Virus record (IMG/VR): IMGVR_UViG_3300002294_000003
Location: 1 to 64,000 of that record
DNA from: an uncultured virus (IMG/VR IMGVR_UViG_3300002294_000003)
Taxonomy: Duplodnaviria; Heunggongvirae; Uroviricota; Caudoviricetes
DNA: 64,000 nucleotides
Direction: 5' to 3' (one strand)
The position numbers and the translations under genes are program-made. Below the pieces are notes generated by a model. That model did not search any database. It had not been told where the DNA came from and saw only the letters and a program-made list of their open reading frames with translations. Of this stretch, positions 1-64,000 are shown in pieces. Positions within the stretch are counted from its first letter, which is position 1, and each line of letters opens with the position of its first letter.

Positions 1-29
1 TTGAAAATGTCTGACCCCTACCCTATAAT
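1..29 (+). promoter_or_regulatory. sigmaA-like promoter TTGAAA-N17-TATAAT carrying a spacer motif repeated at 244-270
   Basis: TTGAAA 1-6, TATAAT 24-29; GAAAATGTCTGACCC at 3-17 recurs at 244-258 at the same distance from TATAAT. Confidence 0.65.
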
Positions 30-54
30 AATTACAACCTAAAGAAAGTAGATT

Positions 55-255
55 ATGCCCAAATACTATGTAACAATGCGTGTTGATTTTGCTGGATACC
101 TTGAAGCTGATAGCGAAGACGAAGCAGAGAAACTTGCTTGGACAAGCTGGGGTGACACAATGGACAACGACATAACTTATGACGGTATTTATTCCATTGA
201 TGTTGAAGAAGTAGAGGAAGATGAGGAAGATGATGACGAAGAAGAAAATGTCTGA
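55..255 (+). CDS. small acidic hypothetical protein
   Basis: ORF preceded by GAAAGTAGA; acidic tail. Confidence 0.75.
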   Translation: MPKYYVTMRVDFAGYLEADSEDEAEKLAWTSWGDTMDNDITYDGIYSIDVEEVEEDEEDDDEEENV

Positions 256-277
256 CCCTACTACTATAATTGTTCCT

Positions 278-514
278 ATGATGAAAGTATGCCCTGCCCA
301 TGATGGCAATTTTGACTGTAACCCATTCTGCCGTATCTGTGAGGGTAACCAAGAGTATGAGTCTAATGGTTATCTACCCTGTAATAGATTTGGACATTGT
401 GGAGAATATGTTGAGGAAGATATTTGGCACGAAGAATTAGGTTTCTGTGTTGAGTGTCAGTATATGTATTTCAACCAAGAGTTAGACCCATTCACCCTAG
501 AGAGAGTAGCATAA
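278..514 (+). CDS. Cys-rich putative Zn-binding protein
   Basis: Several CxxC motifs; start moved to ATG 7 nt after TATAAT (265-270). Confidence 0.65.
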   Translation: MMKVCPAHDGNFDCNPFCRICEGNQEYESNGYLPCNRFGHCGEYVEEDIWHEELGFCVECQYMYFNQELDPFTLERVA

Positions 515-666
515 TGAGTAGCACAATTAGTACATGGACTAAGTTTATTTCTAATGCAGGGGACGATGAGTTCAAACAGCAGATGGCTGCTATATTGTCA
601 GATGCCCTTGCTACACTAGATACTATACCTGATGAGGAATTAGAAAGATTGGTTGATTGTGAATAA
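514..666 (+). CDS. hypothetical protein
   Basis: TAATG coupling; GAGAGTAG upstream. Confidence 0.6.
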   Translation: MSSTISTWTKFISNAGDDEFKQQMAAILSDALATLDTIPDEELERLVDCE

Positions 667-797
667 TCCTAAGAAAAAGTTTATTGTTACTTATACAGCT
701 CAGTATGATGTTGAGGCAGATAGTTCGCCTGAAGCTATGGATATTGGACAAGAGATACACGCACATTTGCCAGACGGATTTTGGGAAGTAGCTCATA

Positions 798-1070
798 TTG
801 ATAATCAAGAGACAGAATAGGGTATGGTCTGCTAAAGTGACTAAGACAAATGATTTTACTAAACTAAACCAACTAACAGATTTTATGGTTAGTCACCTCT
901 ATAGCCTGTATGACAGCATAGAGGAAGTAGAAGAGTTTTCAGATGACTGGGACTACATTAGCGGAAGTATTGACACAACACAGGTATACCTGCTAAAATG
1001 TGGGGTAGAGTTTATGGAACACACAGCATACATAGAGTATGTTGATTCACTNAAGTGGGAGAAAGTATAA
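798..1070 (+). CDS. hypothetical protein
   Basis: ORF track; acidic; start uncertain. Confidence 0.55.
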   Translation: MIIKRQNRVWSAKVTKTNDFTKLNQLTDFMVSHLYSLYDSIEEVEEFSDDWDYISGSIDTTQVYLLKCGVEFMEHTAYIEYVDSXKWEKV

Positions 1071-1255
1071 TGGCAATCTTTATTTCAAACATCAATGGCG
1101 ACTGGTGGCAGTTCCATGAGGGACATCCACTGTTTGTTCTTGATACCAATGAAGTTCCTGAGACTGTTCTAGAACAAGTCTATGAGGCTTTGGAGGGGGA
1201 CAAGTTTGAAGAAGTTATCATGGAATACGGCAGAGAGATGGCTCTAGATGTCTAG
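1070..1255 (+). CDS. hypothetical protein
   Basis: TAATG coupling; GAAAGTA at 1061-1067. Confidence 0.65.
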   Translation: MAIFISNINGDWWQFHEGHPLFVLDTNEVPETVLEQVYEALEGDKFEEVIMEYGREMALDV

Positions 1256-1388
1256 GCAAGTTTGGCAGGTATCAATCTATAAAGAAGGCATCATTGAGAT
1301 TGATACTGATGAGACAACTATTGAACAGGCTGTTGAAGACTGGACTTATGATTTAGAAGTTCAGTATGATTTGCTGGAGGAAGAGTAG
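1248..1388 (+). CDS. small acidic hypothetical protein (46 aa, MSRQVWQV...)
   Basis: Manually translated; fills the operon gap. Confidence 0.55.
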   Translation: MSRQVWQVSIYKEGIIEIDTDETTIEQAVEDWTYDLEVQYDLLEEE

Positions 1389-1459
1389 GGGATCCTGCTC
1401 TTTCGAGCTGCGGCAGGTTAACATAATCTATTAAACATAAAAAATTAATTACGAACCTG

Positions 1460-1488
1460 TTGACAAATCCCCCAAATTTTGAGATAAT
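1460..1488 (+). promoter_or_regulatory. sigmaA-like promoter
   Basis: TTGACA-N17-GATAAT. Confidence 0.7.
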
Positions 1489-1514
1489 TGATTCCCAACT
1501 GAAAGTAGAAATTC

Positions 1515-1748
1515 ATGCAGGTATATGCAAATAAAAGACCAAAAGTATCAGACGTATCATGTTGGAAAGGTATCTTCCATCAGAATGGTGTGAGGGTATA
1601 TGAGGCGGATAACTATTATGATTACTATAAAGTTACCGCTGGAAATGACAGGCCTAAGTATTTCTTTGGTGAGACTGCATGGATGCAATGCCAGAGCTAT
1701 GTAGTTGACAAAATAGGCATGGCAGGCTATAATGTTTTTAGTAACTAA
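1515..1748 (+). CDS. hypothetical protein
   Basis: ORF after promoter and TGAAAGTAGAAA leader. Confidence 0.7.
   Translation: MQVYANKRPKVSDVSCWKGIFHQNGVRVYEADNYYDYYKVTAGNDRPKYFFGETAWMQCQSYVVDKIGMAGYNVFSN
1705..1733 (+). promoter_or_regulatory. consensus sigmaA promoter inside the 3' end of the upstream ORF
   Basis: TTGACA-N17-TATAAT. Confidence 0.8.
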
Positions 1749-1768
1749 CCCCAATCGAAAGTAGACAA

Positions 1769-2290
1769 ATGCACGTAATACAATACATTGCAGTAAAAGC
1801 AGATGACGTATCACATGCTCATCGCTCTGTCAAAAGTTATCTTGAAGACCAATTAGGTAGTGGAGATACACACAATACATGGTTTGACTGGTTTGTAACA
1901 GGTGGCGGACGTTGGGCTACAGGTGACAACCAATATAATGATGACTGGACTGGAGATATTAGACACCAGTCTGACGATGAGTTTGAGGAATACCTAGATA
2001 CCGCTCACAAATACAGGCAGCAGGAATTGTCTACGTATGAAGAAGAAGCACGTAAAATAAATCTAACAGAGATACTAGACAGCCTGCAGGACTTTGAGTT
2101 TGACCATTTCAAAGCAGGCATGGACTTATACCCTATCAAGAAACTATACGACCTATGCATGGGGGTATGGGACTATCAGTCTTATTTCTTTGACATAGAA
2201 CATGAGGCTACCTCCAGAAAATACATGCGTGAAAGTATTGACAAAGGTGATGATAACTGGTATCTTGTTCCTGTGGATTTCCACTTTTAG
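1769..2290 (+). CDS. phage hypothetical protein (WFDWFVTGGGRW; C-terminal VPVDFHF)
   Basis: 173-aa ORF; GAAAGTAGA leader. Confidence 0.8.
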   Translation: MHVIQYIAVKADDVSHAHRSVKSYLEDQLGSGDTHNTWFDWFVTGGGRWATGDNQYNDDWTGDIRHQSDDEFEEYLDTAHKYRQQELSTYEEEARKINLTEILDSLQDFEFDHFKAGMDLYPIKKLYDLCMGVWDYQSYFFDIEHEATSRKYMRESIDKGDDNWYLVPVDFHF

Positions 2291-2303
2291 AAAGTAGGTA
2301 AGT

Positions 2304-2387
2304 GTGGAGTTTCTAACTATACTGGCATTCATATTGATTGCTGGTGGTTTTCTAAACGGTATATTTGATGTAAGGAATCACGACTAA
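2304..2387 (+). CDS. 27-aa single-TM micropeptide
   Basis: GTG after GAAAGTAG; MEFLTILAFILIAGGFLNGIFDVRNHD; TAATG-coupled to the next gene. Confidence 0.5.
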   Translation: MEFLTILAFILIAGGFLNGIFDVRNHD

Positions 2388-2779
2388 TGATGATTGAGAA
2401 AGTAGAAGCAGTAGAGTATCAAGGCTGGGGCAACTGGGCTGATAAGTTCAAGCCTACCAAAAACCAGTTTAGCAAAGACCCCAATGAGCATATGTTTGAA
2501 ACCTTTGGGGAAGAGTATGACTATGTCAAGACTGTTGATGAAAAGTTCGTATGGACTTGGGTGCAAGGTGACCTATGCGATATTATCGTAGCAGGCAGAA
2601 GCTATGTAAATAGATTAGGTTACTACATTACTGAGCTACCGTGGGACAATGAGTGGGACAGTTGTCTGCTTAGTGTTCAGGTAGAATGTGAATGCTATGA
2701 CGAAGACGGGTGGGAGTATGGAGACCCAGATTGCAAGCCTTGTGAGGGGAGCGGGTATGTCACAAACTATGTATCGTAA
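2387..2779 (+). CDS. hypothetical protein with C-terminal Cys motifs (CxxCxGxG)
   Basis: ORF track. Confidence 0.75.
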   Translation: MMIEKVEAVEYQGWGNWADKFKPTKNQFSKDPNEHMFETFGEEYDYVKTVDEKFVWTWVQGDLCDIIVAGRSYVNRLGYYITELPWDNEWDSCLLSVQVECECYDEDGWEYGDPDCKPCEGSGYVTNYVS

Positions 2780-3113
2780 CAAGAACCGTAACAAGACTCT
2801 TATTGACTATGACCTTAACATCTACATGCCTGAAGAGCTGGATGAGGGAGGGAATTCATATTGGGACCCCGCCAGCTGGAAGATACATGTATACATCGTT
2901 AACAGGTATGGTCACGAGGAATTCGATGAGCCTGTCAAGTTAACAGCTGAAGAAATCATGGCCCTAGGTTTTAATAGGGATGAGTACTTCAGCAATGAGC
3001 AGGACGTGTGGTATGGCCTAGACGGATTCAGGATGGAATACTGGCACAAGATGTCTGACAGACTCAAGATGTATTTCGATCAATTGCCAAAGTACGCTGA
3101 AGATGTAATCTAA
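2769..3113 (+). CDS. hypothetical protein
   Basis: ORF track; start moved to minimise overlap. Confidence 0.7.
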   Translation: MYRNKNRNKTLIDYDLNIYMPEELDEGGNSYWDPASWKIHVYIVNRYGHEEFDEPVKLTAEEIMALGFNRDEYFSNEQDVWYGLDGFRMEYWHKMSDRLKMYFDQLPKYAEDVI

Positions 3114-3125
3114 CTAAATAAAGAT

Positions 3126-3227
3126 TGATGCGTCTGAGCCTAGCTCCGCATCATGGATACAGCTGGTTAGGGGTAGCCAGGGTATCCAAGGGGTGTCAAG
3201 GACTTTCTACTTTCACCTTGACACCCC
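3126..3227 (+). ncRNA. candidate three-hairpin RNA with a loop antisense to the GAAAGTAG leader motif
   Basis: Stems TGATGCG/CGCATCA, TGGATAC..CTGGTTA/TAGCCAG..GTATCCA and a perfect 12-bp GGGGTGTCAAGG/CCTTGACACCCC; a G-U pair favours the + strand. Confidence 0.55.
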
Positions 3228-3246
3228 ACCCAATTTCTGATACAAT
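3218..3246 (+). promoter_or_regulatory. sigmaA-like promoter
   Basis: TTGACA-N17-TACAAT. Confidence 0.7.
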
Positions 3247-3261
3247 ACGCACAGGAGAATA

Positions 3262-3474
3262 ATGACAAGACACAGGCAAAGCACAGCAGAAAAAACAGCA
3301 ATCAAAATCGGTAGCCTAGTAAATGACCTAACTTTAGATTTAGACCAAGTTGGTATGTATTTGGGTAGAGATAACAACATAACCTATAACAGACTTATGG
3401 TGATTTTGGAAGCTGCTAAGTGGGAGAAAGAAGAACAATGGGAGATGATACAAGATGAAAACTACCTTTTCTAA
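3262..3474 (+). CDS. hypothetical protein
   Basis: AGGAG RBS; ORF track. Confidence 0.75.
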   Translation: MTRHRQSTAEKTAIKIGSLVNDLTLDLDQVGMYLGRDNNITYNRLMVILEAAKWEKEEQWEMIQDENYLF

Positions 3475-3742
3475 TAAGTGTGCCATTCTAGCAGATGTGT
3501 GGATGGACTATAGAGATGACGAGCAATTTGAAGACTATGTTGAGTTCAATGACTTAGGTCTGCCACTTGCTTATTGTGCATACACAGAGCTTATTGCTAT
3601 AGATGAGGACAGCCCAGCAGGAGAAATTATTGACGAGAGTTTTTCAATCTTGCTTACAGGCATTGGTCTGAATGATACAGGGTTTGAAGACCTAGACCAG
3701 ATTCTAACTTTGGCTGTAACAAAAAACAATAACGAGAAGTAA
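3455..3742 (+). CDS. hypothetical acidic protein
   Basis: ORF track. Confidence 0.75.
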   Translation: MKTTFSNKCAILADVWMDYRDDEQFEDYVEFNDLGLPLAYCAYTELIAIDEDSPAGEIIDESFSILLTGIGLNDTGFEDLDQILTLAVTKNNNEK

Positions 3743-3746
3743 TAGT

Positions 3747-3772
3747 CAGGGGTCACTTTAATGTGGCCCCTG
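3747..3772 (+). terminator. hairpin after the early operon
   Basis: CAGGGGTCAC/GTGGCCCCTG stem; weak U tract. Confidence 0.45.
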
Positions 3773-3999
3773 TCTGGCCGCAGTGATCTATCCCTAGTGC
3801 CCAAACCTTTACGAACCAGACATTAAGAACCCCAGAATATTTTTCGCAGATCCAAACCTCTATATCCAAATTTAAATAAATAGACATTACGAACGCAACG
3901 AAAAAAATCCCAGAAAGTTTTGTCATTATATCGTTATCAAACCGTTATATTTGGTTTGGGGGTACTTAGGCAAACCTTAATACCTGATATACTATATAC

Positions 4000-4215
4000 A
4001 TGAGTCCTAGAGGTTTCTTCAGTAAAGAATCTATACATCCTCATTTTACTACAGAGGAGTATAAGAATAGTGATCAGTATCAAAAAGATATTGATTCTTA
4101 TATAGCTATGGAGAATAGGATCAAGGCTTGGTTTGGATACCCCCGCTTTTTGTGGTACAAGGGTTTGGCAGCTATTGGAATACTGGCGAAGCCAGAAGAT
4201 AACAAAGATAAATAG
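4000..4215 (+). CDS. hypothetical protein, leaderless
   Basis: TATACT-N6-ATG. Confidence 0.55.
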   Translation: MSPRGFFSKESIHPHFTTEEYKNSDQYQKDIDSYIAMENRIKAWFGYPRFLWYKGLAAIGILAKPEDNKDK

Positions 4216-4383
4216 ACATTACGATGGGGCATAAAAATTCCCAGGTATTTATAAAAATAACCAAANCCTTTTAATAAATTNCCCCTATATAAGATACAAT
4301 AACAAACCAATTATCCTTGATTTCGGATAGTTTTATTTGAAGGTTTGGGCATATAACGGTTTGATAAATATATGGTTTGGGGC

Positions 4384-4412
4384 TTGACATTTGAATGGTT
4401 TGGGGATATAAT
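4384..4412 (+). promoter_or_regulatory. consensus promoter with no downstream ORF
   Basis: TTGACA-N17-TATAAT. Confidence 0.7.
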
Positions 4413-4607
4413 GGTTTGAGAAAGATTACGAGCTTAAGGTTTAATACGCTCAGTTACCCATACCACTTTCCTCCACTTCTCTCCACTATAAAAACCATTA
4501 CGATCAGTAATATATTTTTCCCAGAAATCATGTCAAAACCATAGCCTAATTAGCCTTAAAATCGATTTTGAGGGGGGCATCAAAACCTTCGTTTGACTGG
4601 ATATGGG

Positions 4608-4712
4608 CTATTTTCTTTTGCGTCTATCGTCTATATCCAATAGCACTAAAATGGTAGCTCCCAAAAGAAACATGCTTGATAAAACAATAGCTAGTATTTG
4701 AAGATTACTCAT
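4608..4712 (-). CDS. 34-aa single-TM micropeptide
   Basis: MSNLQILAIVLSSMFLLGATILVLLDIDDRRKRK; manual translation. Confidence 0.5.
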   Translation of the reverse strand: MSNLQILAIVLSSMFLLGATILVLLDIDDRRKRK

Positions 4713-4881
4713 CTTTTGGAGTGTCTGGGATATATGGGTTGCTTGGCTGCAAAGAGTCTTTGTTCTCTTCTGTAACAGCAGTCATAACTGTCTCTTCTGA
4801 ACAGTAATTGCACTTCGGCATCTTATCTCCATCACCTGGTAGATTGTTGCCACATGTCATACATCTATAGATAGTTTCCAT
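4705..4881 (-). CDS. small Zn-ribbon protein
   Basis: AGGAG RBS; CxxC...CxxC; manual translation, 58 aa. Confidence 0.6.
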   Translation of the reverse strand: METIYRCMTCGNNLPGDGDKMPKCNYCSEETVMTAVTEENKDSLQPSNPYIPDTPKDE

Positions 4882-4960
4882 AATATCTCCTATTGATCTA
4901 TTATATCAGTATTATGTTTATATAGGGGATTGGGATGCTCTGGTTTGATACCCCTGGATT

Positions 4961-5533
4961 TTAGAGTAGGTTATCCCTCACCTTTTTGGCCTTATCAAAA
5001 GCTGGATCATTTTCTAATAGGTTTAAATGTGAATAGTTTATCTGGCCAGATTGATCTGGAAATCTAAAGAATATCATGGTTACAAACTCACCCTCTTTGA
5101 AGACCTTGTGGGGCCTCCAGTGTGGATACTGATTAGGATTAAAAATAAGAGCATCATTGTCATTCATTTCAAAAACTTCTGTGTCTAATCCCAGTGGCCA
5201 AAAAGTATTAGACTTATATTGATAATCTATGATTACACTATTATTGTCCCCATCAAAATGTGGTGCTAGATTTGGATGTCCGTACTTAGCTTCATAATGA
5301 GCAAACATAAGGTTTATGTTAGGAAGTTCTTTTTCTAGCAATTTTTCTACTTTTTGTTTTATGTTTTCTTTTATGCGATGTGGCATTTCAATTGTATAAA
5401 TAACTCTTCCAAGCCTTGCATCTTCTTTCTTTTCAGACCTTAAAGACCATAAATTTTCATCCGTCAATATACGATCTATTTCTTCAAGCTCTTCTGGGGG
5501 TAAGAAGTTTGGGACTTTATATACATTTTCCAT
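4961..5533 (-). CDS. 2OG-Fe(II) oxygenase-like protein
   Basis: HxD (PHFDGD) plus distal H (PHWR); leaderless TATAAT-N6-ATG. Confidence 0.7.
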   Translation of the reverse strand: MENVYKVPNFLPPEELEEIDRILTDENLWSLRSEKKEDARLGRVIYTIEMPHRIKENIKQKVEKLLEKELPNINLMFAHYEAKYGHPNLAPHFDGDNNSVIIDYQYKSNTFWPLGLDTEVFEMNDNDALIFNPNQYPHWRPHKVFKEGEFVTMIFFRFPDQSGQINYSHLNLLENDPAFDKAKKVRDNLL

Positions 5534-5653
5534 ATAAGCATTATAGCAGCTATAGGCTTACTAGAGGATATTGCTACGGAGTAGCATGGGTAACTCTATT
5601 TTACCGCCGAACTTTAAGCTATAATATCTTAATGACTATCGAACTTATTAGTG

Positions 5654-5857
5654 TTATCGGCTTTCTTTGCCTGGTGGCAATTTGGTTTGCGATGAAGCCT
5701 TAGCATATTTGCTCAAAAGTTTTTCTGTTTCTTTGTCAAAGGCCTTTTGCTCTTTGGCGTGAAACTTGGCCTTTCTTTCTAAGGATCCTTCTGCAAAAGT
5801 CTGCTGGCGTGTCTTTGTTTTATTTCCTGGAGTTTTGTGAATGGCTTTTCTTTGCAT
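5654..5857 (-). CDS. basic hypothetical protein
   Basis: ORF track; coupled to the upstream gene. Confidence 0.55.
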   Translation of the reverse strand: MQRKAIHKTPGNKTKTRQQTFAEGSLERKAKFHAKEQKAFDKETEKLLSKYAKASSQTKLPPGKESR

Positions 5858-6195
5858 TAAAAGTCATCGTCCTCTGGATAATATTCTTTAATGTCTGCTG
5901 GCTTTAGTAGTTCCATTACTTCTCTGTAGAATACCGCTCTTTGTCCCTTGCCCATATTAAGCGATGATTCAAACATCATGTTAAGAATGAACTGAACACG
6001 CTCTCTTTCTTTTTCAACGCCCTGCTCAAAGCCAGATTTAAAGCCCGCCTCTTCTCCTGCTTCATATGCTTCGTCTTGTGGCTCTGCCTCTATGCCATTA
6101 TCAAAACCTTCATCATATCCTGCGTCATGTCCAGCAGAATATCCTGCATCCCAAAGCTCTCGCTCTTCTAGAGTTAAATCTTTATAGTCTTTCAT
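5857..6195 (-). CDS. hypothetical protein with GxxxG (FliH/Yae1-like) repeats
   Basis: GYSAGHDAGYDEG, GFKSGFEQG. Confidence 0.65.
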   Translation of the reverse strand: MKDYKDLTLEERELWDAGYSAGHDAGYDEGFDNGIEAEPQDEAYEAGEEAGFKSGFEQGVEKERERVQFILNMMFESSLNMGKGQRAVFYREVMELLKPADIKEYYPEDDDF

Positions 6196-6542
6196 TCTGT
6201 CATCATCCAATCTATAATTTCTGGATTATCTCTCATAAACATAATGAGTGCATTTTCGTATACCCCAATGAAAAAGTGCTCCCACTTTTCATAATCTGCT
6301 TCTTTTTCTGGCAAACCATTTTCAAATATCATACGCATAGCATGAAGTATTTCATGCATTACAACAACCTTTTGTTTCCCAACAGATAGCTCATTTGCTA
6401 TTACAATAAGGTTACCCTGATCCAGGGTATATCCGTGAGAGCCATCGCTCAACATTCCATCTTCATGGGAATAGCGATATTCAATATTGTAAGTCTGTGG
6501 TCCAATCCTAACCTTGGTAGGTCTTGGGTCTCTAGTTGGCAT
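6192..6542 (-). CDS. small HExxH metallopeptidase-like protein
   Basis: HEILH motif. Confidence 0.65.
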   Translation of the reverse strand: MPTRDPRPTKVRIGPQTYNIEYRYSHEDGMLSDGSHGYTLDQGNLIVIANELSVGKQKVVVMHEILHAMRMIFENGLPEKEADYEKWEHFFIGVYENALIMFMRDNPEIIDWMMTE

Positions 6543-6612
6543 GGGAATCCTTAGCTCAATGTAGGTCTATTATACAGGATTGGCATCAGAAAGTCAATGG
6601 TATAATATTACG

Positions 6613-6804
6613 ATGACAGATAGAGAACCCCACGTATTTCCAGAACTAGAACAGGCCATAGACCTTGTGGTTCATACCAAGTCCCCCGAAAAGTGGATAC
6701 TTGTTGATAGAGAAACTGGAAAAATATTTCAGGGTTCTGCAAATGGGCATTGGGATAGGCTTATGCCTAGAGAGTATCTGCCACAATTTCACGAACTTTC
6801 TTAA
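6613..6804 (+). CDS. hypothetical protein, leaderless
   Basis: TATAAT-N6-ATG. Confidence 0.65.
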   Translation: MTDREPHVFPELEQAIDLVVHTKSPEKWILVDRETGKIFQGSANGHWDRLMPREYLPQFHELS

Positions 6805-6988
6805 ACAAAGTATCCTGATAAATTGGAGTCTTGGTGGCATGAGACTGCTGCTCTAGCTCATCAATTGCCGTCAAAATTCTTTCTCTTTCCTGAAACCTAG
6901 CATCTTGAATAAAGTTATCAATTGCTTTTACGTCAGATTTAGATGCAGTATTGTCTAATACTAGCATTCCGTATTCATACTTGATCAT
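6767..6988 (-). CDS. hypothetical protein
   Basis: GGGAG RBS before MIKYE; QERERI motif shared with 10545. Confidence 0.6.
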   Translation of the reverse strand: MIKYEYGMLVLDNTASKSDVKAIDNFIQDARFQERERILTAIDELEQQSHATKTPIYQDTLFKKVREIVADTL

Positions 6989-7167
6989 GCTATCTCCCGT
7001 AATATGATGTAAAAAATGGGAAAAATATTGCACCTATAATTAGCATAGCTGGGACTAGCCCAACTAGTGCAATTACCTGTATAACATTCCAGTCAATTTG
7101 TTTCTTATAGTACTTAATGATATTCTTTAAAGTTAAGTAAGCGTTGGTCATACTTAAGTTTATCATT

Positions 7168-7434
7168 TTATCCCTCAGATGTCAATGGCGAATTATATGT
7201 CTCTATTTCAATATCTAAGTCAGGATAGTCTTCTGTAATTCTTTTTATAGCTTGCCCTGTATCGTGTCCCACTTCTTCATGTCTGCTTAGATGGGCAATT
7301 GCTTCTCTTGGAGTTTTAAACTCAGGCCACCAGTCCTTATCCCAATCTGCAAACAGGCATCCACAGCACTCAATGTACCCACCCACATGCTCAAATATGT
7401 AAACATCTGATGTGCTAAACCGTTCGAAACTCAT
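7168..7434 (-). CDS. hypothetical protein
   Basis: ORF track. Confidence 0.65.
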   Translation of the reverse strand: MSFERFSTSDVYIFEHVGGYIECCGCLFADWDKDWWPEFKTPREAIAHLSRHEEVGHDTGQAIKRITEDYPDLDIEIETYNSPLTSEG

Positions 7435-7624
7435 CCCAATCGCCCCTATATGTATAATTTAATCCCAGCTCTGGGGTATAGACGCAGATCTCGTCAGGCT
7501 CTAGATATTTGACCTGATTTTCTGAGGTAATGTGAAACATATAAGTGCCCTTGGGTACGGCAGTCTCAGCATCCATATTCTTCATAAGATTAATAAATGT
7601 ATCACGCTTGGCTATTACGAACAT
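7415..7624 (-). CDS. hypothetical protein, leaderless
   Basis: TAAACT-N6-ATG. Confidence 0.6.
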   Translation of the reverse strand: MFVIAKRDTFINLMKNMDAETAVPKGTYMFHITSENQVKYLEPDEICVYTPELGLNYTYRGDWDEFRTV

Positions 7625-7702
7625 ATATATAGTTTACTGCAAAAAAAGCGGCTTGTCAATAAACACAAATAAAGGAATGTATAATAGTTTTTGGAGGTCA
7701 TA

Positions 7703-8497
7703 ATGACACTAAAATCTATTTATGATATTGAATTAAATTCGGCAGATGGAGAGCCTGGTTTTTTACAGCAATTTAAGGGCAAGGCTGCTATTGTTGTAAA
7801 TACTACCGTTGGATGTGGCAATGCCAATCAAATGGAAGTTTTGCAATGGCTGCAAGAAAAGTATGGCGGAGATCAATTTCAAATTATTGCTATTCCAACT
7901 AACGATTACTGTGGACCAGGAGTTACTTATGGAAAGTGGTCTGAGGGAATTACCTGTGGTTTAGATTCTCAAAATTATGGCCAAGATGTTTATGGAACTA
8001 CATTTAAGTTTTCAGAAATGGTATCATCAATTCCTCAGCCTGGTGTAAGCGTACAACTTGGAGTAGAGCCAGGACACAATGGATTGGGACAGCCAAATGG
8101 CGAACCCCATGAACTTTATTTAACAATTAGAGAACACCAGCTTGCTGCAAAAGAAGTATTGAAAGCAAACGGCCTTGACCCCTACAATATGTTTAAAGAT
8201 AAATACTTTTCATATTGGCTCAATATGGGCTTTTATAACGGAGATCAAATGGGCGGAAACTTTGAAAAATATTTAATTGATAAAGATGGATATGTTCACA
8301 AGCATTTTCAATGTACCACACTAAATATTGATGTTGAAAGAACAATTAAAGAAGTTGGTGTTGATGGAAACATGGAAATTGGCGTTGGTCCTGGACGATC
8401 CAAAAAGATATTTGAAGAAGAATGGACAGTGATTTGTCAAGAAATTGAGCAGCTAATTGCTGGTCAAAAATCCATTATTAATCCCACATCTAACTAA
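7703..8497 (+). CDS. glutathione peroxidase-family protein (Cys type) with insertions
   Basis: SIYDI..KGKAAIVVNTTVGCG, IIAIPTNDY, NFEKYLIDKDG motifs; GGAGG RBS. Confidence 0.85.
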   Translation: MTLKSIYDIELNSADGEPGFLQQFKGKAAIVVNTTVGCGNANQMEVLQWLQEKYGGDQFQIIAIPTNDYCGPGVTYGKWSEGITCGLDSQNYGQDVYGTTFKFSEMVSSIPQPGVSVQLGVEPGHNGLGQPNGEPHELYLTIREHQLAAKEVLKANGLDPYNMFKDKYFSYWLNMGFYNGDQMGGNFEKYLIDKDGYVHKHFQCTTLNIDVERTIKEVGVDGNMEIGVGPGRSKKIFEEEWTVICQEIEQLIAGQKSIINPTSN

Positions 8498-8527
8498 TAT
8501 TTCATTTTGACAATGATATAATTAGGT

Positions 8528-8755
8528 ATGGATAAGATTAAGACTGATGTTCAGAACGCCAAATGGCATACCCTTTGGCAAAAACGCATGGCCGAAAATA
8601 AGCCACGTGAAGGCGATTACAACTTTGTGGTTTGGAAGAATGGCTCTGAAATAATTATAGAGCCATGGAATAAATCAGTTCCCCCGTCAGTATATACTAA
8701 GGGACAATGGGTAGTCTTGGCATCAGATTATAGAGAGGACAATGATGGCAGGTAA
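8528..8755 (+). CDS. hypothetical protein, leaderless
   Basis: TATAAT-N5-ATG. Confidence 0.6.
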   Translation: MDKIKTDVQNAKWHTLWQKRMAENKPREGDYNFVVWKNGSEIIIEPWNKSVPPSVYTKGQWVVLASDYREDNDGR

Positions 8756-8887
8756 AAAAACAAAAGGAGAAAGAAACTCCAACAGGCAAAATGGCAAGGC
8801 AAATAAAAAAAGGCCACTAGTATTTGATCCTGAAAAAAGAAGGCTTGTAAGAGCAAAATAGCATTTTTTGAGGTATATAATAGAAGT

Positions 8888-9160
8888 ATGACACAAAAAG
8901 AAATTGTTGAGTTTTCTACTTCTGGATCTAAAACCTCTGAAATAATGCAACCAATAGTTCAAGAACTACTTCACAATAACCCAGATGTTACATATACTAG
9001 AATTAATTATGATGAAGAGCCAGACCTAGTAAAGGCCATGATTGCTTCTCAGCCACCAACAATTAGTCCATTTTTTGTGAGCTTTTACGATGGCAAGATG
9101 TTTGCCAGTGCTGCTGGATTAATTTCTGCAGATGAGCTATCTAGACTATTAAAAATCTAG
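8888..9160 (+). CDS. thioredoxin-fold protein lacking CxxC
   Basis: Trx-like pattern with SKTS at the CxxC position; leaderless. Confidence 0.6.
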   Translation: MTQKEIVEFSTSGSKTSEIMQPIVQELLHNNPDVTYTRINYDEEPDLVKAMIASQPPTISPFFVSFYDGKMFASAAGLISADELSRLLKI

Positions 9161-9334
9161 GTCTGGAAAAACTGTCTGTGCTTCATTGCAATTTAAGCAA
9201 TAGTGCGTATAGTCTTTAATAACAGTACCGCCAAGAACAACTTCATCTCGTCTAGATGCCTCAATCATTTCAGGTGTAGGATACCCATAAACTATTGGCA
9301 CCATAAAAAATTGATTACAAATTGAGCAGACCAT
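9149..9334 (-). CDS. small Zn-finger protein (PIVYGYP family)
   Basis: CxxC..PIVYGYP..LGG..CxxC. Confidence 0.7.
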   Translation of the reverse strand: MVCSICNQFFMVPIVYGYPTPEMIEASRRDEVVLGGTVIKDYTHYCLNCNEAQTVFPDLDF

Positions 9335-9482
9335 TAATTAATTTTATCATATAAATACAATATAATTGGCAAATGATACCTATTTTTTGGAAATGTCCAG
9401 AATGTGGTATGTCTATTAGGGCAGAGCAGACTGATCAAATCCCTACCATCATTACTACACATAACTGTGATACAATATAAGA

Positions 9483-9764
9483 ATGCTAACACATTCTCTA
9501 ATTACCCTTTCAAGCAGCAACGTTACAAGGGTGTCTCCAGCTGGTGTTCACTCTGGATGTGACGTAACAGTACAAAATGTTAATGATACTGGTTACATCT
9601 ACCTTGGAAATTCTGCAGTATCCAGCACAAACTATGGCTTTAGAATTTTACCAAACCACTCCATTTCTTTTGAGCTTCCTGGAAAGGACGCTCTTTATGC
9701 AATCTCTTCTGTCAATTCTATGAAGGCAGCTGTTATGATTACCAATCTTGAGAGTGGTAGTTAA
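9483..9764 (+). CDS. small beta-rich protein, possibly virion-associated
   Basis: Ser/Thr/Gly-rich; leaderless TACAAT-N6-ATG. Confidence 0.6.
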   Translation: MLTHSLITLSSSNVTRVSPAGVHSGCDVTVQNVNDTGYIYLGNSAVSSTNYGFRILPNHSISFELPGKDALYAISSVNSMKAAVMITNLESGS

Positions 9765-10210
9765 TGGCTAGGTTTACACATCCTGCTTTTGGTGATGTGG
9801 GCGGGCTAACTACTGAAATTAAAACATATTCTCCAGTTTGGTCTGGAACTGGGTTGGCCTTTACTGGAACACCAGCAAGTGGCTCATACATTAAAATGGG
9901 TAACTTTGTAACCGTACAGATGGATGTTATTTTTACTAACGTTACAAACTTTGGAACTGGGCAATATTCTTTAACATTGCCAGTTGCATCTCAGTACCAC
10001 ACAGATGTTTATGGTGGTTCCATACATAAGATAACGAATCAGGGAATAGACCACTATAGCATTAAAGGTCACTTAGTTCCTGGTAGCACAACTTTCACCC
10101 TTTGGATAATTGGTAGCAGTGCTGCAGATGCCCCGTTTGATCACAACACTCCAGTAATTATTGATACTGATGACAAGTTCCATATGTCATTTACATATAT
10201 TTGTGAATAA
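9764..10210 (+). CDS. tail-fibre C-terminal-like beta protein
   Basis: YSPVWSG..GSYIKMGNFVTV..GTGQYSLTLP pattern. Confidence 0.55.
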   Translation: MARFTHPAFGDVGGLTTEIKTYSPVWSGTGLAFTGTPASGSYIKMGNFVTVQMDVIFTNVTNFGTGQYSLTLPVASQYHTDVYGGSIHKITNQGIDHYSIKGHLVPGSTTFTLWIIGSSAADAPFDHNTPVIIDTDDKFHMSFTYICE

Positions 10211-10291
10211 GTTATCAAACTGTAATAAATTACTTGATTTTTACCCCCATACAGGAGTATAATATATCATCAACTTAATAAGGAAGTGTTT

Positions 10292-10513
10292 ATGACTACT
10301 GTTTATACAAAGCCATCGTGCGTTCAGTGCGATATGACTAAAAGATATATGGATAAGAATGGTATTTCTTACAATACCGTGGATATTACTGAGGACCCAG
10401 ATGCATTAGACTTAATTGTTGGCATGGGATTTTCATCAGTACCAGTAGTCATTTCAGAAAAAGGTACTTGGGCAGGCTTTCAGCCAGATAAGATTAATCT
10501 TTTAGCTGCTTGA
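10292..10513 (+). CDS. nrdH: glutaredoxin-like NrdH redoxin
   Basis: VYTKPSCVQC, VPVV, WAGFQPD. Confidence 0.92.
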   Translation: MTTVYTKPSCVQCDMTKRYMDKNGISYNTVDITEDPDALDLIVGMGFSSVPVVISEKGTWAGFQPDKINLLAA

Positions 10514-10544
10514 TTTTTTGACTTAGTTAGTGTAAAATTAATAT

Positions 10545-10772
10545 ATGAGCCTACCAGACATTGACTATGAATTGAGAAATGTGGGACAATTTGAGTATGG
10601 TGTTGATCTAGCAAGTCCCAGAACGCCACAAGATATGCAATTTGTTGCAGATGCATTTGCTGCAGGGCAACAAAAAGAACGTGAAAGAATTGAGCAGGCA
10701 CTAACTGCTAAATCTTCTAGTGGTCATTTAAGTATTGCAGTATTTGAATTGCAGAATATTATTAATGAATAA
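10545..10772 (+). CDS. hypothetical protein, leaderless
   Basis: TAAAAT-N6-ATG. Confidence 0.65.
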   Translation: MSLPDIDYELRNVGQFEYGVDLASPRTPQDMQFVADAFAAGQQKERERIEQALTAKSSSGHLSIAVFELQNIINE

Positions 10773-10929
10773 TATTTGGGAAGAACTCAAGTCTATTAAA
10801 AAAGATCTTGATGCTATTGAAATGCAACTTGGCATGAATAATGAAGCAATAGAATCTATTGAAATGGAGCTAAGATTTTTACAAGCAGAGCTGGATTACG
10901 AAGCCAGGGGCAATAGCTCAGCAGGTTAG
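10765..10929 (+). CDS. small coiled-coil protein; 3' end overlaps a tRNA
   Basis: ORF track; heptad pattern. Confidence 0.5.
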   Translation: MNNIWEELKSIKKDLDAIEMQLGMNNEAIESIEMELRFLQAELDYEARGNSSAG

Positions 10930-10980
10930 AGCAAACGACTCATAATCGTTCGGTCCTGGGTTCAAGTCCCAGTTGCCCCA
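10907..10980 (+). tRNA. tRNA with CAT anticodon (Ile2 or elongator Met)
   Basis: GGGGCAA/TTGCCCC acceptor; AACGA-CTCATAA-TCGTT; TTCAAG T-loop. Confidence 0.9.
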
Positions 10981-10981
10981 C

Positions 10982-11057
10982 GCCCCCATAGCCCAATGGT
11001 AGAGGCAGCAGACTTAAAATCTGTTCAGTGTCAGTTCGAATCTGACTGAGGGCACCA
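10982..11057 (+). tRNA. trnL: tRNA-Leu(TAA), short variable arm, encoded CCA
   Basis: GCAGA-CTTAAAA-TCTGT; TTCGAA; one C-A mismatch in the acceptor stem. Confidence 0.9.
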
Positions 11058-11077
11058 AACATGGTATAATTAACAAT

Positions 11078-11674
11078 ATGAGTATAAATGCATGGGGTAG
11101 GATTAGCCCAAGACGTAGAGAAAAGATGCAGCAATTGTCTGGAGAACAGGCCACGGCTGCAACTAAAGAAAAGATTGAAGATCAGAAGCGTAAGCGTTAT
11201 GAGCTTCAGGAATCTAAGCGTGCTCCCAAAATTCAGGTAGACCAAAAGATAATTCTTTGGACATGGCTAATTGGTATTGCTGCTGCTTTTATATCATCTG
11301 CAATCGTATCATTTAATGGTATTACTTCTGTTGCAGAATTTGTTGGACTATCTCAGTCATGGATGGCTGGACTATTCTTTTTCTTTATTGAGCTTATGTA
11401 TCTTTTATTCTTGGTTGCATATCTTGTACTTGCGTCTAGAATAGATGAAGATGGTAAGTCAGAAAAAACTGGCGGTGCATTGATTGGAATGATAGCCTTT
11501 GGTGGTATTGCAGTTCTTGCTAATGCCTTCCACACTTTTGATTTTTGGGAGTGGGCATGGACTGAGCCACGTATGTGGGCAGGTATTATACTAAGCATTG
11601 CAGCACCAATTGCAATTATTAGTGCATCCAAGATGGCATCCAGAGTTGTATTTGCTAAAGCAATTAAGCTTTAG
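11078..11674 (+). CDS. 4-TM membrane protein (DUF2637-like)
   Basis: Four hydrophobic segments after a charged N-terminus. Confidence 0.65.
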   Translation: MSINAWGRISPRRREKMQQLSGEQATAATKEKIEDQKRKRYELQESKRAPKIQVDQKIILWTWLIGIAAAFISSAIVSFNGITSVAEFVGLSQSWMAGLFFFFIELMYLLFLVAYLVLASRIDEDGKSEKTGGALIGMIAFGGIAVLANAFHTFDFWEWAWTEPRMWAGIILSIAAPIAIISASKMASRVVFAKAIKL

Positions 11675-11698
11675 TCCATGCTGTATAATAGTATTACT

Positions 11699-12367
11699 AT
11701 GACAAAATTAGCTATTGCTGTTCCCACTCGTGGTAGGCCACACAATTTATTGAGACTTGCGAATGCCCTAAAAGAAACTTGTACTGTCGAATATCAGCTT
11801 TTTGCTCGTATTGATAATGATGACACATCTCCATACATAGAGCTAGAAAATACAACTTATCTTGTTGGGCCTAGAATATTTTATGCTAAATCAGTTAATG
11901 AAATTGCACAAAAGGCATTAGAGGATGGCTTTACACATATTGCAATCCTTGGCGATGATGTTTTGCCTGAAACAAAAGGCTGGGATAAGATAATGATTGA
12001 TTCTTTATCAGATCTTGGAGTTGCATACGGAAGTGATGGCTTAGAGCATCTGCATGGACAAGATCTTCCAACACATGTAGTTGTTCCAATTGAAATGTAT
12101 AAACGTTTGGGCTGGATTGCATTACCAACACTAAGACATTTATTTTGCGACAATGTTTGGAGAGAGCTTGGCAAGATGACCAACTTTATTTATCATCCAC
12201 AGGTGAAGCTATCCCATTTGCATCGCTGGAATCAGAAAGCCCCAGATGATGAAATTTATCAGCAAGCAAATGATAAGCGTAAGCGTGAACAAGATAAAAA
12301 AGCATTTGAGACTTGGAAGAATGGAAAAGGCCTACAAATTGCCAAAAAGGCTTTATCGCAGCAATGA
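11699..12367 (+). CDS. glycosyltransferase family 2
   Basis: IAVPTRGR, IDNDD, LGDD (DxD-like), FCDN. Confidence 0.85.
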   Translation: MTKLAIAVPTRGRPHNLLRLANALKETCTVEYQLFARIDNDDTSPYIELENTTYLVGPRIFYAKSVNEIAQKALEDGFTHIAILGDDVLPETKGWDKIMIDSLSDLGVAYGSDGLEHLHGQDLPTHVVVPIEMYKRLGWIALPTLRHLFCDNVWRELGKMTNFIYHPQVKLSHLHRWNQKAPDDEIYQQANDKRKREQDKKAFETWKNGKGLQIAKKALSQQ

Positions 12368-13023
12368 TGCAGGATATTAGTTGGCTTGACCCCGTAGTGG
12401 ATGCACATAAAAAATATTTTGTAGAAAAAGCTTTTAGAATAATTGATGTTGGATCTCGTGATGGAGATGATGCTCAGTGGCTTTTGTCACAATTAGGAGA
12501 TGAAGACGAGTGTAAGGTTATTTGCATAGAAGCAAGAGAAGCAGCAGCTCTTGAAATTAGAAACAAATATCCAAACTTCGCAGTATTTCAAACAGCAGTT
12601 TCTAATTTTATTGGAGAAGCCAAATTTGTACAAATGAATGATCCAGAATTTTTGGGCTCATCTTCCCTTGAGCTAGTAAGAGCAAATGCATATCCAATAG
12701 AAAGCACACTCATAGATGTTCCAGTAACAAGATTAGATGCCATAATTGAACCAGGGATAATTGATATTTTAAAAATAGATGTTGAAGGACACTCTGTTCC
12801 AACAATTGAGGGCATGGGAAGCCTAATAAAAGATGTTTTAGTTGCTCATATTGAGACTGAAACACCTGAAAGGTCTGCCTGGGGAGAGCCATCAAATAAT
12901 TTAAAAGTTATTGAAATTATGCAAGACCTTGGATTTTGTTTGGCAAACGTTAGCTATCAGTGGGGATGGAGTATTCAAGACCAGACTTGGGTAAACACAA
13001 AACATGAAAGATATAGGAATTAA
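12364..13023 (+). CDS. FkbM-family methyltransferase
   Basis: IIDVGSRDG, RLD..IDILKIDVEG. Confidence 0.88.
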   Translation: MMQDISWLDPVVDAHKKYFVEKAFRIIDVGSRDGDDAQWLLSQLGDEDECKVICIEAREAAALEIRNKYPNFAVFQTAVSNFIGEAKFVQMNDPEFLGSSSLELVRANAYPIESTLIDVPVTRLDAIIEPGIIDILKIDVEGHSVPTIEGMGSLIKDVLVAHIETETPERSAWGEPSNNLKVIEIMQDLGFCLANVSYQWGWSIQDQTWVNTKHERYRN

Positions 13024-13026
13024 TAA

Positions 13027-14076
13027 ATGACAGTTGTTGCATTATCACATGGCTATCCGCCACTTTGGAATATGGGCGGAGAAGTTTCACTTCATAGAAC
13101 TATGAAGGCAATAAAAGAAGAATCGTACGTTTTGACCAAAACAGATAGGTCATACACTTTTGAGGGCATTAACGTAAGACAAATTAATACTCCAGATGTT
13201 TTAGATATAAATGCAGATCCAAGGCCAATTGCCCAGCAGCTCGCAGAACTAAATGCTAGAGTTGTTATTGGACAAAATGAATTATCTTTGCCAGCTGTTT
13301 TGGCTGCTAAAGATATTGGTGCAACCTCAATTGTTAATGTTCATACCCCTCCAAAATATGGTGGCGGAATCTCAGCTGCAATGTTAGAATCAGATTATGC
13401 CATTTATAATACAAGAGCTGCGGCAAAAGAGTGGGGAGAGCCTGATGCATTTGTTTTGCATCCACCAATTAGCCCAATTCCAAACAGCATTAGCAATACT
13501 GGTGATGCGTATACCCTCTTGTCATCTTTAACAAATAAAGGTGTCACAGTCGTAATTGATTTAGCAAAAATATATCCCAACAAAAGATTTATAATAGTCA
13601 GGTCGCCAGCTGAACCAACGCATGGCCTTAAAGATATTGAAGAAATTGTTTCCAAAATTCCAAACATAGAGCTTCATCCCAGAGTGGCTCCAGAAAATGT
13701 AGATATATATTTAAAACAAACCAGAATACTATTAGTGCCATCCAGATATGAAACATATGGAATGTCTGCAATTGAGGCAGCTGGCTATGGAATTCCATCA
13801 GTGCACGTTGACACACCCCATGTTAGGGAGGGTATTGGCGGTGCTGCAGTATTAATAAAACCACTTAATGTAATGGGTGCCCAAAGAGGAATTAACCAGA
13901 TAGAAAAGTATTACAATAAGTTTAGTGAAAATGCTAGGCTGAAGGCTGAGTCTCTTCATGCAAGACAAGAAGTGGAGCTAAGTCAATTTGCTGAGCTAAT
14001 TGAAACCATAAAAAAGCCAGCCAGCAACGACTTACGCAGAAAATCAATAGCTTTAGCTACTAGAAAATACTTTTAG
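13027..14076 (+). CDS. glycosyltransferase family 4 (GT-B)
   Basis: YPP..GGE; LLVPSRYETYGMSAIEAAGYGIP. Confidence 0.88.
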   Translation: MTVVALSHGYPPLWNMGGEVSLHRTMKAIKEESYVLTKTDRSYTFEGINVRQINTPDVLDINADPRPIAQQLAELNARVVIGQNELSLPAVLAAKDIGATSIVNVHTPPKYGGGISAAMLESDYAIYNTRAAAKEWGEPDAFVLHPPISPIPNSISNTGDAYTLLSSLTNKGVTVVIDLAKIYPNKRFIIVRSPAEPTHGLKDIEEIVSKIPNIELHPRVAPENVDIYLKQTRILLVPSRYETYGMSAIEAAGYGIPSVHVDTPHVREGIGGAAVLIKPLNVMGAQRGINQIEKYYNKFSENARLKAESLHARQEVELSQFAELIETIKKPASNDLRRKSIALATRKYF

Positions 14077-14775
14077 CTCGTATCTTGATGGAATGCAAAA
14101 CATATTTTTTAGCATTCTATCGTAAGCCATTCCAAAAGAGCTATCTTGTGTTGAAAAAAATGGATACTTAAAGCTTAGATATTCATAACTTTTAAAATCA
14201 TATTTTGGATCTGAATAAACCTTGACATCATCTATTACTTCAATTTGATCTTCTGATAAAAATCTATTTCCATAGTTTGATCTCCACATTACATTTTCTT
14301 TAGCTATTATTGATAGCTTGCTTTTGCTAATAAGCATTGGTGCATGTGTTTCAAAATCTAGTGGAACATCTCTATATTTCTTACAATGCCTCAATAAATG
14401 ATTTAACCTTTTAATATATGGGGAATTGACTCCGTTTGATTTATTAAAAACTATTTTATTATATAGTGTCCCAGACGAGTATGCCTTTATATTTGGAACA
14501 TATCTAACAAAAAAGAAGTCATCATTCATAATAACTATTTCGTCTGGTATGTTTGGATTATCCATTATTGCAATCAAGCTATTTTTTACATTTTGAAAAG
14601 CATCTGCTACTTGCCTAATTGGTATAAAATTCCCAACGTACCAGTCTGGCTTGCCCCCAACAACCCAGACAGTAGAATTTGGGTAGAAGGTTTGAGCAGA
14701 GCGTAGCGAATATCTAAGCTCTTCGTTATCTCCATTTCTACAAATGTATACAAACACTATTTCTTTTTCCAACAT
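14053..14775 (-). CDS. Stealth-like hexose-phosphotransferase
   Basis: EELRYSLRS, KPDW, MNDDFF, THAP motifs. Confidence 0.7.
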   Translation of the reverse strand: MLEKEIVFVYICRNGDNEELRYSLRSAQTFYPNSTVWVVGGKPDWYVGNFIPIRQVADAFQNVKNSLIAIMDNPNIPDEIVIMNDDFFFVRYVPNIKAYSSGTLYNKIVFNKSNGVNSPYIKRLNHLLRHCKKYRDVPLDFETHAPMLISKSKLSIIAKENVMWRSNYGNRFLSEDQIEVIDDVKVYSDPKYDFKSYEYLSFKYPFFSTQDSSFGMAYDRMLKNMFCIPSRYELKVFSSS

Positions 14776-14798
14776 AACTCCTGGTATAATTATATCGT

Positions 14799-15080
14799 AT
14801 GGTCAAATCAGCCAAACAGAAGAAACAGCTATATAAGGTTTTAGAAGAACTTCACCTTTATAAGGAAAAACACGGCTGTGCTGATTGCAGGAATCATTTT
14901 CCACATTACGTACTAGAATTTGATCATAGACCAAAAGAAAATAAAATAGATGTTGTGTATAGGGTATTAAGAGCTTACGGTCCAGAGGCTGCATGGATCG
15001 AAGTAAAAAAATGCGATGTGGTTTGTGCAAACTGCCATAAAATTAGAACATACCAAAGGGAGCAGGAAAATGAATCTTGA
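14799..15080 (+). CDS. HNH endonuclease-like protein
   Basis: CADC..LEFDH..CDVVCANCHKIRT. Confidence 0.8.
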   Translation: MVKSAKQKKQLYKVLEELHLYKEKHGCADCRNHFPHYVLEFDHRPKENKIDVVYRVLRAYGPEAAWIEVKKCDVVCANCHKIRTYQREQENES

Positions 15081-15231
15081 GCAAGAGATCAGAGCTATCC
15101 TGTTTGACATAGGAAAAGAAATTAAACTGTTAAAAATAGATGATGACAATATTGTTATTGATATTGATTATGAAAGGTATGTTGATAGACTTAGGCAGCT
15201 CTTAGAGTCTTCAACTTATGACCAACAGTAA
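15070..15231 (+). CDS. hypothetical protein
   Basis: AGGA RBS before MNLEQ. Confidence 0.55.
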   Translation: MNLEQEIRAILFDIGKEIKLLKIDDDNIVIDIDYERYVDRLRQLLESSTYDQQ

Positions 15232-16348
15232 TATCTGTTGGCTTACCGTCTCTATATAGGGTTATAACGGCCACAGGATCATCTTCAGAGGCATTTAAAG
15301 CAAAGTCGCTATTTGGTACGTTATAGGTTCCACTTCTGATTATTCGTCTTATTTTACCTGTTGCCCTGCCGCCAGAAGAATTCCAAGATACCATTGAACC
15401 TACGCCTAAAGCCTTAAATATGTCTGTCAATGATTCTGATGTTGTCCAATCTTTACCAAAATTAGCAAACAAAGCTTTGTCTTTCATTCTGTTTACAATG
15501 CCCCGTGACCAGCTAAATCCTGCATCTCCGCCCCATGCATCCCACATAATACGACCATTAGATGGATTGCTTGTGTTATAAAAGTCTTTACCCTTCTTAT
15601 CTACTTCATGGCGAGAAAAGAATGAGAACATTCTACGCACAACACTTAGTGACATTGATCTGCCTGCAACTATATCTCTTGCACGACCCCAGCCTACTGG
15701 AGTTCCTGCCCCAGTTGCCTTACCTTCTTCTTTCCAACGCAAAGCTCTACGTGCTGCTGCTTTCATTCCAGAGGTTGGTGTAAAAGTTTCTGCCTTAAGC
15801 ATAAGTTCAAGCATGTCGTCATCCATGTCCTCTGGCATATTGTGTCCCTCTAAACTTTCAAGTTTTTGTGCGTCTAAATACATCATGCCAATACTGTATG
15901 CTGTTGGCTCCCAAGATCCATTTTCTTCTTCATAAATGCGAACAGACATCGCTGGATTTTCTGGTGGCATAGATTCAAGTGCATATTCACTTCCAGGCGT
16001 TCCAAGAGTTCCACCTTCCCACATGATGTGTTCTACCATTCCATGTGCAATGCCCTCAGTGGTTTGTCCCATAACAAAGTCACCCTCAACAATTCGCTCA
16101 TCCATTTTAGATATTGGAACACAATTTGGAACCATTTTTCCATTTTTCCCTGGCTTCATTCCACGCTGTGTATATCCATCCCAGCATGGAGAAGCCTTAT
16201 CTATATTACCTTCGGATTGATTAATGGCATAAATTTGTCGTGCTGCAGCCTCTTTTGTTTTGTGACAGCCCATCACAGTGCCGTCTTCTTTTATAGCAGG
16301 GTAGCCTGAGCAGCCGTAAGATCCCTTAGCTCCAACACGATATGGCAT
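15191..16348 (-). CDS. multidomain, probably head-associated protein (CWDGY..VPNCVP motif, two SH3/Tudor-like domains)
   Basis: Modular sequence; start moved to leaderless TATAAT-N6-ATG. Confidence 0.7.
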   Translation of the reverse strand: MPYRVGAKGSYGCSGYPAIKEDGTVMGCHKTKEAAARQIYAINQSEGNIDKASPCWDGYTQRGMKPGKNGKMVPNCVPISKMDERIVEGDFVMGQTTEGIAHGMVEHIMWEGGTLGTPGSEYALESMPPENPAMSVRIYEEENGSWEPTAYSIGMMYLDAQKLESLEGHNMPEDMDDDMLELMLKAETFTPTSGMKAAARRALRWKEEGKATGAGTPVGWGRARDIVAGRSMSLSVVRRMFSFFSRHEVDKKGKDFYNTSNPSNGRIMWDAWGGDAGFSWSRGIVNRMKDKALFANFGKDWTTSESLTDIFKALGVGSMVSWNSSGGRATGKIRRIIRSGTYNVPNSDFALNASEDDPVAVITLYRDGKPTDITVGHKLKTLRAA

Positions 16349-16366
16349 AGAAATATTATAGCATGG

Positions 16367-16455
16367 AAAATCCCCATACAGAACCTGTATTAGGCCAGGG
16401 GTCAAAATGGGTAACTAATCCATCCTAAGATAACGGCCTTGCCCTGTATGGGGAC
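16367..16455 (-). ncRNA. candidate ~89-nt rod-shaped small RNA
   Basis: 11-bp terminal helix, inner helices, own TATAAT (16462-16467), trailing U tract. Confidence 0.6.
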
Positions 16456-16469
16456 TATTTAATTATATA

Positions 16470-16862
16470 CTACCTGATCTCAATCTGCTTTGGCTTTAGT
16501 TCCTCTGGCATATTGCGTTTTAGATCAATGTACAGAATACCGTCAAATGCTGAAGCATCCGTTATCTCAAAGTATTCTGGCAGGGAGAATGAGCGAATAA
16601 ATTTACGAGTAGCAATTCCCTTGTAAATATATTCATCATCCTTTCCTAGCTTTTCACCCTTGATCGTTAGAACTCCTCTTTCTACTGAAAGCTCTAGCTC
16701 TCCACGACTAAATCCAGCAACAGCGAACTCCATTATAAAGTGATCATTGTCTACTTTCTTTACGTTATAGGGTGGATAGTTTGTTTTTTGCATTGGTGCA
16801 CCAAATAACTTATCGAATTCCCGACTAAGTTGTGCAAATGGATCTACATAAGATACCATCAT
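16470..16862 (-). CDS. small heat shock protein Hsp20
   Basis: NYPPYNV, FAVAGF, YKGIATRKFIRSF, DGIL. Confidence 0.93.
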   Translation of the reverse strand: MMVSYVDPFAQLSREFDKLFGAPMQKTNYPPYNVKKVDNDHFIMEFAVAGFSRGELELSVERGVLTIKGEKLGKDDEYIYKGIATRKFIRSFSLPEYFEITDASAFDGILYIDLKRNMPEELKPKQIEIR

Positions 16863-16868
16863 ATTATC

Positions 16869-16913
16869 ATCTCCTTTTATTAAGCGAGTTATTGCCCCCT
16901 AAATGGCAGGCAT
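16869..16913 (-). promoter_or_regulatory. ROSE-like structured 5' leader of Hsp20
   Basis: CTCGCT pairs with AGGAG with a bulged G; upstream hairpin; TATAAT at 16918-16923. Confidence 0.55.
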
Positions 16914-16925
16914 ATATATTATAGC

Positions 16926-16961
16926 AAAAGAAAAAGCGGTCTGCAAGATTATGCAGACCGC
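16926..16961 (-). terminator. Rho-independent terminator
   Basis: 10-bp GCGGTCTGCA stem followed by TTTTTCTTTT. Confidence 0.85.
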
Positions 16962-16976
16962 CAATTTCTAAATAGA

Positions 16977-17318
16977 CTACTTCTTTGTGGTAGCCTTCTT
17001 TGTTGCTGGCTTCTTGTCGCCAGTAGCCTTTTTGGCTGCTGGCTTCTTTGCTGCCTCTACGGCTGCATCTTCAAGCTTCTTTGTAACTGAAGATGTTACG
17101 GCCTTTGCTACTAGACCAAAAGCTGGATCCTTCTTATTAACCCAACGTAGTAGTGTTGGAACAGCAGAAGCCCACAGTGCATTTGCTACAAGTAGCCATT
17201 CAGCCCCACCAAACTCTAGTGGAGACGCAATGCCAGTGCTTCCCATTACGATTGTAATTGCACCTAGCACAGATCCCAAAAGGTTCCTTAGATAGGACTC
17301 AATCATTGCCTTATTCAT
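16977..17318 (-). CDS. holin-like membrane protein with Lys/Ala-rich tail
   Basis: Two hydrophobic segments; DPAFG; basic tail. Confidence 0.5.
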   Translation of the reverse strand: MNKAMIESYLRNLLGSVLGAITIVMGSTGIASPLEFGGAEWLLVANALWASAVPTLLRWVNKKDPAFGLVAKAVTSSVTKKLEDAAVEAAKKPAAKKATGDKKPATKKATTKK

Positions 17319-17336
17319 ATTTCTCCTTATTTATAT

Positions 17337-17525
17337 TTACCACAATACCTCTGAAGCAATTATTCCAAAATGCATTGGGCACATTGGTAGAGATCTTTTT
17401 TCAATTGTTTTGTATATATTAGAAACAAGCTCATTACATTTGGATATGCAACAAACTGCTGGCATCTTATTGGTCAATGCCTGCAGGCTTTTTTCTATAT
17501 CTATCTCTTGCTTCAAAGGTAACAT
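17337..17525 (-). CDS. hypothetical protein
   Basis: ORF track. Confidence 0.45.
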   Translation of the reverse strand: MLPLKQEIDIEKSLQALTNKMPAVCCISKCNELVSNIYKTIEKRSLPMCPMHFGIIASEVLW

Positions 17526-17535
17526 TTTTCTTTTA

Positions 17536-17919
17536 CTATTCTACCACATCCATGTTTTTGGAGGGTAGAAACTTTAACAGTTCTTTATAAGTTCTATCAA
17601 TTTCGCTCTCTTTGTCAGACTCCATGGCTTTATATAGGGCCTCAATAGCAGTCTGGACTTGTTCAATATATTCATATGCTCCATCCCTGGAGTCAGAGAG
17701 AAACTTAATAAAGTCGTTCTCTATGCTTGGACCATTGTTTACTATAAAAGATAGTCTATCTATTTCTTCTGACAACACATTTTTATCGACAAATAGTTGT
17801 GCTATAACTGAAATGAATTTGTTATTCTTAATCTTTAGTACAATAGCGATAATTGATAAAGCCAATATGATTGATGCAAGACCAGCTAAAATTAAGACAT
17901 TGATTAATTCTGAACTCAC
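17536..17919 (-). CDS. membrane-anchored hypothetical protein
   Basis: N-terminal TM segment. Confidence 0.7.
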   Translation of the reverse strand: MSSELINVLILAGLASIILALSIIAIVLKIKNNKFISVIAQLFVDKNVLSEEIDRLSFIVNNGPSIENDFIKFLSDSRDGAYEYIEQVQTAIEALYKAMESDKESEIDRTYKELLKFLPSKNMDVVE

Positions 17920-18398
17920 TGGCTCTCCTTATGTGTTACCCAGTAATATTTGCAAGTATCGCAGCAAGGCTGATTGTATTTGCTAATAGTTGCAGACTCA
18001 AACTCAAAGTAGAATTCTGGATCTTTATAAAACAGATTTGCTTTATGGGTCGTAGTTACAAATTTCATAATTTCTGAGTTCTGATACCATTTTGGAAAAC
18101 CGCTCCCCCAGTTCTTGATGTTATTAGTTCTCAGAGTTATCAAGTTGTTTGTATTCTTGTCTGTCTTAATTCCTCTATAGTTTGCTTCACGAATCATAGA
18201 AGACACATAGTCATACAGAGATACTTCAAAGTCCTTCCACATTTTTACTGCTGGATGATTTCTCCAACCAGCGTGTGGATCATTGCTGGATAAAACCTTA
18301 AGTATTTGATAGCATTCAAGTATTTGCTTGTTTAATCTTTTGGAGTCAAGCATTTTGGCTACGGTATCAAAATCTTTTGATGGCAAAAATGTTTGCAT
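17916..18398 (-). CDS. pyrimidine-dimer DNA glycosylase / MSMEG_6728-family protein
   Basis: MQTFLP..LDSKRLNKQILE..WRNHPAVKMW..HKANL. Confidence 0.85.
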   Translation of the reverse strand: MQTFLPSKDFDTVAKMLDSKRLNKQILECYQILKVLSSNDPHAGWRNHPAVKMWKDFEVSLYDYVSSMIREANYRGIKTDKNTNNLITLRTNNIKNWGSGFPKWYQNSEIMKFVTTTHKANLFYKDPEFYFEFESATISKYNQPCCDTCKYYWVTHKESQ

Positions 18399-18637
18399 TA
18401 CTCTGCCCCACCTTCTCGTACTAGTAGCACGATAGCTCCATTGTCTTCCAAGGCTTTTTTAACCTTTATCATATATTCTACCGCATGACGCTTGTCTGCG
18501 TCAAGTAGTGACATAAACTGTTTTTCACTGGCTTTTACAGTAAGAAAGTGATTGTGGTCAATAATCTGTAACGTAAATCCTTTTGGCCCAGTCCCATCAA
18601 GAGAATGAAAGGCTCGCTTCATATCGTCTGTATACAT
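18398..18637 (-). CDS. hypothetical protein
   Basis: Coupled ORF. Confidence 0.7.
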   Translation of the reverse strand: MYTDDMKRAFHSLDGTGPKGFTLQIIDHNHFLTVKASEKQFMSLLDADKRHAVEYMIKVKKALEDNGAIVLLVREGGAE

Positions 18638-18924
18638 TATTTATTATCCATCGTTAGATATTTCCAGGTTTCTGCCCACCTAGCCTTGTCTCTATGCTTA
18701 TTAAATTCTTTAGAAATTTTTCCACCTTCTAAATATACTCCTCCCCAAACACCCCATTCTTTTTGCGAGATGCCAACCGCAAAACATTGTCTTGCAACTG
18801 GGCAAGTTGAGCATAACTGATCTATTGCAGGCCTTAAGCTTATGTTTTCTTCATATTTATCAAAGAATAAATTCCAGTCATAGTCTTTACAAGCAGCTTT
18901 TTCTTTCCATTTTTGAGATTGCAT
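18637..18924 (-). CDS. whiB: WhiB-family transcription factor
   Basis: AAC..FF..CSTCPVARQC..WGVWGG. Confidence 0.92.
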   Translation of the reverse strand: MQSQKWKEKAACKDYDWNLFFDKYEENISLRPAIDQLCSTCPVARQCFAVGISQKEWGVWGGVYLEGGKISKEFNKHRDKARWAETWKYLTMDNK

Positions 18925-18927
18925 TTG

Positions 18928-19137
18928 CTACCTCATAAACTTATTTGGAATCTCCCAACCCTCAGTGGACAGAGCAAATATCTTTTGAGTGTACCACCTG
19001 CCTTTGATATAGGCACCATCTGGCTTGGACCAGGCAGTAGGATTTGGCAAAGACTGGACTACGTCCCAGCCACGCCATGAAAGAGTTTTATTAGATTCAA
19101 CAATCTCTTCCATTTGTTCAAGCGAAGTAATTAACAT
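18928..19137 (-). CDS. hypothetical protein
   Basis: GGAG RBS; ORF track. Confidence 0.7.
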   Translation of the reverse strand: MLITSLEQMEEIVESNKTLSWRGWDVVQSLPNPTAWSKPDGAYIKGRWYTQKIFALSTEGWEIPNKFMR

Positions 19138-19146
19138 TACAACTCC

Positions 19147-19515
19147 TTACTTATTTTTATCTTTGATCTCGTCATATCTCCAGGCACGAACGTCAACCTC
19201 TTTATTGTCCAAAAAGTTTGCAAGGCTAGAGAATGTTTCCTTCTTTGAGCAAAAGTAAATAAACATTTCAATTTTTTCAAAGTTATTTCTAAACCAAGAC
19301 TCTGGCATATAAACCAATTTAACTGATATGCCCCTTGATTTAAAGTCAGAAACGTTTAAAAACTCTAGTGCCATCTCATTAATTCTTTTTGGTCCAGCAC
19401 TAAAAACTGTCAGTCTTTTATCTGTTATTGGCATTAATCGTAATGGCATGGCCATTCCATGAATGAAAGAAGCGTAGTCGTTATAGGTTTTTGAACCCTG
19501 AATCCCCACTATCAT
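19147..19515 (-). CDS. SLOG/DUF2493-like protein
   Basis: N-terminal IVGIQGSKTYNDY resembles the YspA/SLOG start. Confidence 0.5.
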   Translation of the reverse strand: MIVGIQGSKTYNDYASFIHGMAMPLRLMPITDKRLTVFSAGPKRINEMALEFLNVSDFKSRGISVKLVYMPESWFRNNFEKIEMFIYFCSKKETFSSLANFLDNKEVDVRAWRYDEIKDKNK

Positions 19516-19915
19516 TTTGCTTACCTTCCGTTAATTTTTGAACAATAAAAAACATCTTGTCTAATTCTACCCTATCCATACCCATTGTGTCAACTGTTTT
19601 TATTGTAGAATTATCAATTTGTCCATTAATAACTGAAGCCTGGTAGAATTTGTTATCTTTTATCCAGTAGGCATTGCCGTCAACGAATACTACTGTCATA
19701 CTCTGCTTAGCCATTAGATCTCTAGATTGGGTTTTAATAGGCTCTGGGTCGTCTTGTAAATTTTGCAAAGCAAATAATAGTAAACTGTGTATATAGCTCT
19801 GACTACGTCTAATGGGATAAACAGTAAATCTTCTAGCGATCTCAAGCTTTTGTATTACTTTAGCAGCAATATATAATGAAGCAATGCCGAAAACTATACC
19901 AAATAAAAATTCCAT
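19481..19915 (-). CDS. membrane-anchored hypothetical protein
   Basis: N-terminal TM segment. Confidence 0.7.
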   Translation of the reverse strand: MEFLFGIVFGIASLYIAAKVIQKLEIARRFTVYPIRRSQSYIHSLLLFALQNLQDDPEPIKTQSRDLMAKQSMTVVFVDGNAYWIKDNKFYQASVINGQIDNSTIKTVDTMGMDRVELDKMFFIVQKLTEGKQNDSGDSGFKNL

Positions 19916-19936
19916 ATAAACCCCAAGACTATTATA

Positions 19937-20275
19937 CTATTGAATCTTGAGTGCCTCTATAATAGTCATCAATGCATGCCTATAAATCTTTGGCAACTGT
20001 GCTACTTCGTATTCATTTAATGCTTTAGGCATTAAAGTTACCCTTGGACTTTCCGATTCTATATCCATTGCAACAAAACCATGCTCCCAAAGATAAACAA
20101 TTAAGCCATAAAATTCTTCATTAAGCTGTTCTTGCAATCCAGGAATTGTGTTTCTTGCTTCTTCTGTAAATGAATATAAAAATTCTTGAGTCTCTGGATC
20201 AATACCAGAGACTTCAACATAGCCATTTAAAATTAAATATTCTAAATAGTCTTCGGAATCACTATGATTGAACAT
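19937..20275 (-). CDS. hypothetical protein
   Basis: ORF track; start moved to minimise overlap. Confidence 0.65.
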   Translation of the reverse strand: MFNHSDSEDYLEYLILNGYVEVSGIDPETQEFLYSFTEEARNTIPGLQEQLNEEFYGLIVYLWEHGFVAMDIESESPRVTLMPKALNEYEVAQLPKIYRHALMTIIEALKIQ

Positions 20276-20666
20276 TACGTTTTGCAAGTAGGGCATCAAA
20301 ATCTTTGACCTTGGTATCTCCAAGGTATCCCCAAGCATATCCCTTTTCAATCATTTCATGGTTTACGGAGTTGCCATCGCCGTCAAGATATAGCCAACCC
20401 AATATTCTGCCATACTTTTCTGAGCTATTAAGCTTCTCAGTTTTAATTACTATGTTTTTAGCAGCTTTAATTTTAGATTCAAGAAATTTCTTTGATTCAA
20501 GACCCAAAGCTTTTTCACGCTTGTCTGCAGTGCGAGATTCTGGAGTGTCAATGCCAGCCAACCTTACCCTGGACGAAAACATGATATCAAAACCAAGATC
20601 AATAATGACATCGATTGTGTCCCCGTCAACGACTTTTGTGACCTCTTTTACAAAATACTGATACAT
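20262..20666 (-). CDS. thermonuclease (SNase-like)
   Basis: VVDGDTID, RVRLAGIDTPE, KYGRILG. Confidence 0.92.
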   Translation of the reverse strand: MYQYFVKEVTKVVDGDTIDVIIDLGFDIMFSSRVRLAGIDTPESRTADKREKALGLESKKFLESKIKAAKNIVIKTEKLNSSEKYGRILGWLYLDGDGNSVNHEMIEKGYAWGYLGDTKVKDFDALLAKRNVQS

Positions 20667-20700
20667 AAAATCTCCTTATTTTAATAAAGTATATCAAACT

Positions 20701-21519
20701 TTAGCTTAAAATGCCAGCATCCGTTAGCTCTCCTAGGAATTCATGCACCACTTTGGGGTCATGCCACTGGTCAAATTGGCTAAAAAGAATGTCTGTAACC
20801 CCAAGCTTTTCAAGCTCTAAAAACTTTTTTGTTAATGTTTCTTTTGAGCCATAGATAGGTGAGCTATCAGTTGTTCTATTTTCTTCTGGAATATTCGCAA
20901 CCTCTTGTTCTGCTGCCTCATCGGTTTCTCTTACTAAAACAGACAAAAATATAAAAATCTTTTTAAACTTTCTGCTTGTAAACTTTTCTGGATCTTCCAT
21001 AAAAGATTCATAAAATGTAGCAACAATATCGGATGTTTCTTTTGCCAAATCTAGCGATTCTTTTGATGATCCTGACACTAAAATTTCTGGCATTTCATAT
21101 GGAATATAAACATTAGTTTCATTTAAGAATTTATGCATAAATTGTTTAGCATACTCTTTTCTATAATTATTATCGTGTAGTTGTTCGCCGTGCATAATTC
21201 CATCAAATGTTTCTTTAGGACCAATTATGCCATGAACAAGATTTAGCATTAATCGGTTATTGGATATTTGATTGAATGACGCTATTAGCATAGCCAAATA
21301 CTGTGGACTAAATAAATATGGTCTTACTGCAATCATATACTTAAATTTATGATTTTTATTTACTGAGCTAGATAGTCTTGTCCACATATCTCCAAGCCTA
21401 GAATGTACAGTAAACAATACAGATTCATATCCGTATGGATCTAGCTCTTCTGTAAGAGCTTTAATGCTTTCTGGTGTCTCTGGTGGTCTATATCTATTTA
21501 TCCAATGTTTTCTTATCAT
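20701..21519 (-). CDS. LLM-class (SsuD-like) flavin monooxygenase, copy 1
   Basis: GYESVL..D.W..KYMIAVRP..SP..NQISNNRLMLNLVHG; IYGS..LEKLGV. Confidence 0.8.
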   Translation of the reverse strand: MIRKHWINRYRPPETPESIKALTEELDPYGYESVLFTVHSRLGDMWTRLSSSVNKNHKFKYMIAVRPYLFSPQYLAMLIASFNQISNNRLMLNLVHGIIGPKETFDGIMHGEQLHDNNYRKEYAKQFMHKFLNETNVYIPYEMPEILVSGSSKESLDLAKETSDIVATFYESFMEDPEKFTSRKFKKIFIFLSVLVRETDEAAEQEVANIPEENRTTDSSPIYGSKETLTKKFLELEKLGVTDILFSQFDQWHDPKVVHEFLGELTDAGILS

Positions 21520-21719
21520 TTACGAATGCCCCACTTAATTCTAGACCATATTCTTTCATGGAAAAAGTAAACAATAATTTTAATAAATATTTCAATACTT
21601 ACAATTGCTGTTGCCATCTCAAGTTTTCCAGTAACGATAAATGAAATAATAAACGTATTTAGACTTTGCCAAAATCTATATGTCAAAGCCTTTGTAATGG
21701 AGCGAGCATTAGATTCCAA
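21516..21719 (-). CDS. DUF2061 membrane protein, copy 1
   Basis: RSITKALTYR..YFFHERIWSRIKWG; TTG start. Confidence 0.85.
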   Translation of the reverse strand: MESNARSITKALTYRFWQSLNTFIISFIVTGKLEMATAIVSIEIFIKIIVYFFHERIWSRIKWGIRK

Positions 21720-22473
21720 GTTCTTTTCTCTTCTGTGTAGCAGAGATTGCCTGGATTTCTGGTGGAAGATCAATGTGTTCTATTTTGTAGCCAACATCCC
21801 TACCATATACAATATTGGTAATATTTGGTAGCTTTACCACCAATGTGTGTTCATGTATACTTCCGTCACTTTTAAGTATTCTTTTTCTAACTTCCTCATA
21901 AGTGAGCGGATCTTTTTCCGAAGTCCCATATGTATTCCTAACTCCTATAAGAACTTGCTCTGTTCTTTTGTGGGCCTCCTGCTTCAATGCCTGATGTCCC
22001 TCATGCCATGGCTGATACCTGCCCAGCTGAAGGGTTGTTGGTGCAGACCAATCAAACAGATTAAATTCTTTAATAATTGTATCAGCTTTGGTGTCGTCTT
22101 CAAGTCTAGTAAAAGTAAAATCTACATAGCTTTCTGCAGGGTCTTGCCAGATTGTATTTGTATCGCTATATCTTCCTGCATCAATAGTATTCATCCATAT
22201 TACAATATCTGACTTTCCAAATGCTGTTCTGGCAGACTGCGTTGGACATACAAAATCTGCAATAACAATATGACCTTGTTTTGACAGAAGCCTTGCTACT
22301 GCACCAATTCTTCTTGCCTGCTCAATCCTATCGTCAACGCTAAAGCTTAAGTCGCTGCTCAGGTCCTCCCTGACATCGTCACCATTTAATAAAATTGCAT
22401 TAGTTCTGCTTGCAAGCTCTTTAGCTAGGGTAGTTTTTCCACTACCAGGAAGCCCAATTATCTCAATAATCAA
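21709..22473 (-). CDS. cysC: adenylyl-sulfate kinase fused to a HIGH-type nucleotidyltransferase
   Basis: GLPGSGKTT, LNGDDVR, LSFSVDDRIEQARR; C-terminal GRYQPWHEGH..ISATQKR. Confidence 0.85.
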   Translation of the reverse strand: MIIEIIGLPGSGKTTLAKELASRTNAILLNGDDVREDLSSDLSFSVDDRIEQARRIGAVARLLSKQGHIVIADFVCPTQSARTAFGKSDIVIWMNTIDAGRYSDTNTIWQDPAESYVDFTFTRLEDDTKADTIIKEFNLFDWSAPTTLQLGRYQPWHEGHQALKQEAHKRTEQVLIGVRNTYGTSEKDPLTYEEVRKRILKSDGSIHEHTLVVKLPNITNIVYGRDVGYKIEHIDLPPEIQAISATQKRKELGI

Positions 22474-22712
22474 TTTTCCCCAACCAATCTATTCTCTACA
22501 AGTCGCTCTCGCTCATCAATAATTTGATAGGCAAATTTAGATAATTTGTCATAGCCTACTGCATTATTAACGATACTATTATAGTGATGGGAGCAAAACA
22601 ATAGCTCTCCATTTACGCCAACAGCTTTTACAAAAGCCTGGGCTGAGCAATATGCGTCACATCTATCTAAGGCTGTAAGTGTCCACTCAACCCTATCTTT
22701 AAGAACCTGCAA
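22470..22712 (-). CDS. actinobacterial-type small Zn-binding protein
   Basis: LTALDRCD..AQA..ELLFCSHH. Confidence 0.65.
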   Translation of the reverse strand: MQVLKDRVEWTLTALDRCDAYCSAQAFVKAVGVNGELLFCSHHYNSIVNNAVGYDKLSKFAYQIIDERERLVENRLVGEN

Positions 22713-22714
22713 AT

Positions 22715-22897
22715 TTACTTTCCTTTATCAGTTGAATAAAAGCCACCACCATTAAAGGTAACTCCTACAGAAGAGTATACTCTATTTAATGGCTTTTGAC
22801 AAGCTAGACATTCTGGAACTCTTTCTTTATCTGCAATGCCCCTAGAAATTGCAACTATGGCATCGCATGATCCACACTTATAGTCGTAAATAGGCAT
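22715..22897 (-). CDS. FmdB-family zinc ribbon protein
   Basis: MPIYDYKC..CLAC..GGGFYSTD. Confidence 0.85.
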   Translation of the reverse strand: MPIYDYKCGSCDAIVAISRGIADKERVPECLACQKPLNRVYSSVGVTFNGGGFYSTDKGK

Positions 22898-23721
22898 TAT
22901 GGTAGTTTAATAACCTGTCCAACTTTAATCTGATTTGCACTCTTAAGCTTATTTAAACTAACAAGCTTTTGAACCGTGGTTTTATACTTAAATGCAATTC
23001 CACTAAGTGTATCCCCAGATACTACTTTATGTGCCTTTACAGGGGCCTTTGAAGGCTTTTGAGGGGCATTTGTGGCTGGCTTGGTAGCTTTTGGTACAGG
23101 CTTAGAAACTGGCTTTACAGCGGGCTTTGGCTTAACCTCAATCGGCTTGGCACTAGCTCCTGGGGTATTTGGAGAGCTGGCCTTGTTTGATGGGGCAGAT
23201 CCAACATTAGCATAATCTGCAGCCCCCTCAAGGGCAATTAAAGACTTCATAAACTCAATTGGCTCAACGAAGCCCTTGCCGTCATCAGACCATCCATGCG
23301 TCTTTCCTTTCCAGATTTCCCAGTGCAAATGAACACCAGTGCTCATACCACTGGTCCCCATCGTTCCAAGCAAATCTCCAGCTTTAACCTTATCCCCCTG
23401 CTTTACTTTCATAGAGCCTTTTACAAGGTGGGCATACAAAGAACTATAAAATTGACCATTAATGTTATGAGTAATTTTTACATAGTACCCAAAACCGCTT
23501 GGCTCACCATTGTCTTGCTTTGTTTTAGATGGTCCAGCATATGTAACAGTTCCAGGATACGGGGCATAGATACCACGATCTTTTCCAGCGGTATAAATAA
23601 TGTCAGTTCCGTTGTGGTGTTTGCGTGTTTTCTTTACTGGGTGTATTCTCCAGCCCATATAGCTAGTCACCTTCCAGTGCTTACCCAGCAAACCAGAAAG
23701 TGGCATTTGTGCTTTAGCCAT
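22897..23721 (-). CDS. endolysin: M23 peptidase plus C-terminal LysM
   Basis: HNGTD, YAHL, STGVHLHWE; VVSGDTLSGIA..GQVIKLP. Confidence 0.9.
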   Translation of the reverse strand: MAKAQMPLSGLLGKHWKVTSYMGWRIHPVKKTRKHHNGTDIIYTAGKDRGIYAPYPGTVTYAGPSKTKQDNGEPSGFGYYVKITHNINGQFYSSLYAHLVKGSMKVKQGDKVKAGDLLGTMGTSGMSTGVHLHWEIWKGKTHGWSDDGKGFVEPIEFMKSLIALEGAADYANVGSAPSNKASSPNTPGASAKPIEVKPKPAVKPVSKPVPKATKPATNAPQKPSKAPVKAHKVVSGDTLSGIAFKYKTTVQKLVSLNKLKSANQIKVGQVIKLP

Positions 23722-23756
23722 AAAAACTCCTTTTTAATAATTATATCACGAATCAG

Positions 23757-23829
23757 AGCTACCCAAGAGGCTCGAACTCTTGACCTTCCGCTTACAAGGC
23801 GGATGCTCTACCTACTGAGCTAGGGTAGC
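23757..23829 (-). tRNA. trnT: tRNA-Thr(TGT)
   Basis: GCTACCC/GGGTAGC; TCCGC-CTTGTAA-GCGGA. Confidence 0.93.
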
Positions 23830-23837
23830 ATTTATAA

Positions 23838-24425
23838 CTATGCCGCTAATTTAACTATCTTTTTATGCATATCTACTGCCTCTGCTATAAAATCTAAGCT
23901 GCTAACCAAATTATCGATTTCTAGCCTAAGCTTACTCTTTTCTCTTGGCATATGACCATCGTGGCTATCTCCCCAAACCTTATTGTTTTCAAAACTAATA
24001 TCATTTATGGTTAAATTTTCTTTTCCAGGAAGATAGCTAAAATTAAATCTATTAACAATTTTTTTGATTTCTTGTATCGCATCAGCCTTAGCATTATTAA
24101 AATTAATAATATGGATATTGTCTGAATATTTTGTTGCATAATCTACATATTTTTGATAATTTAAAAATGCTTGTTCTGCAGGTTGATACATTGACCTTAT
24201 ATCAAATCCAAGTTCTGTGTTTTCTAATTGCTTATATAGTAAAGAAGCAATTGATTCTTCTGGATTTCTAAATATAGCCACATTGAAAATTTCTTTTACT
24301 TGGTATATTTCTGGTATATGAACACTTGAGATCATGTCCAATGACAACGTTTGACGTGCCACATTGCTCATAAAAACATTTCCAGATCTAGGAAATGAAT
24401 TAAAAATAAGCTGACAATGATTCAT
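23838..24425 (-). CDS. sulfotransferase-like protein
   Basis: 5'-PSB-like SFPRSGN and 3'-PB-like RNPEESIAS. Confidence 0.7.
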   Translation of the reverse strand: MNHCQLIFNSFPRSGNVFMSNVARQTLSLDMISSVHIPEIYQVKEIFNVAIFRNPEESIASLLYKQLENTELGFDIRSMYQPAEQAFLNYQKYVDYATKYSDNIHIINFNNAKADAIQEIKKIVNRFNFSYLPGKENLTINDISFENNKVWGDSHDGHMPREKSKLRLEIDNLVSSLDFIAEAVDMHKKIVKLAA

Positions 24426-24473
24426 TTATAACTCCTTACATATATTATATCATTTAAGTAATTAATATGGTAT

Positions 24474-25352
24474 TTAAATTGTGGTATTTCCATCTATATA
24501 TTTTTTAATATATTGAATCATATTTGGGCGTTCTTTTTCGGGAGAACCGCTTAGAAGAACCTCAGATATGTTTTCTGATTCTATTTTTTTTATAAAATTA
24601 CAAAATTCTCTATATGTAAAATATTCAGTATCTGTTGTAGCTCTTTCTCTATCTATATAGCTACCCCCACCATAAGTGTGTATAAGTTTATCTTGGGGAA
24701 ACTCCGTGTCTATTTCTTCCTGGGTTTCTCTTATAATTGGAGCAATGGCTAACATAATTTTTTGATCAGAAATATCTAATTTTGCACCTGGTTTTGTTTG
24801 GCCAGAAATTTCTCTATCTAAAAAATAATTATTCTTATAAACAGCATAAGGTAAAATAATTTTTTCTTTTAGCTCAGTTGCTTTTTCATAAGAAAAAATA
24901 TTTGTACAGCTTACATAATAGTCTGGAATTTCAATTTTGTCATTTTTTTTCATTTTAGAAAGTTCTTCTATATAATTTATTAAATAATTGGTTCTATCCT
25001 TTACAGAGGAATAGTCTGTTATTTCTCCAACAAATCCATCAAAATCTATTTCATTTGGTTTTATGTGCCCAGCAATTAAATTAATTTGAAGCCTATCTTT
25101 TTGTACTTCATTCATTGATTTATTTATCATACAAAGATATTGGGCAGAGATGGTGTGTGGCCTTATTGCAATCATATATTTTATTTTTTGATTTAAATCT
25201 AAGCTTCTGGCTATTTTTGTAAAAAAATCACCCTGGTATGGATTATAAGTAAATAACACGCCATCAAAACTATTTTTTTCTAAATTATTAATAGATGAGA
25301 CATTGTTTCCATCCTCTGGCCCAAGATATCCACCAAAATAATAAAACTTCAT
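24474..25352 (-). CDS. LLM-class (SsuD-like) flavin monooxygenase, copy 2
   Basis: FDGVLFTY..GDFFT..KYMIAIRPHTISAQYL..RLQINLIAG. Confidence 0.75.
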   Translation of the reverse strand: MKFYYFGGYLGPEDGNNVSSINNLEKNSFDGVLFTYNPYQGDFFTKIARSLDLNQKIKYMIAIRPHTISAQYLCMINKSMNEVQKDRLQINLIAGHIKPNEIDFDGFVGEITDYSSVKDRTNYLINYIEELSKMKKNDKIEIPDYYVSCTNIFSYEKATELKEKIILPYAVYKNNYFLDREISGQTKPGAKLDISDQKIMLAIAPIIRETQEEIDTEFPQDKLIHTYGGGSYIDRERATTDTEYFTYREFCNFIKKIESENISEVLLSGSPEKERPNMIQYIKKYIDGNTTI

Positions 25353-25384
25353 TTTATAACTATACCATTCGTTGTTTGTTTGAG

Positions 25385-25457
25385 CAGTCCCAACGGGATT
25401 CGAACCCGTGCTACCGCCGTGAAAGGGCGGTGTCCTAGGCCTCTAGACGATGGGACC
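25385..25457 (-). tRNA. trnE: tRNA-Glu(TTC)
   Basis: CCGCC-CTTTCAC-GGCGG; TTCGAA. Confidence 0.93.
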
Positions 25458-25461
25458 TCAG

Positions 25462-25535
25462 CGACTCCGATGGGACTTGAACCCACGACCCCCACCGTGA
25501 CAGGGTGGTGCTCTAACCTACTGAGCTACGGAGCC
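25462..25535 (-). tRNA. trnD: tRNA-Asp(GTC)
   Basis: CCACC-CTGTCAC-GGTGG; TTCAAG. Confidence 0.93.
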
Positions 25536-25539
25536 AATA

Positions 25540-26148
25540 TTAAAATGCGTTTAGTATCTTAGTTGTAACTTTATAAACATCATTTGCTGTATTTATAAAT
25601 AGTTGTTGGTCATTGGCAGATTTAATAAAACTATTAAGCTTTGCTTTATAGTTATCACGGTATTGCTTAATATCAAGGTCAAAGTCATAGAATGACATTT
25701 GAACTTCTGACAAACCGTATGACTGCTGAAGAATTCTTTTTAGAATTTGGCCACCAGAAATATCTCCAAGATATCTAATATAGTGATGTGCCAAAAGCTC
25801 TACTGGACTAGCATTACCAATCATAATCATATATTCATTAACATGATCTGTTAGCTTGCCATTAAAAGTAATAACTTTATCCAAGTTACCAAGGTCTGCA
25901 GAAATCTTCCAAGACCTTTCTAGCTTATCATCAAAAAACATTCCAATAAGATCATCGTCAAGGTTGTCTCTGACAGTTATTTCAAGAGTATCATACACAT
26001 ACATCAAGACAGTCAAGTACTTTACATATGAATCAATTGGCAAACTTCCCTTGAATAGGCTTTGCATAAATTCGGTTTGTTCTGCATCAGAGTGGTTTTG
26101 CTCTGTTTGCCTTTTTAATTCCTCAGTAAACATTTTTTCCTTTATCAT
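25540..26148 (-). CDS. heme oxygenase (HmuO/Ho1-like)
   Basis: LKRQTEQNHSDAE (proximal His); LLAHHYIRYLGDISGGQIL; FYDF. Confidence 0.9.
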   Translation of the reverse strand: MIKEKMFTEELKRQTEQNHSDAEQTEFMQSLFKGSLPIDSYVKYLTVLMYVYDTLEITVRDNLDDDLIGMFFDDKLERSWKISADLGNLDKVITFNGKLTDHVNEYMIMIGNASPVELLAHHYIRYLGDISGGQILKRILQQSYGLSEVQMSFYDFDLDIKQYRDNYKAKLNSFIKSANDQQLFINTANDVYKVTTKILNAF

Positions 26149-26150
26149 TT

Positions 26151-26245
26151 AAAGGAGGGGTACAGGCCCATTCTTTTCCCATACCTGTACCCCTCTTTAG
26201 AGAGTTACGACCAATTATCACAATGACAACAGCCGTCTTGCCTCC
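26151..26245. other. two tandem hairpins between tRNA-Asn and heme oxygenase
   Basis: Perfect 12-bp GAGGGGTACAGG/CCTGTACCCCTC stem plus a GU-rich hairpin on the - strand. Confidence 0.5.
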
Positions 26246-26246
26246 G

Positions 26247-26318
26247 CTCCCCCTCGTGGATTCGAACCACGAACCTTAGAGTTAACAGCTCTCTGCTCTG
26301 CCGTTGAGCTAAGGGGGA
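26247..26318 (-). tRNA. trnN: tRNA-Asn(GTT)
   Basis: TCCCCCT/AGGGGGA; CTGTTAA loop; TTCGAA. Confidence 0.92.
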
Positions 26319-26323
26319 TGGCC

Positions 26324-27109
26324 TTATCTGTTGGTAGCAGCTGCTATAGCAGTTGCAACAGAAGTTGTGTTTCCAAGCATAACTGGATTTGGATCAGTTA
26401 ATGTGATTGGAAAGGAGTCGTGTAGGCCTTGCAAAGCACTACGCTGACTCTTAAGAACTGCACTTGTATAAACTCCAGCAGTAACAACTATATCAGATAG
26501 TCTAGTGCTGCCTACAAAATCAGAGGAGCCTACTGCAATAGCATCTGCAATACATGCTGGGTAATCAACTCTATTGCCACTTGCATAGTTTCCAGATGCA
26601 GCATAAAACTTAATACCATTAGCCTTTAAGCTAGCAAGAGCATTAACAATATTCTGGTGTGTAGTTGCTATCTTTACACCTGGTGAAGATGGTGTGCAAC
26701 GTCTGCCATCTCCTGCGTTATAAGAAAACGATACAGCCTTAATATTAAACTTTGATGCATTCGCAGATACCCAGCTTAGTGCAGCCACAAGCTGAATGCC
26801 AGTTACTTGGCCAGTCTTAGTTGTTCCAGACTCAAGCAGGATTAGGTGTGCTGATGGATTGTTGGCCCTAATGACATCTGCCATCATAGTGCCGTGGTTA
26901 AATGCCTTAAATTCAGATGCAATTCTGAGTTTTGGTGTTGAGTTACAGATTACCTGTGCAGTAATGCAAACTTCAGTTACTTGGCCAGTAATTAGCTGTG
27001 ATTCAAAATTAGCATCAATTATGACAATTGATCCATCTGTATTTGCTTGTGCTGGTACGATTCCCACAAAGCCAATTAGCATAGCAATGAGAAGTGCTAT
27101 CTTTTTCAT
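26324..27109 (-). CDS. secreted subtilisin-like (S8) protease
   Basis: Signal peptide (AQA); IID, NHGT, AASGN, YPAC, TSVAT. Confidence 0.75.
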   Translation of the reverse strand: MKKIALLIAMLIGFVGIVPAQANTDGSIVIIDANFESQLITGQVTEVCITAQVICNSTPKLRIASEFKAFNHGTMMADVIRANNPSAHLILLESGTTKTGQVTGIQLVAALSWVSANASKFNIKAVSFSYNAGDGRRCTPSSPGVKIATTHQNIVNALASLKANGIKFYAASGNYASGNRVDYPACIADAIAVGSSDFVGSTRLSDIVVTAGVYTSAVLKSQRSALQGLHDSFPITLTDPNPVMLGNTTSVATAIAAATNR

Positions 27110-27130
27110 ATTTTAATACCCTTCAATTTA

Positions 27131-27325
27131 TTAATCTATTAGTTTAATTACGTGTAGGCATGGGTCTCCCCCATCTTCCCACTCTTTTTCTTCTTCTTCT
27201 GTCATATATGGGTCACCATCGTGAGTGTTGCAAAATGGCTCAGTTACCCAGCCCTTATTAATACCCATCTCTAGCCAAGCCCAAAATTGAAGCTTATCTA
27301 GATCAATATTAGTATTGTCACTCAT
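27131..27325 (-). CDS. hypothetical protein
   Basis: After promoter TTGACA-N17-TATAAT (27354-27382, -). Confidence 0.7.
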   Translation of the reverse strand: MSDNTNIDLDKLQFWAWLEMGINKGWVTEPFCNTHDGDPYMTEEEEKEWEDGGDPCLHVIKLID

Positions 27326-27389
27326 GTGAGAAACCCCTCTGTATTACGTATCAATTATACAAAACACAAAGGGGTTTGTCAAATATATT

Positions 27390-27692
27390 TTACTGCTCTT
27401 CTTGGCCCTCTTCAAATTCTGGTTCAGCTTCTTCTATAGCTGCTGGCTCTTCAGTCTTATTATTTTGACCAATTAAAATACCTGCCAAAGTACCAGTAAT
27501 AAATGTTGCAATGCTTCCAAGCACATTAAAGAACATCTTGTCATTCTCAGACTGTGCACCTATTGGCTGGGTTACGAAAATCAAAGCATATAGAATGCCT
27601 ACTGCTGTCATTAGCAAAATGGAGCCAAGAATAAGACCAAGAGAAAACTTTAGTCTAGCCTCTAGCTCTGATGATGTATATCTTTTTCCCAT
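27390..27692 (-). CDS. 2-TM membrane protein
   Basis: Two hydrophobic helices. Confidence 0.75.
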   Translation of the reverse strand: MGKRYTSSELEARLKFSLGLILGSILLMTAVGILYALIFVTQPIGAQSENDKMFFNVLGSIATFITGTLAGILIGQNNKTEEPAAIEEAEPEFEEGQEEQ

Positions 27693-27958
27693 TATTCCTC
27701 AACTTCTACTGTTTCAGACTCTGTTGTTTCTTCAACAATTTCCTCTTCTATTGTAGCAGATTCTGTAGCCAATGGGTCATATCCAAGCAAATCTCTTGTG
27801 CATGTGCCAGCAGCCTCACAAACTGGTGGGACGCATTCCTCAGTTCCCCAGTTGGCTGGGTCCTGGCAGGGGTATCTGTAGTGACCGTCATAGCCACAGC
27901 CAGAAAGGATAAGGGCCAAAACGGATACACCAATTAGGGTAATAGTCTTTTTAATCAT
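27692..27958 (-). CDS. Cys-rich lipoprotein
   Basis: Lipobox LSGC; YRYPCQDP; leaderless TATAAT-N6-ATG. Confidence 0.75.
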   Translation of the reverse strand: MIKKTITLIGVSVLALILSGCGYDGHYRYPCQDPANWGTEECVPPVCEAAGTCTRDLLGYDPLATESATIEEEIVEETTESETVEVEE

Positions 27959-27976
27959 GGCTATATTATACCGCAA

Positions 27977-28162
27977 TTATTCGTCGTCTTTTTCATAGCG
28001 TAATGGGAAGGTTATTACCCATACACCAAGGGTCACCCAGATTAGCATTCCTACTACATCTTTGGCTGATCCCTCCAAGACTACCCAGGCAACGAACATA
28101 CCCAGAAGTGTCCAGGCTTGATCTACAATGTCCTTAAATAGTGCTTTGATGAATTTAATCAT
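27977..28162 (-). CDS. small 2-TM membrane protein
   Basis: Hydrophobic; coupled to the upstream gene. Confidence 0.7.
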   Translation of the reverse strand: MIKFIKALFKDIVDQAWTLLGMFVAWVVLEGSAKDVVGMLIWVTLGVWVITFPLRYEKDDE

Positions 28163-30285
28163 TACGGCCTCCTTGCTGCAGCTGCTGCTGCACTAGTGGC
28201 TGCTGTCGTAGCAGTCATTGCAATTTGTCCCACAATGACGGCTGCGATAACAACCTTTTCTGATTGTTCACGGACTTGTGGAGACATGTCTGCTCCAGCA
28301 TTTCCAAGTGCGTTAAATACTTCTACTGCTGCCCCTGCAACATCTCCCAATAATGGAACTGCAGCTAATGCTTCGTCTAAAACTATGTCGTCCTGTTGAG
28401 CTGCAACCAGCAATGCATCCAATGCTGCCTCGTATTCTTCAGAGCCTGGCTCTGCTGTTTCAAATACCTGTAAAGCTGCCTCTTTAATTGCTTCTGCCTG
28501 TGCTTCAGTTAGTTGTGTAGGCTCAATGCTTGTAAGCTCTTCAACAAGTGAAACAATGTTTTCAGCCGACACCTCTTCTTCTAGCTGCACTGGTGCTTCT
28601 GGATCAGTAGGCTCTGGCTCAGGAGTTGGTTCTGGTTCTGGAGCAGGTTCTGGTTCAGTTACTGGTTCTTCGGTTGGCTCTTCAGTTGGTTCTGGTTCAG
28701 GACTTGGTTCAGGCTCTGGGGTAGGTTCTGGCTCTGGTGTGGGATCAGGCGTTGGCTCAGGCTCTGGGGTAGGTTCTGGTGTTGGTTCTGGTTCTGGGGT
28801 AGGTTCTGGTGTTGGTTCTGGTGTTGGTTCTGGTTCTGGGGTAGGTTCTGGTGTTGGTTCAGGCTGTGGAATTACAACTGGTTCTGGAGCAGGGGTAGGG
28901 GCTGGTAAATTAGCAATAGCATCTGCTGTAACTACATAGGCAGTTTGAACTTTTGTTTCTGCGTTTTCAACAACAATAATTAAATTACTTATAACATTTT
29001 GTGTATTTTGTAATGCTGTTGTAAATTCTGATAATGCCTGTGCTTCCACAACATTAGCTTGTGAAGATATTGATTGTGCAATTGCAAGTGAGGAAGAGGC
29101 CTGCTGAACAACTATTGTTTGTAAGCTTTGTTGTGTTTGTAAATTAACGAGTGTTGCTGAAGCAGAATTTACTACCTGTTGCTGTTGACTAATTAATTCT
29201 GCAGAAACAGAATCTACTATTCTTGGAGACATTGTAAAGATAGTCCCACCATTGGAATATCTAACACCAATTCTTGGACCACCATATAAGCCAGAAGTAT
29301 TTCCAGATATTTCAGAATATCCAGTCCATTCTCCAGTAGCTGGATCAACTAGCATATTCCAAACTACATTTGTCAGTGGGCCATTGGCATCTCCAAATCT
29401 ATGCAATGACCACTCAACTGTTAAAGTATTGTCAGTGGTTGTTACTTTAGTATATGCCCCAGCTCCTGCTGTCATCCAGTCAGATTGATATACGTATATA
29501 CCAGTTGTCTGTGGCCAATCCCAAAAAGTGTGATCTCCCTGCCCAAAAGAAATGAATGCCTTAGATGTTACATAAATTTGACTGGCACTCCCCTGGCCTT
29601 CATATAGCGTGTTTCCCATTCTGATATCAAATGGGACATCTATTTTTGTAGACTGATCCCACATTGGTGGAAGTATAACGCTAGTAGTAGATGCTGTGCT
29701 TGCCTCTACTGAATTTGTCCAGCCTGAGCTAGATATTTGAAAACTATTTGATGGTACATTAGTTAAAGCATTTAGTTCAGATTGCTCTTGTTGGACTACC
29801 TGTTGCTGTCCTGATACCGCTGCACTAATGGATGATAGGTTAATTACTGCTTGGCTGTAACTTGTTTGTGCTACAGTTAAATTAGAATCTGCTAGTTGTG
29901 AGGAGGCTACTGCAAGCTGATAAGAGTCTTGCTTTTGTTTAACATCCCATAGGGCATCAGAGGCACTTGATAAGGCTTGAGAGGCTTCTGCTACAGCCGT
30001 AGTAGCCAAGGCTATCACTTCTGAGACGGAAGCAATGCTTGTAGATCCACCACCAACTAGTTGCTCTACTAAGGCACTTGTACTAGCTAGGTTTTCTGTT
30101 ACAACCTGTATCTCAGATGTTGCCGTAGTCACGGTGATTTCTGCTTGAGTGACTTGCTGATCTAATGTTAGGGTAACCGAAACCACTGAAGAAGATTCTT
30201 CTGCGTGTGCTAAATCTGCAGCCAAAAAAGTTGGCAAAAATGCTAAAGACATAGCAATAAAAACTTTTAAGTTTTTGCTCTTAAT
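28162..30285 (-). CDS. large exported protein with coiled coils, a beta domain and a Pro-Glu-Thr repeat stalk
   Basis: Signal peptide (AHA); (PE/PT)n; hydrophobic C-terminus; probable ATT start (first ATG at 30252). Confidence 0.75.
28590..28905 (-). repeat. coding tandem repeats encoding PEPTPE
   Basis: ggttct/ggtgtt/ggctca repeats. Confidence 0.85.
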
Positions 30286-30347
30286 GGGGTATCACCTCGT
30301 GATTGGGGGTAGCCAATGTATTCTTATATTATTATACTTGCTTATAT

Positions 30348-30380
30348 AAAAATAAAAGAGGCACAACCTTATTGTGCCCC
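30348..30380 (-). terminator. Rho-independent terminator
   Basis: GGGGCACAA/TTGTGCCTC followed by TTTTATTTT. Confidence 0.75.
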
Positions 30381-30396
30381 AATTATACTTAATATC

Positions 30397-30786
30397 TTAC
30401 TGGTCTAAATTTGAGTCAATAAGCTCAAACCCATTTTCTCTGTTTAGATATTGCCATTGAATATTTGTAATGCCAAATGTTTCCCAAAGATATCCTATAA
30501 CCATCTTGTGATCTAATTCACCACAAGTGTAAAGATCAAACTGCAGAATCATTGGGTCTTTCTTTTCCCAAATGTGAAATGCAATGTGTGATGTTTCTAC
30601 AGATACCGCTGCAGTTACTCCTTCATTCCCTGGCATATCAACATACTTTGAAACTGGGCCTGCTGCAATTTTCATATCAATGAGTTCAACAAGCTCCTGT
30701 AACCATAGCTTTGCGTACTCTTCAGTTTTAATTGGTTTTGTTATTTCTGCTCTAACCATTAAGTGTAAGTGTTTTAGTTCTTTCAT
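30397..30786 (-). CDS. speD: S-adenosylmethionine decarboxylase proenzyme
   Basis: HLHL..GVTA..ETSHIAFHIW..FDLYTCG. Confidence 0.82.
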   Translation of the reverse strand: MKELKHLHLMVRAEITKPIKTEEYAKLWLQELVELIDMKIAAGPVSKYVDMPGNEGVTAAVSVETSHIAFHIWEKKDPMILQFDLYTCGELDHKMVIGYLWETFGITNIQWQYLNRENGFELIDSNLDQ

Positions 30787-30799
30787 TATTTGCCTATCT

Positions 30800-33867
<3,068 letters not shown>

Positions 33868-33878
<11 letters not shown>

Positions 33879-34272
33879 ACAGTAGTTCTAACCTCTCTTT
33901 TACTTTTTCAACATCGTAGTCTGTGCCAAATATTTCTACCCTGGCAATAATTGGCACACCAGTTTTAGACGAAATCATATCTGCTGCTTTGCAGAAATGT
34001 TCGCCAAAATTTGTATTTCCAAACCCAACCACTCCCTGTAGATTGTCTCTGTTAGAGTGTAGGTTTAGAAAATTTCTGACCTGTCTTGGAATAGCAGAAC
34101 TATCCGATCCTCCACCATAGGTAGGAACAAATAAGACATATGGTCTAGTAACCTCTAATGAGTTTTCATAGTTCCAGTCAATGGGGATTTGTATTGCTGG
34201 CATATCTAATTTTTCTACAAATTTTTTTGTGTTACCAGAATAATTTGAAAAATAGACAATGTCAACGGACAT
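33868..34272 (-). CDS. nrdI: NrdI flavodoxin
   Basis: [25 protein letters not shown]. Confidence 0.95.
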
Positions 34273-34302
34273 CTATTTTAATCCCCTTTTTAATATAGTT
34301 AC

Positions 34303-34337
34303 GATAAAGGGGAAGGGTTTTATCCCCTCCCCCTATC
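34303..34337. terminator. hairpin between 34350 gene and nrdI
   Basis: GGGGAAGGG/CCCCTCCCC imperfect stem. Confidence 0.45.
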
Positions 34338-34349
34338 ATTTTATACTAA

Positions 34350-35303
34350 TTACTTGATAAAGGCAAGTCTTTCGGCTCTAGGCTTTCCAACATTGTACTT
34401 CTTTACAAGTGTGTTGTACTGCCACTTTAGCTTACGAACTTCCTTTGCAGAAAGATCCTTGCTAGTTGCAAGTTCTAGCTTAACAGCAGCAAGTTCAGCA
34501 CTTAGAGAAGTTACCAAAGCCTTGGTTGCTTCGTGTGCAGCCTTTTCAGTTGCTAGGTCAGCAAGTGCCTTGTCTAGTTCTGCCTGTAGATTACGTGGCT
34601 GTGTTACAACAATAACTGCTGTAGCAGAAGAGCTAGCAGCAAACGCTGTTACGGTTAGAGAGCCAGTAGATGGCAAAGTAACAACATAACTAACTGTACC
34701 AGAAGTACTGGTTGTTGCAGTTGGTGTAGTAATTACGCCATTTGAATTAACAATCAAGCTTACTGTTCCAGATGCCTTTGCATTGTCATAGCGATCAAAC
34801 GCAGACACAACTACAGACTGAGTTGATCCTGCTAGACCAGATGCTGGTGCAGAAAGCCCAACCTTCACAACATCTCCAGCAGTACCCTTGACAAAGTAAG
34901 TTGTAGCAGTATTTCCAACTGTAACAACAACTGAGCCAACAGCAGTAGTTTTGGTAAATACAAATAGCTCTACACTACCGCTTGTACTAGCATTTAGTGT
35001 AACTGCAGCTGAACCAGATGCATTAGTTGCACCAGTTAGTGTTGTTAGTAGGAATGCATTTGTAGCAGTGGCGGAAACAGTTGTACCAGCTACAACACCA
35101 GAAACAGAAATGCTAAGAGCATTAGAGGCTGTTACTGTGTCGCCTGGAACTGGAAGGGCCACTGCTGTAGCAGAAGTAGTACCACCGCTAGCAGAAGCTC
35201 CAGCAACTGTCAATGTTTGGGTATTTGCATTTGCAGGCAACATACCAGTTAGACCAATCACTAGTGCCGTTACTAGGGCAATAGAAGTCTTCTTTAGATT
35301 CAT
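34350..35303 (-). CDS. exported Ser/Thr/Ala-rich Ig-like protein with C-terminal coiled coil
   Basis: Signal peptide (ANA); DRYDN motif; heptads. Confidence 0.7.
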   Translation of the reverse strand: MNLKKTSIALVTALVIGLTGMLPANANTQTLTVAGASASGGTTSATAVALPVPGDTVTASNALSISVSGVVAGTTVSATATNAFLLTTLTGATNASGSAAVTLNASTSGSVELFVFTKTTAVGSVVVTVGNTATTYFVKGTAGDVVKVGLSAPASGLAGSTQSVVVSAFDRYDNAKASGTVSLIVNSNGVITTPTATTSTSGTVSYVVTLPSTGSLTVTAFAASSSATAVIVVTQPRNLQAELDKALADLATEKAAHEATKALVTSLSAELAAVKLELATSKDLSAKEVRKLKWQYNTLVKKYNVGKPRAERLAFIK

Positions 35304-35324
35304 TTTTCTCCTTATTTAATTAAT

Positions 35325-37100
35325 CTAGATTAAATCAAATCTAGCCAAATATTCTTCAACGTCTTTTGGCGTAGGCCTATATTTTATCACATCTTGGGCA
35401 TCATTGTCAAGCTGTGGCTTTGGCCTATCCTTAAACGTATGTATTTCAACTTCTAGATTAAGGTTTCTTGGGGTGTGAGAAATAGCACCAAATATTGCAC
35501 CACAGACAGCATCTGCCAGGTCCTTAGACTTTTTGCGTGGGTGATCTACCTTATTATTGTTCATAATCTTAAGCTCTGATAACTCTTCAAATAAAAGATC
35601 AATCATCGGCATAGCAAGTCTTTCTTCATAAACAAGCATTGCCATATCCTCATAATGCTTTTTGGCAACAGAAACAGTTTCAGTTCTCATGCCTATTGCT
35701 TTCAGTTCATTTTGGATATCAAATGACTGCCAGCGGTCAAATGATACCATGCCAACATTAAAGCCAAGCCTTCTAAGATTTTGAATCCATTGCTTTACTT
35801 CTGACAGGTCTACTGGTCCTTCTACTTTTGGCTCCCACCAAGCAACGGCATCAACAACCACAACTGGTGCAATTTGTTCATAATCTTTTATGATTTGAAT
35901 ATTTACCCATTTTTCTACGTGTGCAATTGCTACAGCACACTTATCATGCTTTTGTGCAAGGTCAGCATGCACAAAATATATCTTATCTGGGTCAGGGACA
36001 AAACTGGAGTCAAACCTTTTATAGGAATCTATTGGATTTCTTACAGTCATTGCTGCACGAACTTTTTCTGCTTGTTTAAAGAATCTATCTGACGAGAATG
36101 TTGGTATACAAGCAAATCTTTGCATAGCATCTCCTATATCAGTAAAAAAGGCTAACTTAAAATCATCTATTTTCCTTGTTGGGTTAACATCCCAAGTTGG
36201 TCTTTTTAATGCAAATACATTGGGATATTTATAACTAATTATATTGTCTTCGTCCCACTCAATTGTCAATGAGTTGCCATCTGCTTCCGCTGGCAATTCT
36301 GGATTCATAATAAATGTGTGTGTTTTTGTTACAGTTTCCTTATCTGCAATAACAGCTTCATACCTTGCAGAAATAAAATCTCCAGGATATCTTGGGAACG
36401 ATAGCAGAGCTACTTTGCCCAGGTCTGGAAAGCGTGAATCTACTGATGCACGGAAAGCTTTGTAGATGTTATCTGCAGTTTTACCCTGATCATTTCCTGT
36501 TCCAATCTCCGTAGCAAAACCAGAGATCTCGTCAAGGACTGCAAGGATAAGGTTGAGACCTTCGTGAGACTCTCTTTCGGAATGGCCTGAGTAAACTGTA
36601 ATAGATTTATCAAATTCAATACTCTCAGCTTTCGCATAGAATTTTCCTGCAAACCAAGGAGACTTTTCAATCTTTGTTTTAAAGCCTTTAAAGAATACGT
36701 TCTTCGCTTGCTGGGCGTTAATAGCCACGTTAATAATGTCAATTGCGTCACCGCTAGGCTTTCCAAAATACCTAGCAGGGTCTTTAAGACATAGAAGCTT
36801 ATATACAATATAAGCACACGCAACCGTTGATGTAAAATCTTTACCAGATCCTTTACCAAGCTGTAGAATTACTTCATTCTTGGTATATTTATTATAATAC
36901 CTTCTACCCTCAGTATCACCCATAAGGCTTATTAGATCTTCTAGCCTGTAGATTTGGCTAAGAGCCTCTACAATATCATATTGGGTTTGTGATAGTGGGG
37001 GCTGTCCAAGATAATCTTCGCCTTCAACAAATGTCTTTACATCAACTGGCTTTTCATCAAAGCTGTCTGATTTAAGTGCTTCTAAAAAATCATCAAACAT
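35325..37100 (-). CDS. terL: terminase large subunit
   Basis: LGKGSGKD Walker A, AVLDE Walker B, HADLA nuclease, DHP..SKDLADA. Confidence 0.9.
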   Translation of the reverse strand: MFDDFLEALKSDSFDEKPVDVKTFVEGEDYLGQPPLSQTQYDIVEALSQIYRLEDLISLMGDTEGRRYYNKYTKNEVILQLGKGSGKDFTSTVACAYIVYKLLCLKDPARYFGKPSGDAIDIINVAINAQQAKNVFFKGFKTKIEKSPWFAGKFYAKAESIEFDKSITVYSGHSERESHEGLNLILAVLDEISGFATEIGTGNDQGKTADNIYKAFRASVDSRFPDLGKVALLSFPRYPGDFISARYEAVIADKETVTKTHTFIMNPELPAEADGNSLTIEWDEDNIISYKYPNVFALKRPTWDVNPTRKIDDFKLAFFTDIGDAMQRFACIPTFSSDRFFKQAEKVRAAMTVRNPIDSYKRFDSSFVPDPDKIYFVHADLAQKHDKCAVAIAHVEKWVNIQIIKDYEQIAPVVVVDAVAWWEPKVEGPVDLSEVKQWIQNLRRLGFNVGMVSFDRWQSFDIQNELKAIGMRTETVSVAKKHYEDMAMLVYEERLAMPMIDLLFEELSELKIMNNNKVDHPRKKSKDLADAVCGAIFGAISHTPRNLNLEVEIHTFKDRPKPQLDNDAQDVIKYRPTPKDVEEYLARFDLI

Positions 37101-37629
37101 CGTTGTGTACCACTGTAATTACTTCTTGCTCTTTAGAAACTGCAGATAGCCTTCTCATAATTTCATCACGTACCTCTGGGTGCTCTGCAGCAACGTCTCT
37201 TAAAATACCAACAAGGATTTCTTGCTTACGTTCAATTTCTAACATTTCTTCAGCAAGCTCTTTATTTTCTAAAAGTCCTGCCTTTTGTAGCATGTCAATG
37301 CGTTTAGATTCAATATCAAGAACTAGCTTAATAGCTGATGTCTTTGCATTTAGATTAGCTGTTGTAGTAGCATCATCTATAACTTCATATGCTTTTTGTA
37401 TAAGCTTGTTATAGTGTGCATCTGCACCAACAAGAGCTTCTTTTGCACGTGCACGAATAGCTGCGTTATCTGCAGCCATGGCTCGCCATTCATTAATATA
37501 GGCCACAACCTTCTGTCGTGGCATATCAAGCTCTTTAGAAATTTGAGTTGGCTCATTGCCAGCTAGATATTTTTCAACAACCTTGTTGACTTCGTCTAAA
37601 TGCTCAATAGTCAAATCCTCAAACGACAC
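37093..37629 (-). CDS. HTH protein, probable terminase small subunit
   Basis: N-terminal HTH; directly upstream of terL; GTG after AAGGAG. Confidence 0.65.
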   Translation of the reverse strand: MSFEDLTIEHLDEVNKVVEKYLAGNEPTQISKELDMPRQKVVAYINEWRAMAADNAAIRARAKEALVGADAHYNKLIQKAYEVIDDATTTANLNAKTSAIKLVLDIESKRIDMLQKAGLLENKELAEEMLEIERKQEILVGILRDVAAEHPEVRDEIMRRLSAVSKEQEVITVVHNDV

Positions 37630-37918
37630 GCTTTCTCCTTTTTCCCCTGGTTGGAATACGCTTAATTTTATCCTCACTAAAAGATCTAAACACAGAAGCT
37701 ACGCCATTCATCATTTCAAAACAGTCAACCCATTGGGAACCAGTCAAATTATTCTTGGTTAGCCCAATAAATTTAAACTTGCTGCCGTGCTGTCCATGCA
37801 CTTTAATTATATCACCAGCGTTAATCTCAAATCCCTGGATATTTATATATGGGATTGTTTCAAAGTAAGTTGGTTTAACGTCTGCCCTGTTTTTTCTAGA
37901 CATTACGCTCCTTAGCAA
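37619..37918 (-). CDS. hypothetical SH3-like protein
   Basis: ORF track. Confidence 0.6.
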   Translation of the reverse strand: MLRSVMSRKNRADVKPTYFETIPYINIQGFEINAGDIIKVHGQHGSKFKFIGLTKNNLTGSQWVDCFEMMNGVASVFRSFSEDKIKRIPTRGKRRKRVV

Positions 37919-38162
37919 TCTTAAGTAAAATTAAATAACCAATCAAATCATCAATGTCGTTATCTCCAGGCCAGTCGTGGCCATTCTTAATTCTAGATAG
38001 CTTGTCGTCAATTCGGACTAGTAGTTGTTCTACTGCATCTGCCTTAGAAAATACCCTGGTAGGATTAAGGGCAGAATCCCCATAAGACTTATTTTTAGCA
38101 ATTAGCAAATCTGAAACTTCTTTAGATATTCTTTCAATATCCTGCTGGGTTTGTGTTTTCAT
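37896..38162 (-). CDS. nucleotide-modification-associated domain 1 (DUF1599-like)
   Basis: KNKSYGDS..VRIDDKLSRI..DDLIGY. Confidence 0.75.
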   Translation of the reverse strand: MKTQTQQDIERISKEVSDLLIAKNKSYGDSALNPTRVFSKADAVEQLLVRIDDKLSRIKNGHDWPGDNDIDDLIGYLILLKIAKERNV

Positions 38163-38319
38163 CTGTTGGCCTTATGTCTAATCTTTTACCACAATTGTGG
38201 CATGTTGTATATGTAAGTCTAGTAAATGGACAGGACGCAACCCTTGATTTTTTATGGCTACAAAATGCACGAACAAGTGTCCACTTTATAACCTTGGCAA
38301 AGTGCTTTATATACCTCAT
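38134..38319 (-). CDS. small Cys/His protein
   Basis: ORF track; ATGA coupling. Confidence 0.55.
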   Translation of the reverse strand: MRYIKHFAKVIKWTLVRAFCSHKKSRVASCPFTRLTYTTCHNCGKRLDIRPTDENTNPAGY

Positions 38320-38477
38320 CGCCTAGACTTTCTTAAACCAAACTTAGCCAAGTATACATAGATAGTTTCTACACTGACACCACATTCCTTTGCAATGTCT
38401 TCTGGGCTTTTCTTATCTAAGTGATATCTTTTTTTTAACCATGTTTGATTTGTATATAGTTTAGCAGAGTTGGCCAT
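38316..38477 (-). CDS. small HTH DNA-binding protein (53 aa)
   Basis: Manual translation: LYTNQTWLKKRY..SPEDIAKECGVSVETIYVYLAKFGL. Confidence 0.7.
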   Translation of the reverse strand: MANSAKLYTNQTWLKKRYHLDKKSPEDIAKECGVSVETIYVYLAKFGLRKSRR

Positions 38478-38482
38478 GTTTG

Positions 38483-39058
38483 TCAATCCCCCAGCTTTTC
38501 CCAGTTATTTAAAGAGTAGTGCCCAATACCAATTGCATCTGCAATATCATTATCACTAATATCTAAATCATAATTAATATTAACAAAGTTTATTGTTTTT
38601 TGTTTTCTAGCTTCTCTTTCATTTTGCTTATACCAAGACTCAGACTTATTTGGGTTAAGCTTTCTCATTAAAATCTTTGCATCTTTTGTGAGCTTACCAT
38701 TACCAATATAGCTTTGCCAGGCTATTGGGTTAGTTCCTTTAAATATCTTAACACCTGCCAAAGATGCACCAGCTAAAATAGCACCCTGAACCATAGAAAG
38801 TTCCGACATAGTTTTAGGACTGTTGATAAACACGGCTCGTTCAATTACAACCGCTTCTGGATTAAGATCTTGGATTACAGTAACCACAGAACCAATTGCA
38901 CTTGCTATTTTTTGATAAACATCTTTTCCAGAAAACTCAACCTTGCCGCTTATTACTAATTGCTTTCCCTCAAATACTGCATATGCAATACTTGTTGTGC
39001 TAGCATCTATAGACATTATTCTGTTTGGAACATAAATAAATTTATTCAGATTTACCAT
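38483..39058 (-). CDS. ruvC: RuvC-like Holliday junction resolvase
   Basis: MSIDAS, VVIER, DNDIADAIGIG. Confidence 0.8.
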   Translation of the reverse strand: MVNLNKFIYVPNRIMSIDASTTSIAYAVFEGKQLVISGKVEFSGKDVYQKIASAIGSVVTVIQDLNPEAVVIERAVFINSPKTMSELSMVQGAILAGASLAGVKIFKGTNPIAWQSYIGNGKLTKDAKILMRKLNPNKSESWYKQNEREARKQKTINFVNINYDLDISDNDIADAIGIGHYSLNNWEKLGD

Positions 39059-39335
39059 TTAGCAAACCCTTTATTTCTTTTAATGCCTTTTTTACTTCAA
39101 GTGGATTAACCAGGCACTTTGTGCATAACGGATCATCGTTGTAGACTGAAAGTGGTTCTCCACAGCCCTTGCATTTTCTGATTTTTCCTATTCTTTTATT
39201 ACGCCTATTTTGGGCATATTTTTCTGCCATCTTTTCTTTTGTGGCAGCTTCTCTACATTCTGGAGAGCAGTAAATCTGATATGAAATGCTGGTTTCAAAT
39301 GTGTGGTCACACCACTCACAGTGCTTTTGCTTCAT
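39042..39335 (-). CDS. Zn-finger protein
   Basis: CEWC..YCSPEC..CKGC..CTKC. Confidence 0.75.
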   Translation of the reverse strand: MKQKHCEWCDHTFETSISYQIYCSPECREAATKEKMAEKYAQNRRNKRIGKIRKCKGCGEPLSVYNDDPLCTKCLVNPLEVKKALKEIKGLLNGKSE

Positions 39336-40113
39336 CTAGCAGCTCCAAGGAATTGATTTTAATCAGTCCCTTGCCAGCTTCAGCACATGCCTTTTGTATT
39401 GGACATGTCTTGCATATCTTAGAATTAGAGCGATAGTTTTTCTCAGGAAGCTGTTTATCTTCCCATGCTTTTCTTACCGTCCTCATCCAGTCAAACGTCT
39501 GGTTTACCCACCTGATGTAATAGTCACTAATCTCTACTGGAATAACCAGTAGATCGTGATTGTTTTTATTTTCATAAATCAAGACAGCTTTCGTCTTGTT
39601 TAGAATCTTCATATAAATTAGTAGCTGTACTAAGTGCCCTAGTTTTGGCTTACCGCTTGCTTTACGATATTCAAATCCTTCGCTTGGCATAGTCTTTATT
39701 TCGCCAAGAAGATCTTCTCCAGCCCAATCAAGAATGACATCTCCAAAGCCAAATATTGGTGGATCATTCCAAGTAATCTTAAATTCTGAATCTTTAAGAA
39801 TACCAGCATCTGCCATTGCTTGCTGAATACGCTCATGTGACTTTGTGCCACTAGTCATATTGGCACCGCCATAAGCATCAGCATTATCTTCAAACATGGC
39901 ACCTTCAAATGCTAGGTACCAGTAACGTGGACACTCTCCATGAGAGTATGCTATTGTGCTTGGTGCAAAAGAGTTTTTCTTAGCAAACTTGGTTTCACGC
40001 TTGGCAATGTAACCATAGTTAATTTTATCAATAAGCTCTTGCGTATTCAAAAATGATTTTGGTGACTCTTCTGCTTTCTTAAGCATTACTTGTTGTAGAA
40101 AATTTTTAGCCAT
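39316..40113 (-). CDS. Cas4-like PD-(D/E)xK exonuclease
   Basis: CPR, GT..H, D..EIKT, QLLIY, CKTCPIQKAC. Confidence 0.85.
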   Translation of the reverse strand: MAKNFLQQVMLKKAEESPKSFLNTQELIDKINYGYIAKRETKFAKKNSFAPSTIAYSHGECPRYWYLAFEGAMFEDNADAYGGANMTSGTKSHERIQQAMADAGILKDSEFKITWNDPPIFGFGDVILDWAGEDLLGEIKTMPSEGFEYRKASGKPKLGHLVQLLIYMKILNKTKAVLIYENKNNHDLLVIPVEISDYYIRWVNQTFDWMRTVRKAWEDKQLPEKNYRSNSKICKTCPIQKACAEAGKGLIKINSLELLDEAKAL

Positions 40114-40120
40114 ATCCTAC

Positions 40121-40435
40121 TTAGCGAATAATATATTTAAGAGCAGCTACTAAATCATTAATAGATTCAGCAGCAGTATAATAAATATTCTTTTTCGCTC
40201 TATCTCCCTTTTCTACGTTAGCTGACCAAGTCGCCTTAAAAGCCATTTTAGCAGCGATAGCTTGAAGCCTTACGATTTCAAGGGTGGCCACATTCATTGG
40301 AATATCTGGCTTTAGTATAATCTTGGCAATAAATGTAAGTGCTTGTGTAAGCTCTTCATCTTCCATAAAGTCTGCAATCTCTGCTAGACCATTTACCATT
40401 TCTAATGTTGTTTTATCTTTTGTTACTTGTTCCAT
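40121..40435 (-). CDS. hypothetical protein, leaderless
   Basis: TATAAT-N6-ATG. Confidence 0.75.
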   Translation of the reverse strand: MEQVTKDKTTLEMVNGLAEIADFMEDEELTQALTFIAKIILKPDIPMNVATLEIVRLQAIAAKMAFKATWSANVEKGDRAKKNIYYTAAESINDLVAALKYIIR

Positions 40436-40442
40436 TAGACTA

Positions 40443-41051
40443 TTATACCACGCCGTCCGCTTCCTGGATAGCCTGCTTTTCTTTGCTTGTCACTTTGCCA
40501 TTTGGCACTAGCCATGGCAAAAGAATGTCGTATAAATCTACTAAAAGGTTGACATCCTGAATCTGATATTCTTTCATCTGCTTCCAGGACTTTTTGTCAT
40601 TATCCATGCATCCAAGCCAAAGCGAAAAACCAGAATGCTTAACCTTGGCACCAACCTCTAGCTTTTGTGCCACATAGTCTAGCTTATTGGATGGGAATAG
40701 AAAGTTTGCCTTTGTTACACTCATAAGGTCTAGATCCTTTACAGTAGATGGGGGCATCATTCCATTTTCCAAAAATTCACGGTTGATGTGTTTGTGGTCA
40801 AATGCTGCTGAGTTCCAACCAACAAGAACATCTGCCTCATCCATTAGGCTGTGTAGCTCTTCTAGCATAGCTTTTTTGCCATCGTGATAAACTGATCGAA
40901 AGATTACTTTCTTTTCTCCAAGCCATCTGGCTCCAAAGCATAGCATTTCTGTGCTTTTAATAATCTGATCTATTGTAATATTTTGATCAAATAGTCCCCA
41001 TGCATATACCTGCATTGGCGTTGTTTCAATATCTAAAAATAATGTTTTCAT
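40443..41051 (-). CDS. RNase H-like DEDD 3'-5' exonuclease
   Basis: LDIET, WNSAAFD, YQIQDV. Confidence 0.85.
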   Translation of the reverse strand: MKTLFLDIETTPMQVYAWGLFDQNITIDQIIKSTEMLCFGARWLGEKKVIFRSVYHDGKKAMLEELHSLMDEADVLVGWNSAAFDHKHINREFLENGMMPPSTVKDLDLMSVTKANFLFPSNKLDYVAQKLEVGAKVKHSGFSLWLGCMDNDKKSWKQMKEYQIQDVNLLVDLYDILLPWLVPNGKVTSKEKQAIQEADGVV

Positions 41052-41053
41052 AA

Positions 41054-41335
41054 TTAATCCTCCAATAACTGCTCTAATAGAGATAGCTCTATTATTGCCA
41101 GCCTTGTCTTTTTATTTCCTTCTCCTAGTACTACTATAATTGCTGGATCATTTCCATTTTTTATTGCATCTGTTACTGTTTTTGCCCAATTGTCTTGATT
41201 AATGGTAAATCCTTTTGGGTATTCTTTAAAATCTACTGTGAAATTTTCCCAAGTGGCATCGCCTTTCTTAATGCCACGCCCACTATTTTTAGTTTGCCTG
41301 GCACCAAGACGCTTAGTCTCTGCTCTCTCGCTCAT
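41054..41335 (-). CDS. Hjc-like resolvase/endonuclease
   Basis: SER..NSG..KGD..VDFK. Confidence 0.6.
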   Translation of the reverse strand: MSERAETKRLGARQTKNSGRGIKKGDATWENFTVDFKEYPKGFTINQDNWAKTVTDAIKNGNDPAIIVVLGEGNKKTRLAIIELSLLEQLLED

Positions 41336-41510
41336 AGTCTTTCTTTTTCTTAACCTTTAAAGATACTTCACTAATGTGCTTGTCAGAGCACATCCATGTA
41401 AGCAAACTATCCTCAACATAGTGTCTTAAACTGTTAACATCTTTATTACAAACTTGACACTTAAACTGTCCTGGGTGAATATTATATTTAGACACCGTGG
41501 ACCTTTGCAT
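41313..41510 (-). CDS. small Zn-ribbon protein
   Basis: CQVC..CSDKH. Confidence 0.6.
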   Translation of the reverse strand: MQRSTVSKYNIHPGQFKCQVCNKDVNSLRHYVEDSLLTWMCSDKHISEVSLKVKKKKDYERESRD

Positions 41511-42498
41511 ATAAAGATTCGTATAGGGCTTTGTCTTCTTTTACCCTGTCTACAAATGCATCACGGCCTTGTATTTTAGTGCCATCATCTAGCTGATACC
41601 AGGCACCAGTTCTATTTACAAACCCAAGCATCTCTGCAGTATCTACAAGATCTCCAACCATATCAATTCCAATCAAATCTCCACGGTAGTAAAAGTCATA
41701 TTCTGCACTATCTCCTGGAGCAGAAGTCTTTGAGTTTAAAACTTCCCACCTAACTTTACGGCCTACTTTTTGTTCAATTATCTTATCTCCTACCTTGATC
41801 TTAGCCTTAATTGCCTGAGAATCGGAGCTGGATGAAAATAGCTTAACAATTGTAGATGACATAAACTGTGTGGTCAGTCCGCCTGTTGGGGCAGCCTGAG
41901 TATAAGTTTGCTGAATATTATTGCGTGACTGAGAAATTGCAATAATCAGTGCTGGCTTTTCACGATTATTGGCATAGTTAAGCATTAGCCATGCATGCTT
42001 TAAGTCTTTAGACTCTGCACCAATCTGCTTGGTTTGATCCAATGGCTTTAGCTCTGTAGAGTCTTTTTCAAAATATACCGCTGGGAGCAAAGAGCTAATG
42101 CTGTCAATTACAATTAAATCAACTCCTGCGTTTAAAAGTGCAACGCCAACGTCAACCATTTCATTAATACTTCTAGCTTCTGAATAAATTAGCTTAGATG
42201 TGTCTACACCAAGCTTCTTCGCCCATTCCTCATCATAGGACATTTCTGCATCAATCCAGGCACAGAGCTTGCCTTCTTTTTGTGCCATACCTATCATCTG
42301 TAAGCACAAGGAAGACTTTGCACTAGACTTACTTCCCCAAAGCAAAACTTGTCTGCCATATGGGAAACCACCACCAAGTGCTCTGTTTAATCCAGCACTT
42401 GGAGTAGGTTGAATCTCTATCTTAATTCCCTCTCCAGTGCCTATTCTTTTTCTAATCTTCGGATCTAGCTGAGCTAGTGCCTCTTCAACTGTTGTCAA
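41488..42498 (-). CDS. recA: RecA/UvsX-like recombinase
   Basis: ALGGGFPYGR, GSKSSAKSS, WIDAE, VIDSI, GAWY. Confidence 0.92.
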   Translation of the reverse strand: MTTVEEALAQLDPKIRKRIGTGEGIKIEIQPTPSAGLNRALGGGFPYGRQVLLWGSKSSAKSSLCLQMIGMAQKEGKLCAWIDAEMSYDEEWAKKLGVDTSKLIYSEARSINEMVDVGVALLNAGVDLIVIDSISSLLPAVYFEKDSTELKPLDQTKQIGAESKDLKHAWLMLNYANNREKPALIIAISQSRNNIQQTYTQAAPTGGLTTQFMSSTIVKLFSSSSDSQAIKAKIKVGDKIIEQKVGRKVRWEVLNSKTSAPGDSAEYDFYYRGDLIGIDMVGDLVDTAEMLGFVNRTGAWYQLDDGTKIQGRDAFVDRVKEDKALYESLYAKVHGV

Positions 42499-45400
42499 TT
42501 ACGTCCTCCATTATCACAGTTCCATCTTTTGTTTTACCAAACTCAAATTTATAGGCATGCCCCTCTTTAATTTTCATATAGGCCTTAGCAAAAGATGTAG
42601 GAAACACAGTAACAGAGTGTAGCTCTCTGGCAGTATCTGCTAAGGTTAGTGATGCCATCTTTTTCCCTGCCTTTGTAACTCTAGGCCTAAAAGAAACTAC
42701 ATAAAATTCATCTTCTTTATACGGCAATTGCCTGTAGTTTAAAAATTTTACTAAGGCATTTTCGTTGCCTTTAATCTCATCTACTGGTATAGCAGAAACA
42801 ATCCTATTATCGCTAGCCAATAGAAGATACGTACGACCTGGCTCAATTGTAGTTTGCTCTTCATCAAAAATTCCTACGCTTCCAGTTTTATCCAATACCT
42901 CTACACGTGACCACCCCTTGCCACGCTTGATACCCTTAATCATTCCCATCAAAACAAATGAACCCTTTTCTTCAAACTCTTCTATATCATTAATAAATGC
43001 ATAGTAGTGGGATGGAATATCAATGTTAAATTCTGGCAAATTTAGATATTCGTAAAGATTTTCCCTTACTTCATTTTCATTTCTAGGATTATCTTCAAAC
43101 GTTGCTGCACCAACAAGTCTTAGTGCTTGAAGAGCACGGCTATTTACACCATTACCCTTACCAAACGTAAATGTCTCTAGCTCTTTGTAAGAAGCAAATG
43201 GTCGCCTAGCTATATACTTCTTAGCAATATTGTCTGAAATATACTTAATTGCTGTTAGTCCAAACCTAATACCCTTGCCCTCAATTTTAAAATCAATGTC
43301 AGATTCATTAATATGTGGTAAACGAATTGGGATATTCATACGCTTTGCTTCGATCAAGTACTCTGTGCGAGCATCTTTGTCTTTTTCATTCTTAAGAACA
43401 GAATACATAAACTCAATTGGATAGTATTTCTTTAACCATGCCGTCCAATATGAGAGCGTAGAGTACGCCACAGCGTGAGACTTATTGAACGAATACCCAG
43501 CATGGGCCTCAAAATCAGACCATAAATCACGTGCGACATTGGGGGCGAGATATTTTGAAGCACCTTCAACAAACTTTTCCCTAAACTGGTCAAACTCTTT
43601 TGCATCCTTTTTCTTTCCAATAATCTTACGAACCTTGTCTGCCTCTGCCATTGTCATGCCGCCAAGATTTACACAGGCCTGCATGACCTGCTCCTGGTAC
43701 AAAATGCATCCATAAGTTTCTGAAGTAAACTCTTTCATTACTTGGTGATGGTAGGCAATGTTTTGCTTTCCATGCTTACGTGCTATATAGTCTTTGCCGA
43801 TAGTATTCATTGCACCTGGTCTAACCAAAGCGTTAGACGCTGCAAGCTCTGCAAAGCTCTTGACTCCCATTTTTACAAGCAAGTTGGTGTATGGTGTAGC
43901 TTCACACTGAAAAACTCCCTTGGTGTATCCAAAAGATAGCATTTCATATACCTTTGGATCTTCCATATCAATTTCTAATAGGTTGATATCTTGACCAGTT
44001 CTATCTTTAATGATGTCAAGGGTATCACGCAGAACAGACAAGGTCTTTAGACCAAGGGCATCAATCTTAATTAACCCAATGCGTTCTGCCTCTTCCATGT
44101 CTACTGCAACTACAGGAATCCTGTCTCCACTTCCTGGCGATGTTCGTGTTTCCATTGGAGCATACTTAAAAATTGGATGCTTAGAAGTAACAACACCAGC
44201 AGCGTGAATACCAGTTCCTCTAATACGACCACGAAGCTGCTCTCCATACTTTTCAATCTCAGGATATTTCTCTCTAAACCAGGCAGCCTGTTTTGACGTA
44301 CAGTAGTCGTCCCAGGTATCTACAACTTTCATAACTTTATTTACATCTGATAATGGAATATTAAGAACACGTGCAATATCACGCACCACGCCCTTATCTT
44401 TAAATTCTAAGAAGGTAGCAATAGACGCTACGTGACGATATTGCCTAACAAGATAGTCCTTTACCTCTTCACGGCGTGAATCCTGGATATCAGTGTCGAT
44501 GTCTGGAAAGTCATTACGTTCTGGATTAATAAAACGGAAGAAAAGAAGGCCATATTTAATTGGATCAATATCAGTTATTCCCAACGCATAGCACAGCAAT
44601 GAGCCAGCGGAAGATCCACGGCCTGGTCCAACCATAATGCCTTCTTTTTTAGCCCAAGCAATCATATTACGAACAACCAAGAAGTATGGCCCAAACTTTT
44701 TATCACGAATTACCTTTAGCTCTTCGTCTAGCCTATCCAAATATTTTTGGTTATCCTTTATTCCTCTGGCCTCAAGGCCTTCAAGTGCTAACTTTCTAAG
44801 CTCTTCATCTGGTTTTTGATACTGAACTGGAAGCAGATCAAGGTGGTCTTTGATGTCGTAGTCCTCTACCTTATTTGCAATTTCTATAGTATGGGTATAG
44901 ATATCTTCCCTATCAATGCCCTGCTTTTCCATTTCTCTGTGCATTTCTTCATCGGAAAGTAGGTGAATTTCAAATTTATTAAAAGACATTTGCCTGTCTG
45001 AACCATATAGGTAGTCTAATCTATCCATTAAGTTAGAATGTTTTAGTGACTTTTCATACGTTGCATCTTTTGTAATCTTATTTGCATAAGTGTTTAGGAT
45101 TAGCTTTAATTCTTGTATCTCTTTTTGATCTGTGTGTGCATGGTGACAGTCTGGAGTTACAACTGCCTTGACTTCGAATTCGTCTGCTAATTCTAATAAT
45201 TGCTTATTAACTGTAGCTGGATTGTGTGGCATTACCTCAATATAATAGTCATCTTTAAACACACGCTTGTGCCACTCTATAATTCTTTTTGCTTCTGCTA
45301 GCTCTTCTGCCTCAATTGCCTTTGCCAGTGCACCAGATAGACATCCTGAAAGAACAACAAGTCCCTCAGAATATTTCTCTAGGACTTCATAATCTATTCT

Positions 45401-45766
45401 TGGTTTTTTAAAATAACCCTCTGTCCAAGCAATCTCATTAAGCTTATTTAAATTTTCTAGGCCATCCTGATTCTTAGCAAGAATAATTGTGTGGTTATAA
45501 ACAAGGTCTATAAGACCTTTTCTTTCTTCATTATCTCTTTGATCAAATCTATCTGATGTGATATAGGCTTCTACACCCAATATTGGCCTGATGCCACTCT
45601 CATTAGCAGCTCTAAAGAACTCTCTGTGACCAGACAGGGAGCCATGGTCAGTAATTGCTAATGCATTCATACCCAGTTCTTTTGCACGTTCTATATACTC
45701 CAAAGGAGTAGCTATACCGTCAAACAAACTGTAATGAGTGTGGACATGCAGACCAACATAGGACAT
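42485..45766 (-). CDS. dnaE: DNA polymerase III alpha subunit
   Basis: PHP domain HVHTHYSLFDG; GRGSSAGS; PDIDTD; YSFNKSH. Confidence 0.96.
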   Translation of the reverse strand: MSYVGLHVHTHYSLFDGIATPLEYIERAKELGMNALAITDHGSLSGHREFFRAANESGIRPILGVEAYITSDRFDQRDNEERKGLIDLVYNHTIILAKNQDGLENLNKLNEIAWTEGYFKKPRIDYEVLEKYSEGLVVLSGCLSGALAKAIEAEELAEAKRIIEWHKRVFKDDYYIEVMPHNPATVNKQLLELADEFEVKAVVTPDCHHAHTDQKEIQELKLILNTYANKITKDATYEKSLKHSNLMDRLDYLYGSDRQMSFNKFEIHLLSDEEMHREMEKQGIDREDIYTHTIEIANKVEDYDIKDHLDLLPVQYQKPDEELRKLALEGLEARGIKDNQKYLDRLDEELKVIRDKKFGPYFLVVRNMIAWAKKEGIMVGPGRGSSAGSLLCYALGITDIDPIKYGLLFFRFINPERNDFPDIDTDIQDSRREEVKDYLVRQYRHVASIATFLEFKDKGVVRDIARVLNIPLSDVNKVMKVVDTWDDYCTSKQAAWFREKYPEIEKYGEQLRGRIRGTGIHAAGVVTSKHPIFKYAPMETRTSPGSGDRIPVVAVDMEEAERIGLIKIDALGLKTLSVLRDTLDIIKDRTGQDINLLEIDMEDPKVYEMLSFGYTKGVFQCEATPYTNLLVKMGVKSFAELAASNALVRPGAMNTIGKDYIARKHGKQNIAYHHQVMKEFTSETYGCILYQEQVMQACVNLGGMTMAEADKVRKIIGKKKDAKEFDQFREKFVEGASKYLAPNVARDLWSDFEAHAGYSFNKSHAVAYSTLSYWTAWLKKYYPIEFMYSVLKNEKDKDARTEYLIEAKRMNIPIRLPHINESDIDFKIEGKGIRFGLTAIKYISDNIAKKYIARRPFASYKELETFTFGKGNGVNSRALQALRLVGAATFEDNPRNENEVRENLYEYLNLPEFNIDIPSHYYAFINDIEEFEEKGSFVLMGMIKGIKRGKGWSRVEVLDKTGSVGIFDEEQTTIEPGRTYLLLASDNRIVSAIPVDEIKGNENALVKFLNYRQLPYKEDEFYVVSFRPRVTKAGKKMASLTLADTARELHSVTVFPTSFAKAYMKIKEGHAYKFEFGKTKDGTVIMEDVIDNS

Positions 45767-45774
45767 AGATTATC

Positions 45775-46431
45775 TTACCAATCCATATTCGAATTAGAAT
45801 TGGAAGATGGTGTGTCAAACCCTAGGTAAAATGCCTCTTGCTCAGCATAAGGCACCTTGTTTAGGGCAGACTCAAGTGGGAATGGGCGAACATCATTCCA
45901 CACAAACGGCTCCTTATCTGGAGTCGAAGGAATGAGAGTGTAGCTTGTCTCAGTGCCCTGGCCGTTACGCTTTAGCTTCCAGGTTAGATTAGAGATGCTT
46001 CCAGTCTCAAGAGCATACTCACGGATAGTATTAAAAGATGACTGCTTGCTTACACCCATAGACCAAATTGCAACATATGGATCTTCTAGCCCATCATCAA
46101 CTAGCACGTTGCAATAAAAACGAAGACGTGCTCTCCATCCAGCCTTTGGATCTTTGCGGTGCATTTCTTCTGCCCAGTCACGACCCTCTGTATCCATAGT
46201 ATCTACAGCCTTACGCTTGTAGTCTTTTGGATTGGTGTGCTCCTTAACAACTAGAGCAAGACCACGGTCTTCAGAATAGCTTGGGCTATCCTCATCTAGT
46301 TCCTCAATAAAGCGAATCTTTACAGACTGTCCGTCTGCAAGCTTTAGCCAACGAACCTTGGCCTTGTTTTCATCATACTTTGGCTTATCAAGTAGTGCAT
46401 TGATATTTTTTAGCCCTTTTACTACGCTCAT
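45775..46431 (-). CDS. single-stranded DNA-binding protein (gp32-like)
   Basis: LKRNGQGTETSY motif; acidic/aromatic tail; position in the replication operon. Confidence 0.65.
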   Translation of the reverse strand: MSVVKGLKNINALLDKPKYDENKAKVRWLKLADGQSVKIRFIEELDEDSPSYSEDRGLALVVKEHTNPKDYKRKAVDTMDTEGRDWAEEMHRKDPKAGWRARLRFYCNVLVDDGLEDPYVAIWSMGVSKQSSFNTIREYALETGSISNLTWKLKRNGQGTETSYTLIPSTPDKEPFVWNDVRPFPLESALNKVPYAEQEAFYLGFDTPSSNSNSNMDW

Positions 46432-46457
46432 ATATATTCTCCTATATTTTTAGCTTC

Positions 46458-47402
46458 TTATTTTAGCATTGTGGCAATAGATTTGTCAAACGATTCATCA
46501 ATTAATTTGATTGCCTCATCTGTCATATCGCCTATATCTTTATATTTTTTATCTATATTTATTACGATAGTACGAGAGCCAAGATGTTCAATAATCTTGT
46601 CTTTCATATTACCGCCTGCTTCATCATTGTCTGCAATAACGCAAATGTTATTGAAGTATTTTTTGAGTAGGTCTATTTGGTAGTTTGAGACGTTTGCCCC
46701 CAATGTAGCCACCGCTGGAAATCCGCATTGATCTAGCCTTATGGCATCAAACGATGACTCAACTACATAAACCTTTTTGGATGATTTAACCCTGTGAAGA
46801 TTAAATAAAATTTTAGCCTTTGGCAGCTTTGGTGTATTTTTAAAGTCTTTGCCTTCAATAGATCTTCCAACAAATCCAACTTCCATGCCATCTGGAGAAT
46901 GTACTGGAATTGTAACCATGTCTTGCTTTTCTGAAAAGCCCAGGGCAAACTTTCTAACAGAAGCTTCATTAATTAATCTGCCCTCAAAATATCTCATTGC
47001 TCTTGGAGATTCTAATGCCTGAGTGTTTAATCGTTTAATCAGTATTTGATCAAATTGTGTGTATTCTGGGACATCTATCAATTTTTTATTTAAAGTATCT
47101 AGTACAGAAGATTGCTGCTCCTTACTTTTGATAAACCTAACAGCTTCAAAATATTTTCTACCAGAGACATGCATTATAAGCTCTACTAGATCACAGACGT
47201 GGTGGCAGGAAAAACAAAAGAATATGCCAGAATTTTTATCTACTTCGCCAGCTGGGGTACGATTGTTTGCGTGAAATGGACAAAACACAATAAAGTCTGT
47301 ATCTACCTCAGACTCTATATCTAGGCCTGCTCCCTCAAGAATTCTTTTGATTTGCTCTCTTGAATATAAATTGGTCTTATCTCGTCTATTCCTAGTATCC
47401 AT
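46458..47402 (-). CDS. dnaG: DNA primase
   Basis: CPFH..CFSC Zn finger; VVESSFD; ADNDEAG TOPRIM. Confidence 0.92.
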   Translation of the reverse strand: MDTRNRRDKTNLYSREQIKRILEGAGLDIESEVDTDFIVFCPFHANNRTPAGEVDKNSGIFFCFSCHHVCDLVELIMHVSGRKYFEAVRFIKSKEQQSSVLDTLNKKLIDVPEYTQFDQILIKRLNTQALESPRAMRYFEGRLINEASVRKFALGFSEKQDMVTIPVHSPDGMEVGFVGRSIEGKDFKNTPKLPKAKILFNLHRVKSSKKVYVVESSFDAIRLDQCGFPAVATLGANVSNYQIDLLKKYFNNICVIADNDEAGGNMKDKIIEHLGSRTIVINIDKKYKDIGDMTDEAIKLIDESFDKSIATMLK

Positions 47403-47647
47403 TCACTCTGTTTCTTTCCTATATAAATTCCGTATAAACTTATCTTAAACTCAAAATATCTTTTTTCTTCATTATAGCTTAGCGTAAAATCGGGGTTAAT
47501 GTCAAGTCTTGGCACATACCCAGATAACCTCATTTCTGCAACTAATAGCTTTATGTATTCACTTTTAAGCCTGGCAATGGCAGAGTCATCGTGGATGTTT
47601 CCATCCAGGCTAAATCTTTTAATTGCCTTATGGTGTAGGTTAAGCAT
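47321..47647 (-). CDS. hypothetical protein, leaderless
   Basis: TATAAT-N6-ATG. Confidence 0.65.
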   Translation of the reverse strand: MLNLHHKAIKRFSLDGNIHDDSAIARLKSEYIKLLVAEMRLSGYVPRLDINPDFTLSYNEEKRYFEFKISLYGIYIGKKQSEWILGIDEIRPIYIQESKSKEFLREQA

Positions 47648-47660
47648 GTATTAATTATAA

Positions 47661-48881
47661 CTACTTATCCTCAAAATCTTTATATCTATACCAGCCTTTA
47701 TCAAAATCAACCTGAACCAAAAAGTCCCCCATAAACCCATTACGGTTTTTTCTAAATACGCACTCAATAACGTCTGAGTTAGCACCACGCCCTAGGGCCA
47801 AAACCCAGTCAGCGTCGTAAGCAATTTGTCGTGACCAAGCTGTTTGACCAAGAGTTGGGACTGTGTCTAATTTAGTAACATCATCTGGCGTGGCAGAAGA
47901 AATTGCAATAATTGGAACTTCTTCTGATATAGCCATAAGTTTTAGTTCACGAGACAAGTTCTTCATACGTACCGTTTCGTTATCTGCCTTTGCATTGGGA
48001 CTCATTAGCTGCAGATAATCAACAATAACAAAGTCTGGCCTGTATTGATCTATTTTTCCACGCAAAACAGATGGTGTAATTTCTCCACCAGTATCATTAG
48101 AAATAATATGAAACTCTGGTTTACCAGAAAGATGTTTTTCGTGCCATCTTGTCAAATCATCTATATTAACTTGTCCACTGGAAAGCTTTCTGTGAGACCA
48201 CAGCCCTTCACCCATAATGGCATATACACGATTACGAACCTCTGCCTCGCCCATTTCAAGGCTTATGATCATCGGAGATTTGCCCTGTTTCCAGGCCTGT
48301 ACGGCGAAATAAAGGCTTAACCAAGATTTACCTATGCCTGGATAGGCCAAAAATACACCTAGCTGTCCTGGAGTAATTCCAGCTGGTAAGTAATTGTCAA
48401 ACCCTGGCAGTCCAGTTTTAATTCCAATAGAACCTAGCTCCTGCTCTCGCTGTAGTTGCTTATAGTATTCAATGGCTGAATGCAGGTCAGTCACATCAAT
48501 ATCCCTAATTACAGAAGTATTTTTCTTAAGTTCTGATGTCTTTGTAATTAATGATTCAAGGGCATTTGCACTGCTGCCGTTTTGAATTTCAGTGGCTGCA
48601 GAAACTAAGATTTCCTTAATGCTATTTTCAAGGTACTCTGCCTGAAGCTCTTCTAAGTGATGCTTGGTTGTGCCAATACCCTCTACTGGAGAAAAATCTC
48701 TAAACTTATCTACAACAATAGACTTTGGTGGAACAGACCCATTGATCTCAGCATATCTACGAATAAACTGCCAAATATCATTATGAGTTCTAAGTATCTT
48801 TTCTACATCTGCCTGTAGCAAAACATGAAGCTGCTTGTCTTCAAGTACTGCCGAAATTAGTCTATCTTCTGCACTATTCAT
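47661..48881 (-). CDS. dnaB: DnaB-like replicative helicase
   Basis: AYPGIGKS, SLEM, VDYLQLM, KNRNG. Confidence 0.93.
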   Translation of the reverse strand: MNSAEDRLISAVLEDKQLHVLLQADVEKILRTHNDIWQFIRRYAEINGSVPPKSIVVDKFRDFSPVEGIGTTKHHLEELQAEYLENSIKEILVSAATEIQNGSSANALESLITKTSELKKNTSVIRDIDVTDLHSAIEYYKQLQREQELGSIGIKTGLPGFDNYLPAGITPGQLGVFLAYPGIGKSWLSLYFAVQAWKQGKSPMIISLEMGEAEVRNRVYAIMGEGLWSHRKLSSGQVNIDDLTRWHEKHLSGKPEFHIISNDTGGEITPSVLRGKIDQYRPDFVIVDYLQLMSPNAKADNETVRMKNLSRELKLMAISEEVPIIAISSATPDDVTKLDTVPTLGQTAWSRQIAYDADWVLALGRGANSDVIECVFRKNRNGFMGDFLVQVDFDKGWYRYKDFEDK

Positions 48882-49081
48882 TGTCTACCCCATCTAACCC
48901 TAAGCCAAAGTCTTTCGTGAAAATAATAAAGAATAAAGTTAATTAAATTTGAGAGTAATGCCAGTGAGGCAGCAAAGTCTACACTACCAGTTAATACGTA
49001 TCCAACCACAAAGGTGCTTAAAATGGCAATAATTCTCCAAGTTATAGATTTGGCTAGTGACCTAGCTTTACTGATTTTCAC
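48878..49081 (-). CDS. DUF2061 membrane protein, copy 2
   Basis: RSLAKSITWR..YYFHERLWLRVRWG. Confidence 0.85.
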   Translation of the reverse strand: MKISKARSLAKSITWRIIAILSTFVVGYVLTGSVDFAASLALLSNLINFILYYFHERLWLRVRWGRQ

Positions 49082-49382
49082 TTAACCACTCTTTCGCTTT
49101 CTTTCTTCTTTCAATTCTTTCAATTTTGTCATCGTCTATTCGTGACTTAGCTTCAATTAGGCTTCCTATATTGCCTGCAAAATTCTTCCATGTTGGGGCT
49201 GGGGATACATCAAAATAATACTCTAGCATTTCATAGCAAATATGAATGCCGTAAGAATCTATAATTGCATCTGCTGCCCAGGCCTCTGCCCATCTGTTTA
49301 AGTTTGGTTTTTGATTATACTTAAACTTATAGTGCTTTTCAAACTTGCTGAGCAAAGCCATCTGGTCTTTGCGATCAGCCAT
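49068..49382 (-). CDS. hypothetical replication-associated protein
   Basis: ORF upstream of the helicase. Confidence 0.65.
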   Translation of the reverse strand: MADRKDQMALLSKFEKHYKFKYNQKPNLNRWAEAWAADAIIDSYGIHICYEMLEYYFDVSPAPTWKNFAGNIGSLIEAKSRIDDDKIERIERRKKAKEWLSENQ

Positions 49383-49592
49383 TTACTTAGCCTCTACCTC
49401 AGCAGCAGCTTCCTTGACCTTGGCGGCTAACTTATCTTCGACAAAAGCATATACCCGCTCAAAAGCGTCATTGGTGTTTTCGCCTTCACGCTTGTTGTCT
49501 TGAACTTCTACATCAATTCGTAGAGACTGAAAGTTGCCTAGGTTAAGCGTATAGCCCAATGCTACACGAACCTTAGTGTCTTCGTTATTCAT
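49383..49592 (-). CDS. hypothetical protein (TLNLGNFQSLRID family)
   Basis: ORF; start moved to minimise overlap. Confidence 0.7.
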   Translation of the reverse strand: MNNEDTKVRVALGYTLNLGNFQSLRIDVEVQDNKREGENTNDAFERVYAFVEDKLAAKVKEAAAEVEAK

Positions 49593-49605
49593 ACCCATTT
49601 TCTTC

Positions 49606-50145
49606 CTATATAGACTCTGACCAAATTGGTATAAATCTACCATCTTCGGTTTTGGTATATGTAAGTATACCATCGCCCATTCTCCGTGTCAACTCCTGTG
49701 GAGAAGGCGTTATATCATTTGTAATTAATTTATCTTTTCTTGGTCTACCCATATGGTAGGAGGCCAGTATATCACGAATCTCCCTTACCTGTGATTCAGA
49801 GTAGTAGCTTCGTACTTGCCATCCAGTTGCCCCACCTTTTTGTGAGCCAGTTGGAAATGGGATTATACCACGTTTCATTAAATTTGGCAAGTACTTTTTA
49901 TGCCTATTTACAAGCTGGGCAGTTTGACCAACTGTATAAGCTCTTTCTCTATTTTTCTTAAAATCAGAAATTAGGCAACTTTCTATTTGATCTTTAATAA
50001 TATTGAAGACTGACATAATGCCATTAGATTTATTTAAATGATGAATTCTTACCAAGTCCCCATTTAAGAACCAGACTTTTTTATTCCCAGGAATTACAGG
50101 TGCATTATTATAAGATTCCATATCCATTAATGGCATGGATATCAC
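49606..50145 (-). CDS. MerR-like HTH DNA-binding protein
   Basis: YTVGQTAQLVNRH..RGIIP..RSYYSE. Confidence 0.6.
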   Translation of the reverse strand: MISMPLMDMESYNNAPVIPGNKKVWFLNGDLVRIHHLNKSNGIMSVFNIIKDQIESCLISDFKKNRERAYTVGQTAQLVNRHKKYLPNLMKRGIIPFPTGSQKGGATGWQVRSYYSESQVREIRDILASYHMGRPRKDKLITNDITPSPQELTRRMGDGILTYTKTEDGRFIPIWSESI

Positions 50146-50598
50146 CTAGCTTGGAAGTCCAATAGCAATAATATTTATACGAATTGAAGCGGTACCGCTT
50201 GTATTAAAACGTACAACGCCATCAACTCTGGATGAGGTAACTGATGTAATTGTTACAGATACGTCCGTTCCGCTATCTGTTACTGATACAGCCTCTGGAG
50301 TTGCAGTAACAATTGGTGGATATTTAAAGTCTGAGCTTGCAAAGTTATAAGTAAACTGTACCTTCTGACCAGCGTTTACAGAAAAATTTTGAGCAAGATC
50401 GTAGGCCCCTGCTACAACCCTCATGTCTGTAACTTTAAGATCTTGCCTTGTAATAGATGCTCTTGGGCTTTCAACCGATGCATATTTTTTTGAAGAGTAT
50501 GATAGCTCTTTGGATAGGTTATTTACTGTTTCGGCTATTGTAGCAATATAGCTTAGGTCTAGTGGCTGACCACGTTCTGGAATCGGAATAATTGGCAT
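50146..50598 (-). CDS. tail-associated protein (H-lectin-like C-terminus)
   Basis: FKYPPIVTAT..INIIAIG. Confidence 0.55.
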   Translation of the reverse strand: MPIIPIPERGQPLDLSYIATIAETVNNLSKELSYSSKKYASVESPRASITRQDLKVTDMRVVAGAYDLAQNFSVNAGQKVQFTYNFASSDFKYPPIVTATPEAVSVTDSGTDVSVTITSVTSSRVDGVVRFNTSGTASIRINIIAIGLPS

Positions 50599-50616
50599 TT
50601 TTCTCCTAAACTAATA

Positions 50617-51048
50617 TTATACCAAAGATATGACGCTAGATTCATAGATTTCTAGGATCTCGCTTTTTTCCTTAGAAATACTAGATATCTGGATGGCAAA
50701 CTGTATAGAGGTTGTAGCATTAGTTAAAAAGCTATAACTTTGCCCAGTTACGGTTCCATAATAGGTATATGCACCAGAATCAGATTTAATAAAAATATCG
50801 TAATTATTTCTTAGCTCTGGATCTATCCAGGCTATATTAACTAATTTATTATTGATAGAGTATGTAACATTGGATGCCAGTAATGGCGTAGGCGTTATAG
50901 CATTTAGCTCAAATGTTGGTGACCACGCAGAAACTCTATTTTTGTCCTGAGAGACTATCCTATATCTAACAAAATATTTATTATCTAATGTGACACTAGG
51001 TAGCGTAGACTTTGGAATCACAACTTTTTTAATTCCACGATCTGCCAT
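50617..51048 (-). CDS. minor tail protein (Fn3-like)
   Basis: YFVRYRIV..SAWS; tail operon. Confidence 0.55.
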   Translation of the reverse strand: MADRGIKKVVIPKSTLPSVTLDNKYFVRYRIVSQDKNRVSAWSPTFELNAITPTPLLASNVTYSINNKLVNIAWIDPELRNNYDIFIKSDSGAYTYYGTVTGQSYSFLTNATTSIQFAIQISSISKEKSEILEIYESSVISLV

Positions 51049-52232
51049 TATTCCACTCCAATGGCTATTCTAAATTCTATATAATTTGCAGTATTAGCTA
51101 GCTTAACAATTGGCAATGCCCCATCTGTTTTTAGCACTGAATACCCAGTAAGACCATATAAAGGATTTGTTGTTGTTAAATTTTCCAATCTCATTGCATC
51201 TAGAGCCACATAGTAATCGGAAGATGGTGCTCCGTTTTTTTCTACCTCAACAAATATTTTGGCAACTGTCACACTTTCCCAGTTAAATGCTGAGGTATAA
51301 TATAGCTCCTGTAATTGTTTTGAAACAACAAAATATCTTTGTGTTGTAAAGTTTGCTTCTTGTGGTGCAGTGCCAGCTGTAAACCCAGTGTGGTCAATAT
51401 TGACAGTAAAGTTTGCATATTCACCAGTAGAAGATGTATCTGAAGAAGAAAACTGAATTAAAATTTTTACATTGTCTGGTACTGTCGAAGATTCTCCATT
51501 TTTATTTATTAAAGAAAATGCAAGTTTGAGCCGATCTGTTGGGGCATTTCTATTAAATGTTAAAGATGTTCCAGTTTTATGTATATGATTGCTACCAGCA
51601 ACAACAGACAATTGCTGTATTGAATCAGTAGTTAAAGAAGCATCATCTCCAACAACCATTAGCATATTATTTAAAAATCTACATCTTTCATTTCTAAGAA
51701 CTCTTTCTTCATTTGTAAATGTTCTATTATCTGCGTTAGTATGAAATACTGGAGTTTCTTGTAGTGTTCCATTAACAATATATTCTCCAAGAATAATATC
51801 GTTTTCATCTAATGGCGTATATATAGTTGGAATTTCTTTAATCAAAGATTGTGTGTGGTGCTCCCAGCCCTCTGTCTGATTAAATAAATAAAAGTTTTTG
51901 CTGTCAAACGCACCCGCTGATGGGTTGGATTCTGCTGAAAATATTCCAACTTCTGTTATTTCATATCTTTCTTCTGTTGGCAACTCTGCTGTTAGTACCA
52001 GCTTTGTAAGATTGTTTTCATTAACATACCCCTTAGAAATAATTGGCACACGAAACATTTCAAAGTCTAGTGCATTTTTTTCAGCATATTCTTCTTTTTG
52101 CTCTGTGGTAAAACCAGGGGTGTCATCTTCTAAAGCAGAGGGGCCACAGCCCACAGCAATATATGAAGCATATGCTGGTGCTTGACCAATCAAGTATTTA
52201 GCTAAAATGCCCTTTCCAGTATTTGTAATCAT
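51048..52232 (-). CDS. minor tail protein
   Basis: MITNTGK..YIAVGCG..ITEVGIF pattern. Confidence 0.65.
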   Translation of the reverse strand: MITNTGKGILAKYLIGQAPAYASYIAVGCGPSALEDDTPGFTTEQKEEYAEKNALDFEMFRVPIISKGYVNENNLTKLVLTAELPTEERYEITEVGIFSAESNPSAGAFDSKNFYLFNQTEGWEHHTQSLIKEIPTIYTPLDENDIILGEYIVNGTLQETPVFHTNADNRTFTNEERVLRNERCRFLNNMLMVVGDDASLTTDSIQQLSVVAGSNHIHKTGTSLTFNRNAPTDRLKLAFSLINKNGESSTVPDNVKILIQFSSSDTSSTGEYANFTVNIDHTGFTAGTAPQEANFTTQRYFVVSKQLQELYYTSAFNWESVTVAKIFVEVEKNGAPSSDYYVALDAMRLENLTTTNPLYGLTGYSVLKTDGALPIVKLANTANYIEFRIAIGVE

Positions 52233-52241
52233 TATTTTTCC

Positions 52242-52790
52242 TCAGTATATTGTATCATGTAGGTCGCTTAGTTTAGAAATAATCTGAACCTCTACCTCTT
52301 CTTCTAGCCTCATATTAATTAAATCTATTACAAGATCCCCGCTTGTTGGATGTATGTAGATATAATCACAGTTTGGCACCTGCTGATTACCGTCAATATC
52401 AAAGCCGCTTCCGCATTCTGGAACCTTGCTGTATAAAATAATTGGGAAATTTTTAAAGTAATCCCTATCTGTTTTTTGTACTGCTAAAATGTTTTGTGGA
52501 TTATACTGATAATAAAGACTTGTAATATTTGTAATTGGCTGATATGTAACATTCTGACCATTAACAATATCATTTCTAATAATACTAATTATTTCTTGAC
52601 CACCTATATCTTCAAATAATAGGTTAGTCATTGCTTCTATTTTTTGGTCTGCTGGAATTGCATCATCAACAATATCTATTAATTCCTGTGTAGCAATTTT
52701 GACAGAGGAAACCTGGGACTCCAATTGTGATAGTCTAGCATTTAAATTATTGTATGCCTCATTGCTAGTTGACATGGGCAGTGCATCCAT
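52242..52790 (-). CDS. minor tail protein
   Basis: Tail operon position. Confidence 0.55.
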   Translation of the reverse strand: MDALPMSTSNEAYNNLNARLSQLESQVSSVKIATQELIDIVDDAIPADQKIEAMTNLLFEDIGGQEIISIIRNDIVNGQNVTYQPITNITSLYYQYNPQNILAVQKTDRDYFKNFPIILYSKVPECGSGFDIDGNQQVPNCDYIYIHPTSGDLVIDLINMRLEEEVEVQIISKLSDLHDTIY

Positions 52791-55700
52791 TATTTCACCT
52801 CACTTAAAAACGCAGTCATTTCTGGTCCATCTGGATTTGCAGAGTATTCTATTTGATAAACAACAAACCTGGAATCTTCTGGTGCGACAATATCTACATT
52901 ATCACTGTCTTTATAGTTAATACTAACTATATCACCAAGTTGCAAAATTGGCAAGCCAAACAGGTTTACGCCAATAGATTTTCTCGGTTTCATAATTTTT
53001 GATATCATCCAGCCCATGAGATTTTCAGCATCATCATGTGATTGAATATATGGCGTGTCAAGTGTAAACTCTTTTCTTCCGTGCGTCAGCCTACTAATTT
53101 TGATATCCTGATATTCTTGTTTTGCCTTTCCTGGATAGGAGACTAACTGTTGCCCAGAAAATTGTGGATTTGAGTGGTCACTCTTTTTATCAAAATATTC
53201 ATCCACTGTTAAATCGTGTGGAGATTCTTGCGTAAATGTTACACCCTGAATTCTTAAATAGTTTCCACTTGTTTCATCAAGACTCAGAACTGTGTCCGTT
53301 GCATTGAAAATCATAAATTCTGCACCGTAGGAACTTGCTAAAAATCCAGAAGTGGTATAGCCTTTTAATTTATTAAATGTTGGAGATAGCTTGGCATATA
53401 ATGCTGGATATGCTTTATCATACCTGATGTTAAAGTAAGCTGCTTCTCTCATTATGGTTCCAAATTCTTCATAATACATGTTATATTTGGGGGGTTCTGA
53501 TGGGCTAATGCTTGACAAATAACTAGCCTGTATTACACCACTTAAAGCATATTTTCTAAATGCCTCATCTATGTCTATTTCATCTGAAGAAAACACAGCA
53601 CTTACTGGAGTGCTTAATGCATATGAAGTATTTTGAGAATAGTTATTTGTTATTGCATAAATGTTTTCAAACATTGCCCTGGCACCGCCACGAACAAATA
53701 AACACATATTGTTATATATTGGTAATGGCTGGCTGTCTATTACTGTTGCAATAAGCCTATTATTTATATACAAGAAAAATTTTCTAGTTGTGCCAATATC
53801 CTCATACTCTACTGCAAGATCGTACACTGTTGGATTTTTTTCATTTGCCATCCTATATTGTCCAACAAACTGACCATTATCTATTAAAATTTGTGCAGTT
53901 CCACCCCAAAGCTTAATGGGGACTGCCTTGGATGTCTCGCCAATACTAGGCTTACCAATTTTATAGAATAATATGTTATGTAAATCGGCAGAATTTTCAT
54001 AGGAGTCTAGAACGCCGTCTTCAGCTAATGCAACTATTTCAAGATAATAGCCATTGTTTGTTTCTGGATTCATAAGTACGCCAATTCCGCCAGAGGCACC
54101 AGAAATTATTGCTGGCTGGTTTGGATTATTTGTTTGCCCCAAATAATAAGAAGATGCCCCAATTGGACTTTGACTACTGTTTTCGTTATTTTCAACTTTT
54201 CCAATAAGACGAATTCTAGATCCAAAATGTTTAAATTTATTTTGTAATGTATTAAGTGGTTTATAAACATATGATATAAAATCTATAGGGGTTTCAGTGG
54301 TTGTAAACGATGGCCCAGTAAATACTAAGGCAGAAGACTGGACTGTTCCTGGGGCAATAATATTTTTAGAAATATTTTCATATGACGGAGTATATGTTAG
54401 CAAGTTTTTAATAATGCCAGTTCTAGAAGATGTTTGGGCCAGTGCGTTATTAATTCCTGCTGCACCAACAGAGATAGAAGTTTCAATTGCTGTTCCAAAT
54501 AGCTGTGAGCTTTTCATAGTGCAGCCACGAACATTTGAATTTGATGTCCAATAAGAAGATAGACCAGCATAATGACTAACAATTGGCGTTCCAAATTGAC
54601 CTCTACCGTGTTTTGCTACGGCACCATTTGCAAGGGTAGTTTGTCCATTGATAGTTCTATAATTTGGTTCAGAATATATTCTGACTCTTCCTGTTGGATA
54701 CATTTTCCCATTAAATGGTAATTGTGCAAAATATTTTTGATACTCTCTTACGCTTGTAATCCATACCTTGCCAATGCCTCCAGAAGTTACAATATTTAAA
54801 GATAAATCTCCATTATTATTTGTTTGAACAACTCTTTTTTGTACTCCAGGAATTTCAAATTCAATGGCATCATATTTGATAACTTCTCCATTAGCATAAA
54901 AATATCCATTATACCTTGTCATCCAATAAACACTTTCACCAAAATCCATAGTATTATTTTGTATAATTCCATTAACTACAGTTGGTGGAGTCTCTAGCAA
55001 ATCTGATTTAAGTGGTATTGCAGACAATGCATAACTTGACTGATTTCCAAGTACGTCATTTTGTGATTTAGTATTTTCGGTTCCTGCCACCTCCCAAAGC
55101 AAAGCTGGCTTATAAATCCAAACTTTGTCTTGGTCAATCATACTTGCTTGTCTGATTGACCCAACAGATCTTTGAATATATCTTGTAGAATAAGTTATTT
55201 TCCCATCATTAAAAACATCATCTTTTTGACTAGCAATTTCTACAATATTTGCAAGCTTTGCATTTGTGGTTTTGTTAGAAATTTGTCCTTCTGCCTCAAA
55301 ATCTTTAGTTCCATAAAGAACAATATCCACATCTCTTTCATCATTTGATGGCAAGATGTATTCTTTTGTCATTACAACCAAATTGTTGTACTCATCAAAA
55401 AACATGGCACTTTGAGTAGATATAGCAATTTCATTTAGAACCTGTGCAACTGTTTTATCTGGTGCAATAAAAAAGTATGGAATAATTGGCTCTGACTCAT
55501 TATCTATTCGTTTAAATAAATAATTAGAAAAGCCTATTGAGTCAAGCAGCATTGATACGGTATAGCTTAATGATGCTTCTTGTACAAGTATTTGTGGTGC
55601 AGTTTTTGACTCAAAATAAAAGAAAAGGTCTCTAAGGCTAAGAGAAACAGACCTATCATTTGTATTTATTTCTGGAAATCCCTCAGAATACATTGTTTTA

Positions 55701-57160
55701 ATTGGAATATAATAATCAGATCCATTAACATCAATAACTATTTCATAAAGCTTAAACTGAATATTTTTTGTTAAATAATTTTTAATTATACTATTTGTGT
55801 TTGTTGAGCTAAATGCTAAGTCATAGTCAAATAGCTCTATAGTTCCAACACCAGCCAATAGTTGACCAACTGGCATTCCGCTGTTGCCTAGGTCAGATGC
55901 AGATTTTGTTAAACTAAAGGATTCAACCTTTTCTGATATGTCTACGACTAGTCTAGGTGACAGCTCAATAAGATCAAACGTTGAGTCTACTTTATTCATC
56001 GTATCAATGACTATCCTAATGCCAGAAATCTCTTCAAATTCTCTATATTTTGTTTGTCCAGTAGTAGTGTCCTGATATGAAACTGGGGCAGTTAAGTCTG
56101 TTACAAAGTTTGTAAGCCTATCTACCTGAGACTCTTCTAAATACCATCCGTATTCTGGAGTAAATGTTTGATATCCGTTAAATTCATTTATCCATATATG
56201 ATATGTTCCAAGATCAGACTCTTGCTCTTTAACTAAGTAGGCATAGCCATTAACTGATTGTTCTGGCAAGAAAGTATCTGTTGTGTATTCTTCTGCTTTA
56301 ATAAAAATATCACGGTATCGTTCTGGAATCTTAAGACCATAAGAAAGTTCTACATAGCCATCTGGCCCTATAATTGGACTACCATCTCTTCTTGCTGATG
56401 CAGAATTAAATGAAATTATATCTGTCCAATTATTATTTTTTAATATTTGGACTTTCCATTTTACTGGAGTAGTTTGATTCTGATTTCCATAAAATGGATC
56501 TGAAAATGAGCCAGCATTATTAACAAAAGGTCCAAGATCAATCTCTCCAACATTTGTTTGCATTTTTACAATAATTCTATTGGATGGCACAATATTCTTA
56601 TATACAACAAATGGTGATGCGTCATCAATAAAGTGTTGTCCATTAATTAATTTATTTGCTATTCCACGCTCAATGCCATCTTCCGTCCTGTATGAGGACC
56701 AGTATTTAAATGAATCATCTTTGTGTGCCATATAATATCTAGGTCGTCTAATCATATTAATATTTGTAAAATGACTAAAACTATCTTTGAAATATCTAAG
56801 CTTATTTATTCCAGATCTTGGTCTAAATTTTCCAAAACAATCTTCTAAAGAATATAATAGTTTTTCTTTTTGTTTTTTAGACGTAAACGTTAGTGGTATA
56901 CCTTCATCATCTAACCCACCATCAATAACTACATCAGCGTCAGTGGCATTAGTATAAAAATTACCGTTATCAATTTCATCAAATGCAGACACTGGAAGTC
57001 CGTACTTTGTAGACGGCCCCTCTGATGGGCGGTATCTATAATTACCAATCTTTAAAATATTTTCTGCAATGTTCATATTCCATTCAGCAATGACTGCAGA
57101 ATTGGTTCTAATTACAGAAGATGTTTGTAGATGGTCTAAAAGTTCTTCATTTTGAAACAT
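52790..57160 (-). CDS. large tail/baseplate hub protein
   Basis: 1456 aa, two genes after the TMP; C-terminal GLPILQLGDIVSI. Confidence 0.75.
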   Translation of the reverse strand: MFQNEELLDHLQTSSVIRTNSAVIAEWNMNIAENILKIGNYRYRPSEGPSTKYGLPVSAFDEIDNGNFYTNATDADVVIDGGLDDEGIPLTFTSKKQKEKLLYSLEDCFGKFRPRSGINKLRYFKDSFSHFTNINMIRRPRYYMAHKDDSFKYWSSYRTEDGIERGIANKLINGQHFIDDASPFVVYKNIVPSNRIIVKMQTNVGEIDLGPFVNNAGSFSDPFYGNQNQTTPVKWKVQILKNNNWTDIISFNSASARRDGSPIIGPDGYVELSYGLKIPERYRDIFIKAEEYTTDTFLPEQSVNGYAYLVKEQESDLGTYHIWINEFNGYQTFTPEYGWYLEESQVDRLTNFVTDLTAPVSYQDTTTGQTKYREFEEISGIRIVIDTMNKVDSTFDLIELSPRLVVDISEKVESFSLTKSASDLGNSGMPVGQLLAGVGTIELFDYDLAFSSTNTNSIIKNYLTKNIQFKLYEIVIDVNGSDYYIPIKTMYSEGFPEINTNDRSVSLSLRDLFFYFESKTAPQILVQEASLSYTVSMLLDSIGFSNYLFKRIDNESEPIIPYFFIAPDKTVAQVLNEIAISTQSAMFFDEYNNLVVMTKEYILPSNDERDVDIVLYGTKDFEAEGQISNKTTNAKLANIVEIASQKDDVFNDGKITYSTRYIQRSVGSIRQASMIDQDKVWIYKPALLWEVAGTENTKSQNDVLGNQSSYALSAIPLKSDLLETPPTVVNGIIQNNTMDFGESVYWMTRYNGYFYANGEVIKYDAIEFEIPGVQKRVVQTNNNGDLSLNIVTSGGIGKVWITSVREYQKYFAQLPFNGKMYPTGRVRIYSEPNYRTINGQTTLANGAVAKHGRGQFGTPIVSHYAGLSSYWTSNSNVRGCTMKSSQLFGTAIETSISVGAAGINNALAQTSSRTGIIKNLLTYTPSYENISKNIIAPGTVQSSALVFTGPSFTTTETPIDFISYVYKPLNTLQNKFKHFGSRIRLIGKVENNENSSQSPIGASSYYLGQTNNPNQPAIISGASGGIGVLMNPETNNGYYLEIVALAEDGVLDSYENSADLHNILFYKIGKPSIGETSKAVPIKLWGGTAQILIDNGQFVGQYRMANEKNPTVYDLAVEYEDIGTTRKFFLYINNRLIATVIDSQPLPIYNNMCLFVRGGARAMFENIYAITNNYSQNTSYALSTPVSAVFSSDEIDIDEAFRKYALSGVIQASYLSSISPSEPPKYNMYYEEFGTIMREAAYFNIRYDKAYPALYAKLSPTFNKLKGYTTSGFLASSYGAEFMIFNATDTVLSLDETSGNYLRIQGVTFTQESPHDLTVDEYFDKKSDHSNPQFSGQQLVSYPGKAKQEYQDIKISRLTHGRKEFTLDTPYIQSHDDAENLMGWMISKIMKPRKSIGVNLFGLPILQLGDIVSINYKDSDNVDIVAPEDSRFVVYQIEYSANPDGPEMTAFLSEVK

Positions 57161-57802
57161 TTAAACCTCTTCCAGCGTTACCGAAATATTCCAAAAGTCA
57201 TGTGTTGTGCCACCACGCTTAACAACACTATAGGAAAAGTCAGATATAAACATTTCTATTAACTGATTGTATTTTCCTAGATGAGCGTAGGCTGCATCAT
57301 CATCTCCAAAAACAGAATACTTATCATAAGCAAGAAATACCCAGAATGATCCTTTATGATTTTCATACCAATTTACTAAGTCTACTCCGCCAGCTCCGCC
57401 ATCAGTAGTATACTCAAAATCTCTATCATTATAATATTCTGATTTTCCAGTTGCCTGAACAAAGTCTGGCCTTAACTTATAAGATCTAGATGGAAGCATA
57501 TCCCAGGATGTAGAAATAGTTAGCTTATCTGCAATGTGATACGATCTCATACGACCATTAACCATTCTTCTACGATTTTCGATTCTAGTTGGGCTAAACT
57601 CAATTGGCCTTCTATTATCATCAGATAAAATTAAAAACTCATCCAATAATGATTCATCTGTAACAGCTCCTGGATCTGATCCAATTTCTAATCCATTGGG
57701 TATATAAAAGCCATTTGAAAGGGTTCCAGAGTTGTTGGACCAAAGCATAGCCTGTGGTCGCTGATATTTTTTACGACCTGCCATATATGCTGATGTAGCC
57801 AT
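57161..57802 (-). CDS. distal tail-like protein
   Basis: Directly after the TMP; ends WNISVTLEEV. Confidence 0.65.
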   Translation of the reverse strand: MATSAYMAGRKKYQRPQAMLWSNNSGTLSNGFYIPNGLEIGSDPGAVTDESLLDEFLILSDDNRRPIEFSPTRIENRRRMVNGRMRSYHIADKLTISTSWDMLPSRSYKLRPDFVQATGKSEYYNDRDFEYTTDGGAGGVDLVNWYENHKGSFWVFLAYDKYSVFGDDDAAYAHLGKYNQLIEMFISDFSYSVVKRGGTTHDFWNISVTLEEV

Positions 57803-60800
57803 TAGAACCTATTCCCCCTAATTCTTTGGGACTCAATCTGTCTTATTTGTCCAATAACTGCCCTGGCAATTTGATCAGGGTTTGCGTCAGTTTGGACATT
57901 AACACTTACCTCATAATTATACACTGAGTCACCCTTGTATGTGCCACTATTTATGGCCTTTAGCCTATCTACGCCAAATTTATCTACGGCATATTTACGA
58001 ACTACAAATTCTCCAGGAGTAAGCATTGCTGGAATAGTGTCTGTTCCCAATGGCTTAAATATTGAACCACCCTCAGCTTTATATGGTAATAGACCTCCCA
58101 TTCTTAGATATTTTGGAACCATACCACCTTTAGCCATCATCATTTGGGCTGGACCACCACCACCTCCACCAGAACCACCCATAGGAGCTGCATTAAATTG
58201 TGCCCTCAGTGCTTTCTCTTCAGCAAGATATTGATTTAATTTATCTGTTGCATTTGCAGCTTCTAAACGTTTTCCAGCTTTTTTCATTTTAGCTATGTAG
58301 GCCTCGGCATTTTTAATTTTTATATAAAGTGCGTCAAGTTGTTTACGAAGCTCTTCTCGTGATGGGCCAGTGTATATGCTATCTTCAGGATTTTCATTTG
58401 TATTTGGCTCTTCGCTGCTAGGGCTTTCTGGTGGGGTTAGACCTTGTTTAAATTCTTCTATATTAAATGGTAGCAGCTTGCCATCTGGACCAAAAGTAAA
58501 TCCCTTTATTGATGACAGAATTGCAACAACAGAATCATTAAATGCCTTTGACTCAACAGTAGCCTTATTTGCAGCTATTGCAATTTTGTCCCACTCAGCT
58601 TTTGTCTTTCCAAGGTATCCATTTTCACCAATTGCTTCCAAAGCAAGATCTCTTTGTATTTCATATTCTCTTACAAGCTTTTGATTTGGCTCAAGCCTTT
58701 GTTCTTCAATCTTAGCAATTTCGAACTGCAATGTCTTTATTTCTTCCTCAATCTGTTTTCTAGTGAGAAGTTTTCCATTAAGTGATACCGCTAACGCATC
58801 AAGCCTTCTTTGTCTATCTTCTTCAAGAAGATTCCTTTGTGACTGAATACTGTCAGATGCTGCCTGGGATCTAATCTCTTGAACTGCCCGTGCTGCTGCT
58901 GAAATATCTCCCTGGCTAAGTGCATCTGCTAATGCTAACTGAGACTTTTGCTGTGCAGCAATAGAGTCATTAGCTCGCTCAATTTTATCTAAAGCTTCTA
59001 ACTTTCTATCATATTCATCATTAATTTTGCTTTCTTGATCTTCAATTAATGTTAGCTGATAGTTAAGATCGTCAATCTTGTCTTGATAATTAACTATGTC
59101 TTGTTCTGCTGCACGAATTAATTTTGCAATTGGGTCAATCTTGTCTTGGAAGTCTCTTTCTACAGCCTGCTCTTGAGCTTGGAAATATTGATCTGCAAGA
59201 TCTAATGCCCCTAAAACCTTATCTAGCTCACCCCTTAAGAATGCCTGCATTCCTTCTGGGGTAGACCTTGCAAATTTTTCATTTTCTTGCCTAAGTGTTT
59301 CAGTCCACTTAATTAAATCTTGAATTTCACCAGATGTTCCTCTGGTAACTATTGCATATGCAAGAGATGCATCTTTGGCCATTTCAAAAGCTTCTTTAGC
59401 CGACATTCCATAGTCTTTGGTTAATATTTCCATTGCTCGCATTTGCATTCTAACGTCTGCTACGCCAGAAGCAATATTAAATTGAGCATCACCAAGTGTT
59501 ATTTCAGACATGGCAGCATTAAGGTCTTTTCCTGCTTGAGTAACCTTTATGATTCCATTTTTAATAGATACAAATTTAGACCTTGTTGCCTCATCCATTG
59601 ACATTACAGCATCAATAAATTGTTTGCTATATCCAGCAAATAATAGTTTTTGGTCAGTGCCACGGAAAAGTGTAGATGTTGCTGAGCCAGGCTTCATTAA
59701 AATATTAAATCTTTTAATTAATTCATCCACAGTTCCTGTGGTATCAATTGCTGCATTGCGAATACGTTTTAACCTATCTGCATATTGCTTTAGCACATTT
59801 TCTGGGGTTCCTGTGTCTCCACCAGGGGGTGTTCCCTCACCTGGGTCATCATTATCGCCGCCGCTGCCCTGTCCAAAGAAATAGGCTCGCATCTTTGCTC
59901 TTTCATCTTCATCTATAAACCCTACTGGACCATCTGGGGTATTAATAAGTGGTCCACCCTCCATAAATTTAGCGTATTCTTTTGGATTATTTGCTAAATA
60001 AAAAGCTTGAATTGCAGCATCGCTAGCATTTCCAATTAAGAAATCGACCATGACCTGATAATTAAGCTTATTCGTTCCATTTGTAAGAACATCCCAATTA
60101 TCCAACATATATTGAAGCTCTTCTATTGCCTTTGCACTAAGTGGCTTTCCGTCTGCCCCCTCACCCTCTTTTAGATACTGAGTAAGTATTTTTCTTGTAA
60201 TTGGCTTACCAGTATCTAAATTCTCTGTTTCCTTAATAAATTTTCCGACTTCTTCTATGTTTTCTACTGTTGGCTTAACAACAAGACCATACTCTCCAGC
60301 CATTCCGACAATCTGAGAAATAGCTTCTAAATCAGTATCAAAATCTTGTTTATTAGACATTGTATAATTCATTATTACATCAACCTCTGTTGCTGTTAGG
60401 TTGGAGGAGCTTAAAATTTGCATAAGCTGGTTGGCTTTTGCAGTTCCTTCTGCTCTTACAAGTAACTTAAAGCTTTTCTCAATCTCTCCATTGGACTCTT
60501 TATTTAAATTAATTAAATTAGTAACTGTGGTTGCATCAAATTCTTCAGACAATAGCCCAAGCTGTAAGCTAATTTTAAAATCACTGTCTTCCATCCCCTT
60601 TAGTGCTGACTTTGCAATTTCAAGTTGATCTTTAACTATTTGTGGAGCATTTTCTGCTCTATAATCTAAAGCTTGCTCAAATGTTGCTTGAAAATTTTCT
60701 GGGCCTAATTGTTTGGCTTGTTTTATTAAATTATTATAAATTTCATCATTTTTCCCTTTAAGCTTTACAAGGGCATTATCTCTTTCTATAATTTTAGAAT

Positions 60801-63800
60801 TTATTTTATCTTCTATTTCTAAACGTTCTTTATCTGTTTTTGCAGATTCTTTTTTAGCTTCTAGTTCATCAATTTGGGTATTATATCTACTTTCTACTGA
60901 ATCCAGCAGCCCTTGATTTTGTCGAATCTGCTCTGTTCCAGCAATAATTGCAATAGCTGCAGCTTTTGCATTTTCAATCCCATCTGCAACCCCCTCATTA
61001 ATTCCAGATGCAACCATAGTTCCTATTCCAGCTGCACTAATTGCAAGACCTAATGGTGCAAGGAATCCTGTGGCAACCATAACTGCACCAGCGGCAGTCA
61101 TAATGCCGCCGCCAATTAAGTTTCCAATAGTTCCACCATGTATAGCTGCATTATCTTCTATTTTTTGAATTGCATTTTCATAGGACTTTTCTTGCTCTCT
61201 GCCAGATTGCTCTTGGATAGCAATTGCAATTTCTAGAGGATCTTTTAGTAAATTTTGACCATTTGGTCCAAATAAAGCAGCTAGTTGACCTGTTACTTTT
61301 GTTGTAATTGAAAAATCTTTTAATTCAGTACTAAGTGCGGCACCAATGCTTGCTGCCTGCTGTTGAGATAATGCACCCTGAAGAACTGCATAAGATAATT
61401 GATTGGCTATATTTGATGCTCTATTGCCAGGCATATTTGAAACATCTGCTAGCATTTGTTTGCCAATGTCTGATTCTAAAAATGTTTGACCAAATTGACG
61501 TTTTATAGATCCTTGACCAGTTAATTGATCTTCTCTCTTTCGCTCTGCTAGTTCAGACGCAGTGACCTTGCCAGAAAATTCAGAAATCTTTTGTAGTTTT
61601 TCTGCAGTCATAGTCATTGCCTCTGCAGTTTTTATTCCTTCTTTGCGAGCATTTTTTAGTTGTTCTTGTAAGAAGAACATAGCTCCAGCAAATAATGCAA
61701 GAACAGCGATGACTTTGCCAATTGGATTTGCAAGCATTGGCAAAAGCATAGGGGCTAGCATTAATGGCATGGAGAGTGCCCCAGCTATTTGAGAACCTGG
61801 CTGTCCAGACATTCCATATGCCATTGCACCCATACCAAGCACAGAAAGGCCCATGCCAGCTCCAGCACCAGGCATTCTTGGGGCTGCAGCTTGGTTGACA
61901 TTTGCCTGTGCTGTTCTTGCAGTCTCTACAGAAACTCTTCCCTGACCAGGAATGTACCCATATTGTATACCACGCTTATCTGTCCTTATTTCTGCACCAG
62001 TACCTGCTTCAAAAGTTCTTCCTCCAGTAGTTGCAATATCATTGCCAAAAGTTTTTGCTGCCCAAGCTGCTAAAACTGGAGAATTGTTAGCTGCAGCAAT
62101 AGCCCTTTGCCCAGTTGATTTGGCAACTTTAGAAACAAATGCTCCAGCTTTTTTAAGATTTTCCGATACGCCTGCCTTTGCAGTTTGTTTTGCAAGTTCT
62201 TGTGAATTAGCAATATTAACATCTGCTGGTGTTCTAAATCCCATTTTAGCTGCAACACTTGGAGGCAAACCATCGTTATATCCAGGTACGCTATCATTAA
62301 TCATTGCTTGAACTAATGGGGCATATTTAGCTGATTGTCTAGCAGGAATTACTGATTCCCCTGGAGAAAGCATTGCAGGGACTATGTCGCCTGCACCCTT
62401 TGGCCCTGGAACTGAAAACACACCGTTTGCTGCTTTAAGAACTCCACTAGATCCGAACAATTGTGCAATGCCAGCAAGTCCTATTAGTGGCAATAGCATC
62501 CTTGTTAGTGATCCAACAGAAAATCCTTTACGGCGAAGAAAAGCTTGAGAAGTTATATCGTCTATATTTGTAAATGAATTTTTTGGACTTACCTTTTTTC
62601 TTTCTACAGGTGTCTTTACTGGATATGGCAGACTAGTCTTTGGCTTTATATCAGGAACTGGACCAGAAATAAACCTATTAAGCACATCTCTTTTTTGTGA
62701 TGGAGTTAGTCCACGAAGATCTTCTATTAGTTGATTTAAGGTAGCAATTCTTTGATTTCTGCCTCCAGGCATATTTGCTATATATTGCTGTATTTGCCCC
62801 TTCATATCTCTAGGAACCTGTATATTAGATTGACTTACATAATATTTGTCAACCTTATCTAGAATTCCTGGGAAAATAGCTTCAAGCCTTGAGTCCCCTC
62901 TTTCTCTTAATTTTTGCAATAACTTTTGATAAGATTTTTCTTTAAGAATTGAGCTTCCTCTTGAGTATCCAGAGCCGCCTGCTTTATTGTAACCAATTGT
63001 CATTGGGAAATTGCTTTCCATATTAATTCGTTGTATAAGCCTTCTCATGCCTGGATCTTTAATTGACATTTCAGCTTTGCGTTCAGCTGCCTGGAAAGCT
63101 GGGTACATTGATTCATTTGTTAATTCTGTTGCTCCAGCATTCATTTGTGCTTTTATTGAAGATAACACTGATTTTCTATAGGTTAAAATATATCTTCTTA
63201 ATACTTTATTTGGGATATTGGCATCATCAGGAATCCTTGTCAAAATCCCAGAACCTATTAATCCTTTTGGCATTCTAGAAAAATCTTTCATGTATTCTTT
63301 AATAGGTATTTTTGTTGTATCAAATTCTGGATTAAGAGTTTTTGGTAAAAATTCAACCTTGTCTCTATAGCTAGCAAAAACTTCTGCTTTTTGTTTTGTC
63401 TGATAGGTATCTAATAGATTAACTAACTTAGATTGTGCCTGCCTTTCTTCTGCCTGACTAATAAATCCAGTTCTACGCATATCTGCCAAATGCATTCGCA
63501 TAGTTCTTTCAAAATCTTGGCGATTTTGTCCTAACACCCCAGCCTGCTCCATATGAGCCGCCGTCAAGTATGTGCTTTTATCAAAATATAATGGTGGATC
63601 TCTTCTTGCTTTAGATTGTGTTTGGTCTTTAACAGCAGTGCCAACTAAGCCGTCACTAGAACTATTATTTAGCCAAACCCTTCTATTTCCAATTTTAACT
63701 GGTGGCATCGTATATTTGCCAGCCTTTGGACCATATTTGGCTGTAAATGGAAGTCTTTCTTCATACATTTTTTTACCATAAACTAGCTTTTGAAGTCTTT

Positions 63801-63999
63801 GCATCATGGAAAATCTTGGCATTCCTACTGGAATTTTAAGTCCATTGGCCTGCAATATTCTTTGAATTTGTGGAATTAGAGCTGGTTCTGTAGCAACAAT
63901 TCTTCTAACATCTTTTAGAGTAAATCCTCCCATAATCTGGGCCTCAAAGAAGTCTTTATCCTTTGATGTGTAAGCACCTTTTATTTTTCTTGCACTTAA
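57802..63999 (-). CDS. tape measure protein (5' end beyond the window)
   Basis: >2040 aa; coiled coils; TM-like segments; two D.(V/I)PAML(S/T)PGE motifs; frame open to the edge. Confidence 0.85.
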   Translation of the reverse strand, partial: LSARKIKGAYTSKDKDFFEAQIMGGFTLKDVRRIVATEPALIPQIQRILQANGLKIPVGMPRFSMMQRLQKLVYGKKMYEERLPFTAKYGPKAGKYTMPPVKIGNRRVWLNNSSSDGLVGTAVKDQTQSKARRDPPLYFDKSTYLTAAHMEQAGVLGQNRQDFERTMRMHLADMRRTGFISQAEERQAQSKLVNLLDTYQTKQKAEVFASYRDKVEFLPKTLNPEFDTTKIPIKEYMKDFSRMPKGLIGSGILTRIPDDANIPNKVLRRYILTYRKSVLSSIKAQMNAGATELTNESMYPAFQAAERKAEMSIKDPGMRRLIQRINMESNFPMTIGYNKAGGSGYSRGSSILKEKSYQKLLQKLRERGDSRLEAIFPGILDKVDKYYVSQSNIQVPRDMKGQIQQYIANMPGGRNQRIATLNQLIEDLRGLTPSQKRDVLNRFISGPVPDIKPKTSLPYPVKTPVERKKVSPKNSFTNIDDITSQAFLRRKGFSVGSLTRMLLPLIGLAGIAQLFGSSGVLKAANGVFSVPGPKGAGDIVPAMLSPGESVIPARQSAKYAPLVQAMINDSVPGYNDGLPPSVAAKMGFRTPADVNIANSQELAKQTAKAGVSENLKKAGAFVSKVAKSTGQRAIAAANNSPVLAAWAAKTFGNDIATTGGRTFEAGTGAEIRTDKRGIQYGYIPGQGRVSVETARTAQANVNQAAAPRMPGAGAGMGLSVLGMGAMAYGMSGQPGSQIAGALSMPLMLAPMLLPMLANPIGKVIAVLALFAGAMFFLQEQLKNARKEGIKTAEAMTMTAEKLQKISEFSGKVTASELAERKREDQLTGQGSIKRQFGQTFLESDIGKQMLADVSNMPGNRASNIANQLSYAVLQGALSQQQAASIGAALSTELKDFSITTKVTGQLAALFGPNGQNLLKDPLEIAIAIQEQSGREQEKSYENAIQKIEDNAAIHGGTIGNLIGGGIMTAAGAVMVATGFLAPLGLAISAAGIGTMVASGINEGVADGIENAKAAAIAIIAGTEQIRQNQGLLDSVESRYNTQIDELEAKKESAKTDKERLEIEDKINSKIIERDNALVKLKGKNDEIYNNLIKQAKQLGPENFQATFEQALDYRAENAPQIVKDQLEIAKSALKGMEDSDFKISLQLGLLSEEFDATTVTNLINLNKESNGEIEKSFKLLVRAEGTAKANQLMQILSSSNLTATEVDVIMNYTMSNKQDFDTDLEAISQIVGMAGEYGLVVKPTVENIEEVGKFIKETENLDTGKPITRKILTQYLKEGEGADGKPLSAKAIEELQYMLDNWDVLTNGTNKLNYQVMVDFLIGNASDAAIQAFYLANNPKEYAKFMEGGPLINTPDGPVGFIDEDERAKMRAYFFGQGSGGDNDDPGEGTPPGGDTGTPENVLKQYADRLKRIRNAAIDTTGTVDELIKRFNILMKPGSATSTLFRGTDQKLLFAGYSKQFIDAVMSMDEATRSKFVSIKNGIIKVTQAGKDLNAAMSEITLGDAQFNIASGVADVRMQMRAMEILTKDYGMSAKEAFEMAKDASLAYAIVTRGTSGEIQDLIKWTETLRQENEKFARSTPEGMQAFLRGELDKVLGALDLADQYFQAQEQAVERDFQDKIDPIAKLIRAAEQDIVNYQDKIDDLNYQLTLIEDQESKINDEYDRKLEALDKIERANDSIAAQQKSQLALADALSQGDISAAARAVQEIRSQAASDSIQSQRNLLEEDRQRRLDALAVSLNGKLLTRKQIEEEIKTLQFEIAKIEEQRLEPNQKLVREYEIQRDLALEAIGENGYLGKTKAEWDKIAIAANKATVESKAFNDSVVAILSSIKGFTFGPDGKLLPFNIEEFKQGLTPPESPSSEEPNTNENPEDSIYTGPSREELRKQLDALYIKIKNAEAYIAKMKKAGKRLEAANATDKLNQYLAEEKALRAQFNAAPMGGSGGGGGGPAQMMMAKGGMVPKYLRMGGLLPYKAEGGSIFKPLGTDTIPAMLTPGEFVVRKYAVDKFGVDRLKAINSGTYKGDSVYNYEVSVNVQTDANPDQIARAVIGQIRQIESQRIRGNRF

Positions 64000-64000
64000 T

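Follow-up and report, generated by a model that had tools for sequence, protein, structure and literature searches.

A conserved three-hairpin RNA in uncultured phages whose loop is complementary to a variant ribosome-binding site of presumed early genes

The window analyzed here is a 64-kb stretch (64,000 nucleotides) from the 76-kb record of an uncultured virus of the Caudoviricetes. It begins with small, presumably early genes that form a rightward block with many sigma-70-type promoters. A stop codon at 3111-3113 is followed on the same strand by an intergenic element at 3126-3227, the position expected of a small RNA derived from a 3'-UTR. A promoter scan found no convincing promoter belonging to the element itself, and every transcript from the promoters of the block would run into it. 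The next promoter overlaps the element: as the initial annotation of this DNA had proposed, the 3' arm of the last stem contains its -35 hexamer, TTGACA. This promoter precedes an AGGAG-led reading frame whose 70-amino-acid product had no match in a Pfam search and was modeled as three helices at low confidence (pLDDT 62).

Table 1. Features of the element, its surroundings and the leader motifs in the window
Feature	Position	Strand	Remarks
Leader GAAAGTAG	44..51	+	3 nt before ATG 55; downstream of promoter 1-29; predicted net pairing with the loop -10.0 kcal/mol
Variant GAGAGTAG	502..509	+	Before ATG 514; the change retains a G.U pair with the loop
Variant GAAAGTAT	1061..1068	+	Before ATG 1070
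Leader TGAAAGTAGAAA	1500..1511	+	12-nt perfect complement of 3204-3215; promoter 1460-1488 upstream; predicted net pairing -12.4 kcal/mol
Leader motif	1757..1764	+	4 nt before ATG 1769; consensus promoter 1705-1733 upstream; predicted net pairing -10.6 kcal/mol
Leader motif	2290..2297	+	6 nt before GTG 2304; promoter 2238-2266 upstream
Motif copy	2398..2405	+	11 nt inside the gene starting at 2387
Hairpin 1	3126..3153	+	Outer stem 3126-3132/3147-3153 and inner GAGC/GCTC stem (fold)
Hairpin 2	3154..3188	+	Variable outer stem; conserved apical GUUA-GGGG-UAGC
Hairpin 3	3190..3227	+	12-bp G+C-rich stem, 14-nt open loop
Hairpin 3 loop	3202..3215	+	ACTTTCTACTTTCA, also written ACUUUCUACUUUCA; core CUACUUUC at 3207-3214
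Promoter-like site	3218..3246	+	TTGACA-N17-TACAAT with TG extension, 11/12 matches; conserved in relatives
Small conserved reading frame, 70 aa	3262..3474	+	AGGAG at 3253-3257; always follows the element

The element had been described as three consecutive hairpins, the third with a perfect 12-bp stem (3190-3201/3216-3227), and folding reproduced this architecture at the same coordinates. The minimum free energy of 3126-3227 was -55 kcal/mol on the plus strand, compared with -33.2 +/- 3.4 kcal/mol for 200 shuffled sequences, none of which folded as well (z -6.35); the corresponding value for the minus strand was -49.2 kcal/mol (z -4.10). Hairpin 2 is capped by a GGGG tetraloop (3170-3173) that is invariant in relatives. 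The loop of hairpin 3 is predicted to be fully accessible, with an opening cost of 0.01 kcal/mol. A G-U pair had been taken to favor the plus strand, and the relatives agree: their G.U and U.G pairs, including tandem U.G/G.U pairs in hairpin 3, would become A.C on the other strand. For example, alignment pairs 239/282 (CG in 12, UG in 9) and 240/281 (GU in 12, AU in 8) are compatible with the plus strand alone. A minus-strand RNA was ruled out by these wobble pairs. Within the 76-kb record, this is the sole hairpin with a stem of at least 8 pairs and a CTTTC, CCTAC or CCTCC loop, and the element model found one copy per locus and zero elsewhere in the window. A cmscan of window positions 1-12000 against Rfam 15 (E up to 10) returned nothing overlapping 3115-3260, just two tRNAs and weak chance matches.

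Covariation was seen in dozens of contigs from related uncultured phages. Among 11 distinct sequences, compensatory changes were found at 7 of the 31 predicted pairs. When 24 distinct sequences were aligned to the model, an alignment that is biased toward structure by this fitting, both sides had changed at 25/31 pairs, and 96.3% of cells were paired as opposed to approximately 50% with slid partners, a value reached by none of 500 shuffles. In hairpin 1, 7 of 10 pairs are changed on both sides in relatives (for example, TGATGCG/CGCATCA to TGATACG/CGTATCA). The outer stem of hairpin 2 co-varies as well, and in a sister clade (clade II, below) its apical stem changes from GUUA/UAGC to GUAA/UUGC with GGGG retained. 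Hairpin 3 is altered on both sides at 13 of its 14 pairs, with 97.6% of cells paired. While the upper stem of hairpin 3 varies, the loop core stays constant: CTACTTTC is invariant in all 11 distinct viral-contig elements and was also seen in 23 out of 34 metagenome loci, the remainder comprising two with CCTACTTTT, three of clade II, five without the element and one that is cut off. The loop is thus conserved in relatives, its core kept while the stems co-vary, which was the outcome on which the original proposal depended. These comparisons show a structured RNA of about 100 nt that is conserved, encoded on the plus strand and without a match in Rfam.

The DnaE protein of the phage shares 57% identity with its counterpart in Streptomyces phages (Stanwilliamsviridae), and the DnaE/UvsX neighborhood is the same in both. 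An actinobacterial host, as assumed in the initial annotation, is therefore plausible. As far as the recovered contigs indicate, the element family is widespread in uncultured relatives of Streptomyces phages. A megablast search of window positions 1-8000 against phages gave no match, and model R1 found nothing in the records of Streptomyces phages BillNye and Sham (0/2, in a run without a positive control). A palindrome scan of viral contigs returned at least 119 loci, the element accounting for four among the matches listed. Small shares of related sequence were present in six sequencing runs, four of which (X1, X2, X3 and X6) were compared as Logan contigs. Runs X1-X3 were flagged as probably DNA. 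The contigs from X6, an RNA library possibly containing DNA, were short and showed 90-95% likeness to parts of 52-2911 and 4013-4199, with none over the element. Literature searches turned up no such element, a query with the motif string giving primer noise.

The core of the hairpin-3 loop is antisense to GAAAGUAG, a motif that precedes the starts of presumed early genes. The matches reported earlier were all recovered: an exact reverse complement of 3204-3215 located 3 nt before ATG 1515, the core ahead of three further starts and just inside the 2387 gene, and variants before 514 and 1070. The background count that had been called for was also informative, with nine copies of GAAAGTAG in the window where 2.52 +/- 1.66 were expected and no shuffle in 100 reaching nine. 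Six copies are on the plus strand, five of them at 44-2405, and four of these five end 3-6 nt ahead of a start codon (ATG 55, ATG 1515, ATG 1769 and GTG 2304). GTG 2304 opens a hydrophobic reading frame of 27 codons ending in TAATG at 2387; in relatives, orthologues of its leader precede a gene for a protein of 138-146 amino acids. The middle and late genes of the phage have ordinary AGGAG sites or are leaderless. As the proposal that such genes would be spared requires, the loop does not match them. The 12-nt complement of the hairpin-2 loop was not enriched in the window (38 matches with up to 3 mismatches versus 29.3 expected), and in duplex scans of the whole record neither the hairpin-1 nor the hairpin-2 loop had a leader as target.

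The relation between element and leaders is far from chance, and it extends to relatives. Ten clade-I records (612,581 b) contain 63 copies of GAAAGTAG. Of these, 44 are sense copies at most 12 kb upstream of the element, the loops account for 10, and the other 9 are located elsewhere; a reversed-pattern control in the same records gave 33. In the retrieved parts of these records, 34 of 35 sense copies had a start codon within 12 nt that opened at least 25 codons. The distance from GAAAGUAG to the start codon is 0-8 nt, mostly 3-6 nt, and that to the -10 box varies from 14 to 36 nt. This conservation before presumed early-gene starts fits the suggestion that the motif tags a gene class. In clade II, the loop reads CCUUUCUUA (in the forms UUUCCUUUCUUA or UUACCUUUCUUA), and the early genes are preceded by (U)AAGAAAGG or AAGAAAGA, with GAAAGUAG hardly ever in use. 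Sense copies of the clade-II leader stood before starts in 10/10 and 11/11 cases, and antisense copies in 0/2 cases in each record. Four clade-II records, totaling 95,901 b, contain a single GAAAGTAG, and orthologous genes change leader type together with the loop. Fisher tests gave p 0.006 (35:11 vs 0:4) and p 2e-8 (35:11 vs 1:21), values that ignore relatedness and overstate independence because the sequences within each clade are related. Nine loci with a short or different hairpin-3 loop have no sense GAAAGTAG, and 20 type-I motifs were found in the 23 metagenome loci with loop I but none in the other 11.

Loop and leader had been expected to co-vary, and they do so between clades I and II. 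Within clade I, on the other hand, their flanks do not: comparing the match of these flanks to their own loop and to other loops gave a result no better than chance (1336/5000 permutations). Many clade-I genomes with a CCUAC loop have GAAAGUAGA leaders, mismatched at position 9. One sub-clade (L012/L021/L023) retains the loop with 0-1 exact leaders in the sequence at hand, in which one contig ends 3.5 kb upstream, and its orthologue of the 1769 gene has GAAAGCAG at the leader position. Clade-I genomes also hold 11 type-II leaders unmatched by their loop. The loop-leader covariation is essentially one clade-level event. The overall proposal, a gene class tagged by a variant ribosome-binding site and controlled by one RNA, survived in those predictions that sequence comparison could address, but not as a strict coupling of loop and leader.

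The two loops are similar to the 16S rRNA 3' tail, for which the sequence in the host was assumed. Loop I, CCUACUUUC in relatives and UCUACUUUC in the window, differs by one change from the assumed tail CCUCCUUUC, and CCUUUCU of loop II is identical to CCUUUCU of that tail. A 16S tail GAUCACCUCCUUUCU has been mapped in Listeria and Streptococcus, in a source that gives no actinobacterial tail (PMC6288834). A variant anti-SD in the host was ruled out, since AGGAG or GGAGG sites precede the later genes of this phage. With loop I, the type-I leaders are predicted to pair at -10.8 to -15.3 kcal/mol, as compared to -6.0 to -10.3 kcal/mol with the assumed 16S tail, whereas two AGGAG leaders gave -3.3 to -7.1 kcal/mol with loop I; these duplex energies ignore the steric constraint on 9-12 pairs inside a closed 14-nt loop. 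After loop opening, the predicted net energy of loop-leader pairing is -9.5 to -12.4 kcal/mol, with 8-12 perfect pairs. An accessible region complementary to ribosome-binding sites, as expected of an antisense regulator, is thus present.

We favor, at a probability of roughly 55%, the interpretation that this 3'-UTR RNA mimics the docking tail of the ribosome, pairs with private early ribosome-binding sites and represses them. The long G+C-rich stem of hairpin 3 presents an open loop of 13-16 nt that would imitate the 16S 3' tail, but with A in place of the C assumed for the rRNA. The early-gene class would use a private site, GAAAGUAG(R), corresponding to the tail-complementary GAAAGGAG with the matching U. 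We infer that the loop, with its 8-12 perfect pairs, would bind these leaders more strongly than the ribosome does, so that 30S subunits would face a competitor and translation would drop as the stable 3' fragment accumulates. The whole class would in this way be braked or shut off, and AGGAG-led and leaderless genes would be left alone. Hairpin 3 probably has a further role in ending or insulating the upstream transcripts.

A more modest role for the element, which we regard as possible though rather unlikely, is that of a terminator or insulator hairpin only. The leaders would then be plain SD variants pairing with the 16S tail, and the tail likeness of the loop might, for example, serve as a decoy for a factor recognizing the rRNA 3' end or have no function toward the leaders. 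Four distant relatives (L165, L168, L169 and L174) have the same layout of stem and promoter with only a tetraloop, which indicates that the stem-promoter module is older than the long loop. In addition, G008 (L153) has seven type-II leaders before starts but a hairpin-3 loop of just TTTGGG; because these leaders persist without the long loop, they probably function as ribosome sites by themselves. The lack of fine-scale covariation within clade I also fits a terminator. It would not explain, however, why the upper stem varies but the loop core does not, why the loop has the exact base compensating the odd U of 44 leaders, or why a second clade has another loop and matching leaders. Moreover, no canonical intrinsic terminator was found: there were 0 terminator-like sites in 1-4400, the hairpin-3 stem is followed by ACCCAAUUUCUGA rather than a U-tract, and the 14-nt loop exceeds the usual 3-8 nt.

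Pairing of loop and leader could instead have a positive effect, by shielding short 5' leaders from 5'-end-dependent decay, circularizing the mRNA or, together with the SD-like GGGG of hairpin 2, bridging ribosomes to early mRNAs, but we consider this improbable. The same complementarity and co-change would be expected as for repression, the leaders are only approximately 15-25 nt long, which puts the site close to the inferred 5' end, and the GGGG tetraloop is invariant. There is also a precedent in B. subtilis hbs, where an interaction of the 5'- and 3'-UTRs is reported to affect mRNA stability (PMC5737220). The pairing would nevertheless cover the ribosome-binding site itself, which blocks initiation in known cases. 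A two-headed adaptor is a related and quite speculative option. Here, the GGGG of hairpin 2 would contact CCUCC of the ribosome or a run of C residues found beside the start codon in many of these leaders, and the hairpin-3 loop would hold GAAAGUAG. If true, the phage would possess its own orthogonal SD:anti-SD dialect for one gene class and would either clamp the initiation region on both sides or bring ribosomes and early mRNAs together. Nature would then offer a parallel to the orthogonal ribosome-mRNA pairs made by engineering, with a small RNA in the place of rRNA.

It is very unlikely that the element acts as a DNA-level operator, with the inverted repeat over the -35 bound by a regulator such as the downstream small protein and the motif copies serving as more sites. 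A 12-bp inverted repeat does overlap the -35, a small helical protein is always encoded adjacent to it, and four of the five plus-strand motif copies at 44-2405 have a promoter-like site upstream. But the arms stay complementary via U.G/G.U pairs, and a DNA palindrome would be mismatched at these positions; the motif is at a fixed distance from start codons and not from promoters; and all leader copies are in one orientation with only the loop copy inverted. Chance complementarity of the loop with a common purine-rich leader, conceivable for two low-complexity sequences (one GA-rich, the other CU-rich), is hardly credible given the motif count reached by none of the shuffles, a loop invariant across dozens of diverged loci and the same relation written in different letters in clade II.

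Several known systems resemble parts of the repression proposed here. The icaR mRNA of Staphylococcus aureus has an anti-SD motif in its 3'-UTR (PMC3868564). This motif is reportedly complementary to the ribosome-binding site at the 5' end of its own transcript and may thereby block translation. The icaR mRNA and the phage element share a pyrimidine-rich, anti-SD-like 3'-UTR sequence complementary to a ribosome-binding site. However, icaR represents one gene and one site in a bacterial mRNA, whereas the element is a conserved three-hairpin module facing 5-8 or more leaders of an entire gene class, and in the phage a private variant of the SD:anti-SD pair is present in leaders and mimic alike and changes in both together. 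The c4 antisense RNA encoded by phages P1 and P7, which we take to be Rfam RF01695 and which was reportedly characterized by Citron and Schuster in 1990, is said to pair through its loops with ribosome-binding regions. Like the element as proposed here, it is a phage RNA co-transcribed with its targets, and changes in loop and target specificity are matched between related phages. It differs in being upstream of its targets, in one operon, and in serving lysogenic immunity, while the element is at the 3' end and faces many dispersed leaders; no sequence or structure match between the two was found (Rfam, E up to 10).

In Actinobacteria, the exposed hairpin loops of the 6C sRNA act as a seed that binds many mRNAs in chaperone-independent Gram-positive regulation (PMC6486639). 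Loop-mediated pairing would accordingly be plausible in an actinobacterial host. 6C has C-rich loops and is a host gene with its own transcription unit, whereas the loops here are U/C-rich tail mimics without an Rfam match. The 3'-UTR-derived sRNAs CpxQ, SroC and DapZ share the terminator of their parent mRNA, usually have their seed in the single-stranded 5' part and involve Hfq and RNase E. The element resembles them in its position at the end of an operon and in a last hairpin that would double as the 3' end structure, but its candidate seed is the terminal hairpin loop. To our knowledge, the actinobacterial host group lacks Hfq. In phage T4, the RegB nuclease and the RegA repressor shut off early mRNAs via their ribosome-binding sites; the class-wide post-transcriptional shut-off proposed here would be similar, except that the T4 effectors are proteins and the candidate effector of this phage is an RNA.

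Should the pairing be real, an early-gene class marked by a private ribosome-binding dialect would be governed jointly by one small RNA, with later genes that have ordinary or no sites left untouched. This would amount to a compact, RNA-only timing device in a host group without Hfq, and to a natural orthogonal SD:anti-SD pair. The two clades, with their differing loop-leader pairs, provide ready material for specificity swaps.

What the initial annotation had observed at 3126–3227 is confirmed. The + strand folds into the three consecutive hairpins it described at -55 kcal/mol, compared with -33.2 ± 3.4 for shuffled sequences (z -6.35), and the - strand fold is weaker (z -4.10). Positions 3204–3215 are, as claimed, the exact reverse complement of 1500–1511, 3 nt before ATG 1515, and the 3' arm of hairpin 3 does contain the -35 of the next promoter, a fifth promoter-like site at 3218–3246. 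The leader motif, GAAAGTAG, occurs nine times in the window, where 2.5 copies were expected and none of 100 shuffles gave at least nine. The + strand has five copies between 44 and 2405; four of them end 3–6 nt before the starts at 55, 1515, 1769 and 2304, and four have a promoter-like site upstream. GTG 2304 opens a 27-codon hydrophobic ORF that terminates in TAATG where the 2387 gene starts; in relatives, the leader found ahead of this ORF (2304–2387) directly precedes a 130–146 aa gene.

Relatives were first found by a search with the upstream ORF. A DNA pattern made from hairpins 2 and 3 matched 18 loci in viral contigs (including three chance matches and three duplicates), and searching with the aligned sequences of the small ORF, which invariably lies 3' of the element, added 33 viral loci and 34 from metagenomes. 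Eleven distinct full-length sequences align along the entire element, with the hairpin-3 lower stem, the hairpin-2 apex GTTAGGGGTAGC and the loop core CTACTTTC invariant, and 7 of 31 pairs at other stem positions show compensatory change. A covariance model built from these 11 sequences found the element once at each locus and nowhere else in the window. In the alignment of its 24 distinct matches, which was fitted to the model and thereby favours structure, both partners vary in 25 of the 31 pairs, and 96.3% of cells are paired. When partners were slid by 1–3 columns in this model-fitted alignment, ∼50% of cells paired, and the observed values were reached by none of 500 shuffles. U.G and G.U pairs are frequent in hairpin 3 (at locus L152, GUGUUGAG faces CUCUUGAC); the other strand would give A.C mismatches at these places, and a DNA palindrome would mismatch too. 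It is nearly certain that the element is a conserved + strand structured RNA, and it matches no family in Rfam. The GGGG tetraloop of hairpin 2 (3170–3173) is kept in both clades defined below, and its stem co-varies.

Whole-record scans of ten records from clade I, the relatives with the window's loop type, found 63 copies of GAAAGTAG in 612,581 b, compared with 33 of a backwards control pattern. Of the 63, 44 are on the element's strand no more than 12 kb upstream of it and 10 are simply the hairpin-3 loops, which leaves 9 at other places. In a 93%-complete record (G013), 12 of 13 copies fall within 60.4–71.9 kb of 101.5 kb; three opposite-strand copies just past its early block (71556–71911) may mark a divergent early unit. 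In the parts of clade-I regions inspected, a start codon that opens at least 25 codons lies within 12 nt downstream of 34 of 35 sense copies. The distance from motif to start is steady (0–8 nt, mostly 3–6) while that to the -10 ranges between 14 and 36 nt, which suggests that the motif serves translation and not the promoter. Two leader forms recur, (CU)ACCCUAA-N-GAAAGUAGA-N3-6-AUG and GAAAGUAGGAYUUCAUG, and the target of widest occurrence is a 333-aa DUF932 protein. Loop and leader are perfectly complementary. Against the 16S tail GAUCACCUCCUUUCU, which is widely conserved and is assumed to be the host's own, 8 of the 9 positions of GAAAGUAGG pair around a central U.C mismatch. The available part of one source maps this tail in Listeria and Streptococcus and does not give Actinobacteria (PMC6288834). 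Many middle and late genes (4000–64,000, both strands) start 5–8 nt after a TGnTATAAT box, and are probably leaderless, and others use AAGGAG or GGAGG; since these genes belong to the same record, the host anti-SD must be ordinary.

By their hairpin-3 loop, diverged elements sort into three groups: clade I, clade II and remote relatives. The early leaders of clade-II records read (U)AAGAAAGG or AAGAAAGA, and motifs complementary to loop I or loop II are termed type-I or type-II leaders. All sense copies in two clade-II records stand before starts (10/10 in G006, 11/11 in G007), as against 0/2 antisense copies in each, and GAAAGTAG occurs once in the 95,901 b of four clade-II records. Consistent with the initial expectation that loop and leader covary among relatives, the leaders of orthologous genes change type between the clades along with the loop. 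With relatedness ignored, type I:type II counts were 35:11 in clade I vs 0:4 in clade II (Fisher p 0.006), or 35:11 vs 1:21 with longer clade-II regions (p 2e-8). In the metagenome loci, again disregarding relatedness, all 20 type-I motifs fell in the 23 loci with loop I and the remaining 11 loci had none; nine loci lacking a long loop had no sense-strand GAAAGTAG. The co-change amounts to about one coordinated evolutionary switch, yet one that takes in many dispersed leaders per genome.

Features of the window and of related loci
Feature	Position or locus	Strand	Sequence or description
Hairpin 3	within 3126–3227	+	perfect 12-bp stem, loop ACTTTCTACTTTCA
Promoter-like sites upstream of GAAAGTAG copies	1–29, 1460–1488, 1705–1733, 2238–2266	+	
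Second strong hairpin	3746–3775		CAGGGGTCAC..GTGGCCCCTG, without U-tract, 3' of ORF 3455–3742
AT-rich non-coding stretch	from hairpin 3746–3775 to ∼3999		
Leader-like site	16745–16758	-	perfect AAAGAAAGTAGACAATG inside ORF 16470–16862; opens four codons only
ORF of 2995 codons	57802–66789 (window's own record, G000)	-	extends past window
Second three-hairpin module	L166, 3211–3361		diverged (44 bits), ∼0.9 kb 3' of first, different hairpin-3 loop
Clade I loops	clade I		CCUACUUUC; exceptions: window alone UCUACUUUC, L156 ACUACUUUC, L178/L197/L198 CCUACUUUU
Clade II loops	clade II		UUUCCUUUCUUA (L154, L155), UUACCUUUCUUA (L158, L159); L161, L167 related loops
Remote relatives	L153, L165, L168, L169, L170, L174, L181–L183		hairpin-3 loop short or unrelated
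Leader of 184-aa gene	L152; L154		..ccccaataGAAAGTAGataaccATG in L152; ..ccccaacAAGAAAGGtgttccaATG in L154
Leader of window 1769 gene orthologue	window, L152; clade II		GAAAGTAG in window and L152; AAGAAAGA in clade II
Leader of 138–146-aa gene			GAAAGTAGG vs TAAGAAAGA

Several results speak against strict coupling. Within clade I, leaders fit the flanks of their own loop no better than those of other loops (the own-loop mean of 9.26 nt was equalled or exceeded in 1336 of 5000 permutations). Several clade-I genomes with the loop CCUAC have mostly GAAAGUAGA leaders, and 11 type-II leaders occur in clade-I genomes as well. In the sub-clade of loci L012, L021 and L023, the loop is unchanged, the 1769-gene orthologue has GAAAGCAG, and the exact leaders seen number 0–1 (one contig ends 3.5 kb upstream). 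In record G002, the single leader stands before the DUF932 orthologue. The record of the remote relative L153 (G008) has seven type-II leaders before starts and a hairpin-3 loop of only TTTGGG; since it keeps leaders without the long loop, the leaders would be ribosome sites that work without the RNA, and the loop a regulatory addition.

Nearest-neighbour duplex energies, which ignore the strain of 9–12 pairs inside a closed 14-nt loop, predict -10.8 to -15.3 kcal/mol for type-I leaders paired to loop I; for the same leaders the assumed 16S tail gives -6.0 to -10.3 and loop II -4.6 to -6.7. For type-II leaders the prediction is about -10 kcal/mol against loop II and -5 to -6 against loop I, and for two AGGAG leaders -3.3 to -7.1 against loop I. 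Predicted opening costs are 0.01 kcal/mol for the loop and 1.3–2.0 for leaders, giving a net -9.5 to -12.4.

All early promoters read towards the element, so no single leader should be transcribed more often than the element itself. The three hairpins would then yield a long-lived 3' fragment. The hairpin-3 loop of this fragment would occupy the private leaders in competition with the 16S tail, so that these leaders are translated less. The outcome would be class-wide negative feedback or shut-off, which ordinary and leaderless genes would escape, among them the AGGAG-led ORF whose promoter is embedded in hairpin 3. From the sequence comparisons, we put the probability of pairing with repression of early leaders at roughly 0.55. 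A real pairing with a positive role seems unlikely; taking the two roles together, functional loop-leader pairing is fairly probable. The module of stem and promoter predates the long loop, which makes the loop look like a function gained later by a terminator or insulator hairpin; 3' of hairpin 3 there is no canonical U-tract. If the pairing is real, the new feature would be a 16S-tail mimic whose compensating change matches a private SD variant common to many genes, and a surface-level literature search found no published description of such a mimic. Among the nearest known systems in principle are the c4 antisense RNA of P1 and P7, 3'-UTR-derived sRNAs, and RegA and RegB of T4, which are class-wide controls of early ribosome sites. 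So are the anti-SD motif in the icaR 3'-UTR of S. aureus (PMC3868564) and those sRNAs of Actinobacteria that are loop-seeded and chaperone-independent, such as 6C (PMC6486639).

The window covers the first 64 kb of a linear IMG/VR record of 76,436 b (67% complete by CheckV), with a G+C content of ∼38% and six tRNA genes. Small + strand ORFs fill 1–3742 behind several sigma-70-type promoter-like sites, and we infer from this layout that the block is early. From ∼14 kb onward genes are on the - strand, including those for a DnaE-type polymerase, UvsX-like recombinase, DnaB-like helicase, ribonucleotide reductase, terminase-like protein and tail proteins. The 2995-codon ORF has no Pfam match and only weak matches to PHROGs of unknown function. 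The polymerase shares 57% identity with that of the Streptomyces phages BillNye, Circinus and Wakanda (Stanwilliamsviridae), and these phages have the polymerase/recombinase neighbourhood in common with the window phage; this likeness and the common neighbourhood make an actinobacterial host plausible. In a distant relative, the homologous region occurs at both ends of one 124.5-kb contig (L169, 2015–7188; L170, 118038–123211), which indicates that its gene block sits in a long terminal repeat.

Two early promoter types, a TTGAcAATGTCnGA -35 region with TATAAT and cTTGACA-N17-TGAGATAAT, recur at window 1–29, 245–269, 1460–1488 and 3218–3246 and at related loci L025, L026, L010 and L015. Upstream of promoter-like sites, TTACGAAC is found at 1453–1460, 3808–3815 and 3886–3893, and it also precedes the class-2 promoters of relatives (aaacctttacgaac..TTGAC). 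C-runs are unusually frequent in motif-bearing early leaders: among 74 unique leaders from the window and loci L003, L025–L027, L152–L159 and L218–L220, 28 have CCCC within -35..-1; the figure is 1 in 56 for late genes and 8.7% for random sense 35-mers. The run often adjoins the start as aCCCCaATG and may be a second contact site.

Follow-up and report, generated by a model that had tools for sequence, protein, structure and literature searches.

The window analysed here, a 64,000-nt stretch of the genome of an uncultured tailed lake virus (IMG/VR IMGVR_UViG_3300002294_000003), carries on its minus strand all five genes that a sequence-only reading had named as a candidate sulfation pathway (Table 1). 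The overlapping run of cysC fusion, DUF2061 gene and LLM gene described in that reading is confirmed, with an 11-nt overlap between the fusion and the DUF2061 gene and a 4-nt overlap, within ATGA, between the DUF2061 stop and the LLM1 start. The former value follows when the DUF2061 gene is taken to begin with the TTG at 21719, as indicated by the DNA itself and by the alignment of homologues that start with MESN; the longest open reading frame spans 21516-21773 and begins at 21773. The sulfotransferase-like gene and the second LLM gene are likewise where they had been reported, 1.37 kb and 2.0 kb upstream of the fusion, respectively. The intervening DUF7455, Zn ribbon and M23/LysM peptidase genes are also found around the module in related actinophage loci, with or without an LLM or sulfotransferase gene, and are backbone genes outside the pathway.

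Table 1. Features of the sulfation-related locus, in window positions
Feature	Position	Strand	Product or basis of the call
LLM1	20701..21519	-	272 aa, PF00296 Bac_luciferase
DUF2061 small membrane protein	21516..21719	-	67 aa from TTG; PF09834
Fusion gene, whole	21709..22473	-	254 aa, APS_kinase + CTP_transf_like
Fusion residues 145-254, HxGH nucleotidyltransferase (NT) domain, ~110 aa	21712..22041	-	Candidate ATP sulfurylase
Fusion residues 1-142, APS-kinase-type P-loop domain, shortened lid	22048..22473	-	
DUF7455	22470-22712	-	Pfam
Zn ribbon	22715-22897	-	Pfam
M23 peptidase with LysM	22897-23721	-	Pfam
tRNA-Thr(TGT)	23756..23829	-	ARAGORN; between the M23 peptidase and sulfotransferase-like genes
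Minimal sulfotransferase-like protein	23838..24425	-	195 aa, Sulfotransfer_1
LLM2, LLM1 paralogue	24474..25352	-	292 aa; BLASTP against LLM1, PF00296

In a blastn search against cultured phages, the region matched solely tRNA genes, which were hit by its own tRNA-Thr(TGT), and a LysM stretch. In four freshwater/lake RNA libraries there are contigs that match, with 90-100% identity, parts of 20701-20793 and of 21398-23822, and none that match 23977-25352; because such contigs possibly include DNA, this coverage does not demonstrate transcription.

The division of the fusion protein into an APS-kinase-type domain and an HxGH nucleotidyltransferase domain is borne out by Pfam and by the motifs. 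The kinase domain matches APS_kinase (72.3 bits, residues 2-84) and has an APS-kinase-type P-loop fold. The fusion was modelled from an alignment; single-sequence AF2 reached a pLDDT of only 46.6. All 20 of 20 sequences share the Walker A motif GLPGSGKT and residues D32, R35, F44 and R49, and the latter four align with D89, R92, F101 and R106 of PAPSS1, which we take to be APS-contacting residues. The first Asp of the DGD motif is Asn in the fusion kinase. The Pfam match covers profile positions 4-91 of 152, and because it stops there, the kinase lacks the lid: about 20 residues of this element (KGLYKKAR...FTGI) are replaced by (A/E)GRYxDTN in the fusion family. The full-length apsK model TIGR00455 scores 67 bits against a curated cut-off of 138.7. 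The complete fusion matches PHROG 10255 (E 2.7e-67), and a word-based search with it returned 4521 proteins at E<=0.001, a total that includes plain CysC.

The C-terminal domain (CTP_transf_like, 23.4 bits, residues 151-202) carries the motifs GRYQPWHEGH, YGRDVGY and ISATQKR. Sequence and structure comparisons both uphold the earlier impression that it looks like an NMNAT: in sequence and fold alike it comes closest to NMNATs, and the NadM-type signature is present, with the motifs GRFQPxHxGH and ISxTxxR and a Rossmann-like fold. The alignments to PDB entries span just the first 60-70 residues of the domain, and its score with NF002243 is 25.6 bits against a cut-off of 127. A PDB search with the NT profile gave 35 matches at E<=10, none of them an ATP sulfurylase, PF01747 (Sat-type ATP sulfurylase) has no match in the fusion at E<=0.01, and the sole alignment of the fusion to the HxxH motif of the PAPSS1 sulfurylase has an E value of 780; at ~110 aa, the domain lacks everything that Sat has beyond the HxxH core. 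We infer a candidate ATP sulfurylase activity for it from its fusions, its gene context and the enzymes missing from the genomes that carry it. A different reading confines the sulfur chemistry to the kinase half, which would turn APS supplied by the host into PAPS. The HxGH domain would then be a genuine NMNAT-type enzyme that provides the phage with NAD or another dinucleotide, and the protein would simply fuse two unrelated auxiliary activities. We consider this unlikely. With the archaeal NMNAT model TIGR01527 the domain reaches 19.7 bits (cut-off 181.2), the invariant R179 of the family faces a Gly of MJ0541, and the Arg of YGRDVGY has no aligned counterpart.

The association of the two domains also argues against unrelated activities, for the NT domain is joined to an APS kinase in four architectures. 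These are the kinase-NT order of the window; adjacent split genes, found in five of the viral loci read and, among 80 loci, in most of those from Pelagibacteraceae; the reversed NT-kinase order (P0255, P0291); and an NT domain joined to a full-length canonical CysC (P0203), which PF01583 matches with 211.9 bits along profile positions 2-151 (of 152) and which represents a cluster of seven members on several contigs. The latter two came from an exhaustive profile search; a word-index search for longer NT-bearing proteins yielded none. These architectures, including the pairing with canonical CysC, fit the suggestion that the fusion is a minimal PAPS synthetase.

The genomic background of cellular relatives points in the same direction. 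Among eight fusion-bearing alphaproteobacterial genomes outside SAR11, none encodes Sat, and five (G004, G005, G013, G134 and G140) contain neither CysD/PAPS_reduct above 35 bits nor AprA above 27 bits, so that a kinase-only role would leave these five without a known source of APS; the other three, namely G003, G215 and G212 (unpublished), have CysD/CysH alongside the fusion. The G140 assembly consists almost entirely of a single 2.06-Mb contig, and that of G004 is a 4.0-Mb chromosome. No APS-kinase homologue other than the fusion occurs in G004 or G005. In a sample of 301 alphaproteobacterial genomes, CysD is absent from four of six fusion-positive genomes, compared with 128 of 301 overall, and the phyletic signal is therefore weak when taken alone.

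The 195-aa protein encoded upstream has a predicted fold that may be of the sulfotransferase type, in line with its initial description. It matches Sulfotransfer_1 at 18.4 bits (E 0.0015), under the cut-off of 22, and compares with sulfotransferase-bearing clusters of the ESM Atlas at feature scores of 0.95-0.97 and TM values of 0.68-0.78, most of these matches falling under the bar for naming. Its FPRSGN (residues 11-16) and FRNPEESIAS (residues 52-61) motifs match the PKxGTT-like 5'-PSB and RNPxDxxxS-like 3'-PB motifs, which are presumably the PAPS-binding elements. A single-protein locus scan with this gene recovered only near-identical kin. One might suppose that such proteins transfer another group, or take PAPS from the host, and that the fusion makes some other 3'-phosphorylated adenylyl compound, through a route resembling PPAT plus dephospho-CoA kinase or as a novel donor; this we regard as quite unlikely. 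As for what would be sulfated, nothing found gives any indication in favour of the glycan, protein or DNA that had been proposed.

Gene co-occurrence, which had been suggested as a check, ties the fusion to sulfotransferases in both phages and bacteria. Of 50 related viral loci, 21 have a sulfotransferase-like gene within 7 kb of it (five of the 21 counted through a putative P-loop family), and 8 of 83 cellular loci have one nearby. In two alphaproteobacteria a sulfotransferase gene directly adjoins the fusion. By Pfam, a Sulfotransfer_1 gene overlaps the fusion start in L018 and a Sulfotransfer_2 gene lies in the flank of L025; in L137 and L054, which belong to the eight cellular loci, a Sulfotransfer_3 gene follows 12 nt downstream and a sulfotransferase gene is divergent from the fusion, respectively. 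An inorganic pyrophosphatase gene is located immediately upstream of the fusion in L034. Overall, the recurring neighbours are sulfotransferases and glycan genes. The split pair of SAR11 sits amid C1 and organosulfur genes with no sulfotransferase close by, and SAR11 genome content includes a canonical CysC in addition to this pair. In L042 and L053 the split pair has a P-loop protein as neighbour that is at most a putative sulfotransferase, having no Pfam match and Atlas leads of only 0.93.

The steady phage partner of the fusion is the DUF2061 protein (PF09834, 64.4 bits, E 1.2e-17, cut-off 23.1, full profile 1-52), whose gene flanks it in 24 of the 50 viral loci. Its role is perhaps membrane tethering or anion handling. 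A complex prediction for the two proteins, run without controls, gave a score of 0.00, which speaks neither for nor against an interaction, and the titles and abstracts of the papers found on DUF2061 contain nothing related to sulfur.

One part of the initial proposal that does not stand as worded concerns the LLM proteins. LLM1 belongs to the luciferase-like superfamily (PF00296, 52.1 bits, E 8e-14, cut-off 27.9); LLM2 scores 17.4 bits, under the same cut-off, and is 29% identical to LLM1 (BLASTP, E 1e-22). Both are related to SsuD, and neither is its equivalent. The best NCBIfam match of LLM1 is SsuD (TIGR03565, cut-off 518.2), at 62.8 bits, and LLM2 reaches 22.2 bits (E 6.4e-5); Arg226 and His228 of SsuD, presumably active-site residues judging from work on the E. 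coli enzyme, correspond to Phe and Ser in LLM1 and to two Ala in LLM2 in an alignment to 1m41_A, and these columns are a/s in the family. Both proteins are ~100 residues shorter than SsuD and lack the stretch corresponding to about 271 to 326 of that enzyme, and no flavin reductase gene was seen near either. All seven PDB matches of the LLM family profile (E 1e-16 to 1.6e-3) are SsuD, MsuD, SfnG or an unnamed LLM protein. These named relatives (7jv3, 1m41, 7oh2, 8t0u), the only ones for this profile, are two-component FMNH2-dependent sulfonate/sulfone monooxygenases of the same superfamily, 371-404 aa long. Apart from three fragments (173-227 aa), most of the 37 LLM homologues measure 254-283 aa. 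LLM1 and LLM2 belong to a short phage-borne clade nearest to SsuD/MsuD/SfnG. Because a single-protein scan with LLM1 gave little beyond near-identical kin (one fragment and L142, at 30% identity), an LLM alignment was needed. The fusion is present in 43 of 81 LLM loci and missing from 15 of the 31 with full flanks, so the LLM genes, proposed as part of the pathway, are lineage-specific accessories of the cassette and not its core. They may act in oxidation or hydroxylation of the acceptor, or in processing of organosulfur compounds. Sulfite, the product of SsuD, is no substrate for ATP sulfurylase.

The sulfonate/sulfone monooxygenase kinship of the LLM family speaks for a classical auxiliary metabolic scenario, in which viral cysC and ssuD boost host sulfur assimilation to cysteine, from sulfonates via sulfite and from sulfate via PAPS, for phage production. 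Viral cysC and ssuD have indeed been placed among the organosulfur and assimilatory auxiliary metabolic genes by Kieft et al. (bioRxiv 10.1101/2021.01.05.425418), in the part of that work available to us. For the present locus we nevertheless consider the scenario very unlikely. No cysH, cysI/J or cysK was found in the ORFs scanned, which comprised most of those of at least 120 aa in the window, those of at least 50 aa between 17 and 30 kb, and the rest of the record (12.4 kb); the LLM proteins lack the SsuD residues and the ~100-residue portion noted above; the fusion recurs beside sulfotransferases and glycan genes; and sulfotransferases are mentioned nowhere in the same part of Kieft et al.

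Taken as a whole, these observations are best explained, with a probability that we put at roughly 55%, by a sulfation module composed of a mini PAPS synthase and a sulfotransferase, and not by host cysteine synthesis; comparison across loci and genomes speaks for PAPS synthesis. Counting against this explanation are the NMNAT kinship and small size of the NT domain, the missing lid, low apsK score and DGD substitution of the kinase, the CysD/CysH of three fusion-bearing genomes, the SAR11 context and the LLM loci that lack the fusion. The core would be a two-gene phage module, the 254-aa 'mini PAPS synthase' and the DUF2061 membrane protein. The C-terminal HxGH domain would adenylylate sulfate (ATP + sulfate -> APS + PPi), the N-terminal lid-less kinase domain, judging from its fold and conserved APS-contacting residues, would phosphorylate the 3'-OH of APS to yield PAPS, and the 195-aa sulfotransferase-like protein would spend the PAPS on sulfating an acceptor during infection. 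Two types of enzyme, Sat and CysDN, are known to activate sulfate. We further raise, at somewhat less than even odds, the possibility that the 110-aa domain, derived from an NMNAT, represents a third and so far unrecognised type of ATP sulfurylase and the 254-aa protein a self-sufficient PAPS synthase, which would let phages sulfate a product in hosts unable to activate sulfate and would be spread across phages of fresh and marine waters as well as SAR11 and other Alphaproteobacteria; the LLM proteins of this lineage might then connect the module with organosulfonates or make the acceptor ready. If so, the domain would be a new minimal solution to sulfate activation and a compact tool for making PAPS, and the corresponding gene pair of SAR11 and of other bacteria without the classical enzymes could be given a function. 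To our knowledge, sulfation has hardly been explored in phage biology, and no published description of such a mini PAPS synthase was found in the literature by title or abstract.

The viral 'cysC' of Kieft et al. (bioRxiv 10.1101/2021.01.05.425418), annotated as adenylylsulfate kinase, abundant in marine and freshwater viruses and nearly all from these two settings, is probably the same family as the fusion. In the portion of their work available, it is read as assimilatory sulfate reduction, and the second domain, DUF2061 and sulfotransferases go unmentioned; if the fusion makes PAPS for a sulfotransferase, this common gene of lakes and oceans would serve the sulfation of phage or host molecules and not host sulfur nutrition. 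Compared with its closest sequence and structure kin, NadM of Francisella (2qjt) and MJ0541 of M. jannaschii (1f9a), which are 168-181 aa long, the NT domain of the window is shorter, has its family-specific R179 and YGRDVGY and falls far under the NMNAT model cut-offs; unlike NadM, domains of this type are always partnered with an APS-kinase-type domain. Known bifunctional PAPS synthases, namely human PAPSS1 (1x6v, 630 aa), Aquifex aeolicus Sat-CysC (2gks, 546 aa) and CysN-CysC fusions, are built differently: their kinase retains the lid, and the Sat part comprises ~350-400 aa with a PUA-like domain, in contrast to the NMNAT-like domain of the window. The same logic, a private PAPS source encoded beside the sulfotransferase that consumes it, is seen in NodPQ with NodH of rhizobia and RaxPQ with RaxST of Xanthomonas; those systems use CysD/CysN/CysC-type enzymes, whereas here one small protein with an NMNAT-like domain would serve.

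The cassette was confirmed as an observation: all five genes from which the sequence-only reading had assembled a candidate sulfation pathway (a CysC-nucleotidyltransferase fusion, DUF2061, a sulfotransferase and two SsuD-like enzymes) are present, every one on the minus strand, with the coordinates and Pfam results listed in the table. Homologues of DUF2061 start with MESN and the window reads TTG GAA TCT AAT at 21719, so the DUF2061 gene is assigned to 21516-21719; it shares 11 nt with the fusion gene, and its TGA stop overlaps the ATG start of LLM1, one of the two luciferase-like proteins, in an ATGA. This trio is separated from the sulfotransferase-like gene and LLM2 by genes for DUF7455, a Zn ribbon, an M23/LysM peptidase and tRNA-Thr.

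Genes of the cassette and selected neighbours in the window
Feature	Position	Strand	Match
LLM1	20701-21519	-	Pfam Bac_luciferase, 8e-14
DUF2061 (ORF)	21516-21773	-	Pfam, 1.2e-17
Fusion (254 aa)	21709-22473	-	Pfam APS_kinase, 6e-20 (residues 2-84); CTP_transf_like, 7.2e-5 (residues 151-202)
Sulfotransferase-like (195 aa)	23838-24425	-	Pfam Sulfotransfer_1, E 0.0015, below cut-off
LLM2	24474-25352	-	Pfam Bac_luciferase, E 0.0029, below cut-off
Heme oxygenase	25540-26148	-	PF01126, 1.9e-38
261-aa protein	26324-27109	-	Subtilisin-like (QhpE), weak, E 1.6e-4
696-aa repeat protein	28162-30252	-	
Glycan-type gene group	11678-14775	+	

The AlphaFold model of the fusion, built from a 20-sequence alignment (pLDDT 90.2), gives residues 1-142 the fold of an APS kinase, and the best Foldseek matches of this half are APS kinases without exception. 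The family keeps GLPGSGKT, D32, R35, F44, R49 and the (D)F(V)xP motif with little or no variation; in a HMMER alignment to human PAPSS1, the last five lie opposite D89, R92, F101, R106 and FISP, whose roles are described in the APS-kinase literature. Compared with CysC, the fusion kinase has a short (A/E)GRYxDTN segment in place of the lid and Asn for the first Asp of the DGD motif, which accounts for its score of 67 against the NCBI apsK model, below the cut-off of 138.7.

Residues 145-254 form a minimal HxGH nucleotidyltransferase (NT) domain with the motifs GRYQPWHEGH, YGRDVGY and ISATQKR. ATP sulfurylase is absent from the 35 PDB matches of the NT-domain profile at E<=10. The caution voiced earlier that the substrate of this domain was unproven was justified. 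Five of the viral loci read, like the majority of Pelagibacteraceae loci, have the kinase and NT domains as neighbouring separate genes. Searching exhaustively with a profile of 26 NT domains yielded 114 cluster representatives at E<=1e-30, and 22 matches of odd length were scanned against Pfam. Two of the 22 have the reverse order, NT-kinase; in P0203 (311 aa; a cluster of seven members on several contigs), the NT domain is followed by a full-length canonical CysC (PF01583, 211.9 bits) that keeps LDGDN, FISP and KGLYKKARAG...FTGI. Another carries an N-terminal membrane domain, DUF4118, which hints that membrane placement matters, and one has a weak match (23.6 bits, below cut-off) to DHHA1, a domain found in pAp phosphatases. 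In three single metagenomic proteins (P0163, P0199 and P0191), NT appears joined to pieces of chorismate synthase, the 3-dehydroquinate synthase C-terminus or ubiquitin hydrolase, possibly as chimeras created by gene calling or assembly.

The ESM Atlas groups the 195-aa protein with sulfotransferase clusters of viruses and bacteria (feature score 0.95-0.97, TM 0.68-0.78), and it has FPRSGN and FRNPEESIAS at the positions expected for the PAPS-binding motifs 5'-PSB and 3'-PB. Only 3 of 50 fusion loci have a homologue of it; other lineages employ different sulfotransferase families. In 21 of the 50 related viral loci, a sulfotransferase-like ORF is found no more than 7 kb from the fusion, with a P-loop family of putative sulfotransferases accounting for five of the 21. 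In locus L018, a Pfam-confirmed Sulfotransfer_1 gene overlaps the fusion start and DUF2061 follows the fusion; in L025, a Pfam-confirmed Sulfotransfer_2 gene adjoins capsule-type glycosyl- and pyruvyl-transferases; and in L034, an inorganic pyrophosphatase gene is immediately upstream of the fusion. Glycan clusters house the kinase/NT pair in further loci. Among cellular loci, 8 of 83 have a sulfotransferase nearby, including one 12 nt downstream of the fusion (L137), a divergent TPR-Sulfotransfer_3 gene (L054) and arylsulfotransferases in L057, which also has a sulfatase, and L061.

Two loci have a 213-225-aa P-loop-like protein (TGPQGSGNH) immediately before the split kinase gene (L042, 6363-7001; L053, 6305-6979); its viral cluster comprises 9886 members and offers only weak leads to sulfotransferases. 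In the Pelagibacter (SAR11) loci L107, L103 and L128 (around 8000-8780), the split kinase and NT genes lie between Rieske oxygenase or methyltransferase and enoyl-CoA hydratase/CoA_binding genes, with no adjoining sulfotransferase; a full-length APS kinase is encoded separately in these genomes, one of which has a strong Sulfotransfer_3 gene elsewhere. Full-length fusion homologues (37-41% identity), annotated as 'kinase' or hypothetical, are encoded by the cultured Xylella phage Sano (L001), in which an annotated cysteine dioxygenase lies 3 kb upstream, and Stenotrophomonas phage DLP6 (L002). The hosts are plant-associated and soil bacteria, and both phages could become laboratory models.

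DUF2061 is found in the fusion flank in 24 of the 50 viral loci, mostly immediately downstream, also in relatives of 39% identity (L036-L038), and upstream instead in L042-L045. The cellular loci yielded a single instance, adjoining a kinase-only gene (L087). Besides the DUF2061 gene that follows the fusion, many related actinophages (L152-L217; e.g. L199, 5165-5400) have another, weaker DUF2061-like ORF (E 1e-6 to 1e-16), located upstream of the Zn-ribbon gene.

Among eight non-SAR11 alphaproteobacterial genomes with the fusion, none encodes Sat. Strong CysD/CysH was detected in three (G003, G215 and the unpublished G212, on which this count partly leans), and in G004, G005, G013, G134 and G140 there was no CysD/PAPS_reduct match above 35 bits and no AprA match above 27 bits; the G140 assembly is essentially a single 2.06-Mb contig and that of G004 a 4.0-Mb chromosome, and the other genomes may be incomplete. 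The fusion is the sole APS-kinase homologue in G004 and G005, and a sulfotransferase immediately adjoins it in two genomes, G005 and G140. This pattern is suggestive of PAPS synthesis but not decisive, because CysD is absent from 128 of 301 sampled alphaproteobacteria. Taken together, the domain architectures, neighbours and missing enzymes still favour PAPS synthesis as the probable activity of the fusion.

The source record (76.4 kb, linear, about 67% complete, the window being its first 64 kb) is a tailed phage, with portal, prohead protease, capsid and tape-measure-type genes all in the final 12 kb. Its replication and nucleotide genes include DnaE-type Pol III alpha, DnaB, primase, RecA and class I RNR with NrdI; judging by its WhiB and DUF7455 genes, the host is probably actinobacterial. 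Freshwater and lake libraries contain near-identical sequence. Four of six tRNA genes (Glu, Asp, Asn, Thr, Met, Leu; sites 25384-25535, 26246-26318, 23756-23829 and 10907-11057) are scattered among auxiliary genes around the cassette and the heme oxygenase gene, which is immediately upstream of LLM2 and, among related loci, has homologues only in the window's near-identical kin. The 261-aa protein has an N-terminal signal-like segment and matches no Pfam family. A hydrophobic C-terminus and a long ([10 protein letters not shown])n repeat rich in Pro/Glu/Thr mark the 696-aa protein, which is possibly a surface or fibre-like protein and conceivably a modification target. The glycan-type group (glycosyltransferase-like PHROG, FkbM methyltransferase and GT1-family glycosyltransferase, with a weak Stealth_CR2-like gene on the minus strand) could build the sulfation acceptor. 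Further auxiliary genes at 30397-30843, 7691-8497, 16470-16862 and 17916-18398 are AdoMet-decarboxylase-like, glutathione-peroxidase-like, Hsp20 and pyrimidine-dimer DNA glycosylase.

LLM1 and LLM2 are paralogues (29% identity, E 1e-22) from a small clade of 37 proteins, all on metagenomic contigs; most measure 254-283 aa, and three are fragments of 173-227 aa. Among 81 viral LLM loci, which are non-independent since these phages have one common backbone, the fusion lies within 6 kb in 43 (16 of the 31 with full flanks) and a sulfotransferase-like ORF is present in 30. Most often the genes run DUF7455, LLM, sulfotransferase, fusion, DUF2061 (median gap, 1.1 kb), the LLM leading in 38 loci and the fusion in 5. 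The module is missing from 15 of the 31 full-flank loci, and we read the LLMs as optional accessories, whose chemistry may be acceptor oxidation or organosulfur processing. In sister phages, 2OG oxygenases adjoin the module and might likewise oxidize the acceptor.

All seven PDB matches of the LLM family profile are SsuD, MsuD, SfnG or an unnamed LLM; SsuD also scores best among the NCBIfam models, but its 62.8 bits fall short of the 518.2 cut-off. Aligned with E. coli SsuD (1m41), LLM1 has Phe/Ser and LLM2 Ala/Ala opposite Arg226/His228, and about 55 residues after position 271 as well as the C-terminal tail are gone; the LLMs are therefore not SsuD equivalents, and this part of the proposed pathway finds no support in the form stated. 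At the listing/abstract level, we found no publication that describes the fusion, casts its NT domain as a sulfurylase or reports phage sulfation kits. Kieft et al. (bioRxiv 10.1101/2021.01.05.425418) list viral cysC and ssuD as sulfur-assimilation AMGs, with no mention of sulfotransferases. For the present cassette, a role in PAPS supply and sulfation is plausible, and comparative genomics supports it well.
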